Part shown: positions 1-64,000 of the stretch, in pieces
Position numbering within the stretch: the stretch's first letter is position 1
Layout of the letters: every line of letters starts with the position of its first letter
Assembly: GCA_016874845.1 (NCBI GenBank)
Contig: VGSZ01000003.1
Location: 3,146 to 67,145, forward strand
Direction: 5' to 3'
DNA length: 64,000 nt
Source of the DNA: Deltaproteobacteria bacterium
GTDB taxonomy: Bacteria; Myxococcota; UBA727; VGSZ01
Translations under genes and position numbers: made by a program
The notes under the pieces: model-generated
Databases searched by the model: none
What the model was told of the DNA's origin: nothing
Seen by the model: the letters and a program-made list of their open reading frames with translations, nothing else

Positions 1-282
1 TTCCACCGTTCCAACGACGACCTGTATTTCAACGACCCCCTCGCCTTCCTGCCGAACCTGTCGGGCGGGCCGCTCGAGTACGTGCGTCGGCGCGTACACC
101 TGACCGTCGTTGTCGGCCGCGGTGCGCACGAAGAGGGTTGCATCCGCGAGACCGCCGAGTTTGGTGGCTGGCTGAAGAACAAGGGCATCCCCCACCATCT
201 GGCGTTCTGGGGCGAGGACAGCCGCCACGACTACGTGTGGTGGCGCCGGCAGGCTTTGCACTACCTGAACCAGCTGTTCTGA
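1..282 (+). CDS. 3' fragment of an esterase-family (putative esterase / enterochelin-esterase-like alpha/beta hydrolase) gene; 5' end lies outside the window
   Basis: Frame 1 is open from base 1 and ends ...WGEDSRHDYVWWRRQALHYLNQLF*. The C-terminal W-x-W-R-Q motif is typical of the esterase D/Fes family. GC3 is high. Confidence 0.45.
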   Translation, partial: FHRSNDDLYFNDPLAFLPNLSGGPLEYVRRRVHLTVVVGRGAHEEGCIRETAEFGGWLKNKGIPHHLAFWGEDSRHDYVWWRRQALHYLNQLF

Positions 283-663
283 CCGCGGGTCCGACAGGTA
301 GACAGCGCCACCGTCGCGTTGCGGCGAGCGTCGCGCGGGCGGGTCTGGAACGGCGCCGATCTGGTCGTGACCGACCGGCGCTTTCCAGTGCGGGCGCGTC
401 GCTGGGGCGCGTGGGCACGGCGGCTGCGTCGGTGGCAGCGTCTCCGCCGGTCCGGACCGGCGGGGCGACCACAGGATGGAGCGGCCAGCGCGCCTTCGGA
501 CGCGGGTCTGGCGACGGGGCGCCGTGCGGACGGTGCCTCAGGTGGACGCCGAAGTCGTCGAGGCCTCGCCCTCGACGTCGTCGGGGCGTGCGTGGGGGCG
601 GGCCGCGCGCAGACACCACTGCCCAGGGAGGGCCCTTCGGGAGAAGTGCGCCCGCGCTCCGGA

Positions 664-1515
664 ATGCGCTACCACCCAGCGGCCATGACCTCGTCCCCGC
701 CCCGCCCGCCGGGCCACCACGCCTACTACGACGACGCCCACGCCTACGACGTCGCCTTCGGCTACCGCGACGTGGACGTCGAGCTCGAATTCCTGCTCGC
801 CGCTGCCCGCCGCCACGGCACCGGCGCCACGACGTCGTTCCTCGAGCTGGCCTCCGGCCCCGGCTACCACGCGGGGGCAGCGGCGCGACGCGGCCTGCGC
901 TCCGTCGCTCTCGATCTCTCGGCCCCGATGATCGAGCGCGCGCGCGCCCGCGCCGCCCGCGAAGGCGTCATCGTCGAGGGGCTCGTCGCCAACATGGCCG
1001 ACTTCCGCCTGTCGCAACCGGTCGACCTCGCGTGCAACCTGCTGACCTCGATCAGCTACCTGACGTCGACGAAGGCGCTGCATGAGCACTTCGCCTGCGT
1101 CGCCCGCGCGCTGCGGCCCGGCGGTGTCTACGTCGTCGAGAACAACCACCCCGACGACTTCTGGACCCGCGCGCACTTCGAGCCGTCGCGCTGGACGATG
1201 ACCGCCACCGAGGGCGACCGCACCCTCGAGGTCTTCACGTCGTGGATCGACGAGCCGCCGGTCATTCACCTCGTGGCCCAGACCTACACCGTGAAGGCCC
1301 GCACCGAGGTGACCGACACGACGCCCGCCGGCGTGGCGCGCCGCACGCTGATCGACCACGCGACGCTGCGCATGATCTGGCCGCAGGAGCTCGTCGCCCA
1401 CGCCCACGCCCACGGCCTCGCGCTCGCGCGCTTCTACGGCGCCCTCGACCTCGACGTCGCCATCGAGGATGCCCGCGCCTGGCGCACCGTCGCCGTGTTC
1501 GTCAAGACCTCCTGA
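664..1515 (+). CDS. Class I SAM-dependent methyltransferase
   Basis: ORF 319..1515, with ATG chosen at MRYHPAAM. Motif LELASGPGYH (GxGxG SAM-binding), acidic-loop DLS and VVENNHPDDFW. The upstream in-frame part is Arg-rich junk. Confidence 0.7.
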   Translation: MRYHPAAMTSSPPRPPGHHAYYDDAHAYDVAFGYRDVDVELEFLLAAARRHGTGATTSFLELASGPGYHAGAAARRGLRSVALDLSAPMIERARARAAREGVIVEGLVANMADFRLSQPVDLACNLLTSISYLTSTKALHEHFACVARALRPGGVYVVENNHPDDFWTRAHFEPSRWTMTATEGDRTLEVFTSWIDEPPVIHLVAQTYTVKARTEVTDTTPAGVARRTLIDHATLRMIWPQELVAHAHAHGLALARFYGALDLDVAIEDARAWRTVAVFVKTS

Positions 1516-1549
1516 CCGTCACCGGCCACCCACCACGACGGAGCACGAC

Positions 1550-1969
1550 ATGCCGAAGATCGCCGCCCTCGACCACATCGCCATCGCCTGTCCCGACCTC
1601 GACGTCGCTCTTGCCTTCTGGCAGCAGCAGCTCGGTCTGACCTGCTCCCACGTCGAGGAGCTGCCCGCCCGCGGCATCAAGGTCGCGTTCCTGCCCGTCG
1701 GCGACACCCGCATCGAGCTGGTCGCGCCGCTGCACGACAAGAGCGAGGTCAGCAAGTTCCTCGCCGACCGCGGCGGCGGCATCCACCACATCGCGCTGCG
1801 CACGCCGACGGTCGACGCCGACGTCCAGGAGATGGCCGACAAGGGCGCGCGCATCGCGCAGCCGCCGTCGCCGGGCGCCCACGACTGCCGCGTCGCCTTC
1901 GTGCACCCGAAGTCGACGGGCGGCGTGCTGCTCGAGCTGTCGACGCCGCCCGCCAACGCGACACACTGA
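1550..1969 (+). CDS. Methylmalonyl-CoA epimerase (VOC/glyoxalase-family)
   Basis: MPKIAALDHIAIACPDLDVALAFWQQQLGL...HHIALRTP...VAFVHPKSTGGVLLEL is the classic MCE/glyoxalase fold signature. Size is ~139 aa. Confidence 0.7.
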   Translation: MPKIAALDHIAIACPDLDVALAFWQQQLGLTCSHVEELPARGIKVAFLPVGDTRIELVAPLHDKSEVSKFLADRGGGIHHIALRTPTVDADVQEMADKGARIAQPPSPGAHDCRVAFVHPKSTGGVLLELSTPPANATH

Positions 1970-2080
1970 CGGCGCAAGGACGCCACGACGTTCGAAGTCG
2001 TCGGCCAGCGTCGATCCAGCGGGTCACGCTGTCGACGCCATGGGAAGCACGGCGGGCCTCGCCGGGGAAGGTGGTCGACG

Positions 2081-3928
2081 GTGGAACTCCTGACCGATGC
2101 GCTCGTCCTGCTGGTCGGGGCCTGTGTCGCTGTGCCGCTGTTCAAGCGGCTGAAGCTCGGCGCGATCCTCGGCTACCTCGCTGCTGGCGTCGTGCTTGGG
2201 CCGCACGCCTTCGGCTTCGTCCGCGAAGCCGAGAGCATGCTGCACTTCTCCGAGCTCGGCGTCGTCTTCTTCCTGTTCCTGGTCGGCCTCGAGCTCGAGC
2301 CGCGTCGCCTGTGGGAGCTGCGCCGCAGCGTCTTCGGCCTCGGCAACGCCCAGCTGCTGCTCACGATGGCGGTGATCGGCGGCGCGTTGTTGGTCGCCGG
2401 GGTGGCGCCCGCCGCCGCCTTCCTCGCCGGCACCGGTCTCGCGTTGTCATCGACGGCCATCGCGCTGCAGCTGCTCGCCGAGCGGGGCGAGGGCCACTCG
2501 CCGGCGGCGCGCAGCGGCTTTGCGATCCTGCTCTTCCAGGACATCGCCGTCATCCCGATCCTCGCCGCCATCCCGCTGCTGTCCGGCGCCGGTGGCTCGA
2601 CGAGCCTCGGCGCGACGGCGTGGGCGTTCGCCAAGGGGCTGGGCGCGATCGGCCTCGTCGTCGTCGGCGGCCGGGTCGTGGTCCGCCCTGTGTTCCGCTT
2701 CATCGCGACGTCGCGCGTCCACGAGATCTCGGTGGCCGTCGCGCTGCTCGTCGTCGTCGGCGCCGGCGCTTTGATGACGTCGGTCGGGCTCTCGATGGGG
2801 ATGGGCGCGTTCCTCGCCGGTGTGCTCCTCGCCGACTGCGAGTATCGGCACGAGCTCGAAGCCAACGTCGAGCCGTTCAAGGGCCTGCTGCTCGGCCTGT
2901 TCTTCCTGTCGATCGGCATGACCGCCGACGTGGGGCTGTTCCTCGTCAAGCCGCTCGTGATCGCCGGCGGCGTCGTCGGCTTGCTCCTCGTCAAGGCGCT
3001 GGTCGTCTGGGAGATCGGTCGGCGCGCCGGCTGGTCGTCGCGCAGCCGACTGTTGGTCGCCGTGGCGATGGCCGAGGGGGGCGAGTTCGGCTTCGTGCTC
3101 TTCGCGGCGGCGACCAGCGCGCAGGTCATGACCGCCGACATGGCCAACACGCTGGTGATCATCGTCTCGACGTCGATGGCGGCGACGCCGCTGGCGATGC
3201 TCGTGGTCGATCGCCTGCTTCTGCGGTTCGCCGCCCACGCGCCGACGCGCGAGTTCGATTCGCTCGACGACGCACATCACCCAATCATCATCGCGGGCTT
3301 CGGCCGCTACGGGCAGATCGTCGGCCGCGCCTTGACTGTGCATGGGTACACGGTCACCGCCCTCGAATCGTCGACGGAGCAGATCGACTTCCTCCGCAAG
3401 TTCGGCCTGAAGATCTACTACGGCGACGCGTCACGCCTCGACCTGCTGCGGGCCGCGCGCGCCGAGGAGGCCCGCGCCTTCATCCTCGCCATCGACGACG
3501 TCGAGGCCAGCGTGCGCACCGCGACGGTGGTGAAGCAGAACTTCCCGTCGTTGCCCATCTACGCGCGTGCGCGGAACCGGCAGCACGCCTACAAGCTGAT
3601 GGCTCTGGGCGTCCAGCTCGTGACCCGCGAGACCTTCTACTCGGCGGCCCACGCCGCCGAGCGGGTACTGCGTGACCTCGGCATGGAACCCGAGGACGCT
3701 CGGGAGTCGATGGATCTCTTCGTCCGTCGCGACGAAGAGATCCTCGCCCGCCAGTTCGCCGTGCACCACGACGAGCAGCAGCTCATCCAGACCGCGAAGC
3801 AGTCCCGCGAGGAGCTGCAGGCGATCTTCGAGGAGGACGCGTTGAAGCGTGCCCAGCGGCGGGCGGCAATCGTACCAGCCGTCGACTCTGAGGCCGCGCC
3901 GCCCGCGCGCGACAAGCCCGCGTCGTAG
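2081..3928 (+). CDS. kefC: Glutathione-regulated K+/H+ antiporter of KefB/KefC type (CPA2 transporter + C-terminal RCK/TrkA-N domain)
   Basis: GTG start. 615 aa with a multi-TM Na+/H+ exchanger-like N-terminus (LFLVGLELEP, QDIAVIPIL). Rossmann motif IIIAGFGRYGQIVGRAL of the RCK_N domain. Length is typical of KefC. Confidence 0.8.
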   Translation: MELLTDALVLLVGACVAVPLFKRLKLGAILGYLAAGVVLGPHAFGFVREAESMLHFSELGVVFFLFLVGLELEPRRLWELRRSVFGLGNAQLLLTMAVIGGALLVAGVAPAAAFLAGTGLALSSTAIALQLLAERGEGHSPAARSGFAILLFQDIAVIPILAAIPLLSGAGGSTSLGATAWAFAKGLGAIGLVVVGGRVVVRPVFRFIATSRVHEISVAVALLVVVGAGALMTSVGLSMGMGAFLAGVLLADCEYRHELEANVEPFKGLLLGLFFLSIGMTADVGLFLVKPLVIAGGVVGLLLVKALVVWEIGRRAGWSSRSRLLVAVAMAEGGEFGFVLFAAATSAQVMTADMANTLVIIVSTSMAATPLAMLVVDRLLLRFAAHAPTREFDSLDDAHHPIIIAGFGRYGQIVGRALTVHGYTVTALESSTEQIDFLRKFGLKIYYGDASRLDLLRAARAEEARAFILAIDDVEASVRTATVVKQNFPSLPIYARARNRQHAYKLMALGVQLVTRETFYSAAHAAERVLRDLGMEPEDARESMDLFVRRDEEILARQFAVHHDEQQLIQTAKQSREELQAIFEEDALKRAQRRAAIVPAVDSEAAPPARDKPAS

Positions 3929-4015
3929 CGACGCGGCTCGCCTCCCTGAATCGATCGCCGGACCGAAGCGGCCGCTTTCTTTCATCCCCCGCCGGAAGCG
4001 GCAATCCTGCGCCCC

Positions 4016-6586
4016 GTGCAAGGCGACCAGGCAACGCCCGACGACCGCCCGTGGCCCGAGCGGCTCGACGAGTTCGTCGAGTCCCGCGGCGCCCGCGTGC
4101 TGCTGGCCATCCTGGTCATCCTCTCGCTGCTGCCCCTCGGCGCCTTCGACCTCGCGCTGCGCCCGCTGTTCCTGTTCGTGTTCGGCGGCGAGCTCGCCGT
4201 TCGCTTCGCGCTGTGGCGGCGGGGCACGCGGTCGACGACGCCCTCCGGCGTGCTGTTTGGCGTCGCCGACGCGCTGGCCTTCGTGTCGTTCCTGCCGCTC
4301 GAGCATGTCGTCGCCGGCTCGGCGGTGCAGGCGCTGGCGCTGCTGCGCCTGACGCGGCTCTTCCTGCTGGTGCGCTTCGCTCGCGACCTGGCCCGCGACA
4401 TCTACGCGATCCTGACCCGGCGCGAGCAGCTGCAGACCCTCAGCCTCGTCACCGGCGCCGTCATCGTGCTGTCGTTCGTCGCCGCCGTGATCCTGTCGCA
4501 GCTCGCCATCGACGTGGGCGACCAGCTCAGCGCCGCAACGTTCGTCGAGCGGCTGTGGTGGTCGTTCCGCCAGCTGGAGAGCGCCGACAATCTCGTGCAG
4601 CACCTGCGCGGCCACCCGGTGCTGACGCTTCTGTCGCTGGGGCTCACGCTCACCGGCGTCTTCCTGATCTCGTTCATCATCGGCGTCGGCGCCAACATCG
4701 TCGATCAGGTCGTGCGCGCCGAGCGCCGCCGCGTGCTCGCCTACCGCGGCCACACCGTCGTCGTCGGCGCCGTGCACGCCGGCGAGGACCTCGTCCGCGA
4801 GTTCGTGCGGATGTACGCCAAGAACCGCCAGATCCCGTCGCCCGAGCGCCTGTGGACGTGGCTGCGCTACGCCCGCCCGTCGGGGCCGCGCACGTTTCCG
4901 CGCGTCGCGCTGTTGTCGCGCGAAGACGAGCCGCCCGACTACCTCGTCGAGCCGATCATGCGCTGGGTGGTCTACCGACAAGGCGACGAGAGCGAGCCCG
5001 AGAGCCTGCGCCGCGTCGCCGCCGGCGCCGCCAAGCGGGCCATCGTGCTCGCCCACCATCGCCTCGGCTGGGAGTCCGACGCCCTCACCATCTCGACGGT
5101 GGCGGCGCTGCGCGCCCAGAACCGCCACTGCCACATCTACGCCGAGGTCGACGACGCCGGCGCGCGTGACCTCCTGCTCGACGTCGGCGGCGACAACACC
5201 GTCGCCCTCGACTTGCCGCGCTTCCTCGGGCTGTTCCTGTGCCAGCACCTGCTCATCCCTGGCGTTGAGCGGCTGTACCGCGATCTGCTCACCGCCGACG
5301 GCAGCGAGCTGTACACGCACATCTACGTCGACGCCGCCGATCACGTCGCGCTGGCGTCGCCGGGCGGCAGCCTCGCGTGGGACGACCTCGTAGCCCGCGC
5401 CGCCGAGCACGGCATCGCGCTGGTGGGCGTCTACGTCGGCGCCCAGCCGGTGACGCTGAACGCCCGCGGCGTCGTGCCGATGGCGGGCCTCGTGCGCTGG
5501 CTGAACCCTGGCGCCGACGTTGACGACCCCCGCCTCCTCGCCCTCGGCGGCCGCCGCGGCGCCGTCCCCGCGGACAAGCTGCGGGGCGTCATCGCGTTCT
5601 CATCGGGCTACCTGCCGGTGCGTGCGTTTGCCGCTGCCGTCGTCGCCCAGCGTCCGCTGCCGACCAGACCGCCGCCGCCGACGGCGGACGTGGTGGCGAC
5701 CTTGTCGGCGAGCCTGCAGGGCTTGCCGCGTGGACCATCGCGCGTCGCGCTGATCGGCTACTCCGAGGCGCTGCCGTCGCTGCTGCACGAGCTCGCCCGC
5801 TTCGTGCCCGGCGTCGACGTGAAGCTCTTCCTGTCGGCGCGCGGGGACGAGCGCGTGCCGCTTCCGCGCCGGCTCGCCGCGCTGCGCGTGGGGCTCGATG
5901 AGGACCCTGCGCTGCCGGGCCGGGACGGCTGTGTGCTGAGCCTCGAGCACGGGGGACGGCTCGAGATCTTCACCCACGACGCGCCCGATCTGGCCCACTT
6001 CGCCGTCACCCGCATGCGCGAGGCCGTCGACGCCGCGGTCTTCCTGTCCGAGCCCGAAGGCGGCGACCGCGACGCCCGCACGACGATGCGCGTGCTGCGG
6101 TTCGTGCGCGCGCTCGAAGAGGGCCGCGTCCCCCGCGGCGACGGCCTGCACGTGCTCGCCGAGTTCCTCTCAGTCGACAAAGGCGAGCACGTGCAGCGTC
6201 ACGTCAACGCGCGTCGGTGCGGGTTCGCTCACGACGAAGCCGTGCGGCTGACATTGATCGCGAAGGAGACCATCAAGTCCTACTTCATGGTCCACTCGTC
6301 GTTCGTGCCTGGCGTCGCCGAGATCTACGACGAGCTGCTCGAAGAGCGCGGGCAGGACATCGTGCGCATCCCGTTCGTCAGCGCGCCCTCGTCCTCACCG
6401 CTGCCGGCCACGGTGTCGCTCCGCGACCTCACCGCGGCGCTGGCGGAGCGGCAGGCGATCCCCATCGGTCTCGAGTTGCGCGACGGGGTCAGGCTCGCCC
6501 CCGACGCTGACGCCCGCTTCGTCACCGCCGACGTCCGTGGCGTCTACGCCATCGCCGACAGCCACGCCGCGCGCGTTCGTCGTTGA
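4016..6586 (+). CDS. Putative ion channel with two tandem RCK-like cytoplasmic domains (CASTOR/POLLUX-like architecture)
   Basis: 856-aa ORF with GTG start. N-terminal TM helices are followed by a pore-like segment (QLESADNLVQH...LTLTGVFLISFIIGVGANIV). Two Rossmann-like segments follow (HTVVVGAVHAGEDLVREFV; VALIGYSEALPSLLHEL). Coding strand is supported by an Arg-rich antisense shadow ORF. Confidence 0.5.
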   Translation: MQGDQATPDDRPWPERLDEFVESRGARVLLAILVILSLLPLGAFDLALRPLFLFVFGGELAVRFALWRRGTRSTTPSGVLFGVADALAFVSFLPLEHVVAGSAVQALALLRLTRLFLLVRFARDLARDIYAILTRREQLQTLSLVTGAVIVLSFVAAVILSQLAIDVGDQLSAATFVERLWWSFRQLESADNLVQHLRGHPVLTLLSLGLTLTGVFLISFIIGVGANIVDQVVRAERRRVLAYRGHTVVVGAVHAGEDLVREFVRMYAKNRQIPSPERLWTWLRYARPSGPRTFPRVALLSREDEPPDYLVEPIMRWVVYRQGDESEPESLRRVAAGAAKRAIVLAHHRLGWESDALTISTVAALRAQNRHCHIYAEVDDAGARDLLLDVGGDNTVALDLPRFLGLFLCQHLLIPGVERLYRDLLTADGSELYTHIYVDAADHVALASPGGSLAWDDLVARAAEHGIALVGVYVGAQPVTLNARGVVPMAGLVRWLNPGADVDDPRLLALGGRRGAVPADKLRGVIAFSSGYLPVRAFAAAVVAQRPLPTRPPPPTADVVATLSASLQGLPRGPSRVALIGYSEALPSLLHELARFVPGVDVKLFLSARGDERVPLPRRLAALRVGLDEDPALPGRDGCVLSLEHGGRLEIFTHDAPDLAHFAVTRMREAVDAAVFLSEPEGGDRDARTTMRVLRFVRALEEGRVPRGDGLHVLAEFLSVDKGEHVQRHVNARRCGFAHDEAVRLTLIAKETIKSYFMVHSSFVPGVAEIYDELLEERGQDIVRIPFVSAPSSSPLPATVSLRDLTAALAERQAIPIGLELRDGVRLAPDADARFVTADVRGVYAIADSHAARVRR

Positions 6587-6631
6587 CGGCCGCAGCGCGT
6601 GCCGGCCACGCGGCGACGCGGACCGCGCGGG

Positions 6632-7348
6632 CTACGTCGTGGACGTGGACGTCACCCGCGGGCGCGCGGCCGCCGCTGTCGCGCCGAGCAGCGCAAGGGA
6701 ATCCACGACCGCGTCGGCGCCGAGCCGGGCGGCGACCTGCAGGCGGTGGGCGCCGTAGGCGACGACGATGGCGCGGCAGCCGGCGGCGCGGGCGGCGTCG
6801 ACGTCGCGCGCGGTGTCGCCGACCATCAGCGCGCGCGCCGGCGCGACACCCAGCGCCCGGCAGGCGACCTGGACGACGTCGGGGGCGGGCTTGGGGCGCA
6901 GCGGCGGGTCGGTGCCCTGCACGTGGGCGAAGTGGGGCAGCAGGCCGCAGGCCTGCAGCTGCTGCGTCGCCCGCGCCGTCGGCTTCGTCGTGCCGACGGC
7001 GAGCGGCAGCCCGCGGGCGCGCAACAGCGCGAGGCCGTCGACGACGCCGGGCAGGGCGGGCGGGTTCTTGTCGGGGTGCTCGTCGTGGTGGTGGACGTAG
7101 CGGGCGACGAAGTGCGCGCGGCGCGCCGGGTCGGCGTCGTCGACGAAGCAGGCGTACAGCTCGTCGAGCGGCGCGCCGAGGTGGTCGGCGACGGCAGCCT
7201 CGTCCACGTCACGGCCGATGTCGCCGAAAGCGAGGCTGGCGGCGGCGCAGATCGCCTTCTCCGAGTCGATGAGCGTTCCGTCGAGGTCGAAGACGACCCC
7301 GTCGACGCCGTCGAGCAGGCCGGGCGGCAGCCGCTGCAAGAGGCTCAC
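6632..7348 (-). CDS. HAD-superfamily hydrolase (phosphoglycolate-phosphatase-like)
   Basis: GTG start. Motifs VVFDLDGTLIDSE (HAD motif I DxDGT), GTTKP (motif II) and MVGDTARDVDAARAAG (motif IV). The start overlaps the upstream gene stop (GTGA). Confidence 0.7.
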   Translation of the reverse strand: MSLLQRLPPGLLDGVDGVVFDLDGTLIDSEKAICAAASLAFGDIGRDVDEAAVADHLGAPLDELYACFVDDADPARRAHFVARYVHHHDEHPDKNPPALPGVVDGLALLRARGLPLAVGTTKPTARATQQLQACGLLPHFAHVQGTDPPLRPKPAPDVVQVACRALGVAPARALMVGDTARDVDAARAAGCRAIVVAYGAHRLQVAARLGADAVVDSLALLGATAAAARPRVTSTSTT

Positions 7349-9777
7349 GCGTGCCCCGCCCGGCGGCGGCGCAGGCCCCGCAGGGCAAACAGCCCGAACA
7401 GGGTCAGCAGCGGGGCCGCGGGCGACGAGCGGCCGCCGGTGTCGCAGCCGCAGCCACCGACCGCGCAGGCACCGGCGAAGTCGAGGACACGTACGTCGTC
7501 GATGGCGGCCTCGAGGCTGCCGTTGCCGCTGGCGATGAAGCGGATCGTGATCTGCTCGGGCACCTCACCGAGGGTCGCGCGCACGTCGATGCGGCCGACG
7601 ACCCAGCCATGGAAGCTGTCGGTGATGGTCTTGCCGGTGACGAAGGTCTTTTCGCCGTCGCCCGAGATCTGCGCTTCGAGCTTGTCGCCGTCCTCGCCGT
7701 CGAACCAGTAGGCGAAGCGCACCTCGGGCGCCGCGGCATCGGCGAGGCTGATCGCCGACGACCACACCGAGGTGTCGCCGTCGAGCTCGCCGCCCTCGCC
7801 CGGGTCGTCGTCGAGCAGGTTCGGCACGTGGTCGTTGCCTTGGCCGGTGACGAACGCGCCCTTGTTGCCCGGGCTCGCGTCGCGCTCGGGGCTGCGCTTG
7901 CTCATGTCACAGGTCATCTCGACGTTGTCGGTGAACGTGAACGCACCCTGACGACGCGCCGTCGTGCCGTCCTTGCCGTCGGGGTTGACGCCCCAGGTGT
8001 GCGACGCGTCGGCGAACTCCTCAGCGTACAGCGTGCGGTAGCCGGGGAACAGGTTCAGCTCCTCGCGCTGTGTCGCTGCGTTGTCGGCCTCGAGCGCCAG
8101 CGACAGCACCGTCGAGGTGCCGCACGGATACTCGGCGGCGATCTCGATCGGGATCTCGATGGTCTTCTGCTCGCCAGCGGCGATGCGACCGATGGCGAAC
8201 TCGGCGTCGACGCTGACGTGCTCGGCCGTATCGCCGTCGACGGAGACGCGCAGGATGGCGCCCTCGACGTCGGCGTACTTCGCGGTCACGGTGAAGGTCG
8301 CGGTGCCCCTGGCGCCCGGCTGCAGGCTGTCGCCGTCGACAGCGAGCTCACCGCCCGACAGGTCCATCTGCGCCAGCAGGCAGTCCTCGTTCATGTCGGT
8401 GCACAGGCGCAGGCGCTTCTCGGTGCGGTCGAGCCACCAGTCCTCCCACGTCGCCAGCGCGAGGTTCAGGTCGTCGGCGATCCCCTGGACCTGCGCGAGG
8501 GTCTGCCCCGGCCGCGTCAGCAGCACCACCGCCTGCCGGAACGTCTTCTGCGTCGCGTCGGGGTCGGGGCAGCGGTTACCCTCGGCGTCGACGACTTCCT
8601 GGATCGTGACGCCGACCTTCGTGCCCGTCGCGCCGATGCGCATGCCGTTGGCCTCGAGCAGCGCGTCCGACGGCAGCTGCAGCACCGCGTCGCCGGGGAT
8701 CGCCTGCCCGTCGATGCCGATCAGGTCGCGGCCCTGCACGTCGAAGCGGGCGCCGTCGATGAAGAAGAACGGCGTCGCCGACGCCACGGGGTTCGCCCCC
8801 AGCGTGTACAGGTCGAGGGTGTTGAAGCGGTCCATGTCGCCGACCAGATCGAACCGGTCACCGTCGACGATCCAGTCCCAGCCGTCCATCACCGAGGCGT
8901 CGGTGTCGACGAAGGCCGCCCAGTGCGAGCCGTCGCGCCCGAGCAGCTTGTTCGACACCGAGCCCGTGCGCGGGTCGACGAAGCGGAGGCCCGACCCCCA
9001 GCGGTGCGCGACCTCCTGGCCCAGCGTCGAGAACACCGCCGAGTCGAAGCTGTCGAAGGGGTGCACCACGCCGTCGTAGTTGCGATCCCAATCCTGCCAC
9101 GTCGCCAGCGAGTTCATGAACACGAAACCCTGCAGCTGCTCCAGCTGACCCTCGGCCTGGTTGAACAGGCAGCCGAACGTCTTGCCCTGGTTGAAGTTGC
9201 ACTCGCCGAGCCCGTCGGTGTCCTGCTTGATGGGGAAATAGTAGGCGGCGACGTTGGCGTCGGCGAAAGTCGTGAAGACGGTGACGAAGTCGATGGTGTC
9301 GCCGAACTGGCGCAGCACCACGCTCAGCATGTCGAACGCGCCGTTGTTGTGGTTGAACCCGATGCCGTTCTGCCCGTTCACGACGGTGTTGTTGGTGCCT
9401 TCGACGATCAGCACGCGTCCCTGCAGCTGCGGCGCAAATGCTCCGCCGACCAGCGGCGGCGCCTCGGGGGAGCGCAGCACGCGGTCGCCGGCGGGCGGCG
9501 GCGCGTGGGCCTCGACATCGTCGAAGACCGTCGCCGGGATCCGCGGCATCGCTGTGCGCTCGATCCACGCGCGGTCGATGACGCCGGGGCGCTTGCTGTG
9601 CAGCACGCGGGCGTTCGCCGGGTCGCTCTGCATCAGCGCATCGTCGACAGGGACCACGTTCTCGTGACCTTTGGCGGGTGGCGTCCGCTGGGGACGCGCA
9701 GCGAGGGCGGCAGGCGCGACGAGCGAGGCGACCAGCGGGAGCGTGCAGGCGGCGAACGGCAGACGGGAGCGGCGCAT
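7345..9777 (-). CDS. Large secreted protein with N-terminal signal peptide and C-terminal MYXO-CTERM-like sorting tail; function unknown
   Basis: ATG at MRRSRLPFAACTLPLVASLVAPAALAA (signal peptide). The C-terminus ...GGCGCDTGGRSSPAAPLLTLFGLFALRGLRRRRAGHA has a Cys cluster, a hydrophobic helix and an Arg-rich end, i.e. a MYXO-CTERM pattern. 810 aa, and the stop overlaps the HAD gene start. Confidence 0.65.
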   Translation of the reverse strand: MRRSRLPFAACTLPLVASLVAPAALAARPQRTPPAKGHENVVPVDDALMQSDPANARVLHSKRPGVIDRAWIERTAMPRIPATVFDDVEAHAPPPAGDRVLRSPEAPPLVGGAFAPQLQGRVLIVEGTNNTVVNGQNGIGFNHNNGAFDMLSVVLRQFGDTIDFVTVFTTFADANVAAYYFPIKQDTDGLGECNFNQGKTFGCLFNQAEGQLEQLQGFVFMNSLATWQDWDRNYDGVVHPFDSFDSAVFSTLGQEVAHRWGSGLRFVDPRTGSVSNKLLGRDGSHWAAFVDTDASVMDGWDWIVDGDRFDLVGDMDRFNTLDLYTLGANPVASATPFFFIDGARFDVQGRDLIGIDGQAIPGDAVLQLPSDALLEANGMRIGATGTKVGVTIQEVVDAEGNRCPDPDATQKTFRQAVVLLTRPGQTLAQVQGIADDLNLALATWEDWWLDRTEKRLRLCTDMNEDCLLAQMDLSGGELAVDGDSLQPGARGTATFTVTAKYADVEGAILRVSVDGDTAEHVSVDAEFAIGRIAAGEQKTIEIPIEIAAEYPCGTSTVLSLALEADNAATQREELNLFPGYRTLYAEEFADASHTWGVNPDGKDGTTARRQGAFTFTDNVEMTCDMSKRSPERDASPGNKGAFVTGQGNDHVPNLLDDDPGEGGELDGDTSVWSSAISLADAAAPEVRFAYWFDGEDGDKLEAQISGDGEKTFVTGKTITDSFHGWVVGRIDVRATLGEVPEQITIRFIASGNGSLEAAIDDVRVLDFAGACAVGGCGCDTGGRSSPAAPLLTLFGLFALRGLRRRRAGHA

Positions 9778-10039
9778 GGGACTCCGGGGGCGACGACAAG
9801 GCACAGGGACGACGCAGCGTGCGTGGGATGCACGCCCGCGCGAAAAGTCACGCCCACCGCAGCACAGGTGGTGCCAAATCCCCTCGGTCAACAGGCGGAT
9901 GGCACCGCAGACCGCACGCGAGGCCGCGCGGGACCGCCCGCGATCCGGCGCGATCGCGGCCGATCTGTCGACCATTGCTGCGACCCGTCGCGCTCGAACG
10001 CGCTCGATGACCCGTTCGCCGCGCGAGCCAACGAAGACC

Positions 10040-10064
10040 CCACCCGTAAAAGGGAGGCGGGTGG
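10040..10064 (+). promoter_or_regulatory. Perfect 7-bp stem / 11-nt loop hairpin (CCACCCG-taaaagggagg-CGGGTGG) 18 nt upstream of the nadA start
   Basis: Inverted repeat read directly from the sequence. It lies in the divergent intergenic region between the secreted-protein gene and nadA. Confidence 0.3.
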
Positions 10065-10082
10065 TGGCGGGCCCTGAATCCT

Positions 10083-11555
10083 ATGCAAGAAAACAAGGCA
10101 TTCCCCGAACCGCCCGGCGTCGAGCCGGCGTGGAGCCGGGGCGCGGCGGGCCCGTCCGGGGCCGGCGGATCCCGACAGGAGGCGCCCGTGACGTCGTCGT
10201 CGCTCGTGCAGATCAAGAAGTCCCGCGTCCTCGAGGTCGATCGCTCGATGCACAGCTCGGGTATCACGCTGACCCCCGGGATGAACATCTGCCAGACCGA
10301 TCTTCCGCTGGATTGGTATCAGGAAGAGTTCAAGCCCTACGTGCAGGAATACCTGTCGTTGCCCGATCGCACGCCCGAGACCGTCCTGCCGTGGATGGAC
10401 CGCTACATCGTTCCGGCTCTGGATTACTTTGGTCCCAAGCTGATGCTGCTGGCCCATTATTACATGGGTGGCGAGATCGTGAAGCTGGTTGAGCGCTACG
10501 GCGGGCGCATCGCCGACAGCTACGAGCTCGCCCTGCAGGCCGAGCGCCGCCCCGAGGTCGAGGTCTTCGTCGAGAGCGCCGTTCACTTCATGGCCGAGAC
10601 CATCGCGATCCTGAAGCACCCCCACCAACAGGTCTGGATCACGAACCCCAAGTCCGGCTGCACGATGGAGGCGCTGGCCAAGGAGGACATGGTCCTGCCG
10701 CTCTTCGATGAGCTGCACGAACGATACGGCGATGACCTGATGGTCATCTGCTACATGAATACGTCAGGTCGCCTGAAGGCGCTGGCCGGTCGCACCGGCG
10801 GCGCCATCTGTACGTCGTCGAATGCCTATACGATCATGCAGTGGGCAGTGGCGCAGAACAAGAAGATCTTCTTCGTCCCCGACCAGCACCTCGGCCGCAA
10901 CTCCGGCCGCAAGGTCGGCATCGGCGACGACGAGACCTTCCTGTTTCCGGGCGGCTGGGAGGGCGCGCGCCGCCCCCTGTCGGCCCTGTCGGGCGCTGAG
11001 CGCGACCGGCTCGACCGCAGCCGCTTGCTCCTGTGGGGCAGCTACTGCGGCGTTCACATGGTGTTCACGACGACGCAGGTCGAGCACTGGCGGCGGCAGG
11101 GCTTCCGTGTGCTCGTGCACCCCGAGTGCACCGTCGATGTCGTCGACGCCGCCGATGGCGCCGGCAGCACGAAGTACCTGTGGGACGCCCTGCAGCAGGC
11201 GAAGCCCGGTGACAAGCTGGCCATCGGCACCGAGGGCCACTTCGTGAAGAACGCCATCGCCTACGCGAAGGACAAGGGTGTCATCGTCGTCAACGTCGCC
11301 GACGTCCCCGGCGCCGGCCTCGGCTGCGGCTGCGCGACGATGAGCCGCAACGACCCGCCCCACCTTGTGGCGATGCTCGACCTGCTGCGGCAGGGCAGGG
11401 CGCCGGCGCTCAACCGCGTCGAGGCGGGCGACGTCGTCGACGAGGACACCGGCCACCGCGAGCGCCTCGACGCGGCGAGCCGCGCCGTCCTTGCTGCCGA
11501 GGCCCGCGCCGCGCTCGAGCGCATGATCGCGCTGACCGAGGCGGCGAAGCGGTAG
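10083..11555 (+). CDS. nadA: Quinolinate synthase NadA with N- and C-terminal extensions
   Basis: [12 protein letters not shown]...DSYELALQA...[14 protein letters not shown]...KSGCTMEAL...VHPECT...IGTEGHF are NadA signature blocks. At 490 aa it is longer than the typical 300-360 aa. The start is uncertain, with alternative ATGs at MHSSG and MNICQ. Codon usage is noticeably less GC3-biased than in neighbours. Confidence 0.8.
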
Positions 11556-11676
11556 CCCTCGTCGACGCGTGCCGGGGCGCTTCGCATGGCGCGCCGCGCC
11601 GGCGGATCTCCGCGGTCGTCGTCGTCGCGGCCATCGAGTTGCGTTCGACGGGCGGAGAGGCGAAAACGACCAGACC

Positions 11677-12957
11677 ATGCCCACGCGTCGAGAAACCGGC
11701 TCGAACCTTCAGTGCTCCTTTTGCGGCAAGAGCCAGCGGGAGGTGAAAAAGCTCATCGCGGGCCCGACGGTCTACATCTGTGACGAGTGCATCCACCTCT
11801 GCAACGACATCATCGCCGAGGACGCCACCGAGCGGACGACGGCCGAACAGCTGGCGCTGCCGACGCCGCATGAGATTCGCGACTTCCTCGACCGCTACGT
11901 CGTCGGACAGGAGCACGCCAAGAAGGTGCTCTCGGTCGCCGTCTACAACCACTACAAGCGCATCAATACCCGCACGTCGCAGAAGGGCCAGAAGCCCGGC
12001 GTCGACACCATCGAGCTGTCGAAGTCCAACGTGCTGCTCATCGGGCCGACGGGCACGGGCAAGACGCTGCTGGCGCAGTCGCTGGCGCGGTTCCTCAAGG
12101 TGCCGTTCACGGTGGCCGACGCCACGACGCTGACCGAAGCCGGCTACGTCGGCGAGGACGTCGAGAGCATCATCCAGAACCTGTTGGCTGCCGCCGACAA
12201 CGACATCGAGCGCTGTGAGAAGGGCATCGTCTACCTCGACGAGGTCGACAAGATCGCGCGACGCAGCGAGGGCCCTTCGGTGACCCGCGACGTGTCGGGC
12301 GAGGGCGTGCAGCAGGGGCTGCTGAAGCTGGTCGAGGGCACGAAGTGCAACGTGACGCCGCGCGGGCAGAAGAAGTACCCGCACCAGGAGTCGACGGTGC
12401 AGATCGACACCTCGAACATCCTGTTCATCGTCGGCGGCGCGTTCGTCGGCATCGAGCAGCTCATCGAGCGTCGCACCGGCACGCGGGCCATCGGCTTCGG
12501 CGCGAGCAACACTGACGGCGGCGCGCCTCGGCGCGAGCGGCGGCTCGGCGAGGTGCTGCGCGACGTCAACACCGAGGACCTCATCAAGTTCGGGCTCATC
12601 CCCGAGTTCGTCGGTCGTCTGCCCGTCGTGGCGACGTTGAACGACATGACCGAGGACGATCTGGTCCACATCCTGACGCAGCCGAAGAACGCGCTGGTCA
12701 AGCAGTACCAGAAGCTCTTCTCCATCGAGGGCGTGAAGCTCAGCTTCACCGACGGCGCTCTGCGGGTGGCGGCCAAAGAGGCCATCAAGCGCAAGGCCGG
12801 CGCGCGCGGCCTGCGCGCGATTCTCGAGGCGGCGATGCTCGACATCATGTACGAGGTCCCCTACCTGCCGGGGATCGTCGAGTGCGTCGTCACCGAAGAG
12901 GTGATCCTGAAGGCGGCCCGCCCTACCTTGACGTTCGCCCAGAAGCAGTCGGCCTGA
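11677..12957 (+). CDS. clpX: ATP-dependent Clp protease ATP-binding subunit ClpX
   Basis: N-terminal zinc-binding CSFCGK...CDECI. Walker [19 protein letters not shown] and a conserved C-terminal domain. 426 aa. ATG chosen at MPTRRETG. Confidence 0.95.
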
Positions 12958-13009
12958 TGACGATGACGATGACGATCACGACGACGACGGTGACGACCGC
13001 GAGCGCCCC

Positions 13010-13282
13010 GTGAGTGTGAGCCAGCTCCACGTCGATCACTGGGCTCGCGTGTCGCGCGAGGGCACGGCGGTGCTGTCGCGCACGTTCACGTTCCCCGACT
13101 GGAAGACGGCGCTGGCGTTTGTCAACGCCGCGGGCGCCGTCGCCGACGCGCAGGATCACCACCCGCTGGTTGAGCTGACGTGGGGACGGGTCACGCTCTT
13201 CGTGTGGACCCACGACGAGGGCGGCGTCGGGCCGCGCGACGTCGCGCTCTGTCACGCGATCAACGCGCTGTCGCCAGCCTGA
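13010..13282 (+). CDS. Pterin-4-alpha-carbinolamine dehydratase (PCD/DCoH family)
   Basis: 90 aa with GTG start. ...DHHPLVELTWGRVTLFVWTHDEGG matches the [EDKH]-x-HHP-x(5,6)-[YW]-x(9)-H-x(8,9)-D pattern. Confidence 0.75.
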   Translation: MSVSQLHVDHWARVSREGTAVLSRTFTFPDWKTALAFVNAAGAVADAQDHHPLVELTWGRVTLFVWTHDEGGVGPRDVALCHAINALSPA

Positions 13283-13291
13283 CGCCCGGCT

Positions 13292-14437
<1,146 letters not shown>

Positions 14438-14640
14438 CGGACACGTCCTGCGCGGTCACCCCGCGCACTGCAGGCCCATCGTCGTCGACGGGCGGGGAGG
14501 ATGCGATGTCGCCGACGGCAGCGGGACCGACCACCGACGACAGGAAAGCACAACGAGCACAGGGAACCCGCGGGTCGCCCTGTGCTCGCTGCTGGATGCC
14601 ATCCCGCGTCACCAGCGCGAAGGCGCGGCGACGAGCGAGA

Positions 14641-14913
14641 TCACTCGGCGGCGGCCGCCGCCGGCTCGACGATGGAGACCCGCTTCTTCGTCTTGCCGTC
14701 GCGGCCGAACTTCACATGGCCCTCGATCAGGGCGAACAGCGTATGGTCGCGACCCACGCCGACGTTCTTGCCCGCTGCGACCTTCGTGCCGCGCTGGCGG
14801 ACGATGATGCTGCCCGCCGACACCAGCTGGCCATCGCCAGCCTTGACGCCGAGGTACTTCGGGTTGGAGTCGCGGCCGTTGCGCGTGGAGCCTTGGCCCT
14901 TTTTGTGCGCCAT
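14641..14913 (-). CDS. rpmA: 50S ribosomal protein L27
   Basis: [24 protein letters not shown]... is the canonical L27 N-terminus. 90 aa. Confidence 0.95.
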
Positions 14914-14964
14914 GTCTGCACCTGTACTCGTCGTCTCGACGAGGAGAAAGAGTGTATGGAGTGA

Positions 14965-15312
14965 TCAGCCCGAGATCTTGTCGATGGACACGATCGTGTA
15001 GCGCTGGCGGTGGCCCTTGTGCTTCACGTAGTCGCCGGGGCGGCGCTTCAGCGCCCACAGCTTCTGGCCCTTGAAGCCCGTGCCCTCATCGTCGCCCTTG
15101 CCGTTGTCGAAGACCGTGGCCTCGACCTTGGCGCCGGACACATGGGGCTGACCGACCTTGGTGCCCCCCTCGCCGCCGAGCAGCAGGACCTTGTCGAAGG
15201 TGAGCTTGTCACCCTTCTTCTTGCCGGCGATCAGGTCGATCTTGAGCTTCTCGCCCTCCATGACCTGATGCTGGCTCGCGCCGGCGACGATGACTGCGTA
15301 ACGACCCGCCAT
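14965..15312 (-). CDS. rplU: 50S ribosomal protein L21
   Basis: MAGRYAVIVAGASQHQV...GHRQRYT is the L21 signature. It lies upstream of rpmA-obg in the conserved operon order. Confidence 0.95.
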   Translation of the reverse strand: MAGRYAVIVAGASQHQVMEGEKLKIDLIAGKKKGDKLTFDKVLLLGGEGGTKVGQPHVSGAKVEATVFDNGKGDDEGTGFKGQKLWALKRRPGDYVKHKGHRQRYTIVSIDKISG

Positions 15313-15554
15313 GACTCACCTCTTGTCCGCGCGTCCTCCCGGACGGGCGATCTGATTTCGCGCTGGGCTCTCGCTGCGGAGCAAACCGGCTGCGACGCCG
15401 GGTGTCAACGGACTTCCTCACGAACCTCGTCGGGGCCGGTCGCTCCTCAGACCCGGATCCGACGACGACCCGGCGACGGCCTCCCGCCTCGACGACGAGG
15501 CCGACGTCGCCGTCGGCCCCGCGCACCGCAGGAGCGATGAGCCGCGTCGTCGGC

Positions 15555-16073
15555 TCAGACCAGACCCTTCTGGCGCTTCAGCGCGGCGACGACGCGCGGG
15601 TACTCGATCTCCCACTCGGACGTGCCCTCGCGCAGGTTCTTTAGGCGCGAGCGGGCCTCGCGGTCGAGCTCCTCGTCGACGCCGGTGTACTTCTCGAACA
15701 CCTGCTTGAAGAACAGGCGGAGCGTCTTGTCGTCGGCGTAGACCTCGGCGATGTTCTTGCTGTTGAACAGCGCCTCAAGCATCTGGCTGAGGACGTAGTC
15801 GACGCCGTCGTCGCCCTGCTTGAAGCCGCGGGCCTCGGCCAGCGACTTCTTCACCTGCGCGAAGCGGTCCTGCGAGAAGCCACGACGAGCCATCGTCTCC
15901 TTGGTCTCGTTCACCAGCTTCTCTTCTTCGTTCATGTACTCGACCATCACGGCGGCCAGATCGAGCTCGGCCTCGTCCATGCGGCCGTCTTCGACCTCGA
16001 CCTCGCTCTTGCTGTGCAGGGTCCGCACGATCTCGCGTGCGATCTTCGGGATGATCTTCCGGTACAGCCGCAT
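15555..16073 (-). CDS. DUF507-family protein (conserved in Myxococcales)
   Basis: ATG at MRLYRKIIPKIAREIVRTLHSK...VVAALKRQKGLV. High GC3. Upstream in-frame ORF sequence is Arg/Ser-rich and not coding-like. Confidence 0.6.
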   Translation of the reverse strand: MRLYRKIIPKIAREIVRTLHSKSEVEVEDGRMDEAELDLAAVMVEYMNEEEKLVNETKETMARRGFSQDRFAQVKKSLAEARGFKQGDDGVDYVLSQMLEALFNSKNIAEVYADDKTLRLFFKQVFEKYTGVDEELDREARSRLKNLREGTSEWEIEYPRVVAALKRQKGLV

Positions 16074-17343
16074 CACGTCCTCCGCTCGACGAACAGCCTC
16101 GACGGCCGTCGCTTCCAGTTCCGCGGCGGTCGATACGCGCCCCCGGTGTCCGGAGGCCTGATGGGTCTTCGGGGGGACACGGCCGGAGCCGCCATTTCCA
16201 AACCGCCTGCACTGTACCGACGGCCAAGGGGCAGTCAACGTGAAAAGAATCGATCTCGCTGTCGACGACGAGCGTTTTCTCTGGAGCTGCACCGCCGTGG
16301 TGCGCGCCGGTGGTTCGGACCGCCGGAGGATGCCGGGTGGCGGGTCGGTCGTGCGCCCGGGCCCCGCTGCGTGTGACATCAGCCGACAACGCCGCAGCGC
16401 TCGGCCGCGAAACACACGTCGTATCCGTGAGGTGAACCGATGACCGCCGTGCGCCCCCTCGGTGTGCTGCTGACCTGCAAGCCCCGCGAGACCCTGGCCG
16501 ACGGCGGTGTCTCCGCGGCGGCGGTCGACGGGCCGGCTCGCCTGGCGCGCGGCGCCGACCGCAGCGCGCCCGCGGCGCCTCCGGCGCCGCGGGCGTTCGT
16601 TGCCGCGGCCGCCGGCCGCTTCGCGTCACCGGCGGTGGAGGCCCGGGCCCGCGCCCTGGTCGACGTCGCCGCCGCGCCGATGCCGCGGCCCGCTCACGAC
16701 GTTGTGCACCACGTCGCTCCCGCCGGCGACAACGCCATCCGCGGGCACCACTGGGAGGGCGTCTGCGACGCGTGGTCGTGGGCGGCGCTGGACGCGCGCC
16801 TGTCGAGCCTCGTCGAGGTCGACAGACCAAAGGGCGAGCGCGGCCTGTGGATCGGCGGCCAGCTCATGAGCCGCGCCGACCTCGGCTACCGGACGATGGC
16901 GTTGCTCGCCGGGCGCAGCCGGCGCCGCGCGAGCTGTTTTCGCCCGAGCACTCGCTCATCGACGGCCTCCTGCAGGCCGCTCGCCCCCGAGGTGCAGGGC
17001 AGTGTCTACGGGCCGGCGCTGGACTTCTTGGTCGGCCACGGGCTCGCCCGCGGTGTGTCGGCGGCGACGCGCAAGGCCTTCGAGAAGGACGCCGGCACGG
17101 GCCCGCTGTCGTCGACGCAGGTCGCTGACCTCGGACAGAGGTATCCGACCATCGCCAACGCCGATGCGCCCATCGAGCGGGCGACGAGGTTTGCGAGCCG
17201 CGGCTTCGAGGCGGCGTCGTTCGGCGCCCCTGAGTACGCCGCGTGCTGGCGCTCGCCTGCACGCCTCGTTCAGTCGGGAAGGACCCAGGCTGGGCGGACG
17301 GCGACGGCCGTCAAGCCGCGCGCGGCCGACCGTCGCGTGCCGG

Positions 17344-20625
<3,282 letters not shown>

Positions 20626-20670
20626 GCAGACGCTCGCGGTCAGGGTGCAACGACGGACCCGGCAACGAAG

Positions 20671-20691
20671 CCGGCGGCAGGAAGCCGCCGG
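20671..20691 (-). promoter_or_regulatory. Perfect 8-bp stem hairpin (CCGGCGGC-AGGAA-GCCGCCGG) in the secA 5' leader / divergent promoter region
   Basis: Inverted repeat seen directly, ~50-65 nt upstream of the secA start codon. Confidence 0.25.
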
Positions 20692-20876
20692 CCGCTGCGG
20701 TCTTTGACCGCGCGGACCGTAGGTACCGCTCCCCCCCCGGTCAAGGCCCCGTCGTCGACGAAGATCCCCGCCGAACCCTTGTCGCAGCGTCGAGCGGTAG
20801 CGCGCCAGCCGCTGCGGTTATCCTGCCCCACGACCAGCGCTTTCGCCGCCGGGCGCCGCGACCAGCGAGGAGACCG

Positions 20877-22805
20877 ATGAACGCCGATCCGACTGCCGCA
20901 CCATCGCCGCCCACGCGCGCGCGCGACCGCCGCCTGCGACTGCTCATCGCCACCGTCGCCTTCGGGGTGCTCTTCGGGCTGCTCGCCGGCGTGGCGTTCG
21001 CCGCCTGGGCCGGGGCCTTGCTCGGCGCAGTCGGCGCTCTCATCGTCGGGCTCGCGCTCGCCTGGGTGCTGCCGTCGTTCCTCGCCGCCCGCGCCGCCGT
21101 TGCGCTCCGCCGCAAGCGCCCCGAAGGCGTGCTGCTGCGTCGCCTGATCGCCTTGTTCCTCGTCGTGCTCGTGCAGACCACGGTGTTCCTCGCCGGCTTC
21201 GTCAACCTCGGGCAGGGGCAGGCCAGCCCGACGCAAGAGCTGTCGGCGGCGGCCCTGCCGCTGCTCGGCGCGCTGCCGGGGATCGGCCCCTCGCTCGCCG
21301 ACAACGCCCGGCAGGGCGGGCTGCTCCCCGACGACGCCAGAGCGCCCCCGAAGACGCCCGCGCCCGGCCCCGACGGCGGCACGCCCGCGCCCGACGGCGG
21401 CACGCCTGTCGTCGACGCGGGACCGGCGGCGACGCTGTCGTTGCCCGCCGGCCTGCAGCCGCGCGCCGGCGGCCGCCCCACCGCCACCGTCGCCGCCGGC
21501 GCCGTCACCACCGACGGCGACGTCTGCGTCGTCGTCTGGTCGGTGCGCTTTGGCGGTCAGGCCACCCCGCGGCTCGTCGAGCTGTCCGCGCTGTCGGCGC
21601 TCGGACCGGTCACGCGCATCGAGGCCAGCAGCGACGGCTTCGTCGCCGTCGTGCTCGGCGGCGGCCAGCTCGTCACGGCCTCGCCGTTGGGGCCGGCGAC
21701 CCACGACAAGGCGCTGTCGCGCGGCGCACGCGTCGGAGACCTCGAGCTGCAGGGCCTGCGCGACGTCGCCACCGGCCCCGGCGGCGCGTTGCTGGTCGTC
21801 GCCGATCTGTTCGACGCGCGCACGAGCAAGACCACCGCGGCGCTGGTCGCCCGGCCCGCCGGCGGCGGCGCGGCCTTCGTCGTGCGCAAGGCCGGTGACG
21901 TCGTCGACCCCCCCGAGAAGAAGGGCGAGGCGGCCAACGTCAGCCACGGCTTCTCGATCAAGCGTGGCGACGGCAGCGGCGCCGTCGTCGTCGAGGAGGA
22001 GGTGCTCGAGGGCGGCGTCGACGCCGGCACGAAGCTCGCGGGCGCGCAGTGGACGATGAACCCGCGCCGTCTGCTGGCCGGGCAGCTCGACAACCCCCGC
22101 GCCCTCGTCGAGGTCGCGCGCACCGGCGCCGAGCCGTCGGGGCTCGACGGCACCACGCTGCAGGCCTTCGGCGACGCGGTGCTGCTCGCTGACGGGCGCG
22201 TGGTCTTCGACGCCAACGCCGTCGAAGAGGGCGCGCGCGGCTGGCTGTTTTCGGCCCGCGCCGGGGGCGGAGTCTTCGCCGTCGCTCCCGAGCTGGTCGG
22301 CAAGCCTGAGGCGCCGTGGTCGCCGAAGGCGCCGCGCGTGCGCCAGCTCGCCATCGCCGGCGACGGCGTCTTCGCCTTCGTCAACCGGGACGGCGCGGTC
22401 GTCGTCGGGCCGCTCTCGCGTCCCGCCGACGCGAAGACGGGCGTGCTGCGGGCCGACGCTCTGCGGCGTGGCGACGCCGCCCGTGCCCGCAGCGTCGCGG
22501 CGGCGACGACGGTCCGCACCGCCGGCGGCGACTGGCTGGTGGCCGGCGTCGAGCTGCTCGGCGACGATGGCGCCCGCGCCGAGGCGGTGGTGCTCGTCGG
22601 CCGTGACGACCTCGCCGCCGGTCGCGCCGAGGTGCTGCTCGAGCAGGGCGGCCTGCTGCCTGCGCCGTCGTCAGGGCCCACGCCACCCACGCCCGTCGAC
22701 GCCGGCGCGCTGTCGCTCACGCCCGCGCCCGCGCCCGGGCCACGACGCGTGCGGTCGATCTTCTTCGACGACGGCCACGACGAGGCGCTGTGGCAGCCGG
22801 GATGA
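20877..22805 (+). CDS. Hypothetical membrane-anchored protein (3 N-terminal TM helices, large Pro/Gly/Ala-rich extracytoplasmic domain)
   Basis: 642-aa ORF with strong GC3 bias. N-terminal hydrophobic helices (LLIATVAFGVLFGLLAGVAFAAWAG...). No catalytic motif recognised. Confidence 0.55.
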   Translation: MNADPTAAPSPPTRARDRRLRLLIATVAFGVLFGLLAGVAFAAWAGALLGAVGALIVGLALAWVLPSFLAARAAVALRRKRPEGVLLRRLIALFLVVLVQTTVFLAGFVNLGQGQASPTQELSAAALPLLGALPGIGPSLADNARQGGLLPDDARAPPKTPAPGPDGGTPAPDGGTPVVDAGPAATLSLPAGLQPRAGGRPTATVAAGAVTTDGDVCVVVWSVRFGGQATPRLVELSALSALGPVTRIEASSDGFVAVVLGGGQLVTASPLGPATHDKALSRGARVGDLELQGLRDVATGPGGALLVVADLFDARTSKTTAALVARPAGGGAAFVVRKAGDVVDPPEKKGEAANVSHGFSIKRGDGSGAVVVEEEVLEGGVDAGTKLAGAQWTMNPRRLLAGQLDNPRALVEVARTGAEPSGLDGTTLQAFGDAVLLADGRVVFDANAVEEGARGWLFSARAGGGVFAVAPELVGKPEAPWSPKAPRVRQLAIAGDGVFAFVNRDGAVVVGPLSRPADAKTGVLRADALRRGDAARARSVAAATTVRTAGGDWLVAGVELLGDDGARAEAVVLVGRDDLAAGRAEVLLEQGGLLPAPSSGPTPPTPVDAGALSLTPAPAPGPRRVRSIFFDDGHDEALWQPG

Positions 22806-22933
22806 CGATGCGCTTCGACAGACCGCCGCGCTCGTGTAAAAGACACGCGCCTGACGCGGAGACCGCGTAAGCAACGTGAGGCAGGGCGTCGCCGGGGGAC
22901 GAGCCGTCGGAAGACGTCGGAAGCCTCGAGCGC

Positions 22934-22969
22934 GTCGTGTGCGTCGTGTGCGTCGTGTGCGTCGTGTGC
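22934..22969 (+). repeat. Perfect 9-bp tandem repeat (GTCGTGTGC) x4
   Basis: gcgtcgtgtgcgtcgtgtgcgtcgtgtgcgtcgtgtgcg read directly. It lies in the 590-bp gap after the membrane-protein gene. Depending on frame it encodes (VVC)n, (RRV)n or (SCA)n. Confidence 0.9.
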
Positions 22970-23397
22970 GCGTTCGTGCTCACGAGGGTCGGCGTGGGAT
23001 GCAATTCGGTGCAGCGCGGCGCGGACGGTCGCGTGCACCAGCCCTCCGACAGCCAGCGCGCCACCCTGCCGACGGTCGCGCAAGGGGGCGATCCCTCGCT
23101 GCCGCTCCGGCGAGCGTCGACGTCACCCCGGAGCGGATCGAGTTCCGGCAGCGGCTGCCCGCCGCCAACGCCGCGCGCCTGCGGCACGATCCGAAGCTCG
23201 ACCAGCTCGCGCGCATCATCGCCGTCGCCGGCTCGAGCGACGGCCAGAGCGTCAGCCGTGAGGTCGAGGCGTAGCTGCGGTGACCCATCGGGTGGAGACA
23301 AAGACCTGCGTGATGCCGAGGCGCCTGGGCGAGCGGTCGCGACCGCGACTGCACGAACCGCGCGGCGCTGCGAAAGTGGGCGAGCGCGCTCCACCCG

Positions 23398-24191
23398 GTG
23401 TTGCGGGCGCGCTTCGGACTCGCGCGCGTCTCGCTCGGCAAGCGCGCCGGCCTCGCCCTCGTCGTGGTGAGCGACGTCGTGGAGCTGTCGCCCTTTCCCG
23501 AGGACGTCGCCGCCAGCTTGACCCTGCGGCTGCGCGGACGCGCCCTCGATCCCCTCACGCGACCGCGGCTCTACGTCCTTCAGCCCGACGGGACGACGAC
23601 AATGACGGCGTTGAAGCCGGCGGACGACGGCAGCTTCGAGGCGGCGGTGTCGTGGCCCCTCGCCGGGCGCGCGTTCCTCGAGCTGCGCGGCGGCTCCTCG
23701 GCGAAGAGCCGGAGCATCGCGCGCAAGGCCTGGTCCACCTGTCCGTCGGCGTCGATGAGCCGGCGCTGTGCACCGAGCACGAGGAGCTCGAGCGGATCGG
23801 CGCGTCGCCGGTGAGCCCCCTCACCCAGGCGGCGGTCGCGGCGCTGCTCGACGACGTGCGCAAGGGCGCCGACCTCGCGCCGTGGACGCGGGGCGCGACG
23901 CTCGACGGCGCGGCGTGCGCCCGCGACGAGGCGATGAAAAAGGACGGCGCGCTTGAGCAGACTCCGTACGCCGCGCCCCTCCCGTCGTCGGTCCGCGAGG
24001 CGCGCTGGGGGACACACCGCACCCTCGCGGACGTGCAGTGGGAGCTCGCCACGAGTCCTTCGTTTCGCCACCTGGTGCGCGACGCGCGCGCCACGCACCT
24101 TGCCCTGTGCGCAGCTCCCGACGGCGAGCAGCCGCCGCTGCGGGTGCTCGCCTGGGAGCAACGATGGGCATCGCCGGTCGAGGGCCCCTGA
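23398..24191 (+). pseudogene. Hypothetical gene apparently interrupted by a -1 frame change near 23.70-23.72 kb (two overlapping ORFs 23398..23814 and 23280..24191)
   Basis: Codon-position GC bias supports frame 1 from ~23400 to ~23710 (…VVVSDVVELSPFPEDVAASLTLRL…). It then supports frame 0 from ~23720 to the stop at 24191 (…DEPALCTEHEELERIG…VLAWEQRWASPVEGP). No in-frame start exists for the second part. Confidence 0.3.
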
Positions 24192-24292
24192 GGGGCCCGA
24201 GGTGCTCCCCCGCAAAGGAGCTCGGACCCTGACGGCCGTCCATCCGACAGCGAAGCGTTGCCAGCCCGCGCGCGCCTCGGCATCCCACCCGG

Positions 24293-25213
24293 GTGAACAT
24301 GTCCTCTGCCTCCTCGCGCTGGCGGCTTGCGGCGCTCGCTGCCCTGGTCTTCGCCGGCTTCGGTTGCGCGCCGCCGCCGACGCTGCTCCTGCCCCACGAT
24401 GACGCGCGCATCGGCGCGCCCGGCGACGACGGCTCGTGGGGCGCGCTGCTCGTGCCGCGCGCGCTGCGTGTCCGCGGCGATCGCGCCGTCGCCGTCGACA
24501 TCGTTGCCCCCACCGAAGACGATGTCACGGTCGCCCGGGGGCCATTTCCGCCGGCGCTGCTCGTGCAGGGCGGCGCCGTCACCGTCGAGCGTTACCACTG
24601 GCTGGCCGCCCACCTCGCCAGCCGCGGCGTCATCGTCGTGGCGCCGCATCACGCGCTCGATCTGGCGTTTTTCTCGCAGGGCGACGGGCTCGATACGCTC
24701 GGGGCGCTGCGGCGCGCGGCGCGCGGCAACGACCCCTACCTGCAGGGACGCGTTGAAGACGGCCCGGCGCTGGCCATCGGCCACAGCCTAGGCGGCGTCG
24801 TCGCCAGCAACGCCTTCGCCGGTGACGAGGCTGGCGTCACGCACCTCGTGCTGCTGTCGTCGGTGCCGAACCCCGGCGTCGACGTCACACGGGCCAGCGG
24901 GCGCGTCCTGTCCGTGGCCGGGCAGAACGACGGCCTGATCTCGGTCGACGAGGTCAAAGAGGGCGCGCGCGAGTTCCGCGCGATGACGACGGTCGCCGTC
25001 GTCGAGGGCCTGACGCACTTCCAGCTCACCGATGACCCCACCGAAGAAAACCTGGAGCGCGAAGGCACGACCAGCCCGATCGCTACCGCCCTCGCGCGGT
25101 CGCGCGCGCTCTTTCTTGTCGACGCGATGCTGCTCGATCTGAACGGCGATGCCGTCGGCGCGACGCTGCTCGATGACCCGCAGGTCTGGGTCGAAGGTGT
25201 AATGCAGCCATGA
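24293..25213 (+). CDS. Alpha/beta-hydrolase lipoprotein (serine hydrolase, GHSLGG nucleophile elbow)
   Basis: GTG start. Signal plus lipobox LVFAGFGC. GHSLGG matches G-x-S-x-G. 306 aa. Confidence 0.65.
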   Translation: MNMSSASSRWRLAALAALVFAGFGCAPPPTLLLPHDDARIGAPGDDGSWGALLVPRALRVRGDRAVAVDIVAPTEDDVTVARGPFPPALLVQGGAVTVERYHWLAAHLASRGVIVVAPHHALDLAFFSQGDGLDTLGALRRAARGNDPYLQGRVEDGPALAIGHSLGGVVASNAFAGDEAGVTHLVLLSSVPNPGVDVTRASGRVLSVAGQNDGLISVDEVKEGAREFRAMTTVAVVEGLTHFQLTDDPTEENLEREGTTSPIATALARSRALFLVDAMLLDLNGDAVGATLLDDPQVWVEGVMQP

Positions 25214-25824
25214 GGTCCCCCCGCCTCGTCGTCGTCGCGGTCCTGCTCGGCGCGTGCGCCGTGCGCGCCCAGACGATGCCCCAGCCCGACGGCAGCCTGG
25301 GAGTCCGCCTCGGCGTCGAGTCCTTTGGGCCGCCGGTGGTGGTCGTCGACGCCACCTTCGACAGCCTCGCCATGGGCGCCCTCGAGCACGTAAAGCCCGT
25401 CGCCCAGGCCCGCCTCGACCTCCATGGCCGCGTCGTCGCCCTGCTCGGCGGCGCGGTGCTCGAGCAGCGCTTCGGCGAGCGGCTGTTCCTGCGCGAGGCG
25501 GTGCAGCTCGGACCGTTCGTCGCCACGGTCGACGACGTCGCCATCGGTGCGCGCGCCGGGTTGCTGGCCCAGGTCGGCTACGACCTGGGCGACGCGTTCA
25601 CCATCGCCGCGGGGCCCGAGCTCGTCCCCGTCGTTGCCTTCGACACGTCCGCGGGCGGGGGCATCGACGGCCGCCTCGGCTGCGCGCTTGGAGGCGTCGT
25701 GCGCTGGTTCGTGGTGCCGCGCGCGGCGGCCACGCTGACGCTGTCGGGCGGCTACGACCTCGGCGGTCGCGGCGCCGGGGCCGTCACCGGCGTGGCCCTG
25801 CTCGGCGCCGTCGTCGACTGGTGA
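25210..25824 (+). CDS. Secreted hypothetical protein (signal peptide), translationally coupled to the upstream hydrolase
   Basis: ATGA start/stop overlap. MRSPRLVVVAVLLGACAVRAQT is a signal peptide. The rest is a Gly/Ala/Val-rich beta-type sequence. High GC3. Confidence 0.5.
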   Translation: MRSPRLVVVAVLLGACAVRAQTMPQPDGSLGVRLGVESFGPPVVVVDATFDSLAMGALEHVKPVAQARLDLHGRVVALLGGAVLEQRFGERLFLREAVQLGPFVATVDDVAIGARAGLLAQVGYDLGDAFTIAAGPELVPVVAFDTSAGGGIDGRLGCALGGVVRWFVVPRAAATLTLSGGYDLGGRGAGAVTGVALLGAVVDW

Positions 25825-25866
25825 CAGGCACGGCCACGACGACGCCGGCGGCAGCGCGTGGATCGG

Positions 25867-26190
25867 TCAGCCACCGGGGCGCGCGCGCTGCACCAGCAGG
25901 GTGGCGCGCGCCATCAGCCAGCCGAGCGGCACGAAGTTGCCGAGCACCGGCGTCAGCAGCGTGAGGACGACGGCGACGGCGCGCCGCGGCTCGAACAGCC
26001 AGACGACCACAAGAAAGGCGACGAAGCCGACGTTCAGGTCGACGACCATCGTCCGGCCCCAGGGGTCGGCGAGGACGCGGGCGAAGCTCTCGCCCAGGGA
26101 CGCGTCGCCGGCGGCGCCGAGGGCGCAGGCTACGGCGAGGGCGACGAAGGCAACGGCGGACACGGCGGACACGGCGGCGGGCATGGGCAC
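25867..26190 (-). CDS. Small membrane protein (2-3 TM helices), last gene of the FHA/sigma-54/radical-SAM cluster
   Basis: 107 aa (MPMPAAVSAVSAVAFVALAVACALGAAG...LTLLTPVLGNFVPLGWLMARATLL). Very high GC3. The opposite-strand ORF is Arg-rich junk. Confidence 0.5.
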   Translation of the reverse strand: MPMPAAVSAVSAVAFVALAVACALGAAGDASLGESFARVLADPWGRTMVVDLNVGFVAFLVVVWLFEPRRAVAVVLTLLTPVLGNFVPLGWLMARATLLVQRARPGG

Positions 26191-26329
26191 CTCGGAGCTG
26201 CTGCTTGGATGCTCGCGCTCGTCGGCCGCCGCATGGTGGCGCGTCGCCCGTCGGTCACACGGTCTGCGGCACCGTTTGCCGCACCGTTTGCCGCACCGTC
26301 CGCCGCACCGTCGCCCGGTGGCCCCTGCG

Positions 26330-27499
26330 TCAGCCCACGACGCCGGTCAGCTTGCGCACGGCGCTGGCGAGCGCGTCGCGGTGGGGCGCGAAGCGGTCGC
26401 GCAGCAGCGCCAGTGTCAGCCGCGCCTCGGCAAAGCGCTCGTCGCCATAGCGCAGCTCACCGAGGCGCGCGCGCACGTCGTCGAGCAGCCCGCCGACGTC
26501 GGCCAACCGGCGCAGCGCGTCGACGCCGCGGTCTCGGTCGGCCATCGTCTGCGCGCCCGGCACGCGCAGCAGGCGTGCGCGCACGTCGCCGGCCCAGGCC
26601 TCGGGCAGCGCCGTCACCAGCGCGACGACCGGGGCGAGCAGGTCGAGCCGCCGGGCGACGTCGAGCGCCTGCACCAGCGCGCCGGCGCGTCGGACGGTCG
26701 CGTCGGCGCGGGCGACCAGCTCGTCGACGTCGGCAGCGCCGAGCAGGGCGCGCGGCGTGCGCGCCCAGGCGAGGCCGAGCGGGCCTTCGAGCAGCTCAAG
26801 CACGCGCACCGCGCCGGGGCCCACCAGCGTGGCGACGTCGTCATCGCCGCCGTCGCAGCCGTCGGTCACATCGTCGGGAGCAAACAGCGCGGACAGCGGC
26901 GACGCCCGTCGCAGCACCGCACGCAGGGCGCGCGCCACGCCATGCTCGAGCCCGAGGCGCCCGGCGTTCTCGTGGGCCAGCGCGTAGAAGGCGTGATCGC
27001 CGCGCATCGTCGCTGGCGTCGGGCGAGCGCGGGTCTGCAGCGCGCGCGTCGCCAGCTCGTGCGCGTGCCGCTGGGTGCTGCCGTGGCCGGCGACGACCAG
27101 CGGCAGCACGTGCACGCACAGGTTCAACAAGAACGCCAACGGCGCCGGTGAGAAGCGCAGCGAGAACGGCGCGCCGGCGTCGTCCACGTGGAGCGCGGCG
27201 TCCCACGCTCGCCCTTCGACGGGCCGACCGGCGCGCAGCACCGTGCGGGGCGCCTGGCCAGCGTCGACGAGCCAGCCGAGCGTGCCCACCGCCAGCGTGC
27301 GTGCCAGCGCGAGGCGCAGGTCGGGCGACGGCGTCGCCGACGACGGCGCGACCTTGAAGCGTTCGCCGCGGGCGCGCCCGCACAAGAGCTCGGCGACGAT
27401 CACCACGTCGGCGTCGCCCACCGGCAGGGTCAGCGGGCGGACCAACGCGTCGGCCACCGGCTCGGCGGGTGCGTCAGCCGTCGGGGCGTCGGTCGACAT
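26330..27499 (-). CDS. Hypothetical protein (389 aa) downstream of the radical-SAM activase gene
   Basis: ATG at MSTDAPTADAPAEP. A consistent coding frame follows. The upstream part of the ORF (28036..27500) is Arg-rich non-coding-like. No known motif. A 12-nt gap separates it from the radical-SAM gene. Confidence 0.5.
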   Translation of the reverse strand: MSTDAPTADAPAEPVADALVRPLTLPVGDADVVIVAELLCGRARGERFKVAPSSATPSPDLRLALARTLAVGTLGWLVDAGQAPRTVLRAGRPVEGRAWDAALHVDDAGAPFSLRFSPAPLAFLLNLCVHVLPLVVAGHGSTQRHAHELATRALQTRARPTPATMRGDHAFYALAHENAGRLGLEHGVARALRAVLRRASPLSALFAPDDVTDGCDGGDDDVATLVGPGAVRVLELLEGPLGLAWARTPRALLGAADVDELVARADATVRRAGALVQALDVARRLDLLAPVVALVTALPEAWAGDVRARLLRVPGAQTMADRDRGVDALRRLADVGGLLDDVRARLGELRYGDERFAEARLTLALLRDRFAPHRDALASAVRKLTGVVG

Positions 27500-27510
27500 C
27501 GTGGGATCGC

Positions 27511-28116
27511 TCACCGGGTCCTCGCGCCGTGGACCGGCCAGCCGTTGAGCATGAACAGCCCGCCGTCGGGGCCCACCTTCAGCCGCAGCTCGACGGTGTT
27601 GGCGGCGACGAGGCGCGGATCGTCGTCGCGATAGCGGGACGACAGGAAATGCAGCACCTGGTTGTCGCTGCCGACGAAGCGCCTCGTCGTCGTGCGCCGT
27701 GCCTCGTCGTAGCGCCCGTCGACGAGCAGGTCGGTGTGGGCCAGCAGCCGCGCGACGCCGTCGTCGCCGCGGTCCTTCAGCTCGCCGAGGGTGAAGCCCG
27801 AGTAGACCATCACCGTCAGGCCGAGGCTCTGCGCTGCCGCGGCTACGTCGGCCAGCGCCGCCGCCTGCGCGGTGGGCTCGCCGCCGAGCAGGCTGATGCC
27901 CTCGAGCTCGTGGGCGGCGTGGGCGGCGCGCAGCTCGGCGATGACGTCGGCCACCGGGCGGCGCCCGCGCTCGACGAACGGCAGGAACTCGGGGTTGCAG
28001 CAGCCGGGGCAGCGCAGCGGGCAGCCCTGCACCCACAGCGCAAAGCGCCGGCCGGGGCCCTCGGCCTCGGTGCAGGGCACGACCACCGCGACGTTGACCG
28101 CCGCCGTCGCCGTCAC
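27511..28116 (-). CDS. Radical-SAM activating enzyme, NrdG/QueE-like single 4Fe-4S-cluster family
   Basis: The CxxxCxxC cluster motif is in FALWVQGCPLRCPGCCNPEF. The glycine-rich SAM motif is ISLLGGEPTAQ. Size is ~200 aa. The GTG start overlaps the upstream FHA gene stop (GTGA). Confidence 0.65.
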   Translation of the reverse strand: MTATAAVNVAVVVPCTEAEGPGRRFALWVQGCPLRCPGCCNPEFLPFVERGRRPVADVIAELRAAHAAHELEGISLLGGEPTAQAAALADVAAAAQSLGLTVMVYSGFTLGELKDRGDDGVARLLAHTDLLVDGRYDEARRTTTRRFVGSDNQVLHFLSSRYRDDDPRLVAANTVELRLKVGPDGGLFMLNGWPVHGARTR

Positions 28117-28595
28117 GGTGTGCCGCCGAAGCGCACCGACACGCGGGTCTCGCCGAGGCGCACGAGGTCGCCGTCGGCGAGGTCGGCCGAGCGCGCCGCG
28201 GCGCCGTTCACGAACGAGCCGTTGGTGCTGCCCAGATCGTGCAGCGAGGCGCCGGCGTGGTCGACGCAGACCATCGCGTGGCACGCCGAGACGGCCTCGT
28301 CGGCGAGCACGAGGTCGACATCGCGCTCGAATGTGGCGGAGGCGTCGGTGGCGTGGGTGTGCCCGCCGTTGCGTGTCTGCAGGTGGCGCTCGACGGCGGT
28401 GATGTCCTCGATGTGCAGCCGCTGCTGCGACTGCGCGGGGAGCATGCCGGTGCGGCGCCCCGCCTGCTCGCCGTGCAGCGGCGAGCGCCCGAGCATCACG
28501 CAGTGGCCAGCACCGACGCGCGCGGTGACGCCGGCGTCGTGGCCCTTGACGACGACGAGGCTGACCGCCCTGAGCGCGCGCGGCCCGGCGGTCAT
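28113..28595 (-). CDS. Stand-alone FHA-domain protein (160 aa)
   Basis: [22 protein letters not shown]...[21 protein letters not shown]...[14 protein letters not shown]...[20 protein letters not shown] is a full FHA signature. The ATG overlaps the stop of the upstream activator (ATGA). Confidence 0.7.
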
Positions 28596-30244
28596 TCCTC
28601 GGGGCCGTCGCGGCTGACGAGGCCGAAGGCGGTGGCCTTGCGCCACAGCGTGGTCTTGGCGACGCCGAGGGCGCGGGCGGCCTCGCCGATCGAGCCGTGG
28701 GCCGCGAGGGCGGCGGCGATGGCGGTCTTCTCGACCTCCTCCATCGTCATGCCCTTTCGGTAGAGCGAGGCGCCGTCCTTCTGCTCGGCGAGGGTGACCG
28801 GCACGAAGGCGACGTCGTCGGCGTCGATGGTCTTGCCGTCGCCCATGATGATCGCCCGCTGCACGACGTTTCTCAGCTCGCGCACGTTGCCGGGGAACGG
28901 GTGCTGTTTCAGCTTCTGCTCCGCCGCCAACGAGAACGTCGGCGCGGCCTGCGGCGCCAGCGACCGCGCGAAGTGCTTCGCCAGGTGCACGATGTCGACG
29001 GGGCGCTCGCGCAGGGCGGGCAGCTTCACCGGGATCACGTAGATGCGATGCAGAAGGTCCTCGCGGAAGCGCCCCTCGCGCACGTGGGCGGCGAGGTCGC
29101 GGTGGGTCGCGCACACGATCCGCGCGTCGACGGCGATGTCGCCGCGGCCGCCGAGGCGGCGCACCGAGCGCGTCTCGAGCACGCGCAGCAGCTTGGCCTG
29201 CATCTCGACCGGCAGCTCGCCGATCTCGTCGAGGAACAGCGTGCCCTTGTCGGCCTCCTCGAAGGCGCCCTTGCGCTGGCGGTCGGCGCCGGTGAACGCG
29301 CCCTTCTCGTGGCCAAACAGCTCGCTCTCGATGAGCTCCTCGGGGAACGCCGCGCAGTTGAGCGGTACGAACGGCCCGCCACGTCGCCCCGACAGCTTGT
29401 GCATCGCGTGGGCGACAAGCTCCTTGCCCGTGCCCGTCTCGCCGAAGATGCACACGCTGGCGTCGTGGGGCGCGACCTTCTCGATGAGCGCGAAGGTCTT
29501 GCCAAACCCGGCGTCGGCGGTGGTCAGGTCGCCGCAGCGCCACGGCCCCTTGCCGGGCGCCTTGTCGCCGACGAGCGTGACGTCGGTGTCCTTGCCCTCG
29601 GCGGTCATCTTCGTCTTGCCGAAGCGCAGCTCGGCGCCGACGGGCACCTCGGCCTCGACGACGCGCACGCCGTTGACGAACGTGCCGTTGGTGCTGTCGA
29701 GGTCGCGCACGATCAGGCGCTCGCCGCGCAGGAACAGCTGGGCATGGAACGAGCTGACGAACCCGTCGTCGAGGACGAGGTCGTTGTCGGGCAGGGCGCC
29801 GATGCGCAGGCCGTGCGGCGGCAGGTCGCGCGTGCCGCCGCCCAGGCTCGAGGGCAGGCGCAGCCGCACGTCGGTGCGGGTAAGTTGCCCGTCGGCGCGG
29901 GTGCGCAGGATCCCCGTGCGCTGGCCGCCGCCGGCGCCGGCGGTCGCCGGTTCGTCGCGACCGCGGTCGAAGCGCGCGGTGAGCGCGCCGAAGCGGAAGG
30001 TGGCGCCGTCGACCACCGGCTCGTCGATGATCCGCCGCCCGTTCATGACGATGCCGCCGCCGCCGCGGTCGACGACGCGGTAGCGGCCCTGGCCCACCGG
30101 CTCGAACGAGCACAGGAACGGTGGCAGCGTGTCGTCGGGGATCGCGATGTCGTTGGCCACGCTGCGGCCGACCGTGACGGCCTGGCCGTGTAACGGCGTC
30201 CGCAGGACGGGGGTGTCGGCGTTCAGCAGGAGAAGCTCGGGCAT
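28592..30244 (-). CDS. Sigma-54-dependent transcriptional activator with two N-terminal FHA domains, AAA+ sigma-54 interaction domain and Fis-type HTH
   Basis: First FHA: [18 protein letters not shown]...[11 protein letters not shown]. Second FHA: [26 protein letters not shown]...[11 protein letters not shown]. Walker A GETGTGKE. Sigma-54 contact loop [15 protein letters not shown] (GAFTGA). C-terminal HTH ...[20 protein letters not shown]. The start was chosen at [13 protein letters not shown]. Confidence 0.85.
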
Positions 30245-30401
30245 GGCTCGTTTGTTCCACGAGCCCCGGGGCAGTGTCGACGGCGTCGCCCGCGGGCTCC
30301 GGCCCGATCCGACCAAGTTGCAACGCCGGCTACCGATCGTCATCTTTTCGCTGATGTGAAATCGTATGCATCTTTGCATGTAAAAACGTCTGGAGGTCAT
30401 C
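30245..30401. promoter_or_regulatory. Divergent promoter region between the FHA/sigma-54 activator gene and the arsR-family gene; contains inverted repeat ATGCA-N4-TGCAT (30366-30379) and a GGAGG SD for the arsR-like gene
   Basis: A locally AT-richer 157-bp intergenic segment. The inverted repeat and SD were read directly. No confident -35/-10 or -24/-12 elements could be assigned. Confidence 0.4.
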
Positions 30402-30806
30402 GTGCCGATGCGAAAAGTGGCCCAGCGCGAGCTTGCGGTCTTGTTCTCCCTGCTCGCCCACCCATTGCGCCTCGCCCTGCTCACCGGCCTGGCCGAGGGC
30501 GAGCGTGATGTCGGCAGCCTGGTCAAATCCACCGGTGCCCCGCAGACGGCGGTGTCCCAGGCCTTGGCGCGCCTGCGCGCCGCGCGCCTCGTGCAGGAGC
30601 GCCGCCAGGGGCGCCACGTGTTCTACCGCTTGACGGTGGCCAGCCTGCCGGCGTGGCTCGATGGCGGCTACGCGCTGCTCGCCGACGAGACGGCGCAGGT
30701 CGCCGCGTTGCATGACGCGCTCACGTCGCTCCGGGCCACCGCGCCTGCGCCCGTGCCTGCCTCGACGATCGGGGCCGCCGTCCCCGCCGCGGGCGCTGTC
30801 GAATGA
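30402..30806 (+). CDS. ArsR/SmtB-family metalloregulatory-type HTH transcriptional regulator
   Basis: ...[67 protein letters not shown] is a winged-HTH ArsR signature. 134 aa with GTG start. Confidence 0.75.
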
Positions 30807-31240
30807 CGATGGCGCTCGAGCTCGCGACCCTGGTGACTCGTCTGGCCCGGTCGGCGGGGGGGGCTGGCAGAGCACGACGGGTGCTGCGTTGCGTCGACGA
30901 GCTCGGCGCCGCCGCTGCAGTTCGAGGGCTGGCCGGCGCTGCAGTTCACCGGCTGGCCGAAGGCGGCGCGCGGCACGTTCGGCGGCGAGGTCGCCTTCGT
31001 CGACGCCCACGACGACGGCGCCGGCCGCTTCCGCGTCGTCGTCGTACCCACCGCCTTGGAGCCGTGGCCCGACGGCGTGACCCTGCGGCAGGGCGTGCGG
31101 GCCAACGGCTGGGCGCTGCTCGCGCGGGTCGCCGTAGGTTCCGAGCTTTGGCGCCGCTTGAACGCCTTCCCGCCGTCGTTGAAGCAGGCGCCGGTCGGCG
31201 ACAAGGCCGGCGACCCGGGCTCGTTCAAGGCACAGGACAA
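30803..31240 (+). CDS. Hypothetical ORF overlapping the arsR-like gene stop (ATGA); apparent frame change at a G8 homopolymer (~30856)
   Basis: Starts as [20 protein letters not shown] in frame 2. Coding-like signal then continues in frame 0 (...FEGWPALQFTGWPKAARGTFGGEVAFVDAHDDGAGRFRVVVVP...GVRANGWALLARV...). No stop precedes the TolC-like start. Confidence 0.25.
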
Positions 31241-31241
31241 G

Positions 31242-32417
31242 ATGAAGCGAACGCCGTCGTCGTCGTCAGCGTCCTCGCCCGCGTCGCGCTCCCCGCGCCG
31301 CCGGAGCGACCGCTCATCCTCGACGAGGTCTGGGCCGCGGTGGAGGCCCATCACCCGCCCATCGCCATGGTCCGCTGCTGCGCGACCGCTTCATCAACCG
31401 TCGCCGCGCCGGCATCGAGAAGCTCGCGCTCGAGCAGCAGGTGCAGGCCCAGGCCGTGCGGCTGGCGCGCCTCGGGCTGCGGCGCGTGGCCGCCCTCGCC
31501 TACTGGCAGTGGGTGACCGCCGGCGCGCGCGTCGACGTGGCCCGCTGCGTGGTGGCGCTGGCGCTGGACCGTGACCAGCAGCTCGCGGATCGTGCCGCCG
31601 CCGGCGATCTGGCGGCCATCGAGCAGCGCGACAACGACCGCTTCGTCGCCCAGCGCCGGGCCCGGCTGGTGCCCGCCGAGCGCGCGCTCGACCAGATCGC
31701 CCTCGACCTGTCGTTGTTCCTGCGCGACCGCGACGGCGCCCCGGTCGCCGCCGAGGCGGCGATCGGGGCGCCCTTGTGGCCCCCAGGCCGCGCGAGGAGG
31801 ATCGGCGCGCTGTGCTCGACGAGGCCCGCGACCAGCGCCCCGAGCTGCGGCGGCAACGCCTGGTGGTCGAGCCGCTCGGTGTCCATGCGCGCCTGGCCGA
31901 CAACCTGCTGCTGCCGGGGCTCGCGCTGCAGGCGGGCGTCCTGCAGGACCTCGGCCCGTCGGCGACGTCGCCCTCGTCAGCGACGGCGTGGGGCGCCGAC
32001 GGCAAGACGCGCGCGGTGCCCGAGGTCAAGGTGGGCCTGTCGTTCGACCTGCCCGTGCCCTTGCGTCAGGCGCGCGGCCGGGTCGCCGTCGCGGCCGCCC
32101 AGCGTGATCGCGCGGCGCCGCAGCCGCGGCTCCTGACCGACCGGGTCGACATCGACGTCGACGACGACCGCTTCGCTGCCCGGGCGGCGGCGGCCCGCGT
32201 CGCCGCCGTCGCCGCCGAGGTCGCCGCCGCCGCCGCGGTGGAGGACGCCGAGCGCGCCCGCTCCGAGGTCAGCGACGCGACGTTGCTGACGGTCAACCTG
32301 CGCGAGGGCGCGACGGTGGACGCGCGGCTGACCGCCATGGACGCCGCGCTGGAGGTGCGCCGCGCCGAGGTGGCCTTCGACGCGGCGACGGCCCGGATCC
32401 TCGGCGGCGGTCCGTAG
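31242..32417 (+). pseudogene. TolC-like outer-membrane efflux protein (OEP family), reading frame apparently broken three times (all -1) at ~31.25, ~31.39 and ~31.80 kb
   Basis: ATG MKR is followed by a signal-peptide-like segment AVVVVSVLARVALPAPPERPLILDEVWAAV in frame 2. Helical OEP-like sequence IEKLALEQQVQAQAVRL...LDQIALDLSLFLRDRDG runs in frame 1. The C-terminal OEP half ...LLLPGLALQAG...EVKVGLSFDLPVPL...LEVRRAEVAFDAATARILGGGP* runs in frame 0. This is either a genuine pseudogene or indel errors. Confidence 0.45.
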
Positions 32418-32534
32418 GCGGCCGTCGCGAAGGTGGACAAGGCGCTCGCGCAGGACCCTGCGGCGGGGCTCGTCGACCCGGCTCGACAAAACCGTGGATG
32501 GTGCGAAAACTGACGGTGCCCGAGGGGGGGGACC

Positions 32535-33902
32535 GTGAAGTCGATGCGCGTGTTGATCGCCGACGACGACGAGCTGACGCTTGAGCTGCTGAAGGTGTTC
32601 GTCCGCGGCGAGGCCTTCGTGGCCGAGTTCGTGAGCGGCGGCGCCGCGGACTTGCGCCGGATTGGCGAGGGCGTCGTCGATGTCGTCGTCACCGACGTGC
32701 GCATGCCCGAGGTCAGCGGCGAGCAGCTGCTCGACGAGGTGAAGCGCCAGTCGCCCGAGACGCCGGTCCTGATGATGACGGCCGAGCCCGACATCGACGA
32801 GGCGGTGCGCATGCTGAGGCGCGGCGCCGACGACTACATCCCCAAGCCCATCGAGCAGCGGGTGTTCTTGAACCGCGTGCGTCACCAGCTGGAGCGCGTG
32901 CGGCTCGGCCGCGAGGTGCAGGAGCTGCGGCAGGCCATCGCTGCGGCGCAGGGCGGCACCGTGATCGTCGGCAACACGCCAGTGCTGCAGAACCTGCTGC
33001 GCCGCCTGCCGATGACGTCGCAGACCGACGCGACGGTGCTCCTCACCGGCGAGGGCGGCACCGGCAAAGAGCTCTTCGCTCGCAAGATCCACGAGCTCTC
33101 CAAGCGCAAGGACCTGCGCTTCGTGACTGTCAACTGCGGCGCCCTTTCCGACACGCTGCTCGAGAGCGAGCTGTTTGGCTACAAGCGCGGCGCCTTCACC
33201 GACGCCCACCGTGACACCCCCGGCCTCGTGGTCGAGGCTGAAGGCGGGACGCTGTTTCTTGACGAGATTGGCGAGGTGTCGCTCAGCGTGCAGGTCAAGC
33301 TGCTGCGCTTCCTGCAGTCCAAGGAGTACAAGCCCCTCGGCTCGCCCCAGAGCGAACACGCCGACGTGCGGATCATCGCCGCCACCAACCGCGACCTCCC
33401 GAAGATGGTGCTGAAAGGAACGTTTCGCGAGGATCTCTATTATCGACTGAACATCGTGCCGATGATCGTGCCGCCGTTGCGCGAGCGCCGCGCCGACATC
33501 CCGTTGCTGGCGAACTTCTTCCTCGCGCAGTTCCGCCGGCAGTACGACAAGAAGGCGCAGGGGTTTTCGCCCGAGGCCATTGCCCGCCTGTGCGCCCGCG
33601 ACTGGCCCGGCAACGTGCGCGAGCTCGAGAACCGCGTGCAGCAGCTGGTCGTGCTGTCCAACGAGGAGATCGTGCACGACCTCGACGCCCCCGGCGAAGA
33701 CGGGACGTCGGTGCTCGACGCGGGGCCACCGTTCAAGGACGCCAAGCGCCGTGTCGTCGACCACTTCGAGCGTGAGTACGTGCGCCGGGCGCTGGCCCGC
33801 CACAGGGGCAACGTCTCGGCGGCGGCGCGCGAGGCGTTGCTCGACCGGAAGTCTTTCTGGCTCATCGCCCGCCGAGCCGGAATCACGGGCGCCGACGAAT
33901 GA
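32535..33902 (+). CDS. Sigma-54-dependent response regulator (NtrC family: receiver + AAA+ + HTH)
   Basis: Receiver MKSMRVLIADDDE...VVVTDVRMPEVSG. Walker A GEGGTGKE. ESELFGYKRGAFTDA (GAFTGA variant). NVRELEN. C-terminal HTH. 455 aa with GTG start. Confidence 0.85.
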   Translation: MKSMRVLIADDDELTLELLKVFVRGEAFVAEFVSGGAADLRRIGEGVVDVVVTDVRMPEVSGEQLLDEVKRQSPETPVLMMTAEPDIDEAVRMLRRGADDYIPKPIEQRVFLNRVRHQLERVRLGREVQELRQAIAAAQGGTVIVGNTPVLQNLLRRLPMTSQTDATVLLTGEGGTGKELFARKIHELSKRKDLRFVTVNCGALSDTLLESELFGYKRGAFTDAHRDTPGLVVEAEGGTLFLDEIGEVSLSVQVKLLRFLQSKEYKPLGSPQSEHADVRIIAATNRDLPKMVLKGTFREDLYYRLNIVPMIVPPLRERRADIPLLANFFLAQFRRQYDKKAQGFSPEAIARLCARDWPGNVRELENRVQQLVVLSNEEIVHDLDAPGEDGTSVLDAGPPFKDAKRRVVDHFEREYVRRALARHRGNVSAAAREALLDRKSFWLIARRAGITGADE

Positions 33903-34414
33903 CCGGTGACGAGCGCTATCCGCGGGCGGTAGCAGCGCTGCGGCGCCTGCTCGGTCGCGACGCTGACGCTGTCGCTGCCGCCCCGTTGACCGCGTTCCGC
34001 CTCGGGCCGGCGGTGCTGCGGGCGCCGCCGGCACTCCGCAGCCGCGCCGAGGCCGAGGTCGTCGCGGGCGACGACACCCACGCCGACGAAGCGGACGGCG
34101 CCGACGGCGACCTGCTCGGCGAGCTCGTCGACATGGTGCTGGTCGGCGCCGACGACGAGGGCGCGGCGGGCGTGCCCGAGGTCCGGCTGCAGTTCAAGGC
34201 CAGCGTGCTCGGCGGGCTGCACCTGCGGCTGCAGAAGACCGCCGAGGGGCTGGTCGCCACGTTCACCGTCGCCGACGCCGCCGCCCGCCGCGCCGTCGTC
34301 GACCACATCGACGCGTTGCTCGTGCACCTGAAGGCGCGCGGCTTCGCCGTCGCCCGCCACGCCGTCGAGGTCGCCCCGGACCAGGCCGTCACCGGCACGA
34401 CGAGCCGGCCCTGA
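33899..34414 (+). CDS. Small protein with FliK C-terminal (Flg_hook)-like domain, translationally coupled to the sigma-54 response regulator
   Basis: ATGA overlap. The sequence ...PEVRLQFKASVLGGLHLRLQKTAEGLVATFTVADAAARRAVVDHIDALLVHLKARGF resembles the Flg_hook pattern. High GC3. 171 aa. Confidence 0.5.
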   Translation: MTGDERYPRAVAALRRLLGRDADAVAAAPLTAFRLGPAVLRAPPALRSRAEAEVVAGDDTHADEADGADGDLLGELVDMVLVGADDEGAAGVPEVRLQFKASVLGGLHLRLQKTAEGLVATFTVADAAARRAVVDHIDALLVHLKARGFAVARHAVEVAPDQAVTGTTSRP

Positions 34415-34448
34415 GAGGCTGACGGAGCATCGGGTCGGCGTCTCGCCG

Positions 34449-35322
34449 TCAGCGGCTGCGGGGATCGCGCCCATGGACCGCGACGGCCTCGATGCCCAGC
34501 TGTCGGTCGCGCGCGCGCCAGCCAACGAGGACCTCGACATCGTCGCAGAGCGTGCCGCCGAGGCGCTCGAGGGCCTCGTTCATTTCGTGAAGCGACGTGC
34601 GCTCGACCGCGACGGAGCAAAGGCGTAGGCCGCGCCGTCGGGGACGAGCGCTGACCCGCGCCGCGAGCTCGTCGACGGCCGCGTCCAGCGATGGCGCCAG
34701 CACCCGATGCGTCGTGACGTCGACGCCGCCGGACGCGAGCAGGTGTCAGACGTCGTCGAGCTCGATGTGCTGGCTCCCTTCCAGTAGCCCGTTGACCACG
34801 GCGCAGACGAGCACGCAGGCGCGCCGCGCCTCGGCGAGGTTCGCGACCCGGGTCGTGGGCTGGGCCACCGGGAGCCCGCCCGGGCCGACCACGACGGCCA
34901 GGTCGCCCCGGTCGGCGGGGGCGCACGCGGCCGCGAGCTCATCGACGTCCCCGACGACGACCTCGGGCCCCGGCGCAACGCGTCAGCGGTCTCCTTCGCC
35001 AGCCGCGGCGGTGCCCGGCAGCGCTCCGCCAGCGAGCCACGCAAGGTCGTCAGCGACTCGCTCTCGCCCGTACCGCGTCGCCGGCTCCAGCGGCGTCGCA
35101 CAGGGAAGCATGGCCAGCCGCACGCTCGGGTCCGCGGTGTCGACGCCGCACCAGCGAACGACGGCGCCCACAGCGCACCCACGGGCCGACGAGGGCGCGC
35201 TCGTCGTCGAGCAGAAACGGCGGGAGCATGTTCGTGGCCATGGTGTGCAGGGCCTTCCTGCTACATCCCGCTCCACGCGCTCCACGGGGCGGGGAACAGC
35301 TGCGACGGGCTGTGCCGCCCAC
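34449..35322 (-). pseudogene. Disrupted minus-strand ORF of unknown function (coding-like signal jumps between frames 3-4 times)
   Basis: Coding-like segments run MATNMLPPFLLDDERALVGPWV | GVDTADPSVRLAMLPCATPLEPATRYGRERVADDLAWLAGG | EVVVGDVDELAAACAPADRGDLAVVVGPGGLP...ACVLVCAVVNGLLEGSQHIELDDV* | ...SVAVERTSLHEMNEALERLGGTLCDDVEVLVGW... The plus strand here gives only Ser/Thr/Arg-rich antisense-type ORFs. Confidence 0.2.
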
Positions 35323-35355
35323 CGCCCGCTGCCGCCCCTATCGCAAGCGGCAAGC

Positions 35356-36951
35356 TCACGCGAACGTCGACGGAGCGACGTCGGGGAACACGGCGTCGCG
35401 CTCCTCCATCTGCAGCAGATCGGCCTCGTCGACGAAGCCCTGCTCGAGCCCGGCGAGCAGCCGGTGGGCGCGCGCCAGGTGGGTCACCGGGCGCTTGGTC
35501 GCGTAGCCGGTCTGCGTGCCCATGGTCAGGATGAAGGGCCAGTCCGACGACTGCGCCAGCAGCACCTCGCGGGTCGCCTGCTGCAGCGCGCGATACAGGA
35601 TCGTGCCGCGCTCGTCCTTGTAGCGGCGGGCCACCGCGCCGAGGCGCTCGCGCACGTCGTGGATGCGCTTCCACATCCAGTCGTTCTTCTGGTTGACCCA
35701 CACCTCGAACGCGCCGCCGTCGCCCCACGACGACACCGCCGGGTACGCCACCTGCTGCGTCGGCTGGTCGACGAGGTACTGGTACGCGCTGACCGGGCGG
35801 GGGCAGGGGCGGCCCTCGACCTGTCCCTCGGCGAGGGTGCGCAGGAACTTGTCGAGGAACCACGGCCCTTCGTGCCACCAGTGGCCAAACAGCTCGGCGT
35901 CGAAGGCGGCGGTGATGCAGGGCGGGGCACCGATGGCCTTCTCGACCTCGAGCGCGTCCTCGGTGCGGCGGCGCGCGAAGTGCGCGGCGTGCTCGGCGAC
36001 GGCGGTGGCGGCGGCGAGCGGGTCGTATGGCAGCTTCTCGTCGAGGCCGACGCGGCCCGTGATCCGGTGCAGCTTCACGCCGACGTTCTTGCGGTCGCCG
36101 GTGCCCTGCTTGTGCACCTTGTCGAGCCACTCGGCCGGCGCGTCGTAGCCGAGGTCCCGGTAGAACTCGCGGTAGCGAAAGTCGCCGGGGTAGCCCTCCT
36201 GCGCGCTCCACACCTCTTTCGCCGAGCCGGGGTCCCGGGGGAACACGGCGACGCCCTCGGGGGAGAAGATCGGGCGGAAGACGTCGTGCTCGGGCGGCGG
36301 CCACGCGTAGCGCACGGCGCGGTCCTCGGAGAACGTGAAGGTCAGGTTCTCCTTGGCGAGCACGTCGAGAGCCCAGGGGTGCATCCCGCACTCGGGCAGC
36401 CAGATGCCGCGCGGGCGGAAGCCGAGCAGGCGCTCGTGGGTCTTCACCGCCTCAGACACCTGCGCCTTGACGCTGGCCTCGTCGAGCAGCACCGGCACCA
36501 GGCCGTGCGTCGCGTTGCAGGTCATCAGCTCGACGCGCCCGGCCCAGTGGTGCTCGGCGAACGCGCGGGCGAGGTCGCGGCCGCAGGACTCCCAACGAGC
36601 GAGCACGCGTTCGCTCTCGTCGACGGCGCCGACCAGGGCCGGCAGCCACGGGCTGTCGGCGGGGTACTCCTGCAGGGCGCGCCGGGCCAACGACAGGCGC
36701 GCGTCCAGCGCCCGCGTCGTGCGCTCCCGCAGGTTCGGCAGCGCCAGCATCGACAAGAGCGGCGGCGACAGGCCCATCGTGATCTGGGCGCGCACGCCGT
36801 CCTTCTGCCAGCCGTCGAGCATCAGCAGGATCGGCAGGTAGCAGTCGCTGATCGCCTCGAAGAGCCAGTCCTCTTCGAGGAAGACCTCGTGCTCGGGGTG
36901 GTTCAGGAAGGGCAGGTGCCCGTGCAGGGCGATGACCAGCGAGCCGCTCAC
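35356..36951 (-). CDS. Glycoside hydrolase family 57 protein (GH57-type alpha-glucan branching enzyme-like)
   Basis: GTG at VSGSLVIALHGHLPFLNHPEHEVFLEEDWLFEAISDCYLPIL. HGHLPF and HPEHE are GH57 hallmarks. 531 aa. The upstream ORF part is Arg-rich junk. Confidence 0.75.
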   Translation of the reverse strand: MSGSLVIALHGHLPFLNHPEHEVFLEEDWLFEAISDCYLPILLMLDGWQKDGVRAQITMGLSPPLLSMLALPNLRERTTRALDARLSLARRALQEYPADSPWLPALVGAVDESERVLARWESCGRDLARAFAEHHWAGRVELMTCNATHGLVPVLLDEASVKAQVSEAVKTHERLLGFRPRGIWLPECGMHPWALDVLAKENLTFTFSEDRAVRYAWPPPEHDVFRPIFSPEGVAVFPRDPGSAKEVWSAQEGYPGDFRYREFYRDLGYDAPAEWLDKVHKQGTGDRKNVGVKLHRITGRVGLDEKLPYDPLAAATAVAEHAAHFARRRTEDALEVEKAIGAPPCITAAFDAELFGHWWHEGPWFLDKFLRTLAEGQVEGRPCPRPVSAYQYLVDQPTQQVAYPAVSSWGDGGAFEVWVNQKNDWMWKRIHDVRERLGAVARRYKDERGTILYRALQQATREVLLAQSSDWPFILTMGTQTGYATKRPVTHLARAHRLLAGLEQGFVDEADLLQMEERDAVFPDVAPSTFA

Positions 36952-37973
36952 GACTTCCTCCCGGCGGCTACCGCCGACGACGACGGCCCGGCTGACGACG
37001 GCGCCAGCGGCATCGTCGAGGACGACGGCGCTCCCGGTACGCCGTCGAAGCCCGGCCGCGCCACCTGCTTGCCCGACACCATCGCGCCGATCACGGGCGC
37101 CTGCGACCGCGACGGCAGCGACGACGACGATGGCGCCTCGCGCTCGGGGCTGGCGGCGGGTGATGTGAACTTGAACCGGTGCTCGCCCGAGGAGGGCAGC
37201 GGAACGACGACCTCGATCGCCACCGGCTCGGGCAGCACCTCGCCCACCGTCTCGAGCTGCGCCCCCTCGGGCAGCGCCTCGGGCCTCAGCAGGCCGCCCC
37301 CGCGCAGCGCGCTGCGCTCGATGGTTGGCGCCAGCGTCGCCCGCCACAAAGGTCCCGGCGGCGCCGGCCGCGCCGGCGGCGTCAAGGCCAGGTTCGACGT
37401 CGCCACGACCCGCCCGGCCTGCACCAGCCGCGCGACGACGGCGTAGCGCTCGGCCGGCACCTCGACGTACCAGCCGCCCGACGAGCGCAGATCGACGTCG
37501 ACGTACAGCGATGCCGTCTGTTCGAGCAGCGCGTCGCGCGACGGCGCCTCGCCGAGGAACTCGCGCAGCGCGATCTCCAGACGCGCGTGCTGCGTGCGCT
37601 CGACGTCGCGGCCGAGCTCCCACGTGAAGAACAACAGGCGCGGCTTCACCGCCACCAGACGCAGGAACGTGCGTTCGCCCTCGGGCACGAACAGGCGCGG
37701 CTCGCGGAAGCGCGGCAGGCACCAGGCGTTCTCATCGTCGTCGATCACCGGCGGCGGCGTGGTCGTCGCCGTCGACACCGCCTCGGGGGGCGCGTGGGCG
37801 GCGCCGCTCATCGACGCCGGCGGCGGCTGACGCTGCAGGTCCGGCAGCAGCACCGACAGCTTCGTCAGCGCGTCCTTCAGCTCGTCCTCTCGCAGCCGCT
37901 CGACGTCGCGTAGCCCATGCGCGCGGAGCAGCTTCACGAGCTGGAGACGACGTGGAAAAGGCAGGCTTCGCAT
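36948..37973 (-). CDS. DUF4912-like protein with Rho-N/SAP-like N-terminal motif, translationally coupled to the GH57 gene
   Basis: MRSLPFPRRLQLVKLLRAHGLRDVERLREDELKDALTKL is followed by FFTWELGRDVERTQHARLEIALREF. The stop overlaps the GH57 GTG start (GTGA). Confidence 0.55.
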   Translation of the reverse strand: MRSLPFPRRLQLVKLLRAHGLRDVERLREDELKDALTKLSVLLPDLQRQPPPASMSGAAHAPPEAVSTATTTPPPVIDDDENAWCLPRFREPRLFVPEGERTFLRLVAVKPRLLFFTWELGRDVERTQHARLEIALREFLGEAPSRDALLEQTASLYVDVDLRSSGGWYVEVPAERYAVVARLVQAGRVVATSNLALTPPARPAPPGPLWRATLAPTIERSALRGGGLLRPEALPEGAQLETVGEVLPEPVAIEVVVPLPSSGEHRFKFTSPAASPEREAPSSSSLPSRSQAPVIGAMVSGKQVARPGFDGVPGAPSSSTMPLAPSSAGPSSSAVAAGRKS

Positions 37974-38192
37974 GGTCGATCCTCGCGGGGGCAGCCAAGG
38001 TGCGCTAGAGGCATACATCTGTGGGACACCTAGCGCAGGTGGTGCCGTTGGCAAAGCAACGATCGCGCGACATCGAATCGAAGTCGTTGAATCGAAGGAT
38101 AAAGTGCAGGAGACGCAGCGCTGACGCGCTCCAGATAGGGCTTCAGGCTGGCTTCAGTGCGACTTCAGCGTGGGTCCGGCTTTGGTCCGGCT

Positions 38193-39044
38193 TCAGGCCG
38201 CTGCGGACCCGGCCTTGTCGGCCTTCTGGTCATCGCCGCGCGCCGCCCGCCCGGCGGCGTCGCGGTCGTCGCTGTCGTCGTGCTGGGCGATGGGGCGGGT
38301 CTTGTCGCCGCCGGGCCCGCCGATCTCGACGTTCAGGTCGACGATCGCCGCGTGTACCCGCCGCATCAGCTCGTCGCGCTTCAGGCCGGTGCCATCGATG
38401 GGCTTGCCGACCTTCGCCCGCAGCGCCGCCGGCCGCGGCCGCCAGCCCGTGCGCGGCACCAGCGTCGCGCAGCCCTCGAGGGCGATGGGCACGATGGGCG
38501 CGCCCGTCTTCTGCGCCACGACGAAGACGCCCTTCTTGAACGGCCCGACCCGGCCGTCGCGGGTGCGCGTCCCTTCGGGGAAGCAGGCGAGGATGCGGCC
38601 CTGCTGGACGACGTGCTGGGCCTTGCGCAGCGCCTTGATTGCCGCGTGCCGGTTGCTGCGGTCGATGGCCACCATGCCCATCGCCCACATGAACATCCCG
38701 ATCACGGGCACGTAGCTGAGCGCCTTCTTGGCGACGAAGCGCGGCCCCGTCGGCAGGATCATCCACGCGACGAGGATGTCGATCATCGACTGGTGGTTCA
38801 TCATCACCACCACGCCGTCGTGGCCCGCCGGCAGGTGCTCGCGCCCCTCGACGGTCAACGTCGAGAACCCCATCCGCAGGTTCATCGGCGCCCAGAACGT
38901 CCGCCCCAGCGAGAACGCCGCCTCGGGGTTGCCAGTGAGCAGCACCGACAACATCGCCGGGAAGAAGCAGAACGTCGTGAACGCTCCCAGCCAAAACAGC
39001 TGGAAGAGATTCACCGGGATCCAGGCGACGTCCTTGAGCTTCAC
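38193..39044 (-). CDS. plsC: 1-acyl-sn-glycerol-3-phosphate acyltransferase (PlsC/LPLAT family)
   Basis: HX4D motif VVVMMNHQSMIDIL. FPEGTRTRDG motif. VPIAL block. 283 aa with a charged C-terminal tail. Confidence 0.8.
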   Translation of the reverse strand: MKLKDVAWIPVNLFQLFWLGAFTTFCFFPAMLSVLLTGNPEAAFSLGRTFWAPMNLRMGFSTLTVEGREHLPAGHDGVVVMMNHQSMIDILVAWMILPTGPRFVAKKALSYVPVIGMFMWAMGMVAIDRSNRHAAIKALRKAQHVVQQGRILACFPEGTRTRDGRVGPFKKGVFVVAQKTGAPIVPIALEGCATLVPRTGWRPRPAALRAKVGKPIDGTGLKRDELMRRVHAAIVDLNVEIGGPGGDKTRPIAQHDDSDDRDAAGRAARGDDQKADKAGSAAA

Positions 39045-39103
39045 CGCGGCTCCCCCTACCCGACCGTGACCGCTGCCGGAAGACCTGCATCCAACACCAC
39101 ACG

Positions 39104-40324
39104 ATGATCACGCTGACCCGCCCCGGCCCTGCGCTGGCCCGCGCCTGCCTCGACACCGGCGGCGGCTTCTGCTGGTGGTACGCCGACGTCGTCGATGCCG
39201 CCGGCAACGGCGTCGTCGTCATCGCCGGCTTCGGTTTGCCCTTCCTGCCGGGCGTGGCCGGCGCCGCGCGCCGTGGCGCGCCCGTCGTCCCGTCGGCGCG
39301 CCCGTCGGTGAACCTCGCCGTCTACGAGGCCGGCCGCTGCACGTGGTACGGCCTGCTCGAGCTGCCGCCCTCGTCCTCATCGTGGAGCACCGCCGCGGAC
39401 GCCGGCGCCGGCGCAGACGGACTGATCGAGGAGCAGCGCTTCGGCGACTGCCGCTTCGCCCGCCGCGTCGTGGGCGACGTCGCCGAATTCGTCGCCACCC
39501 TCGACGTCGCGCTGCCCTACGGGCGCGCCCGCGGCACCGTCGTCGTTCGCGGCCGCGCCCGCGGTCCGGCCGAGCAGGACGCCCTCGACGTCGCCGCCGA
39601 CGGCGCGCGGCCGCACTCCGCGACCGAGGCGCCGCGCCACGACTGGTGCCCCCAGATCCTGCACGCCCACGGCGCCGTCGACCTGACCCTGGGCGACGCC
39701 GGAGCCGGCTGGCCTGAGAGGCGCGTCGTCGTCGCCGGCCGTGGCTACCACGACCGCAACGGCGCGCTCGCGCCGCTGCACGACCTCGGCATCGACCACT
39801 GGTGCTGGGTGCGCTCGTCGCTGCCGCATGAAGACCGCGTGCTCTACGCGCTGTGGCCCACCGACGGCATCGGCCGCGGCGGCGCCCCCCGCGCCTTCGG
39901 CCTCGTCGTCGACGACCGCGGCTCGCGCGTGGTGCCCGACCTGCGCCTCCAGGTGCGTCGCGCGCCCGTGAACTGGCTCGGTCTGCGTCGCATCGACGAG
40001 CTCGTGGCCTTCGCCGGAGACGACGCCCCGGTGCCCTTCGTGCACGTGCGCGCGCTGCACGTCGTCGACGACGGGCCGTTCTATGCGCGCGCGCTGTGCG
40101 CGTCGTCGACGACGGCGCAGCCGCCGTCGTCGACGATCACCGACGGCGTCATGGAGACCGTCACCCCGCACCGCGTCGACGTGCCGTGGCAGCGCCCGTT
40201 CGTGCGCATGCGCGTGACGCCGCCGGCGCCGCAGGCGTTGTCGCCGTGGCACCCGCTGTTCGTCGGTGACGCGCAGGGCCGCGTGGGGCGCCTGGTGCGC
40301 TCGTTCGCCGCGGGGCGCGCATGA
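39104..40324 (+). CDS. CrtC-like carotenoid 1,2-hydratase (hydroxyneurosporene synthase family), tentative
   Basis: The N-terminal GGGFCWWYADVVDAAGNGVVVIAGFG resembles the CrtC WWY-D motif. 406 aa. It is followed with ATGA overlap by a CrtD/CrtI-family desaturase. Confidence 0.5.
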   Translation: MITLTRPGPALARACLDTGGGFCWWYADVVDAAGNGVVVIAGFGLPFLPGVAGAARRGAPVVPSARPSVNLAVYEAGRCTWYGLLELPPSSSSWSTAADAGAGADGLIEEQRFGDCRFARRVVGDVAEFVATLDVALPYGRARGTVVVRGRARGPAEQDALDVAADGARPHSATEAPRHDWCPQILHAHGAVDLTLGDAGAGWPERRVVVAGRGYHDRNGALAPLHDLGIDHWCWVRSSLPHEDRVLYALWPTDGIGRGGAPRAFGLVVDDRGSRVVPDLRLQVRRAPVNWLGLRRIDELVAFAGDDAPVPFVHVRALHVVDDGPFYARALCASSTTAQPPSSTITDGVMETVTPHRVDVPWQRPFVRMRVTPPAPQALSPWHPLFVGDAQGRVGRLVRSFAAGRA

Positions 40325-41820
40325 CGAGGACGACGGCCACGACGACCGCGCACGAAGCCGTCGTCGTCATCGGCGCCGGCATGGGCGGGCTCTCGGCGGC
40401 CATCGCGCTGGGGGCGGCCGGGCGCCGGGTGGTGCTGCTCGAGGCCGGCGACGACGTCGGCGGCAAGGTCGGCGAGGTCGTCGCCGACGGCGTCGGCTTC
40501 GACACCGGGCCGTCGGTGCTGACGCTGCCCGACATCCTCGACGACATCCTCGGGCGCGCGGGCATGAGCGTCGCTGCCGACGTCGTGCTGGTGCGGCCGG
40601 GCCCGGCGTTCCGCTATCGGTTTCCGAGCGGGCGCGTGCTCGACGTCTTCGTGGCCGTCGACGAGACGCTGGCCTCGGTCGAGCGGGCGCTCGGCCGGCG
40701 CGCCCGCGACGAGCTGGCGGCGTTCCTGTGGTACGCGCGGGACATCTGGGAGACGTCGAAGGACGACTTCGTCTTTGGTCCGGCGCCGTCGGTGGCGACG
40801 CTGCTGCGGTTGGCGCTGACGCGGCCGCTCGACATGCTCAAGGTCGACCCGCTGTCGTCGATGCAGGGGGCGCTGCAGCGCAAGATCACCGACCCCGACC
40901 TGCGGCTCTTGTTGATGCGCTACGCGACCTACAACGGCAGCGACCCGTTTTCGGCGCCGGCGACGCTGCACTGCATCGCCCACGTCGAACTCGCCCTGGG
41001 AGGCTACGGCGTCTCGGGCGGCATGATGACCATCGCGCGCGCGCTGCGGCGGGCTGCCGACAAGGTCGGCGTCGTCGTGCGCACGAACGCGCGCGTCCGA
41101 CGCATCGACGTCGACGCCGCCGGTGCCGTCGCGGGCGTCGTGCTCGACGGGGACGAGCGGCTCGCGACCCGGGCCGTGGTCGTCAACGCCGACGTCGCCC
41201 ACCTGACCGGCGCGCTGCTGCCGTCGAGCGCGCGCGCGCTGCCCAAGCCTTCGGCGCCGTCGATGTCGGGAGCGACGATGGTGCTCAAGGCCCGTCGACG
41301 CACGGGCCCAGCCGCGCGCGTCGCCCACGAGGTGCTGTTTCCCGCCGACTACCAGGCCGAGTTCGACGACATCTTTCGTCGACGACAGAGTCCGCGCGAT
41401 CCGACGGTCTACGTGTGCGCGCAGGAGCACGCCCACGGCCGCACCGGCTGGCCCGACCACGAGCCGCTGTTCGTCATGGCCAACGCGCCGGCGCTGCAAG
41501 ACGGCGTCGTCGACGATGGCGAGGCGCTGCTTTCGCGCGCGCGCGCGCGGCTGCTGCAGGCCGGCATGATCGAAGACGACGATGCGGTGGTCTGGCAGCG
41601 CACCAGCGGCGGGCTGGCCGAGCGATTCTTCGGGTCGCAGGGCAGCCTGTACGGGGCGGCGAGCAACACGCGGCAGAGCGCGTTTGCCCGCGCGCCCAAC
41701 GTCGTCACGGGCGTGCCCGGCCTGTACCTGGCGTCGGGCACGGCGCACCCCGGCGGTGGGGTGCCCTTGTGCTTGCAGAGCGGGCTGAGGGCAGCGCGCG
41801 CGGTGGTCGACGGCCGGTGA
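40321..41820 (+). CDS. FAD-dependent oxidoreductase of the phytoene desaturase family (CrtD/CrtI-like carotenoid desaturase)
   Basis: N-terminal dinucleotide-binding fold VVVIGAGMGGLSAAIALGAAGRRVVLLEAGDDVGGK. C-terminal ...YLASGTAHPGGGVPLC is typical of the CrtI family. 499 aa. Confidence 0.75.
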   Translation: MTRTTATTTAHEAVVVIGAGMGGLSAAIALGAAGRRVVLLEAGDDVGGKVGEVVADGVGFDTGPSVLTLPDILDDILGRAGMSVAADVVLVRPGPAFRYRFPSGRVLDVFVAVDETLASVERALGRRARDELAAFLWYARDIWETSKDDFVFGPAPSVATLLRLALTRPLDMLKVDPLSSMQGALQRKITDPDLRLLLMRYATYNGSDPFSAPATLHCIAHVELALGGYGVSGGMMTIARALRRAADKVGVVVRTNARVRRIDVDAAGAVAGVVLDGDERLATRAVVVNADVAHLTGALLPSSARALPKPSAPSMSGATMVLKARRRTGPAARVAHEVLFPADYQAEFDDIFRRRQSPRDPTVYVCAQEHAHGRTGWPDHEPLFVMANAPALQDGVVDDGEALLSRARARLLQAGMIEDDDAVVWQRTSGGLAERFFGSQGSLYGAASNTRQSAFARAPNVVTGVPGLYLASGTAHPGGGVPLCLQSGLRAARAVVDGR

Positions 41821-41869
41821 GGCCGCCGGCGCGCCGGGCGTACCGCCGGCGTCCCCCGCTGCTGCGCGG

Positions 41870-42538
41870 TCACTCGTCTTCGAGCTCGGCGTTCCAGTAG
41901 CTCGCCGACACCGGGTCGATGAATGGCAGCCACTCGGCGTAGGGCACCTTGCCCGACGACGGCTGCGCCAGCGTCGTCCACGACGGCCGCTTCGGCTGGG
42001 ACAGGAGCTTCAGCCCCGCCTGCGCCGGTGTGCGGCCGCCCTTGTCGAGGTTGCAGCGCACGCAGGAGCACACGACGTTCTGCCAGCTGGTGCGCCCGCC
42101 CTGGCTGCGGGGCACGACGTGGTCGAGGTTCAGCTGCGCGCGGGCAAACTGCCGGCCGCAGTATTGGCAGGTGAAGTTGTCGCGCAGGTACACGTTCTGG
42201 CGGCTGAACCGGATCTGCCGCTTGGGCATGCGGTCGTAGGCCTGCAGCACGACGACGCGCGGCACCTTCAGCACCATGCGCGGCGTGCGGATGACATCGT
42301 CGCCGACCTCGGCGGCGAGCTCCTGCCAGCTCGACAGGTCGAACAGCCGGAACTCGCGGTCGAGGGCGCGGGCGGCCCCCGAGCACAGGAGCCCGAAGGC
42401 GCGTCCGGCGCGGGTGACGGCGACAGGCTGGAAGCTGCGGTTCAACACCAGCACGCGGGCCTCGAGGGCGGCGGGCAGCGCGGCGGTGGGCATCGTGGTC
42501 ATGGTCATCGCGGACATCTTCGGACCCGTCTGGACCAC
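41870..42538 (-). CDS. HNH-endonuclease-family protein
   Basis: CQYCGRQFARAQLNLDHVVPRSQGGRTSWQNVVCSCVRCNLDKGGRTP is an HNH motif (Cys4 + H-N-H). The start is uncertain; MSAMTMTTMP and MPTAAL are alternatives. Confidence 0.7.
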   Translation of the reverse strand: MVQTGPKMSAMTMTTMPTAALPAALEARVLVLNRSFQPVAVTRAGRAFGLLCSGAARALDREFRLFDLSSWQELAAEVGDDVIRTPRMVLKVPRVVVLQAYDRMPKRQIRFSRQNVYLRDNFTCQYCGRQFARAQLNLDHVVPRSQGGRTSWQNVVCSCVRCNLDKGGRTPAQAGLKLLSQPKRPSWTTLAQPSSGKVPYAEWLPFIDPVSASYWNAELEDE

Positions 42539-42787
42539 CGGCGCGCGCCAAGGGGCGGCGCGGTGCGTCCGTGCTGTGGCCCCCGCCCCCCCGCGTCGTC
42601 GTCCGGGGTGGGGCGGCTACCGCGTCGGCCGCCCCGCCCGGGCTGCGTCGTGCTCCGGCGCGTCGGGGGACCGACGACGGACCGGACGGCGCAGGCTCCA
42701 GACACGGGTCGAGCGTGAGAGTATCGACCCCGAGAGACGCGCGCCAACCGCGCGCGTCCGAGACGACCCGGAGCCGCGCCGCCCCGC

Positions 42788-45049
42788 ATGTTCGACACCC
42801 TCGCGTCCCAGTCCTCGCTCGTCGCCGTGATCGTGTGCGTCGCGTCGGCGGTGGCGCTGCTGCTGCGCTCGACGCAGGGCTCGTCGGTGCGCTTCGCCGG
42901 ATTCGCCACCGCCGTCGGCCTTTACCACGCGTCGTTCCTCGCGGCCGCCGTCGCCGGCGACCCTTCGCTGTACCAGTCGGTGCGCATCCCGCTGGCCGCC
43001 GGCGTGGTCGTCGCCGCCGACTCGTTCTTCGACGGCATCCTTGGCGAGCGCAGCTTCGCGGTGCGTCGTCGTCGTCGCACGCTGTTCACCGCGGTGCTCA
43101 TCGCGCTGGTGGCGCTGACGCCGGCGCTCGAGCTCCCTGGCGTCACGGCGGCGCTGTCGACGTTGTTGGTGGGCCTCCTGTGGGTCCGCCTCGCCGCCGT
43201 GCTGCGACAGGCGCGGCGCATCGACTCGGCGGCCGAGCGTACGCGCCTGCGCACCCTCGCCGTCGCCGGCATAATCGCGGCTCTGTTCTCGGCCCTCGAC
43301 CTGCTCGCGTTGGCGGGGCTGCCGGTGCCGACCATCGGTGGCATGATCGCTGCGCTGTACGTCTATTTCCTGTCGCAGGCGATCCTGTCGTCGCGCCTGC
43401 TCGACCTGCACGAGCTCCTCGGCAAGGTGCTTGTGTTCGGCTCGCTCGCGTTGATCCTCGCCGTCGTCTACGGCTTCCTGTTCCTGTGGGTCGGCGACCG
43501 CCGCGGGTTCTTCCTGTCGAATACGCTGGTGGCGTCGTCGTTGATCCTCATCCTGTTCGAGCCGGTGAAGGTCCGGCTCGAGGAGACCGCGGCGCGCGTG
43601 TTCTTTCGCGAGCAGCTGACGTTCTCGCGCGGCCTGCGCCGGCTGGTGCCGCGGCTCATGACCACCATCGAGCTGCCCCACGCCTTCGCCGCGATCCTCG
43701 ACGAGATCTACGAGGCCAAGCGCGCGACCCACGCGAGCATCTACCTGCTCGACCAGCGCGGCGTCGCCTTCACGCTGCAGGACCACCGCGGGCCCGAGCC
43801 GGTGCGCACCCTCGACGGCAACAGCCACCCGGCGCTCGTCGCGTTCCTGCTGAAGGCACAGACGCCGCTGCTGCGCGAGGCGCTGACCCGTCGGCTGGCC
43901 GCCGGCGAGGGGTTGGTGGACGACGACAAGAGCCAGGAGCCGCTGGCGCAGGAGAAGGCGCTCGTCGCCGGGCTCGACGCGCTCGTCGCCGATCTGGTCG
44001 TGCCGCTGCGCGTGCAGGGCAACGTCGTCGGCTTCCTGTGCCTGCGCGATGAGCGGCTGGCCGACGCCTACGCCTCCGACGAGATCGCGGCGCTGATCGC
44101 CGTCGCCGACCAGCTGGCCATCAACGTCGAGAACAGCCGCCTGTTCGGCGTGCTGCGCGAGCGCGACCGGCTGGCGGCGCTTGGCGAGATGAGCGCCGGT
44201 CTCGCCCACGAGATCAGGAACCCGCTGGCGGCCATCAAGGGCGCCGCGCAGGAGCTCGATCCGAGGAAGCTGAAGGGTGACGACAAGGAGCTGATGGAGA
44301 TCATCATCGATGAGGTAAACCGGCTGAACGGCGTCGTCAGCGAATTCCTCGACTACGCGCGCCCGTTTCGCGGCACGTTCGTCGGTCTGAGCGTCAATGA
44401 CGCGGTCAAGCGCACGGCGCAGCTGATGCAGCACGACCTGGCCGAGATGCAGATCGGCGTCGAGCTCGCCGACGACCTGCCCGACGTGAGCGGCGACTCT
44501 GAGCGGCTGCAGCAGGTGCTCATCAACCTGGTGCTGAACGCCGCCGAGGCGACGGACCGCAAGGGCAGGGTGCAGCTGACGACGCGGGTGGTCGAGAGCT
44601 TCAAGGACGCCGCGCTCCTCGGCTTGAAGGCGCCGACGCGGTCGGTGGAGATCGTCGTCAAGGACGATGGGCCGGGCGTCGCCGCGGCGGTGCAGCAGCA
44701 GATCTTCATCCCGTTCTTCACGACGAAGGAGCGCGGCACCGGCCTCGGCCTCGCGCTGTGCCAGCGGATCGTGCAGCACCACGGCGGGCAGATCGAGGTC
44801 CGCTCCGTCGAGGCGCCGGCCAGGGACCACGGCGCCACCTTCATCGTGCGGCTGCCGGCGCTGCCGCGGCGCGACAAGGACAAGACCGACAAGCCCGTCC
44901 TCGCTGACGACGTCCGCGGCGCTGTCGACAAGGGTGACAAGAAGGACAAGCCCGACAAGTCCGACAAGCCAGACAAGAGGGACCGGCGCGACAAGAAGAA
45001 GGACAAGGATCCCGAGCGCCCAGCGCCGACGTCGCCGCCGTCGCGCTGA
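42788..45049 (+). CDS. Sensor histidine kinase (multi-TM N-terminal sensor, GAF-like domain, HisKA, HATPase_c) with Lys/Asp-rich C-terminal tail
   Basis: ~6 N-terminal TM helices. H-box EMSAGLAHEIRNPL. N-box LVLNAAEAT. G-boxes DDGPGV...GTGLGLALC. C-terminal DKDKTDKP...DKKDKPDKSDKPDKRDRRDKKKDKD. Confidence 0.85.
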   Translation: MFDTLASQSSLVAVIVCVASAVALLLRSTQGSSVRFAGFATAVGLYHASFLAAAVAGDPSLYQSVRIPLAAGVVVAADSFFDGILGERSFAVRRRRRTLFTAVLIALVALTPALELPGVTAALSTLLVGLLWVRLAAVLRQARRIDSAAERTRLRTLAVAGIIAALFSALDLLALAGLPVPTIGGMIAALYVYFLSQAILSSRLLDLHELLGKVLVFGSLALILAVVYGFLFLWVGDRRGFFLSNTLVASSLILILFEPVKVRLEETAARVFFREQLTFSRGLRRLVPRLMTTIELPHAFAAILDEIYEAKRATHASIYLLDQRGVAFTLQDHRGPEPVRTLDGNSHPALVAFLLKAQTPLLREALTRRLAAGEGLVDDDKSQEPLAQEKALVAGLDALVADLVVPLRVQGNVVGFLCLRDERLADAYASDEIAALIAVADQLAINVENSRLFGVLRERDRLAALGEMSAGLAHEIRNPLAAIKGAAQELDPRKLKGDDKELMEIIIDEVNRLNGVVSEFLDYARPFRGTFVGLSVNDAVKRTAQLMQHDLAEMQIGVELADDLPDVSGDSERLQQVLINLVLNAAEATDRKGRVQLTTRVVESFKDAALLGLKAPTRSVEIVVKDDGPGVAAAVQQQIFIPFFTTKERGTGLGLALCQRIVQHHGGQIEVRSVEAPARDHGATFIVRLPALPRRDKDKTDKPVLADDVRGAVDKGDKKDKPDKSDKPDKRDRRDKKKDKDPERPAPTSPPSR

Positions 45050-45068
45050 GATGTGCTAACCGGACGAC

Positions 45069-46616
<1,548 letters not shown>

Positions 46617-46647
46617 CCCGACGTCGGGCGGCTCCCTAACGTGCCGT

Positions 46648-47970
46648 ATGCTTCGCGCGGTGCGTCCCTTCGTCCTCGTCGCCTCTCTCTCGGCGCTGGT
46701 CTCGCCGCCGGGGGCGCGCGCCGCCGGCATCACTGAGGTCGCCGACGCCGCCGAAGAGGACAACCCCATCGACATCGCTGCCGACGTCTCGTTCGACATC
46801 CTGCGGCACACGGGGGTGATCACGCGCGAGAACACGCAGCCCGCGCCCGAAGACCCGGACGGCGCGCCGCGCACGGCCAACGTGAAGGAGCTCGCCTACG
46901 AGCGCCTGCGCTACCGCCTGAAGCCGCGGCTTGAGGTCGGGGTCTTTCGCGACCTGTCGCTGTTCACCGAGTGGCCCGTGATCTTGTGGGACGCGCAGAC
47001 CACGCAGTTCACCGACGGCACGACCAGCGCCAACAGCACGCTCACCCGCGATCTCGCGCCCAACGCCTCGCCCACCGTCGACGACTGGCCGCAGGTAGAG
47101 GGTGCGGGCAACAACCGCCCCGAGATCCAGGAAGGCACCGGCGTCGACACCGCCTTTGGCTTTCCGAAGAACGGCTACAACAACTGGCGGGTCGGGGCCG
47201 ACGGCACGTGGGCGGGGTACCGCCGCGGCCTCGACAACCCGACGTTCGGCCTGCGCTGGTCGCCGACGAGCAACCACCGCGACGAGACCAAGCCGACCAT
47301 CACGCTGCAGGCTGATTACACGGCGCCGTTCTTCGACTTCATGGACCCGACCACCGACGCGCTCGAGGACCCGGCGAGCCCCGGCCCCGTCGCCAACGGG
47401 CTGCACCGCTTCCACTTCAGCGTGGCGATGTCCAAGCGCGTGCTCCTGCTCGATCCGTACTTTCTCGTCGAGTACACGATCCCGTTCACCGGCGGTCGCG
47501 ACCAGCACCTGCTCGGGATGTTCCCCCGGCAGAACGGCGCGTTCATCGCCGGGCTCGAGATCGTCCCCTACGAGGACAGGCAGCGGCAGCAGAAGGTCGC
47601 CTTTGAGGTGCAGGCCATGGCGCGCTACTTCAGCGAGGGCCGCGACTACTCCGAGGTATCCGACCTGTTCCGGGAGCAGACCTACACCGACCAGTTCCTG
47701 CGCACCGGCGGCGAGATCGGGTTCGTGTACAGCGCGCTGCGCATCGTCAGCATCGACCTGCGCGGTGTCCTCAACTACGACACCGAGCACTTCCTCACGA
47801 TCGAGGACTTCGGTCGGGACCTCGACGATGCCAACGACAAGGTCGACCTGCGCGATCCCGCCGAGCGCAACGTCTACTTCAACCCCGCCCTGGACACCGT
47901 GGGCCGGCGCCTGCGCATCGAGCAGTCGCTGCTGATGGGGTTTCAGGCTCGTGTCTCACTGACCTTTTGA
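46648..47970 (+). CDS. Secreted protein, probable outer-membrane beta-barrel (C-terminal ...VSLTF)
   Basis: ATG at MLRAVRPFVLVASLSALVSPPGARAAG (signal peptide). Alternating amphipathic beta-like segments. The terminal aromatic Phe is typical of an OMP. 440 aa. Confidence 0.55.
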   Translation: MLRAVRPFVLVASLSALVSPPGARAAGITEVADAAEEDNPIDIAADVSFDILRHTGVITRENTQPAPEDPDGAPRTANVKELAYERLRYRLKPRLEVGVFRDLSLFTEWPVILWDAQTTQFTDGTTSANSTLTRDLAPNASPTVDDWPQVEGAGNNRPEIQEGTGVDTAFGFPKNGYNNWRVGADGTWAGYRRGLDNPTFGLRWSPTSNHRDETKPTITLQADYTAPFFDFMDPTTDALEDPASPGPVANGLHRFHFSVAMSKRVLLLDPYFLVEYTIPFTGGRDQHLLGMFPRQNGAFIAGLEIVPYEDRQRQQKVAFEVQAMARYFSEGRDYSEVSDLFREQTYTDQFLRTGGEIGFVYSALRIVSIDLRGVLNYDTEHFLTIEDFGRDLDDANDKVDLRDPAERNVYFNPALDTVGRRLRIEQSLLMGFQARVSLTF

Positions 47971-48033
47971 CCTCCCTCAGCGCGTCGCACGTCCTGCCAT
48001 GCTCGCGATCGTGACGCGCAGCGAGCCCCGCCG

Positions 48034-49368
48034 ATGACCGACGACCGCACCCGCGATCCGCTCGCGCCCCCGGGCTCCGCTGCGTCGACGCCGCGGGCGC
48101 CGCGGGTGGTCGAGGACGTGACCGCGCCCGTCGCCGCGCCCGCCCGACTCAAGCCGTTCGCCGAGCTCAGCGGCTTCTCGACCTCGACGCCCGCGGCGCC
48201 CGCGGGCACCGCGGTCACGCGCGCCCCGACGGCATCGCCGCCGAGCGTCCCCGGCGGGGTGCGGGGGATCGTCGACGTCACCGCGCCGACCCGCGCCGCG
48301 CAGCCGCGTCCGTCGTCCGGTACGCCGTCGCCGTCGTCGCTGGATCCACCGCTGCCGCCGCTGCGGCCATCGACGCGCCCCACGACGGGTGAGACGTCAA
48401 GCCCGACGCGCGCGGTCTCGTCGTCGCTGGAGCCGGCGCGGCCGTCGTCGCGCCCGACCAAGGGCGAGACGCCCGGGTCGGGCGCCCTCGACCCGTCGGC
48501 CGAGCCCTCGGGCCCGTCGCGCCATCGTCCACAGCGAGGCGCCGCCGAGGTGCCGGATGCGGCGCCCGCGTGGCGTAAGTGGGGGATGGCGCTCGTGGGC
48601 GGCGTCGCGGTGGTCACCACGCTGCGCTGGTTCACGGCGTCGGCGCCGAGCGCCGCGCTCGAGCCCACCGACGTGAAGGCCGTCAACCGGGCGTGGCTCG
48701 CCGACGGGGTCGCCGCCGCCGGGGGCCGTCGGCCGGCCGACGGCGTCACTGCTGCGGTCGAGCGCGTGGCGCGCTCCCTCGCGCCCGGCCTCGCGGGCAG
48801 CGTCGCACCCGAAGTCGCCGCGGTGGTCGTCGTTGGCGGCCAGGAGCCCACTCTGTTCTGCTTGCCCGACGGCACCGCGGTCGTGAACCAGGCGATGCTC
48901 GCGCGCCTGAAGACCGAGGGCGAGCTCGCGGCGTTGCTGGCCCATGCGCTGGCCCACGTCGTCCGCGGCGACGCCGCCCGCCAGCTCGCGCCGGCGCTGC
49001 GTGCGACGCAACCGGGCCCTGAGGCCGCGGGGCCGTCGGCCAAGGTGGCGTCGGCGACGCTGGCGTCGGCGGCGTCGGTGGCTCTGGCGAAGCGGTTCGT
49101 CGCCGACGACGAGCCGGACGTCGATCGCATCGCCGTCGCCCTGCTGAAGAAGGCGGGCTGGAGCCCGCAGCACTACGGCCCGGCGCTCGAGCGCACGCTG
49201 ACGCCGTCGTTGACGCCGTGGGCGGCCCAGCACGCGGTGACCGCCGCCCGCACGGCGCCGCCTTCGGGCATCGAGAGCGGGCGCGGCGACGGCCCCGAGT
49301 ACGCCCAGGAGGTCCTGCGGCCGCTCGGCGCGGCAAAGCCCCCGGTGAAGACGACGCCGACGCGGTGA
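48034..49368 (+). CDS. Hypothetical protein with M48-peptidase-like segment carrying a degenerate zinc motif (HALAH instead of HExxH)
   Basis: ...EGELAALLAHALAHVVRGDAARQL resembles the M48 ALLAHELGH motif but lacks the catalytic Glu. The N-terminal Pro/Ser-rich region is followed by one TM helix. 444 aa. High GC3. Confidence 0.5.
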   Translation: MTDDRTRDPLAPPGSAASTPRAPRVVEDVTAPVAAPARLKPFAELSGFSTSTPAAPAGTAVTRAPTASPPSVPGGVRGIVDVTAPTRAAQPRPSSGTPSPSSLDPPLPPLRPSTRPTTGETSSPTRAVSSSLEPARPSSRPTKGETPGSGALDPSAEPSGPSRHRPQRGAAEVPDAAPAWRKWGMALVGGVAVVTTLRWFTASAPSAALEPTDVKAVNRAWLADGVAAAGGRRPADGVTAAVERVARSLAPGLAGSVAPEVAAVVVVGGQEPTLFCLPDGTAVVNQAMLARLKTEGELAALLAHALAHVVRGDAARQLAPALRATQPGPEAAGPSAKVASATLASAASVALAKRFVADDEPDVDRIAVALLKKAGWSPQHYGPALERTLTPSLTPWAAQHAVTAARTAPPSGIESGRGDGPEYAQEVLRPLGAAKPPVKTTPTR

Positions 49369-49390
49369 CCGCAGCGCCGCGCGCGCGCGG

Positions 49391-50557
49391 TCAGCTGCTC
49401 TCGTCGTCGTCGTCGGCGTCGTCCCCGGCGTCGCGGCCGCCGTCGACGAGCGCCTCGCGCAGGTCGTCGAGGGCGGCGAGCGCGGCGAGCAGCGCCTTCG
49501 CCGCGGCGTGGCCCTCGACGGGAGCGGCCAGCGCCGACGGACGCGCCAGCAGCCGCAGCGCGGCGTCGGCGCCCGTCACGTCGCTGCCCGCCGCCGGGCT
49601 GTCGTCGTCGGGCAGGCCGCGCGCGGCGCGGGCGCGGTCGTCGGCGGCTAGCAGGGCCATCGCGGCGTCGGCGGCCTGCTGCAGCGCGCGCTTCACCTCG
49701 CCGGCGCCGCTGCCGTCCTGGGCGGCCTGGAGCCGCGCGTAGGCCTCGCGCACGGGGATGCCCTGCGCCTCGGCCAGCCGGCGCGCCTTGTCCTTCGGCG
49801 ACAGCGTCGGGTCGGCGGCCAGCCGGGCGACGTCGAGCGGCACGTGCGCCGGCGCCGCGCTCGCCGCGCCGGCCTCGACGACGACGACGACCTCGCCGCG
49901 GTCGACGAACGGCGGCGACAGCGCCGCGGCGCCCTGCTTCGCCAGCGCGCCGCGGTGGAAGGTCTCGTGCAGCTTGGTCAGCTCGCGGGCGACGACGACC
50001 CGGCGGGGGCCGCACCACGCGTGCAGGTCGACGAGCAGGTCGTCGGTGCGGTTGGCCGCCTCGTAGAGCACGACGCCGAGGCCGGCGTCGGTGGCGGCCT
50101 TCACGAGCGTCTCGCGCTCCTTGCCCTTGCGCGGCAAAAAACCGAGGAACGCGAAGCGCGCGACGTCGACGCCGGCGCCCATCAGCGCCGCGGTCAGCGC
50201 CGACGGCCCGGGCAGCACCTCGACCTCGACGCCGGCGGCCGCCACCGCCTCGACGAGCCGGCCGCCGGGGTCGGACACGCCGGGGCAGCCAGCGTCGGAC
50301 ACGAAGCACACGCGCGTCCCCTGCTGCAGCAGGGCGACGACCTCGGGGGCGCGCTCGCGCTCGTTGTGGGCGTGCACGCTGAGCAGGCGCGCGCCCGACG
50401 CGCCGACGCGGTCAAGCAGCGGTCGCGTGTGGCGCGTGTCCTCGGCGCAGACGACGGCGGCGAGCTTCAGGGCCTCGACGGCGCGCGACGACAGGTCACC
50501 GACGTTGCCGATGGGCGTGGCCACCACCTGCAGCTTTGCCTGCGCGGCGTCGGACAT
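49391..50557 (-). CDS. rsmI: 16S rRNA (cytidine1402-2'-O)-methyltransferase RsmI (tetrapyrrole-methylase fold) with ~100-aa acidic C-terminal extension
   Basis: KLQVVATPIGNVGDLSSRAVEALKLAAVVCAEDTRHTRPLL...VCFVSDAGCPGVSDPG...LPGPSAL are RsmI signature blocks. ATG at MSDAAQAK. Confidence 0.8.
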   Translation of the reverse strand: MSDAAQAKLQVVATPIGNVGDLSSRAVEALKLAAVVCAEDTRHTRPLLDRVGASGARLLSVHAHNERERAPEVVALLQQGTRVCFVSDAGCPGVSDPGGRLVEAVAAAGVEVEVLPGPSALTAALMGAGVDVARFAFLGFLPRKGKERETLVKAATDAGLGVVLYEAANRTDDLLVDLHAWCGPRRVVVARELTKLHETFHRGALAKQGAAALSPPFVDRGEVVVVVEAGAASAAPAHVPLDVARLAADPTLSPKDKARRLAEAQGIPVREAYARLQAAQDGSGAGEVKRALQQAADAAMALLAADDRARAARGLPDDDSPAAGSDVTGADAALRLLARPSALAAPVEGHAAAKALLAALAALDDLREALVDGGRDAGDDADDDDESS

Positions 50558-50558
50558 C

Positions 50559-51392
50559 TCAGCGGGCCTCGGCGTTGGCGCCGGTTGGGGCGGTCGCGGC
50601 GGCATGCTCGGCGTCGAGGACGGGCGCGGCTTCGGCGAACGACGTCACGACGCCGTCGACCAGCTCGATCTGCAGCGCCCCGTAGCGGCAGGTCTCTCTG
50701 GTCCGCCGTGCGCCGCCGTCGCCGTCGGCGTCCTGCGGGCGCCGTTCGATGCGGTCGGGGAAGCCCAGCGCCGACGTCAGCGCCTCGTAGGTCATGCCGA
50801 GGGCGGGCTTCTTCTGCTCGATGCCGACCTGCCAGGCGTCGGGCAGCGAGACGAGCCAAGGGTTCGGGTCGGTGTCGGAGAGCGACGCCGCGAACCACTC
50901 CTCGAACGTCGCCTCGTCGTGCAGGCCGCCGGGCAACAGCAGGATGTGGCGCTCGTTGCGCTCGACGGTGACGTCGGAGCCACGCTCGCGGGCGACGCGC
51001 AGGAAGATCCACGTCGTGTAGCGCGGCGTGTACAGCGGTCGACGGAACACGGCGTCGCCGTCGGGCCACTCGAGCCGCTCGACCCGCACCCGTGTGCCCG
51101 CCGGGATGATCTCATCGGCGGGCGGCGGCACGAGAGGGGCGCCCTCGACGGTCCGCAGGTACGTCAGCTCCTCGAAGCGGCGCGGGTGCACCAGCCGGTA
51201 GCGGTCGTCGTCGTAGAAGCGCCCGGCGTACAGCGACTGCTTCAGGTACAGCAGCTCGCCGGCGTGCCGCTCGTCGAGGCGCGCGCGCGCGTCGTCGGGG
51301 ATGACCGTGTAGCTTGGGCAGGCCGCCGTGGCGCCCATCCACGGCACGAGCAGAGTGAGCAGGACCGGGGCGACGCGACGAAGACACCGCAT
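50559..51392 (-). CDS. Hypothetical secreted/lipoprotein (277 aa)
   Basis: ATG at MRCLRRVAPVLLTLLVPWMGATAACPSYT (signal peptide with Cys). A consistent coding frame follows. Upstream ORF residues are Ser/Thr/Cys-rich junk. Confidence 0.5.
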   Translation of the reverse strand: MRCLRRVAPVLLTLLVPWMGATAACPSYTVIPDDARARLDERHAGELLYLKQSLYAGRFYDDDRYRLVHPRRFEELTYLRTVEGAPLVPPPADEIIPAGTRVRVERLEWPDGDAVFRRPLYTPRYTTWIFLRVARERGSDVTVERNERHILLLPGGLHDEATFEEWFAASLSDTDPNPWLVSLPDAWQVGIEQKKPALGMTYEALTSALGFPDRIERRPQDADGDGGARRTRETCRYGALQIELVDGVVTSFAEAAPVLDAEHAAATAPTGANAEAR

Positions 51393-51465
51393 GGGGTCGT
51401 GTTGCACGGCGCGCCCGACGGCGACAAGGGCCCGGCGCCGTCGACGCCGGACCCTGGTCGCTCTC

Positions 51466-52158
51466 CTACGGCGTGGGCCCCGGTCGCCTTTGCGAAAACA
51501 GCCAGTCCCACAGCGGGTCGTGGGCGAAGGCGTGGCGCCACACGTCGTGACCGACGTCGCGCAGCTCGGTGAAGCGCGCGTCTCCCCGGCCAGCCAGCCG
51601 GGCGAGCAGCGCCCGGGTGTTGTCGGGTGGCACCAGCGCGTCGGCGTGCCCGCACACCGCCCACACCGGCAGACCGGCGAGCTCATCGACGACGGCGTCG
51701 GTGACGTCGACGTCGCCGGCGATGGGGACGACGGCGGCGAACAGGTCACGCCGGCGCCGCGCTAGATCCCAAAGCCCGATGGCGCCCATCGAGAAGCCCA
51801 CGCCATAGACCCGGCTCGCGTCGACCGAGCGACGGCCGCGCAGCTCCTCGAGCAGGGCGACCAACGTGTCCTGCAGCGGCGTGCGCCCGCCGTACCAGCT
51901 GCCGCCGAACGTGTGCCCGCGCGGTGCCTGGGGCGCGACGACGATGCAGGAATGGCGACGACGGAAGCCCGGCGCCGACAGGGAGGCGAGGCCGTTCTTC
52001 AGCTGCGCGACGTTGTCATCGCCGCGCTCGCCGCTGCCGTGCAGCGACAGCACCAGCGGATAGCGCCGCTGGTCGGGGTCGTACGGCTCGGGCAGCAGCA
52101 CGCGGCAGGGCAGCCCCTGCAGGCGGTCGGCGTGCCACGAAGAGAGCGGCGGCAGCAT
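51466..52158 (-). CDS. Alpha/beta-hydrolase (phospholipase/carboxylesterase-type esterase)
   Basis: LVLSLHGSGERGDD. Nucleophile elbow GFSMGA. C-terminal His in GHADALVP...VGHDVW. 230 aa. Confidence 0.65.
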   Translation of the reverse strand: MLPPLSSWHADRLQGLPCRVLLPEPYDPDQRRYPLVLSLHGSGERGDDNVAQLKNGLASLSAPGFRRRHSCIVVAPQAPRGHTFGGSWYGGRTPLQDTLVALLEELRGRRSVDASRVYGVGFSMGAIGLWDLARRRRDLFAAVVPIAGDVDVTDAVVDELAGLPVWAVCGHADALVPPDNTRALLARLAGRGDARFTELRDVGHDVWRHAFAHDPLWDWLFSQRRPGPTP

Positions 52159-52183
52159 CGCGGGGGGATGGCGGCGGCGGCGA

Positions 52184-52546
52184 CTACGGGGTCGTGCCGC
52201 GCAGCCGCTCCTCCACGAGCCTCTGGACGATGCTCGCCGATGGCTCGAGCAGGCTGACGAACTCGATGCCCATGCCGTCGTCGGTGACGCGCACGACCTT
52301 GCCGAGCCCTTCGATGAGCGTGCCGCCGCCGGCGACGGTGAACTGGAAGTAGAACTCGACCCCGAGCGGCCGCCGCTCGGCGGTGCGCAGGAACATCCCC
52401 GACGTGCTGATGTTCACGCAGTGGAGCTGGCGGAACTCCTCGATCGACGACGTGCGCACCTGCACGAGGATGTCGAGCTGCACCCGCGGCGCACGCCGCT
52501 GCTCGAGCACGGGCCCCGCGGCGGGGGCGGCATCGGTTTTGTTCAT
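52184..52546 (-). CDS. PilZ-domain protein (putative c-di-GMP receptor)
   Basis: RRAPRVQLDILVQV (RxxxR) followed by NISTSGMFL (D/NxSxxG). 120 aa from MNKTDAAP. Confidence 0.6.
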   Translation of the reverse strand: MNKTDAAPAAGPVLEQRRAPRVQLDILVQVRTSSIEEFRQLHCVNISTSGMFLRTAERRPLGVEFYFQFTVAGGGTLIEGLGKVVRVTDDGMGIEFVSLLEPSASIVQRLVEERLRGTTP

Positions 52547-52609
52547 GACGCGCGCACCCTTCCAGAACCGCACGCGGCGGTCATCTCCCCACCGCCCGTG
52601 GTCCGTGGC

Positions 52610-53587
52610 ATGGTGACCCGGATGTCGATCCCCTCGCTGCTCTGCGTCGCTTCACTGCTGGCCGCCGCGACGCCGGCGTCGACACCGCTGGCGCCGACGC
52701 CGCCCGCGTCCAGCTCCACCGTGGCGTCCCCGCCCGCGGCGCCGAAGGACGCGTCGACCGCCGCGTCGGTCGCGAGCCCCCCGGCCCCGCCGCGCCCGCG
52801 CGTGCTGGTCCTCGACGTCGCTGGCGACCTCGACCCGAGCGCCCGGGCGACGCTGACGGCGCTGGTCACCGCCCGGCTCGCGCGCTTCGACGGACTCGAG
52901 GTCGTCGCCCGCGACAGCCTCGCTCGCCTCGTCGACGTCGAGGCCGACAAGCAGGCCGCCGGCTGCGCCGGCGACGACGGCGGCTGTCTGGCCGAGGTGG
53001 CCGGGGCGCTCGACGTCGACTATCTCGCCGTCGCCACGGCGGGGCAGCTGGGCGGGACGACGGTGTTCACGCTGCAGCTCGTCGACCGCGGCGGCAAGAC
53101 CAGCGGCCGCGGCACCGCGCAGGTGTCGGCCCTCGACGATCTGGCCGCCCGCGTCACCACCGTCATCGACGAGGTCGGCACGCAGGTCACCGGGGCGGCG
53201 CCTTCGTCCGGCGAGCCCGACGGCGGCGGCGCGCCCGGCGCGGCGCCGCCGTGGCCGACGACGTTGCCGGCGGGGGCGAAGTCGTCGCTGCTCGTCGCCG
53301 GCGGCGTCGGCGCCGGTGTCGGCGTGCTGGCGCTCGCGCTCGGGGTGACGCCGGCGGTGCTGTACTCGGGGGCGGCGGGCGGCCTGCGCACGCTGCGCGT
53401 CGACTACGTCGCAAGCGGCGGCGACCCGGCGCTGGTCGAGCGCGCCGGCGAGCGGCAGCAGGACGCCGTCGCCTTGCAGGGTCTGTGGAACAACGCTGGC
53501 ATCTACGCGGCGTGGGGTGGCTTCCTCGTCGCCGCGGCGGGCGGCGGAGCGATCGCCGCCGCGCTGCTCGTCCCGGAGGCGCCATGA
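52610..53587 (+). CDS. Hypothetical secreted protein: signal peptide, Pro/Ala/Ser-rich linker, globular region, C-terminal hydrophobic anchor
   Basis: ATG at MVTRMSIPSLLCVASLLAAATPAS. C-terminal ...GIYAAWGGFLVAAAGGGAIAAALLVPEAP. High GC3. Confidence 0.5.
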   Translation: MVTRMSIPSLLCVASLLAAATPASTPLAPTPPASSSTVASPPAAPKDASTAASVASPPAPPRPRVLVLDVAGDLDPSARATLTALVTARLARFDGLEVVARDSLARLVDVEADKQAAGCAGDDGGCLAEVAGALDVDYLAVATAGQLGGTTVFTLQLVDRGGKTSGRGTAQVSALDDLAARVTTVIDEVGTQVTGAAPSSGEPDGGGAPGAAPPWPTTLPAGAKSSLLVAGGVGAGVGVLALALGVTPAVLYSGAAGGLRTLRVDYVASGGDPALVERAGERQQDAVALQGLWNNAGIYAAWGGFLVAAAGGGAIAAALLVPEAP

Positions 53588-54309
53588 GCACGCCCGCCGC
53601 CACCCGGCTCCTCGCCCTCGCCATCGTCGTCGTCGTCGTCGGCGGCGGCTGTCCGATCACCGACAACCGCGATGGCATCGGGCGGCTCTGCTCCACCGCG
53701 GCCGCCTGCCCCATCGACCACTTCTGCCTGCTCGACGGCGAGGCCGACGACGACGGCGTCGTGGTGGGGCGCTGCGCGCCGGTGATCGACTACGGCGAGT
53801 GTCCGGCGCCGTCGTGGCCGGTGAAGGCCGGCCGGACGTTCGACGGCAGCCTCGACATCAAGGCCGAGGCCGACCTGCAGCAGCTCGCCGACGTCACCAC
53901 CGTGGGAGGTCGCCTGCGTCTGTTCGACGACGAGGGGGCGTCCCTCGCCCTCGGCGACCTCTGCCGGCTCTCGGGGCTGCAGCGCGTCGAGGACACCCTG
54001 ATCGTGTCCGAGACCGACGTGACCACGCTCGACGGCTTGCAGTCGCTGTCGATGGTCGCCGGCGGCATCGCCATCGTCGACAACCCGAACCTCGTCGACG
54101 TCCTCGGCCTTGCCAGCCTGCAGTTCGCGCTGGTGCCCCCGGGTCGCAACTTCGCCGTGCTGCTGGCGCGCAACGGCAACCTATCCATCGACGCCGTCAA
54201 TGAGCTGGAGGCCGCGCTCGCGCCGGCGGGCATCCGCGTCTTCGGCTGCGGCAACGACCGTGGGAGCCCCTGCACCGTCGACCTGACCGACCTGCTCGGC
54301 CAGCGCTGA
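53584..54309 (+). CDS. Lipoprotein with receptor-L-domain/leucine-rich-repeat-like region
   Basis: ATGA overlap with the upstream gene. Lipobox IVVVVVGGGC. Repeated L-x-x-L-x-x-V/I segments (LQQLADVTTVGGRLRLFD...LIVSETDVTTLDGLQSLSMVAGGIAIVDNPNL...). 241 aa. Confidence 0.55.
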   Translation: MSTPAATRLLALAIVVVVVGGGCPITDNRDGIGRLCSTAAACPIDHFCLLDGEADDDGVVVGRCAPVIDYGECPAPSWPVKAGRTFDGSLDIKAEADLQQLADVTTVGGRLRLFDDEGASLALGDLCRLSGLQRVEDTLIVSETDVTTLDGLQSLSMVAGGIAIVDNPNLVDVLGLASLQFALVPPGRNFAVLLARNGNLSIDAVNELEAALAPAGIRVFGCGNDRGSPCTVDLTDLLGQR

Positions 54310-54415
54310 CGGGCGCAGAGCGGGCGCAGAGCGGGCGCAGAGCGGGCGCAGAGCGGGCGCAGAACGGGCGCAGAACGGGCGCAGAACGGGCGCAGAACGG
54401 GCGCAGAACGGGCGC
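54310..54415 (+). repeat. 11-bp tandem repeat array, ~4x CGGGCGCAGAG followed by ~5x CGGGCGCAGAA, flanked on both sides by GCTGACGG
   Basis: Read directly. It begins immediately after the TGA of the lipoprotein gene and ends ~120 bp upstream of the rseP-like start. Confidence 0.9.
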
Positions 54416-54537
54416 TGACGGAACGCGGACAAGCCGACGGACGGTCGGCGTCGGTGACGTCGTGGCGCGGCCTCCGTCAGCGATCCGTGCGCGCCGGCCC
54501 TTGCCGCCGGCGCCGGTGGTGGCGATGCTGACAGCCA

Positions 54538-56394
54538 ATGTCGCTGCTTGCCCTGTTCATCCTGCTCGGCGTCCTCATCACGGTCCATGAGCTCGGCCAC
54601 TTCATCGTCGCCAAGCTCGCCGGCGTGCGGGTGCTGACGTTCTCGCTGGGCTTCGGTCCCAAGCTCCTGCGTCTCCAGCGTGGCGAGACCGAGTACTGCC
54701 TGTCGGTGCTACCCCTCGGCGGCTACGTGCGCATGTACGGCGACGACGCCAACGAGGAGGTCCCCGCCGACCAGCGGCGCTACGCGTTCCTCGAGAAGCC
54801 GTTCCTCGTGAAGAGCGCCATCGCGCTGGCCGGTCCCGTGGCCAACCTGCTGTTGCCGTTGGCGCTGTTCTTCGCCCTGGGTCTCGGCGAGCAGCAGGCG
54901 CTCGAGGCGCGCGTGGGCACCGTGCTGCCTGACGAGCCGGCGGCCGCCGCCGGCGTGCGCGCCGGCGACCGCGTTGTCGCTGTGGAGGGCGAGCCGGTGG
55001 CCAACTTCGACGCGCTCGTCGAGGCGATCGGGGTCCGCGCCGGCCGGGCGACGACGTTGACGCTCGAGCGCCCTGCCGCGGCCGCGGCTGAGGCCGCGGC
55101 CGCGAAAGCGTCGTCGACGACGCTGAGCGTGACGTTGACGCCTACGGCGGCGAAGTCACCAGACCCGACGGTGACGGAGCCCATCGGTCGCATCGGCCTG
55201 TTGCCCACGCGGCCGCTGCCGCTCGTCGCCGTCCTGCGCGACAGCCCGGCGGCGAAGGCGGGGCTCCTGCGCGGCGACCGCGTCCTGTCGGTGGATGGCG
55301 TCGTCGTCGTCGACGCCGCGGGGCTGCAGGCGGCGCTCGCCGCCGCCGCGCCCACCGCGCCGTTGACGCTGGTGGTCGAGCGCGCCGTCGACGGGCAGAA
55401 GACAAAGGCGCAGCACACCCTCGTCGTCCCGGGCGCCGTCGTCGCTGCGTCCGGTGCTGCCGATACGACCGCGGGCGCTTCGAGCACCGCGGCGCTCGAA
55501 GCGCGGCTCGATCAGCCGGGCGAGACGCCGGCGCCGATCCCGGCGCCGGCGCCCGCCGCCGTCGCGGCGCTGCGCTTCGCGGTGCTCGACACCGAGCTCG
55601 CCGAGCCCGAGCTCGCCGGGCGCGTCGAGGCGACGCGGGCGGCGGTGGTGGTGGCGGTGCAGCGCCAGCGGGCGTCGCGCGGGCTGACGCCGCTCGAGGG
55701 CCTGGTGACAGCGGTGGAGGCCGACAGCCCGGCGGGGGTGCGGGGCGTGAAGGCGGCGGAGCACCGCGTCGTTGCTGTCGACGGCCGCGCGCTGCGGATC
55801 GCTGGCGACCTGCCGCAGGCGTTGCAGGCCGATCCCGACGCCATCCACGTCGTGGGGCTGGTGGACGGCGATGGGCGCGGGGCGGTGTTCGCGTTCCGGA
55901 TGCAGAAGGCGACGCGCCGCGAGCTCGGCGGAGCGCGCATCCTCGGCGTGGGGCTGGCGTCGGCGCAGGGCGACGCCTCTGTGTTCACGCGTCACGTCGG
56001 CCTCGTCGACGCGGCTCGCGGCGCGGTGCGCGATCTGGCGACCAGCGCGCGGGTGGTGTTGTCGGGCTACTGGATGCTGCTGAGCGGGCAGGTGGGGCTC
56101 GACCAGATCGGCGGGCCGGTGTTGATCGCGAACCTCGCCGGCGAGGCGGCGCGTGCGGGGGTGCAGACCTTCGTGGCGACGATGTGCCTGATCAGCGTGA
56201 ATCTGGCCTTCCTGAACCTGCTGCCGGTGCCGGTGCTCGACGGCGGGCACCTGATGCTGTTCACGCTCGAGGCCGTGCGTCGTCGTCGCCTGAGCCTCGA
56301 GGCGCGCGTCCGGGCGACGAAGATCGGGATGCTGTTCGTCGGCGCGTTGATGCTCATCGCGCTCTTCAACGACCTGCGGAGCCTGCTGCCGTGA
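54538..56394 (+). CDS. rseP: RseP-family site-2 zinc metalloprotease (M50) with multiple PDZ domains
   Basis: N-terminal HExxH in TM1 (LITVHELGHFIVAKLAG). ~3 PDZ-like segments (GDRVVAVEG..., GDRVLSVDG..., HRVVAVDG...). C-terminal LDGGHLM motif in a TM. 618 aa. Confidence 0.85.
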   Translation: MSLLALFILLGVLITVHELGHFIVAKLAGVRVLTFSLGFGPKLLRLQRGETEYCLSVLPLGGYVRMYGDDANEEVPADQRRYAFLEKPFLVKSAIALAGPVANLLLPLALFFALGLGEQQALEARVGTVLPDEPAAAAGVRAGDRVVAVEGEPVANFDALVEAIGVRAGRATTLTLERPAAAAAEAAAAKASSTTLSVTLTPTAAKSPDPTVTEPIGRIGLLPTRPLPLVAVLRDSPAAKAGLLRGDRVLSVDGVVVVDAAGLQAALAAAAPTAPLTLVVERAVDGQKTKAQHTLVVPGAVVAASGAADTTAGASSTAALEARLDQPGETPAPIPAPAPAAVAALRFAVLDTELAEPELAGRVEATRAAVVVAVQRQRASRGLTPLEGLVTAVEADSPAGVRGVKAAEHRVVAVDGRALRIAGDLPQALQADPDAIHVVGLVDGDGRGAVFAFRMQKATRRELGGARILGVGLASAQGDASVFTRHVGLVDAARGAVRDLATSARVVLSGYWMLLSGQVGLDQIGGPVLIANLAGEAARAGVQTFVATMCLISVNLAFLNLLPVPVLDGGHLMLFTLEAVRRRRLSLEARVRATKIGMLFVGALMLIALFNDLRSLLP

Positions 56395-56792
56395 TCCGCG
56401 CCCTTTTGCCGTTGCTCGTCTGGGTGGCCGCCGTGGTCTCGGGGGCCTGCGAGCCGGCGGCGCCGGCGGGGCTGGTCGTCGACGACCTGCCGTGCGCGGG
56501 TGGTTCGCTGCCGGCGGACTTCACCGGGCTCGTCGTCGGCGTCCCCTTCGACCACGCCTTCCGCGTTACCGACGAGAGCGGTGGGGCCGTGACCGTCGAC
56601 GCCGTGTTCGTCGCGGGCAGCGATCCGGCGCTCACGCTGCGGCGCGCGCCGTTTGTCGCCGAGGGAGCGCTGGTGGTGCCTTTTCGCGTGCAGTTGACGG
56701 CGCCCGGGCGCGTCGAGGGCACGCTGACGCTGACGCCGCCGCCCGAGGGGCCGGCTTCCTGCGACGTCGCGGTGTCGGCCAGCGCGGGCTGA
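56391..56792 (+). CDS. Small putative lipoprotein, translationally coupled (GTGA) to rseP
   Basis: [22 protein letters not shown] is a signal/lipobox-like segment. 133 aa. High GC3 in frame. Confidence 0.45.
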
Positions 56793-56883
56793 CGACCGGC
56801 TGGCGGCCGGCCCGCCGCCCGGGGCACGGGCGTCCGTTCGTGGATCTGGGATTGACCGGGCAGGGGCCGGGGCTACAACCGCG

Positions 56884-56910
56884 CTGGCACTCGGGTCCCC
56901 CGAGTGCCAA
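56884..56910 (+). promoter_or_regulatory. CIRCE-like HrcA operator (CTGGCACTC-N9-GAGTGCCAA) upstream of groES
   Basis: A perfect 9-bp inverted repeat with a 9-nt spacer matches the CIRCE consensus TTAGCACTC-N9-GAGTGCTAA at 14/18 positions. It sits 60 nt upstream of the groES ATG. A GGAGG SD is at 56957-56961. Confidence 0.7.
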
Positions 56911-56970
56911 CAAGTTGAACCGCAACGAAACCGCATCCGAACGACTGCCGACTCATTTCGGGAGGATTTC

Positions 56971-57267
56971 ATGGCCCAGAAGCTTCGCCCCTTGCACGAC
57001 CGCGTCCTGATCAAGCGTGTCGAATCCGAGACCACGTCCAAGGGCGGGATCATCATCCCCGAGAACGCCAAGGAGAAGCCCCTCGAGGGCGAGGTCATCG
57101 CCGTCGGCACCGGCCGCGTGCTTGAGGACGGCTCGGTGCGCGCGCTGCAGGTGAAGGCCAACGACCGCGTGCTGTTTTCGAAGTACAGCGAGACCGAGGT
57201 CAAGATCGGCGGCGAGAACTTCCTGCTGCTGCGCGAGGATGACCTGCTCGGCATCATCGAGCGCTGA
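56971..57267 (+). CDS. groES: Co-chaperonin GroES
   Basis: [48 protein letters not shown]... is canonical. 98 aa. Confidence 0.95.
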
Positions 57268-57277
57268 AGCGCGTTGA

Positions 57278-59038
<1,761 letters not shown>

Positions 59039-59063
59039 GGCCCGGTTCCCGGATCGTCTGACG

Positions 59064-59099
59064 CACGAGGCGGCCTGCGGGCCGCCTCGTGCGTTCTTT
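59064..59099 (+). terminator. Rho-independent terminator after groEL (12-bp GC-rich stem, 4-nt loop, T-rich tail)
   Basis: CACGAGGCGGCC-TGCG-GGCCGCCTCGTG followed by CGTTCTTTG. It lies 26 nt after the groEL stop. Confidence 0.6.
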
Positions 59100-59205
59100 G
59101 GGGGCCGCTCACGCCCCGCCGCGCGTTGCCCCGGTCTGCCGCCGTCACTATGGTCATCGACCACGCCAGCGCCCAGACCGACGACGACGCACGAGGAACT
59201 CCGCG

Positions 59206-60861
59206 ATGCCCGAGCAGCTGCCGCGCACCCTCGGCCGCTATACGCTGCTCGAGCCGCTGGGGCAGGGCGGCATGGGGCAGGTCTATCTGGCCCGCGTCGA
59301 CGGCGCCCACGGCCTGCAGAAGCGCTGCGTCGTCAAGACCATGCACGCCGACCGCGCCGACGACGAGGGGCAGGTGCGCCGCTTCCTCGACGAGGCGCGC
59401 CTCGCGATGCAGCTGTCGCACAAGAACATCTGCCCGGTCTTCGACGCCGGCGACTTCGACGGCGTCTTCTATCTGGCCATGGACCTCGTCGACGGCGTCG
59501 ACCTGCGCGCGCTGTGGGCGGCCGCCCTCGCCGCCGGCCAGCCGCTGTCGCCGGCGCTCGCGGCGTTCGTCGCCGTCGAGCTGCTCGAGGGCCTCGACTA
59601 CGCCCACCGCGCCACCGACGTAGAGGGCAAGCCGCTGCGGGTGGTGCACCGCGACGTCTCGCCCCACAACGTCATGGTCGGCGTCGAGGGCGGCGTGCAC
59701 CTCATCGACTTCGGGCTCGCGTTCTCTACGACCAAGCTCGAGAAGACCGACGCCGACGTCGTGCACGGCAAGGTCGCCTACATGTCGCCCGAGCAGGTGC
59801 AGGGCGCCGAGCTCGACCGCCGCGCCGACGTCTTCGCCGCCGCCGTCGTCATCTACGAGCTGTTCGCCCATGAGCGGTTCTACGAGGGGCTGTCGCAGCA
59901 GCGGGTGCTGACGACGGCGGCCGAGGGGCGGTTCCTGCCGCGCGCCTGGAAGAAGCTCGAGGCGCCGCTGCAGAAGATCCTGCGGGCCGCCCTCGACGCC
60001 GACCCGAAGAAGCGCACGTCGTCGGCGGGGAAGCTCGCCGACGAGCTGCGTGCCTGGGCCGCGTGTACGGGTCTGCACGCCGACGCGGCGCAGCTGCGCG
60101 CCACGCTGCGCGCGTTGTTCGCCGACCGCGTCCGCCTCGCTGGCACCGAGCGCTCCACCGAGGCCAGCGCCGCGGCCTCGCGCTCCACGCGCGCGGCGCC
60201 GGCGCGCGAGCCCACGGCGTCGGCGACCGGTCACCGCGACGCGGCGCTGCGTGAGCTGCCCACCCGCGGGCGCAGGGGGTCGCCCCGGCCAGCCGCCCCC
60301 GCCGAGCCCACCGTTGTCTTCGCCGGCGCCGGCGACCCGGCGCACGACGACGACGACCCGTCGCCGCCGCCGCTGGCCAGCGCGTCGCCGGCCAGGACCC
60401 GGGTGCCGTCGCTGGCGTCGTCGGCGTCGTCGGCCGCCGCGCCCCGTCGGGCCGAGCCCGCCGCGCCGCCTGCGCGGGAGCCACGCGCCGACGTCGGCGT
60501 GGTCGTCAAGCAGCCGCTCGCCGCTGCCGGGGCGCAGCCGCCGCGCAAGCGACGGTCAACGACGGACTCGGTGTGGCGGGACGCGGCGCTGGGCTTCGGG
60601 CTGGTGCTCATCTTCGTCGTGCTCGTCGCCGTGGCGCCCTGGCAGAAGGGCGCCCCCCGCGAGCGCAAGCAGGCGCTGCCGCCGAAGTCGCCGGCGACGA
60701 CGAAGGTGGCCTACGTGCAGCGCTGGTGCCCGGACCTGCCGTGCCTCGTCGAGCTCGGCAAGCTGCCCGAGCTCGACGCCCTCGATGAGTCCGCATCGCC
60801 GTCGTCGTCGCCCGCGCTCGGCGCCGTGAACGGCTGCTACCTGTCGTGCCTCGGCCGCTGA
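59206..60861 (+). CDS. Eukaryotic-like Ser/Thr protein kinase with disordered linker, one C-terminal TM helix and Cys-containing periplasmic tail
   Basis: Gly loop LGQGGMGQVY. Catalytic Lys in VVKTM. HRDVSPHNVM (catalytic loop). DFGLA. AYMSPE. TM LGFGLVLIFVVLVAVAPW. C-terminal ...QRWCPDLPCLVELG...NGCYLSCLGR. 551 aa. Confidence 0.85.
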   Translation: MPEQLPRTLGRYTLLEPLGQGGMGQVYLARVDGAHGLQKRCVVKTMHADRADDEGQVRRFLDEARLAMQLSHKNICPVFDAGDFDGVFYLAMDLVDGVDLRALWAAALAAGQPLSPALAAFVAVELLEGLDYAHRATDVEGKPLRVVHRDVSPHNVMVGVEGGVHLIDFGLAFSTTKLEKTDADVVHGKVAYMSPEQVQGAELDRRADVFAAAVVIYELFAHERFYEGLSQQRVLTTAAEGRFLPRAWKKLEAPLQKILRAALDADPKKRTSSAGKLADELRAWAACTGLHADAAQLRATLRALFADRVRLAGTERSTEASAAASRSTRAAPAREPTASATGHRDAALRELPTRGRRGSPRPAAPAEPTVVFAGAGDPAHDDDDPSPPPLASASPARTRVPSLASSASSAAAPRRAEPAAPPAREPRADVGVVVKQPLAAAGAQPPRKRRSTTDSVWRDAALGFGLVLIFVVLVAVAPWQKGAPRERKQALPPKSPATTKVAYVQRWCPDLPCLVELGKLPELDALDESASPSSSPALGAVNGCYLSCLGR

Positions 60862-60895
60862 CGAAGGCGCCCGCCGCGTCGAGCCCTGTCGCCTG

Positions 60896-63826
60896 TCATG
60901 CGCCGGGGCGGAAGGCGTCGCCGAAGCCGAGGTAGGTCGTCACCGCGACGTGCAGGCCGATGAGCACGACCATGAACACGGCGATCACGACGTGGAAGAC
61001 CAGCCACAGCCGGAACACGCGCTTCAGCTTGGCGTACAGCGCGATCTGAGTCTTCGCCCACGAGATCTTCAGCACCGACTCCTTGAAAAGGTCGAACTCG
61101 CCCTGGTCGTCGAAGTGCGTGCGCGCGCCCTCGATGCTCTTCAGGAGCTGCTTGCGCGCCGGCGGCTCGCGCAGCATCGCGCCGACGACGGTCTTCTCCG
61201 CCGGCTGCGTCTTCGCCAGGTCGAAGATGCGCGTGACCTCGGCGACGTTTTTTGTGCGCTGCATGTGTGGGGTCAGCACCTTCTCCATGTCGGAGACGCG
61301 CTCGCGGATCTCGGCGACCGCGAGGATCTTGCCCGCCTGCGCCGGCACGAGACGGAACAGGAAGCGACCGAAGATGCCGGTGCCGACGACGACGGTCAGC
61401 GCGATCCACGTCCAGACCGCCAGCAGGTTGTTGACGAGGAACGCCGCGTGGAACGCGATCACCAGCGGGCTCATGATGCCGACGAACATGTGGAACGTCA
61501 GCCACGTGCGGATCGACGCCTTGCCCTTCAGCGGCCGCCAACGCTTGCGCAGCGCGTACAGGAAGTTCGCCAGCATGAACGTCGTCGCTGCGAGCCCGAC
61601 GCCGTGGCCCCACAGGCCCGACGGCTTCAGCAGGTCGTGCAGCGGCGACTCCTCGCGCTCCTCAAGCGGCAGCCAGTAGTACTCGCGCCCGATCAGCACG
61701 AGACCCATCAGGATCGACACGCCGACGGCGAACAGCGTCAGCGCCAGTCGACGCCGGCCCTTCTCTTCGAGCTCGGCCTTCGACGGCCGGTTACGGGTGC
61801 CGAAGGCGCTGCGCTCGTCGCCCTGATAGCGCCGGGTCTGCACGCCCACGGCGGTCAGGAAGCCCGACGGCAGCTCGCCACCGACGCAGACGATCACGTC
61901 GTCGTTGCGCAGCCGGGTCTCCTTGCGGCCTGCGACGGCGGCGAGGCTCGCGCTCGCGCCGGCCGAGGGCGCCTCGACTCCGTCGACGCTCTGGGCGCGG
62001 CCGTGGCCCACCACGCGCGAGATCGAGGACGACAGCCGGGCGCTCACCTCGCGGACGCGGGTCGCCGGCGCCGGCATCGGGTCGTCGGCCTCGGGCACCG
62101 TCGTCGCCGCGGCCTCGACCTCCGCCGGCGATGGGGCCGGGCGGCGGCGCGCGCCGCTCAGCTCGTCGAGGATCCGCGCCCGGAATGAGCCGGTGATGTT
62201 CAGGTCGCGCTTCTGCGTCGACGCCGAACGCGCCGCCTTCGCCTCGCGCACGTCGGCCCCGCTGCGCGAGTCCCACACGACGGTGCGGGCGTTGCGGACG
62301 TCGCCGTCGCCCGCCCCCGGCGGCTTGCGGTCCGCGAGCGCGTCGCGGGCGGCGGCGGCGTCGAAGACGACGGTGGCGCGGTCGTGGATCGGCCCCTTGC
62401 GATCGGGAAGCGCGGCGATCGCGGCGCGCAGCGGGTCGGGGATGGCCTGAGCGCCGAAGGCGCCTACCGCGTCGTCCCCGGCGTCGCCGTCGCTGGCGTT
62501 GACCGGGCGCGTGGGCGGCTGCGCCGACGATGGCGCGACCCCGCGCACGCCGGGGTCGTGCTCCTCACGCCGGGGCGCCTTGTCGGCCGCGCTCGAGCGG
62601 CTCGCCGGCGCCTTCTCGGGCTTGTCGCCGGCGGGTGCGAGGCGGATGTGGCGCGGCTCGATGGCGCTGACCTCGGTGTTGAACAGCGCCTTGACGCGGC
62701 CGTCGTCGATGAGCGCGGTGATGCGCTCGCGGTTGCGCGGCTTGACCTTGCCGAAGCCCGCCTGCCGGTATGAGATCGTGACCTTCGCGGTGCTCTCCTC
62801 AGCGAGCTGGATGGCCGCCTCGACAGCGGAGTCGCCGCCGCCGACGACGAGTACGTTGCGGTCGTGGTACTGCTCGGGGTCGATCAAGCGGTAGACGACC
62901 TTCGGCAGGTCCTCGCCGTCGACGCCGAGCTTGCGCGGGCTGCCCCGCAGGCCGATGGCCAGCGCCACCGCGCGACACGGCACGCGCTTGCCCTGCGCGG
63001 TGATGACGACGAGGCGCGGCGCCGTCCCTCCGATGCTCGTGACCTTCTGGCCCTCTTCGACGGCGACGCGGTTGGCCTTCACCAGCGTCCGCATCTCCTC
63101 AAGCAGCTCCTCCTTCGACAGCAGCGAGCGACCGAAGGCGCCGTAGTTCGGCATCACGATCTGCTCGGACATCACGACCTTGCCGCGCGGGTAGTGGGCG
63201 ACGGCGCCGCCGAGCGTCTCCTGCTCAAACACCCGCACGGTCAGGCCCTGCTCCTTCAAGGCCGCCGCCGCCGCGATCCCCGCCGGGCCCGCGCCGACGA
63301 CGACGACGTCGACACCGCCGTTCTCGGCGTCGCTCTTCTTCAGGCGCTGCTTCAGCACCTTGCCAAGCACAAGGCCCTGGCGCAGCGCGTTCTTGATGAG
63401 GCCCATGCCGCCGAGCTCGCCGATGATGTAGACGCCCGCGCGGTTGGTCTCGAACTGCTCGTCGACGTCGGGCAGGTCGACACCGCGCTCGGCGGTGCCG
63501 AACACCAGCTTGATGGCGCCCACCGGGCACTCCACCGCGCAGCGCGCGTGACCGATGCAGTGGGCCGCCTCGACCAGCGTGGCGACGCCGTCGACGACGC
63601 CGATGATCTCGCCCTCGGGGCAGGCCTTGATGCAGCTGAAGCTGCCGACGCACAGGGTCGGATCGATGACCGGGTGCAACGACAGCGGCACCGTCTGCCC
63701 TTCGGCTACCGCCAGCCGCAGCTGCTCGGCGCCCTTCTGCTCCTGCACGCTGCGGCGACGGAACAACACCGCCGTCACGACGGCAAGCACGCCGAGCACC
63801 AGCAGGGAGAGGGACGCCTCCAACAT
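60896..63826 (-). CDS. Multidomain redox fusion protein: 2x[4Fe-4S] ferredoxin + FAD/NAD(P)-binding oxidoreductase + long disordered linker + polytopic C-terminal membrane domain with conserved His
   Basis: Ferredoxin motifs CVGSFSCIKACP and CIGHARCAVECP. Dinucleotide folds VVVVGAGPAGIAAAAAL and VLVVGGGDSAVEAA. Late oxidoreductase strand DDVIVCVGGELPSGF. Then 5-6 TM helices (LTLFAVGVSILMGLVLIG...TFHMFVGIMSPLVIAFHAAFLV...LWLVFHVVIAVFMVVLIGL). The 976-aa single ORF has uniform GC3 bias throughout, including the linker. Confidence 0.7.
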   Translation of the reverse strand: MLEASLSLLVLGVLAVVTAVLFRRRSVQEQKGAEQLRLAVAEGQTVPLSLHPVIDPTLCVGSFSCIKACPEGEIIGVVDGVATLVEAAHCIGHARCAVECPVGAIKLVFGTAERGVDLPDVDEQFETNRAGVYIIGELGGMGLIKNALRQGLVLGKVLKQRLKKSDAENGGVDVVVVGAGPAGIAAAAALKEQGLTVRVFEQETLGGAVAHYPRGKVVMSEQIVMPNYGAFGRSLLSKEELLEEMRTLVKANRVAVEEGQKVTSIGGTAPRLVVITAQGKRVPCRAVALAIGLRGSPRKLGVDGEDLPKVVYRLIDPEQYHDRNVLVVGGGDSAVEAAIQLAEESTAKVTISYRQAGFGKVKPRNRERITALIDDGRVKALFNTEVSAIEPRHIRLAPAGDKPEKAPASRSSAADKAPRREEHDPGVRGVAPSSAQPPTRPVNASDGDAGDDAVGAFGAQAIPDPLRAAIAALPDRKGPIHDRATVVFDAAAARDALADRKPPGAGDGDVRNARTVVWDSRSGADVREAKAARSASTQKRDLNITGSFRARILDELSGARRRPAPSPAEVEAAATTVPEADDPMPAPATRVREVSARLSSSISRVVGHGRAQSVDGVEAPSAGASASLAAVAGRKETRLRNDDVIVCVGGELPSGFLTAVGVQTRRYQGDERSAFGTRNRPSKAELEEKGRRRLALTLFAVGVSILMGLVLIGREYYWLPLEEREESPLHDLLKPSGLWGHGVGLAATTFMLANFLYALRKRWRPLKGKASIRTWLTFHMFVGIMSPLVIAFHAAFLVNNLLAVWTWIALTVVVGTGIFGRFLFRLVPAQAGKILAVAEIRERVSDMEKVLTPHMQRTKNVAEVTRIFDLAKTQPAEKTVVGAMLREPPARKQLLKSIEGARTHFDDQGEFDLFKESVLKISWAKTQIALYAKLKRVFRLWLVFHVVIAVFMVVLIGLHVAVTTYLGFGDAFRPGA

Positions 63827-64000
63827 CTCTCGATCTCGCCAACCCTTCTACAGCGTAGGCGGCGACGACGACACCCGGGACTTGTCCAGCTTCGACCCCG
63901 CCGGGCGGCGCGGCTCCGACGGAAGGACGATGCCCGACGGCGAAGGGCTGCTATCGTGCCCCTGATGCAGGTGTCGGCGCCGGTGCGGGTCGCGTTCTTG

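Follow-up and report, generated by a model that had tools for sequence, protein, structure and literature searches.

Results and Discussion

We found that the 11-bp tandem repeat located between a lipoprotein-like gene and rseP in the window (the whole stretch of DNA that was analyzed, 64 kb in length) is best explained as a young, lineage-specific intergenic VNTR or minisatellite that was born by slippage and that probably has no sequence-specific function, a reading to which we assign a probability of roughly 70%. The array shows several of the features by which repeats of this type are recognized, in that its units stand head to tail with high identity, its site is non-coding, and it is specific to its lineage. 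If this reading applies, the array itself matters little and would be one more slippage-born intergenic repeat in a high-GC genome.

Anatomy of the array and a possible origin

The array consists of two blocks of identical units, which are bordered on either side by a shorter and more degenerate copy. Its parts are as follows:

54303-54312, + strand: left flank GCGCTGACGG, a 10-nt degenerate proto-unit that includes the TGA stop codon at 54307-54309
54310-54353, + strand: block 1, four identical CGGGCGCAGAG units (direct reading and Tandem Repeats Finder)
54354-54408, + strand: block 2, five identical CGGGCGCAGAA units (direct reading and Tandem Repeats Finder)
54409-54421, + strand: array end, a partial unit CGGGCGC (54409-54415) followed by TGACGG; the right copy of GCGCTGACGG lies at 54412-54421

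Tandem Repeats Finder assigned the array a score of 186 (54309-54415, period 11, 9.7 copies, 97% matches, 0 indels). This is the top tandem-repeat score in the 64-kb window, the runner-up being a 12-mer with a score of 104. Both the units read directly from the window and the 9.7 copies counted by the program agree with the first-pass annotation, which had described nine to ten 11-bp units starting at the stop codon of the lipoprotein gene. It had also reported a direct repeat that brackets the array. This repeat is indeed present on both sides, but it is 10 nt long rather than 8: GCGCTGACGG is repeated perfectly, and its two copies are 109 nt apart, a distance that equals 10 + 9 x 11. To the right of the array, TGACGG is followed by AACGCGG. 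Read in the GCGC register, the tract resolves into GCGCTGA-CGG, four copies of GCGCAGAGCGG, five copies of GCGCAGAACGG, and once more GCGCTGA-CGG, and the flank GCGCTGACGG differs from the unit GCGCAGAGCGG by one substitution and one base fewer. What appears as a bracketing repeat therefore amounts to the two outermost units of the array, each of them degenerate and 10 nt long.

The proposal that the array expanded by slippage fits this anatomy, with its degenerate units at the flanks and two homogeneous variant blocks between them. In the history that we envisage, GCGCTGACGG, containing the lipoprotein stop codon, would have served as the seed, and this 10-mer would have been duplicated. In an inner copy, T may then have changed to A and one base may have been added, giving rise to GCGCAGAGCGG, which would have expanded in turn. 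A change of G to A in one of the copies, followed by re-expansion of both variants, could have produced the blocks of four and five units. The oldest and most diverged copies would have remained at the edges of the array, where they are seen as the bracketing direct repeat.

Flanking genes and non-coding position of the array

The two genes that border the array are:

53584-54309, + strand: lipoprotein-like gene (NCBI tag FJ137_00900), 241 aa, with the same length called in independent assemblies
54538-56394, + strand: rseP, encoding a site-2 protease with an M50 domain carrying HELGH near the N-terminus and two PDZ domains

The downstream gene was identified as rseP by matches to Pfam Peptidase_M50 (1.4e-60) and to two PDZ domains, as well as by the NCBIfam equivalog TIGR00054 (269.8 bits vs. 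a cutoff of 147.55). RseP is a housekeeping envelope-stress protease and not a typical contingency gene. The 241-aa protein encoded upstream has no family match in Pfam or NCBIfam. An alignment of homologs showed that its N-terminal hydrophobic segment ends at an invariant cysteine (Cys23) and that several other cysteines are invariant, which makes it plausible that the protein is a secreted lipoprotein. The initial placement of the array between a lipoprotein-like gene and a gene of the RseP family is thus borne out. At its start, the lipoprotein-like gene overlaps the end of a 325-aa gene of unknown family by 4 nt, and the two genes therefore probably form one operon. On the 3' side of rseP follow a gene for a 133-aa unknown protein, which overlaps rseP by 4 nt, and then groES and groEL.

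The array begins 1 nt past the TGA of the lipoprotein gene and ends 122 nt before the ATG of rseP, and the end of the lipoprotein gene (CAG CGC TGA) doubles as the left proto-unit of the array. The position of the lipoprotein C-terminus is conserved in five relatives, and the array is therefore located outside the coding sequence. We also considered a read-through extension of the lipoprotein past TGA-C and rejected it, as it would yield just a low-complexity Arg/Ala/Gly tail.

A conserved promoter-like motif next to rseP

Between the array and rseP, the spacer can be divided into two parts:

54422-54496, + strand: spacer remainder, not alignable with relatives
54497-54529, + strand: promoter-like motif GGCCCTTGCCG-N10-GGTGGTGGCGATGCT, conserved in six taxa

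The motif contains a putative -35 element (TTGCCG, 54501-54506) and, after a 17-nt spacer, a putative -10 element (GATGCT, 54524-54529), and the ATG of rseP (54538) follows 8 nt later. It is common to the window and to the orthologous loci L032, L034, L035, L037, and L039, and the remaining spacer sequence is not conserved. According to a pattern scan, the motif occurs once in the window. Its distance to the start codon, which is either ATG or GTG, is 7-9 nt across taxa. Because this distance shifts by 1-2 nt between taxa and no in-frame upstream start is present, the block is not coding. Its conservation and geometry point to a sigma-70-type promoter. Inspected by eye, the few bases that separate the motif from the rseP ATG contain no evident Shine-Dalgarno sequence. 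We infer that the rseP mRNA is leaderless or nearly so. As a by-product of this study, the motif abutting the rseP start in six taxa thus suggests that rseP is transcribed from its own promoter as a leaderless mRNA in this clade. A consensus scan of 53500-55000 returned no sigma-70-like or intrinsic-terminator-like sites. An ECF-type GGAAC box at 54420-54424 was discarded as a candidate, as no -10 element lies at a suitable distance from it and it lacks conservation.

Since the array ends ~85 nt before the -35-like hexamer, it lies outside the promoter spacer and outside the rseP leader. Relative to the inferred transcription start, its position is at about -117 to -227.

Orthologous spacers in relatives

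We compared the window with five orthologous loci for which DNA was available and which were retrieved via their lipoprotein and RseP homologs (L032, L034, L035, L037, and L039, the last being the same as L040). The homologs are 47-62% identical for the lipoprotein and 67-74% for RseP, and in all five loci the lipoprotein gene follows a ~300-aa gene and precedes rseP. A ~132-aa gene, groES, and groEL are also found 3' of rseP in L035, in L039, and in the NCBI contig of the L034 organism; L037 differs downstream of rseP, and the L032 contig stops inside rseP. The spacers between the lipoprotein gene and rseP have a called length of 24-269 nt and cannot be aligned except for the 33-nt promoter-like motif. 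The stretch from the stop codon to this motif measures about 53-228 nt across loci. The individual spacers contain the following:

L032, with the closest lipoprotein (62% identity): no repeat; spacer of 212 nt
L034: CGCTGCATCGA in 6.1 copies, from 6 nt past the stop codon, and TGCAGCGGGGC in 3.3 copies
L035: GCCGGGCTGCT in 2.2 copies
L037: no repeat; about 55 nt from the stop codon to the motif
L039: the 15-mer CGTCGGCGCGGTCGG in 4.6 copies, from 4 nt past the stop codon; the lipoprotein gene ends in the same ...CAGCGCTGA stop

The array of the window is absent from these orthologous spacers, and its unit resembles none of the units of the relatives; period-11 arrays as such are also present in L034 and L035. 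Given that the array is missing in L032 and that the arrays elsewhere are unrelated to it, a sequence-specific role does not appear to be conserved. The comparison shows that the stretch from the stop codon to the motif is free in length and sequence and often hosts lineage-specific arrays. The array of the window may be tolerated precisely in this stretch, the only one of the locus that seems free in both respects, between the operon stop codon and the promoter-like motif. At most, it would act as inert filler that separates the upstream operon from the rseP promoter.

At another site of the L035 locus, a degenerate 9-11-bp array of the GCGCTGAA type starts at the groES stop codon.

Of the lineages with a called spacer of at least 94 nt, four out of five carry an array of their own, with a period of 11 in three, and arrays of substantial size whose period is not divisible by three are scarce otherwise, the 64-kb window containing one. 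In the loci of the relatives (33 kb), two of the three strong intergenic arrays are located in this spacer, which accounts for about one-fifth of the intergenic DNA (p ~0.1); this statistic is based on the intergenic DNA of the relatives only and leaves out the window, which had been chosen for its array. A recurrence of arrays in the spacer beyond chance is thus suggestive only, and we do not claim a hot spot. Recurrent arrays could reflect selection that favors a repeat at this site, which at p ~0.1 counts to some extent against the neutrality that we infer. In its strongest form, such a view would hold that the stretch from the stop codon to the promoter is a persistent repeat hot spot across a family-level clade of uncultured Deltaproteobacteria/Myxococcota-like bacteria, in which selection maintains the arrays as an evolvable knob whose length sets the degree of insulation between transcription or translation of the upstream operon and the rseP promoter; we regard this as unlikely. 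If the recurrence did exceed chance, the locus would provide a natural system for asking whether the distance from the operon end to the promoter is filled with neutral stuffer or is tunable.

Occurrence of the unit elsewhere

A 2-unit (22-nt) probe with up to 3 mismatches gave 9 matches in the 64-kb window compared to 0.01 expected, and all of them are within the array. No further array copy was detected in the window either with this probe or with a 1-unit probe with up to 1 mismatch, which argues against the genome-wide repeat family that the first-pass annotation had considered. In 185,579 species genomes (one per species, a collection without the source MAG), the 2-unit pattern had 10 scattered matches of 2-3 units each in unrelated taxa; these include Streptomyces, Roseateles (L021), and Cryobacterium (L023), and Streptomyces and others have 2 units only. 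The 3-unit pattern was found in seven contigs of JGI metagenomes, a collection that is without the source MAG and the Lake Tanganyika contigs. Among the seven, L031 is eukaryote-like (SulP-like transporter, lower GC) and carries at least 9 units where the contig ends, L028 contains a closely similar unit in 12.8 copies following a lon-like gene, and L025, L029, and L030 contain about 7 copies each.

The presence of arrays of the same 11-mer in other public contigs and the perfect 10-bp direct repeat on either side of the block would both be compatible with a dispersed repeat or mobile insertion, i.e. a 99-nt block with a 10-bp target-site duplication or a copy of a genome-wide family. However, the interior of the block is made up only of flank-like units, and an inverted-repeat scan identified neither inverted repeats inside the array nor terminal inverted repeats. 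Dispersed families such as REP/BIME, MIRU, or MITE occur in many copies and are marked by a palindrome, hairpin, or terminal inverted repeats; here, the locus is the single copy within the 64-kb window and has none of these structures. Furthermore, no gene context is shared with the locus in four of the seven metagenome contigs (L025, L026, L028, and L031) and in two of the 10 genome matches (L021 and L023), and the open reading frames listed for the four contigs include no rseP or lipoprotein homolog near the unit. We consider a dispersed repeat or an insertion highly improbable and, given the large databases and the GC-rich unit, judge the arrays elsewhere to be independent births that do not form a family. 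Their unrelated contexts fit coincidence, and the number of 2-unit matches in Streptomyces and others is near that predicted from chance and database size.

Structure of the array in RNA and DNA

Another explanation is that the array functions at the RNA level, as a cis-acting element in the 3' UTR of the lipoprotein operon or in the intercistronic RNA that affects termination, stability, or read-through, for example as a long-loop RNA G-quadruplex. The sense strand has ten GGG tracts at a fixed pitch of 11 nt, a recognizable intrinsic terminator is absent between the lipoprotein gene and rseP, and the array end is able to pair with 54473-54487, where CCGTCAGC (54475-54482) complements the flank motif GCGCTGACGG. 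However, all loops between the GGG runs are 8 nt long and fall outside the canonical G4 definition (at least 4 G3 runs, loops of 1-7 nt), under which the number of G4 motifs in the array is 0. The predicted RNA folds are no better than those of shuffled sequences, both for 54296-54540 on the + strand (z = +1.0) and for 54405-54500 (z about -0.6, precisely -0.59, not significant). In addition, the units of the relatives differ in sequence and in GGG spacing, and an Rfam search with E-values up to 1 gave no match over the array. Overall, we find a role as an RNA element quite improbable. A small GC hairpin (GCCGAC-ggacg-GTCGGC) is located at about 54433-54449 in the spacer remainder, without a T-tract terminator.

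The period of 11 bp is close to one helical turn and recurs in L034 and L035, and the location of the array ahead of the inferred transcription start (about -117 to -227) would suit a phased protein-binding array, similar to iterons or operators, or a bent segment in front of the rseP promoter. A dinucleotide wedge model predicted no curvature: the ratio of end-to-end to contour length of the array was 0.99, which equals the mean of natural 106-nt windows, compared to 0.60 for an A-tract control; the A-tract controls were bent as expected. The folding of the array as DNA did not differ from that of shuffled sequences either (z = +0.5 and -0.9 for the two strands). Against a bound protein, the unit sequence is conserved in no relative, the period is 15 in L039, L032 is without an array, and the locus has no linked regulator gene. 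Of the features of a curved or phased array, only the approximate helical period is found, and neither curvature nor a conserved unit accompanies it. This makes phased binding or bending very unlikely.

Copy number across assemblies

The first-pass annotation had proposed a comparison of repeat copy number. The same array of 4+5 units is present in three assemblies, namely the window, L001, and L013, of which L001 and L013 are independent JGI assemblies from different samples; as these are three consensus assemblies of one lake population with 99.7-100% identity, the comparison is a weak test of polymorphism. Identical genes were detected in the JGI metagenomes 3300020196, 3300020221, 3300020220, and others, which represent Lake Tanganyika water-column samples (PMC8245535). 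Among the relatives, the sample pairs L039/L040, L035/L036, L037/L038, and L032/L033 are each 100% identical and uninformative on polymorphism.

Within the array, assemblies built with a short k are interrupted (Logan contigs, k=31), as might be expected if the repeat had been collapsed or inflated during assembly. The Logan contigs stop 30-31 nt into the array from both sides. Such an outcome is expected for perfect blocks of 44 and 55 nt, in which a 31-mer graph breaks, and the Logan contigs are therefore uninformative on the number of units. Against an artefact, three independent large-k assemblies agree on 4+5, and a standard read exceeds the length of the array (~110 nt) and of either block (44 and 55 nt). 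The array is real, and an assembly artefact is hardly conceivable.

The constancy of the array also bears on slippage as its origin. A slippage-prone array should vary, and the lack of any difference in copy number among the three near-identical assemblies counts against our preferred reading of a slippage-born minisatellite.

Comparison with regulatory repeats and VNTRs

The initial interpretation had suggested that variation in copy number modulates the promoter spacing of rseP or read-through into it. As a regulatory contingency or volume-control repeat, the array would tune the transcription of rseP or read-through from the lipoprotein operon via slippage in unit number. Its nine perfect or near-perfect units are slippage-prone by construction, and it is located upstream of rseP in a spacer in which relatives also have arrays. 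However, phase-variable simple sequence repeats reside in the -35/-10 spacer, the leader, or the coding sequence, and judged by the putative promoter the array lies in none of these: it ends ~85 nt before the -35-like hexamer, outside both the promoter spacer and the interval from promoter to start. A spacing switch would have to shift the helical phase, and steps of 11 bp leave it roughly unchanged. Moreover, the closest ortholog, L032, is without any repeat, the arrays of the other relatives are unrelated, the three assemblies of a near-identical population do not differ in allele, the housekeeping function of RseP is not typical of a contingency gene, and the repeat has no hairpin partner of the hmw type (see below). 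Taken together, tuning of rseP by copy number is distinctly unlikely, and this part of the initial interpretation is not supported.

The array shares with mycobacterial MIRU-VNTRs that intercistronic tandem repeats abut the stop codon of the upstream gene in a high-GC host. MIRUs are 46-101 bp in length, occur at ~40 dispersed loci, and contain small ORFs that are coupled to the flanking genes. In contrast, the unit described here measures 11 bp, occupies one locus of the window, and is unable to maintain a reading frame.

A model of a volume-control repeat is the TAAA tract that precedes Neisseria nadA. Intergenic repeats can control expression via transcription and 5'-UTR structure (PMC12721329), which lends some precedent to a contingency function, and the 7-bp ATCTTTC repeats of Haemophilus influenzae hmw1A and hmw2A grade expression (PMC12721329, PMC8262952). 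Like the hmw repeats, the array is intergenic and upstream of a gene, and its unit length is not divisible by three. The hmw repeats, however, are transcribed as part of the 5' UTR downstream of the promoter, base-pair with a G-rich arm, and show high polymorphism (PMC12721329). The array, by contrast, precedes the promoter-like motif, lacks a partner for pairing, is followed by a housekeeping gene, and shows no polymorphism in the three assemblies.

A literature search found no intergenic 11-bp bacterial tandem repeat. Arrays of related dimensions have been catalogued in Burkholderia pseudomallei, a high-GC genome in which units of 6-16 bp occur in 4-10 or more copies and ~70-75% of the arrays are intergenic (PMC1853098). 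They change by slipped-strand mispairing at 1e-5 to 1e-4 mutations per generation, and the motif of one array often recurs elsewhere without its flanks (PMC1853098). The array of the window resembles these VNTRs in its short head-to-tail units, its intergenic position, its high-GC context, and in that no function is required (PMC1853098). It differs in density, with one array in this 64-kb window compared to roughly one per 12 kb in B. pseudomallei. VNTRs are defined by polymorphism; with 4+5 units in all three near-identical assemblies, the assignment to this class is based on the anatomy of the repeat. For practical purposes, the array breaks short-k assemblies, and it could serve to mark strains of the Lake Tanganyika population.

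Gene neighbourhood and promoter-like motif of rseP

The gene cluster at window 52610-56792 is kept in five relatives, in which a 325-aa uncharacterized protein and a 241-aa Cys-rich lipoprotein-like protein accompany the site-2 protease gene rseP. A 133-aa uncharacterized protein and groES/groEL follow rseP in four of the five, the fifth locus (L037) differing past rseP. None of the three uncharacterized proteins of the cluster could be assigned to a family in Pfam or NCBIfam; the linkage of all three to RseP is constant.

Close to the rseP start codon, we found a 33-nt motif that is conserved in six taxa.

Window 54497-54529: GGCCCTTGCCG-N10-GGTGGTGGCGATGCT motif
L037 4779-4809: the same motif, found also in the orthologous loci L032, L034, L035 and L039

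In all six taxa, the rseP start codon lies 7-9 nt downstream of the motif end, and no Shine-Dalgarno sequence is evident between the two. The motif looks like a sigma-70-type promoter, from which a leaderless rseP mRNA would be transcribed.

Tandem arrays in the spacer and in unrelated contigs

The orthologous lipoprotein-rseP spacers of the relatives carry tandem arrays of their own, which are unrelated and have a period of 11 in three cases and of 15 in one.

L034 1567-1631 and 1679-1714: spacer tandem arrays
L035 4761-4784: spacer tandem array
L039 2848-2916: spacer tandem array

These arrays start 4-12 nt past the stop codon. The spacer may be a repeat hot spot, with a weak statistic of about p = 0.1. 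Long arrays of the identical or a near-identical 11-mer were also detected in two unrelated public contigs.

L031 1-109, minus strand: 11-mer array of at least nine units, adjoining a SulP-like transporter gene and lying at one end of a contig that looks eukaryotic
L028 3001-3141: GGGCGGGCGCA array of 12.8 units past a lon-like gene, in a contig of 71% GC

Both probably represent independent births. In the JGI contig from Lake Tanganyika that crosses the window's array (L013), the final three bases (1037-1039) read …GGACCCC versus …GGACAAG in the window. This mismatch, 9 nt past the right flank repeat of the 11-bp array, could mark a variant junction, but is probably a contig-end artefact.

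groES-groEL region and further repeats

Upstream of groES lies a sigma-70-like promoter (TTGACC, 56852-56857; 16 nt; TACAAC, 56874-56879). Downstream of this promoter, an inverted repeat of the CIRCE type, TGGCACTC-N9-GAGTGCCA, occupies 56885-56910 and is shared with L039.

Window 56852-56910: groES upstream region with sigma-70-like promoter and CIRCE-like repeat

This arrangement implies a predicted control of groESL by HrcA. In L035, a degenerate 9-11-bp array of the GCGCTGAA type (7592-7650, 5.5 copies) begins at the stop codon of groES. The context of this stop codon, GAG CGC TGA, matches that of the window's rseP-upstream array; the groES-groEL spacer of the window holds only a faint trace, GCGCTGAAGCGCGTTGAAC at 57262-57280. 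The GGM repeats that GroEL usually has in its C-terminal tail are encoded by a 9-bp repeat, GGCGGCATG (5.3 copies, window 58985-59032). The runner-up tandem repeat by strength in the window is the 12-mer GACGGACGCGAC (4.9 copies, score 104, 46515-46573), located at the 3' end of a 515-aa ORF (45069-46616).
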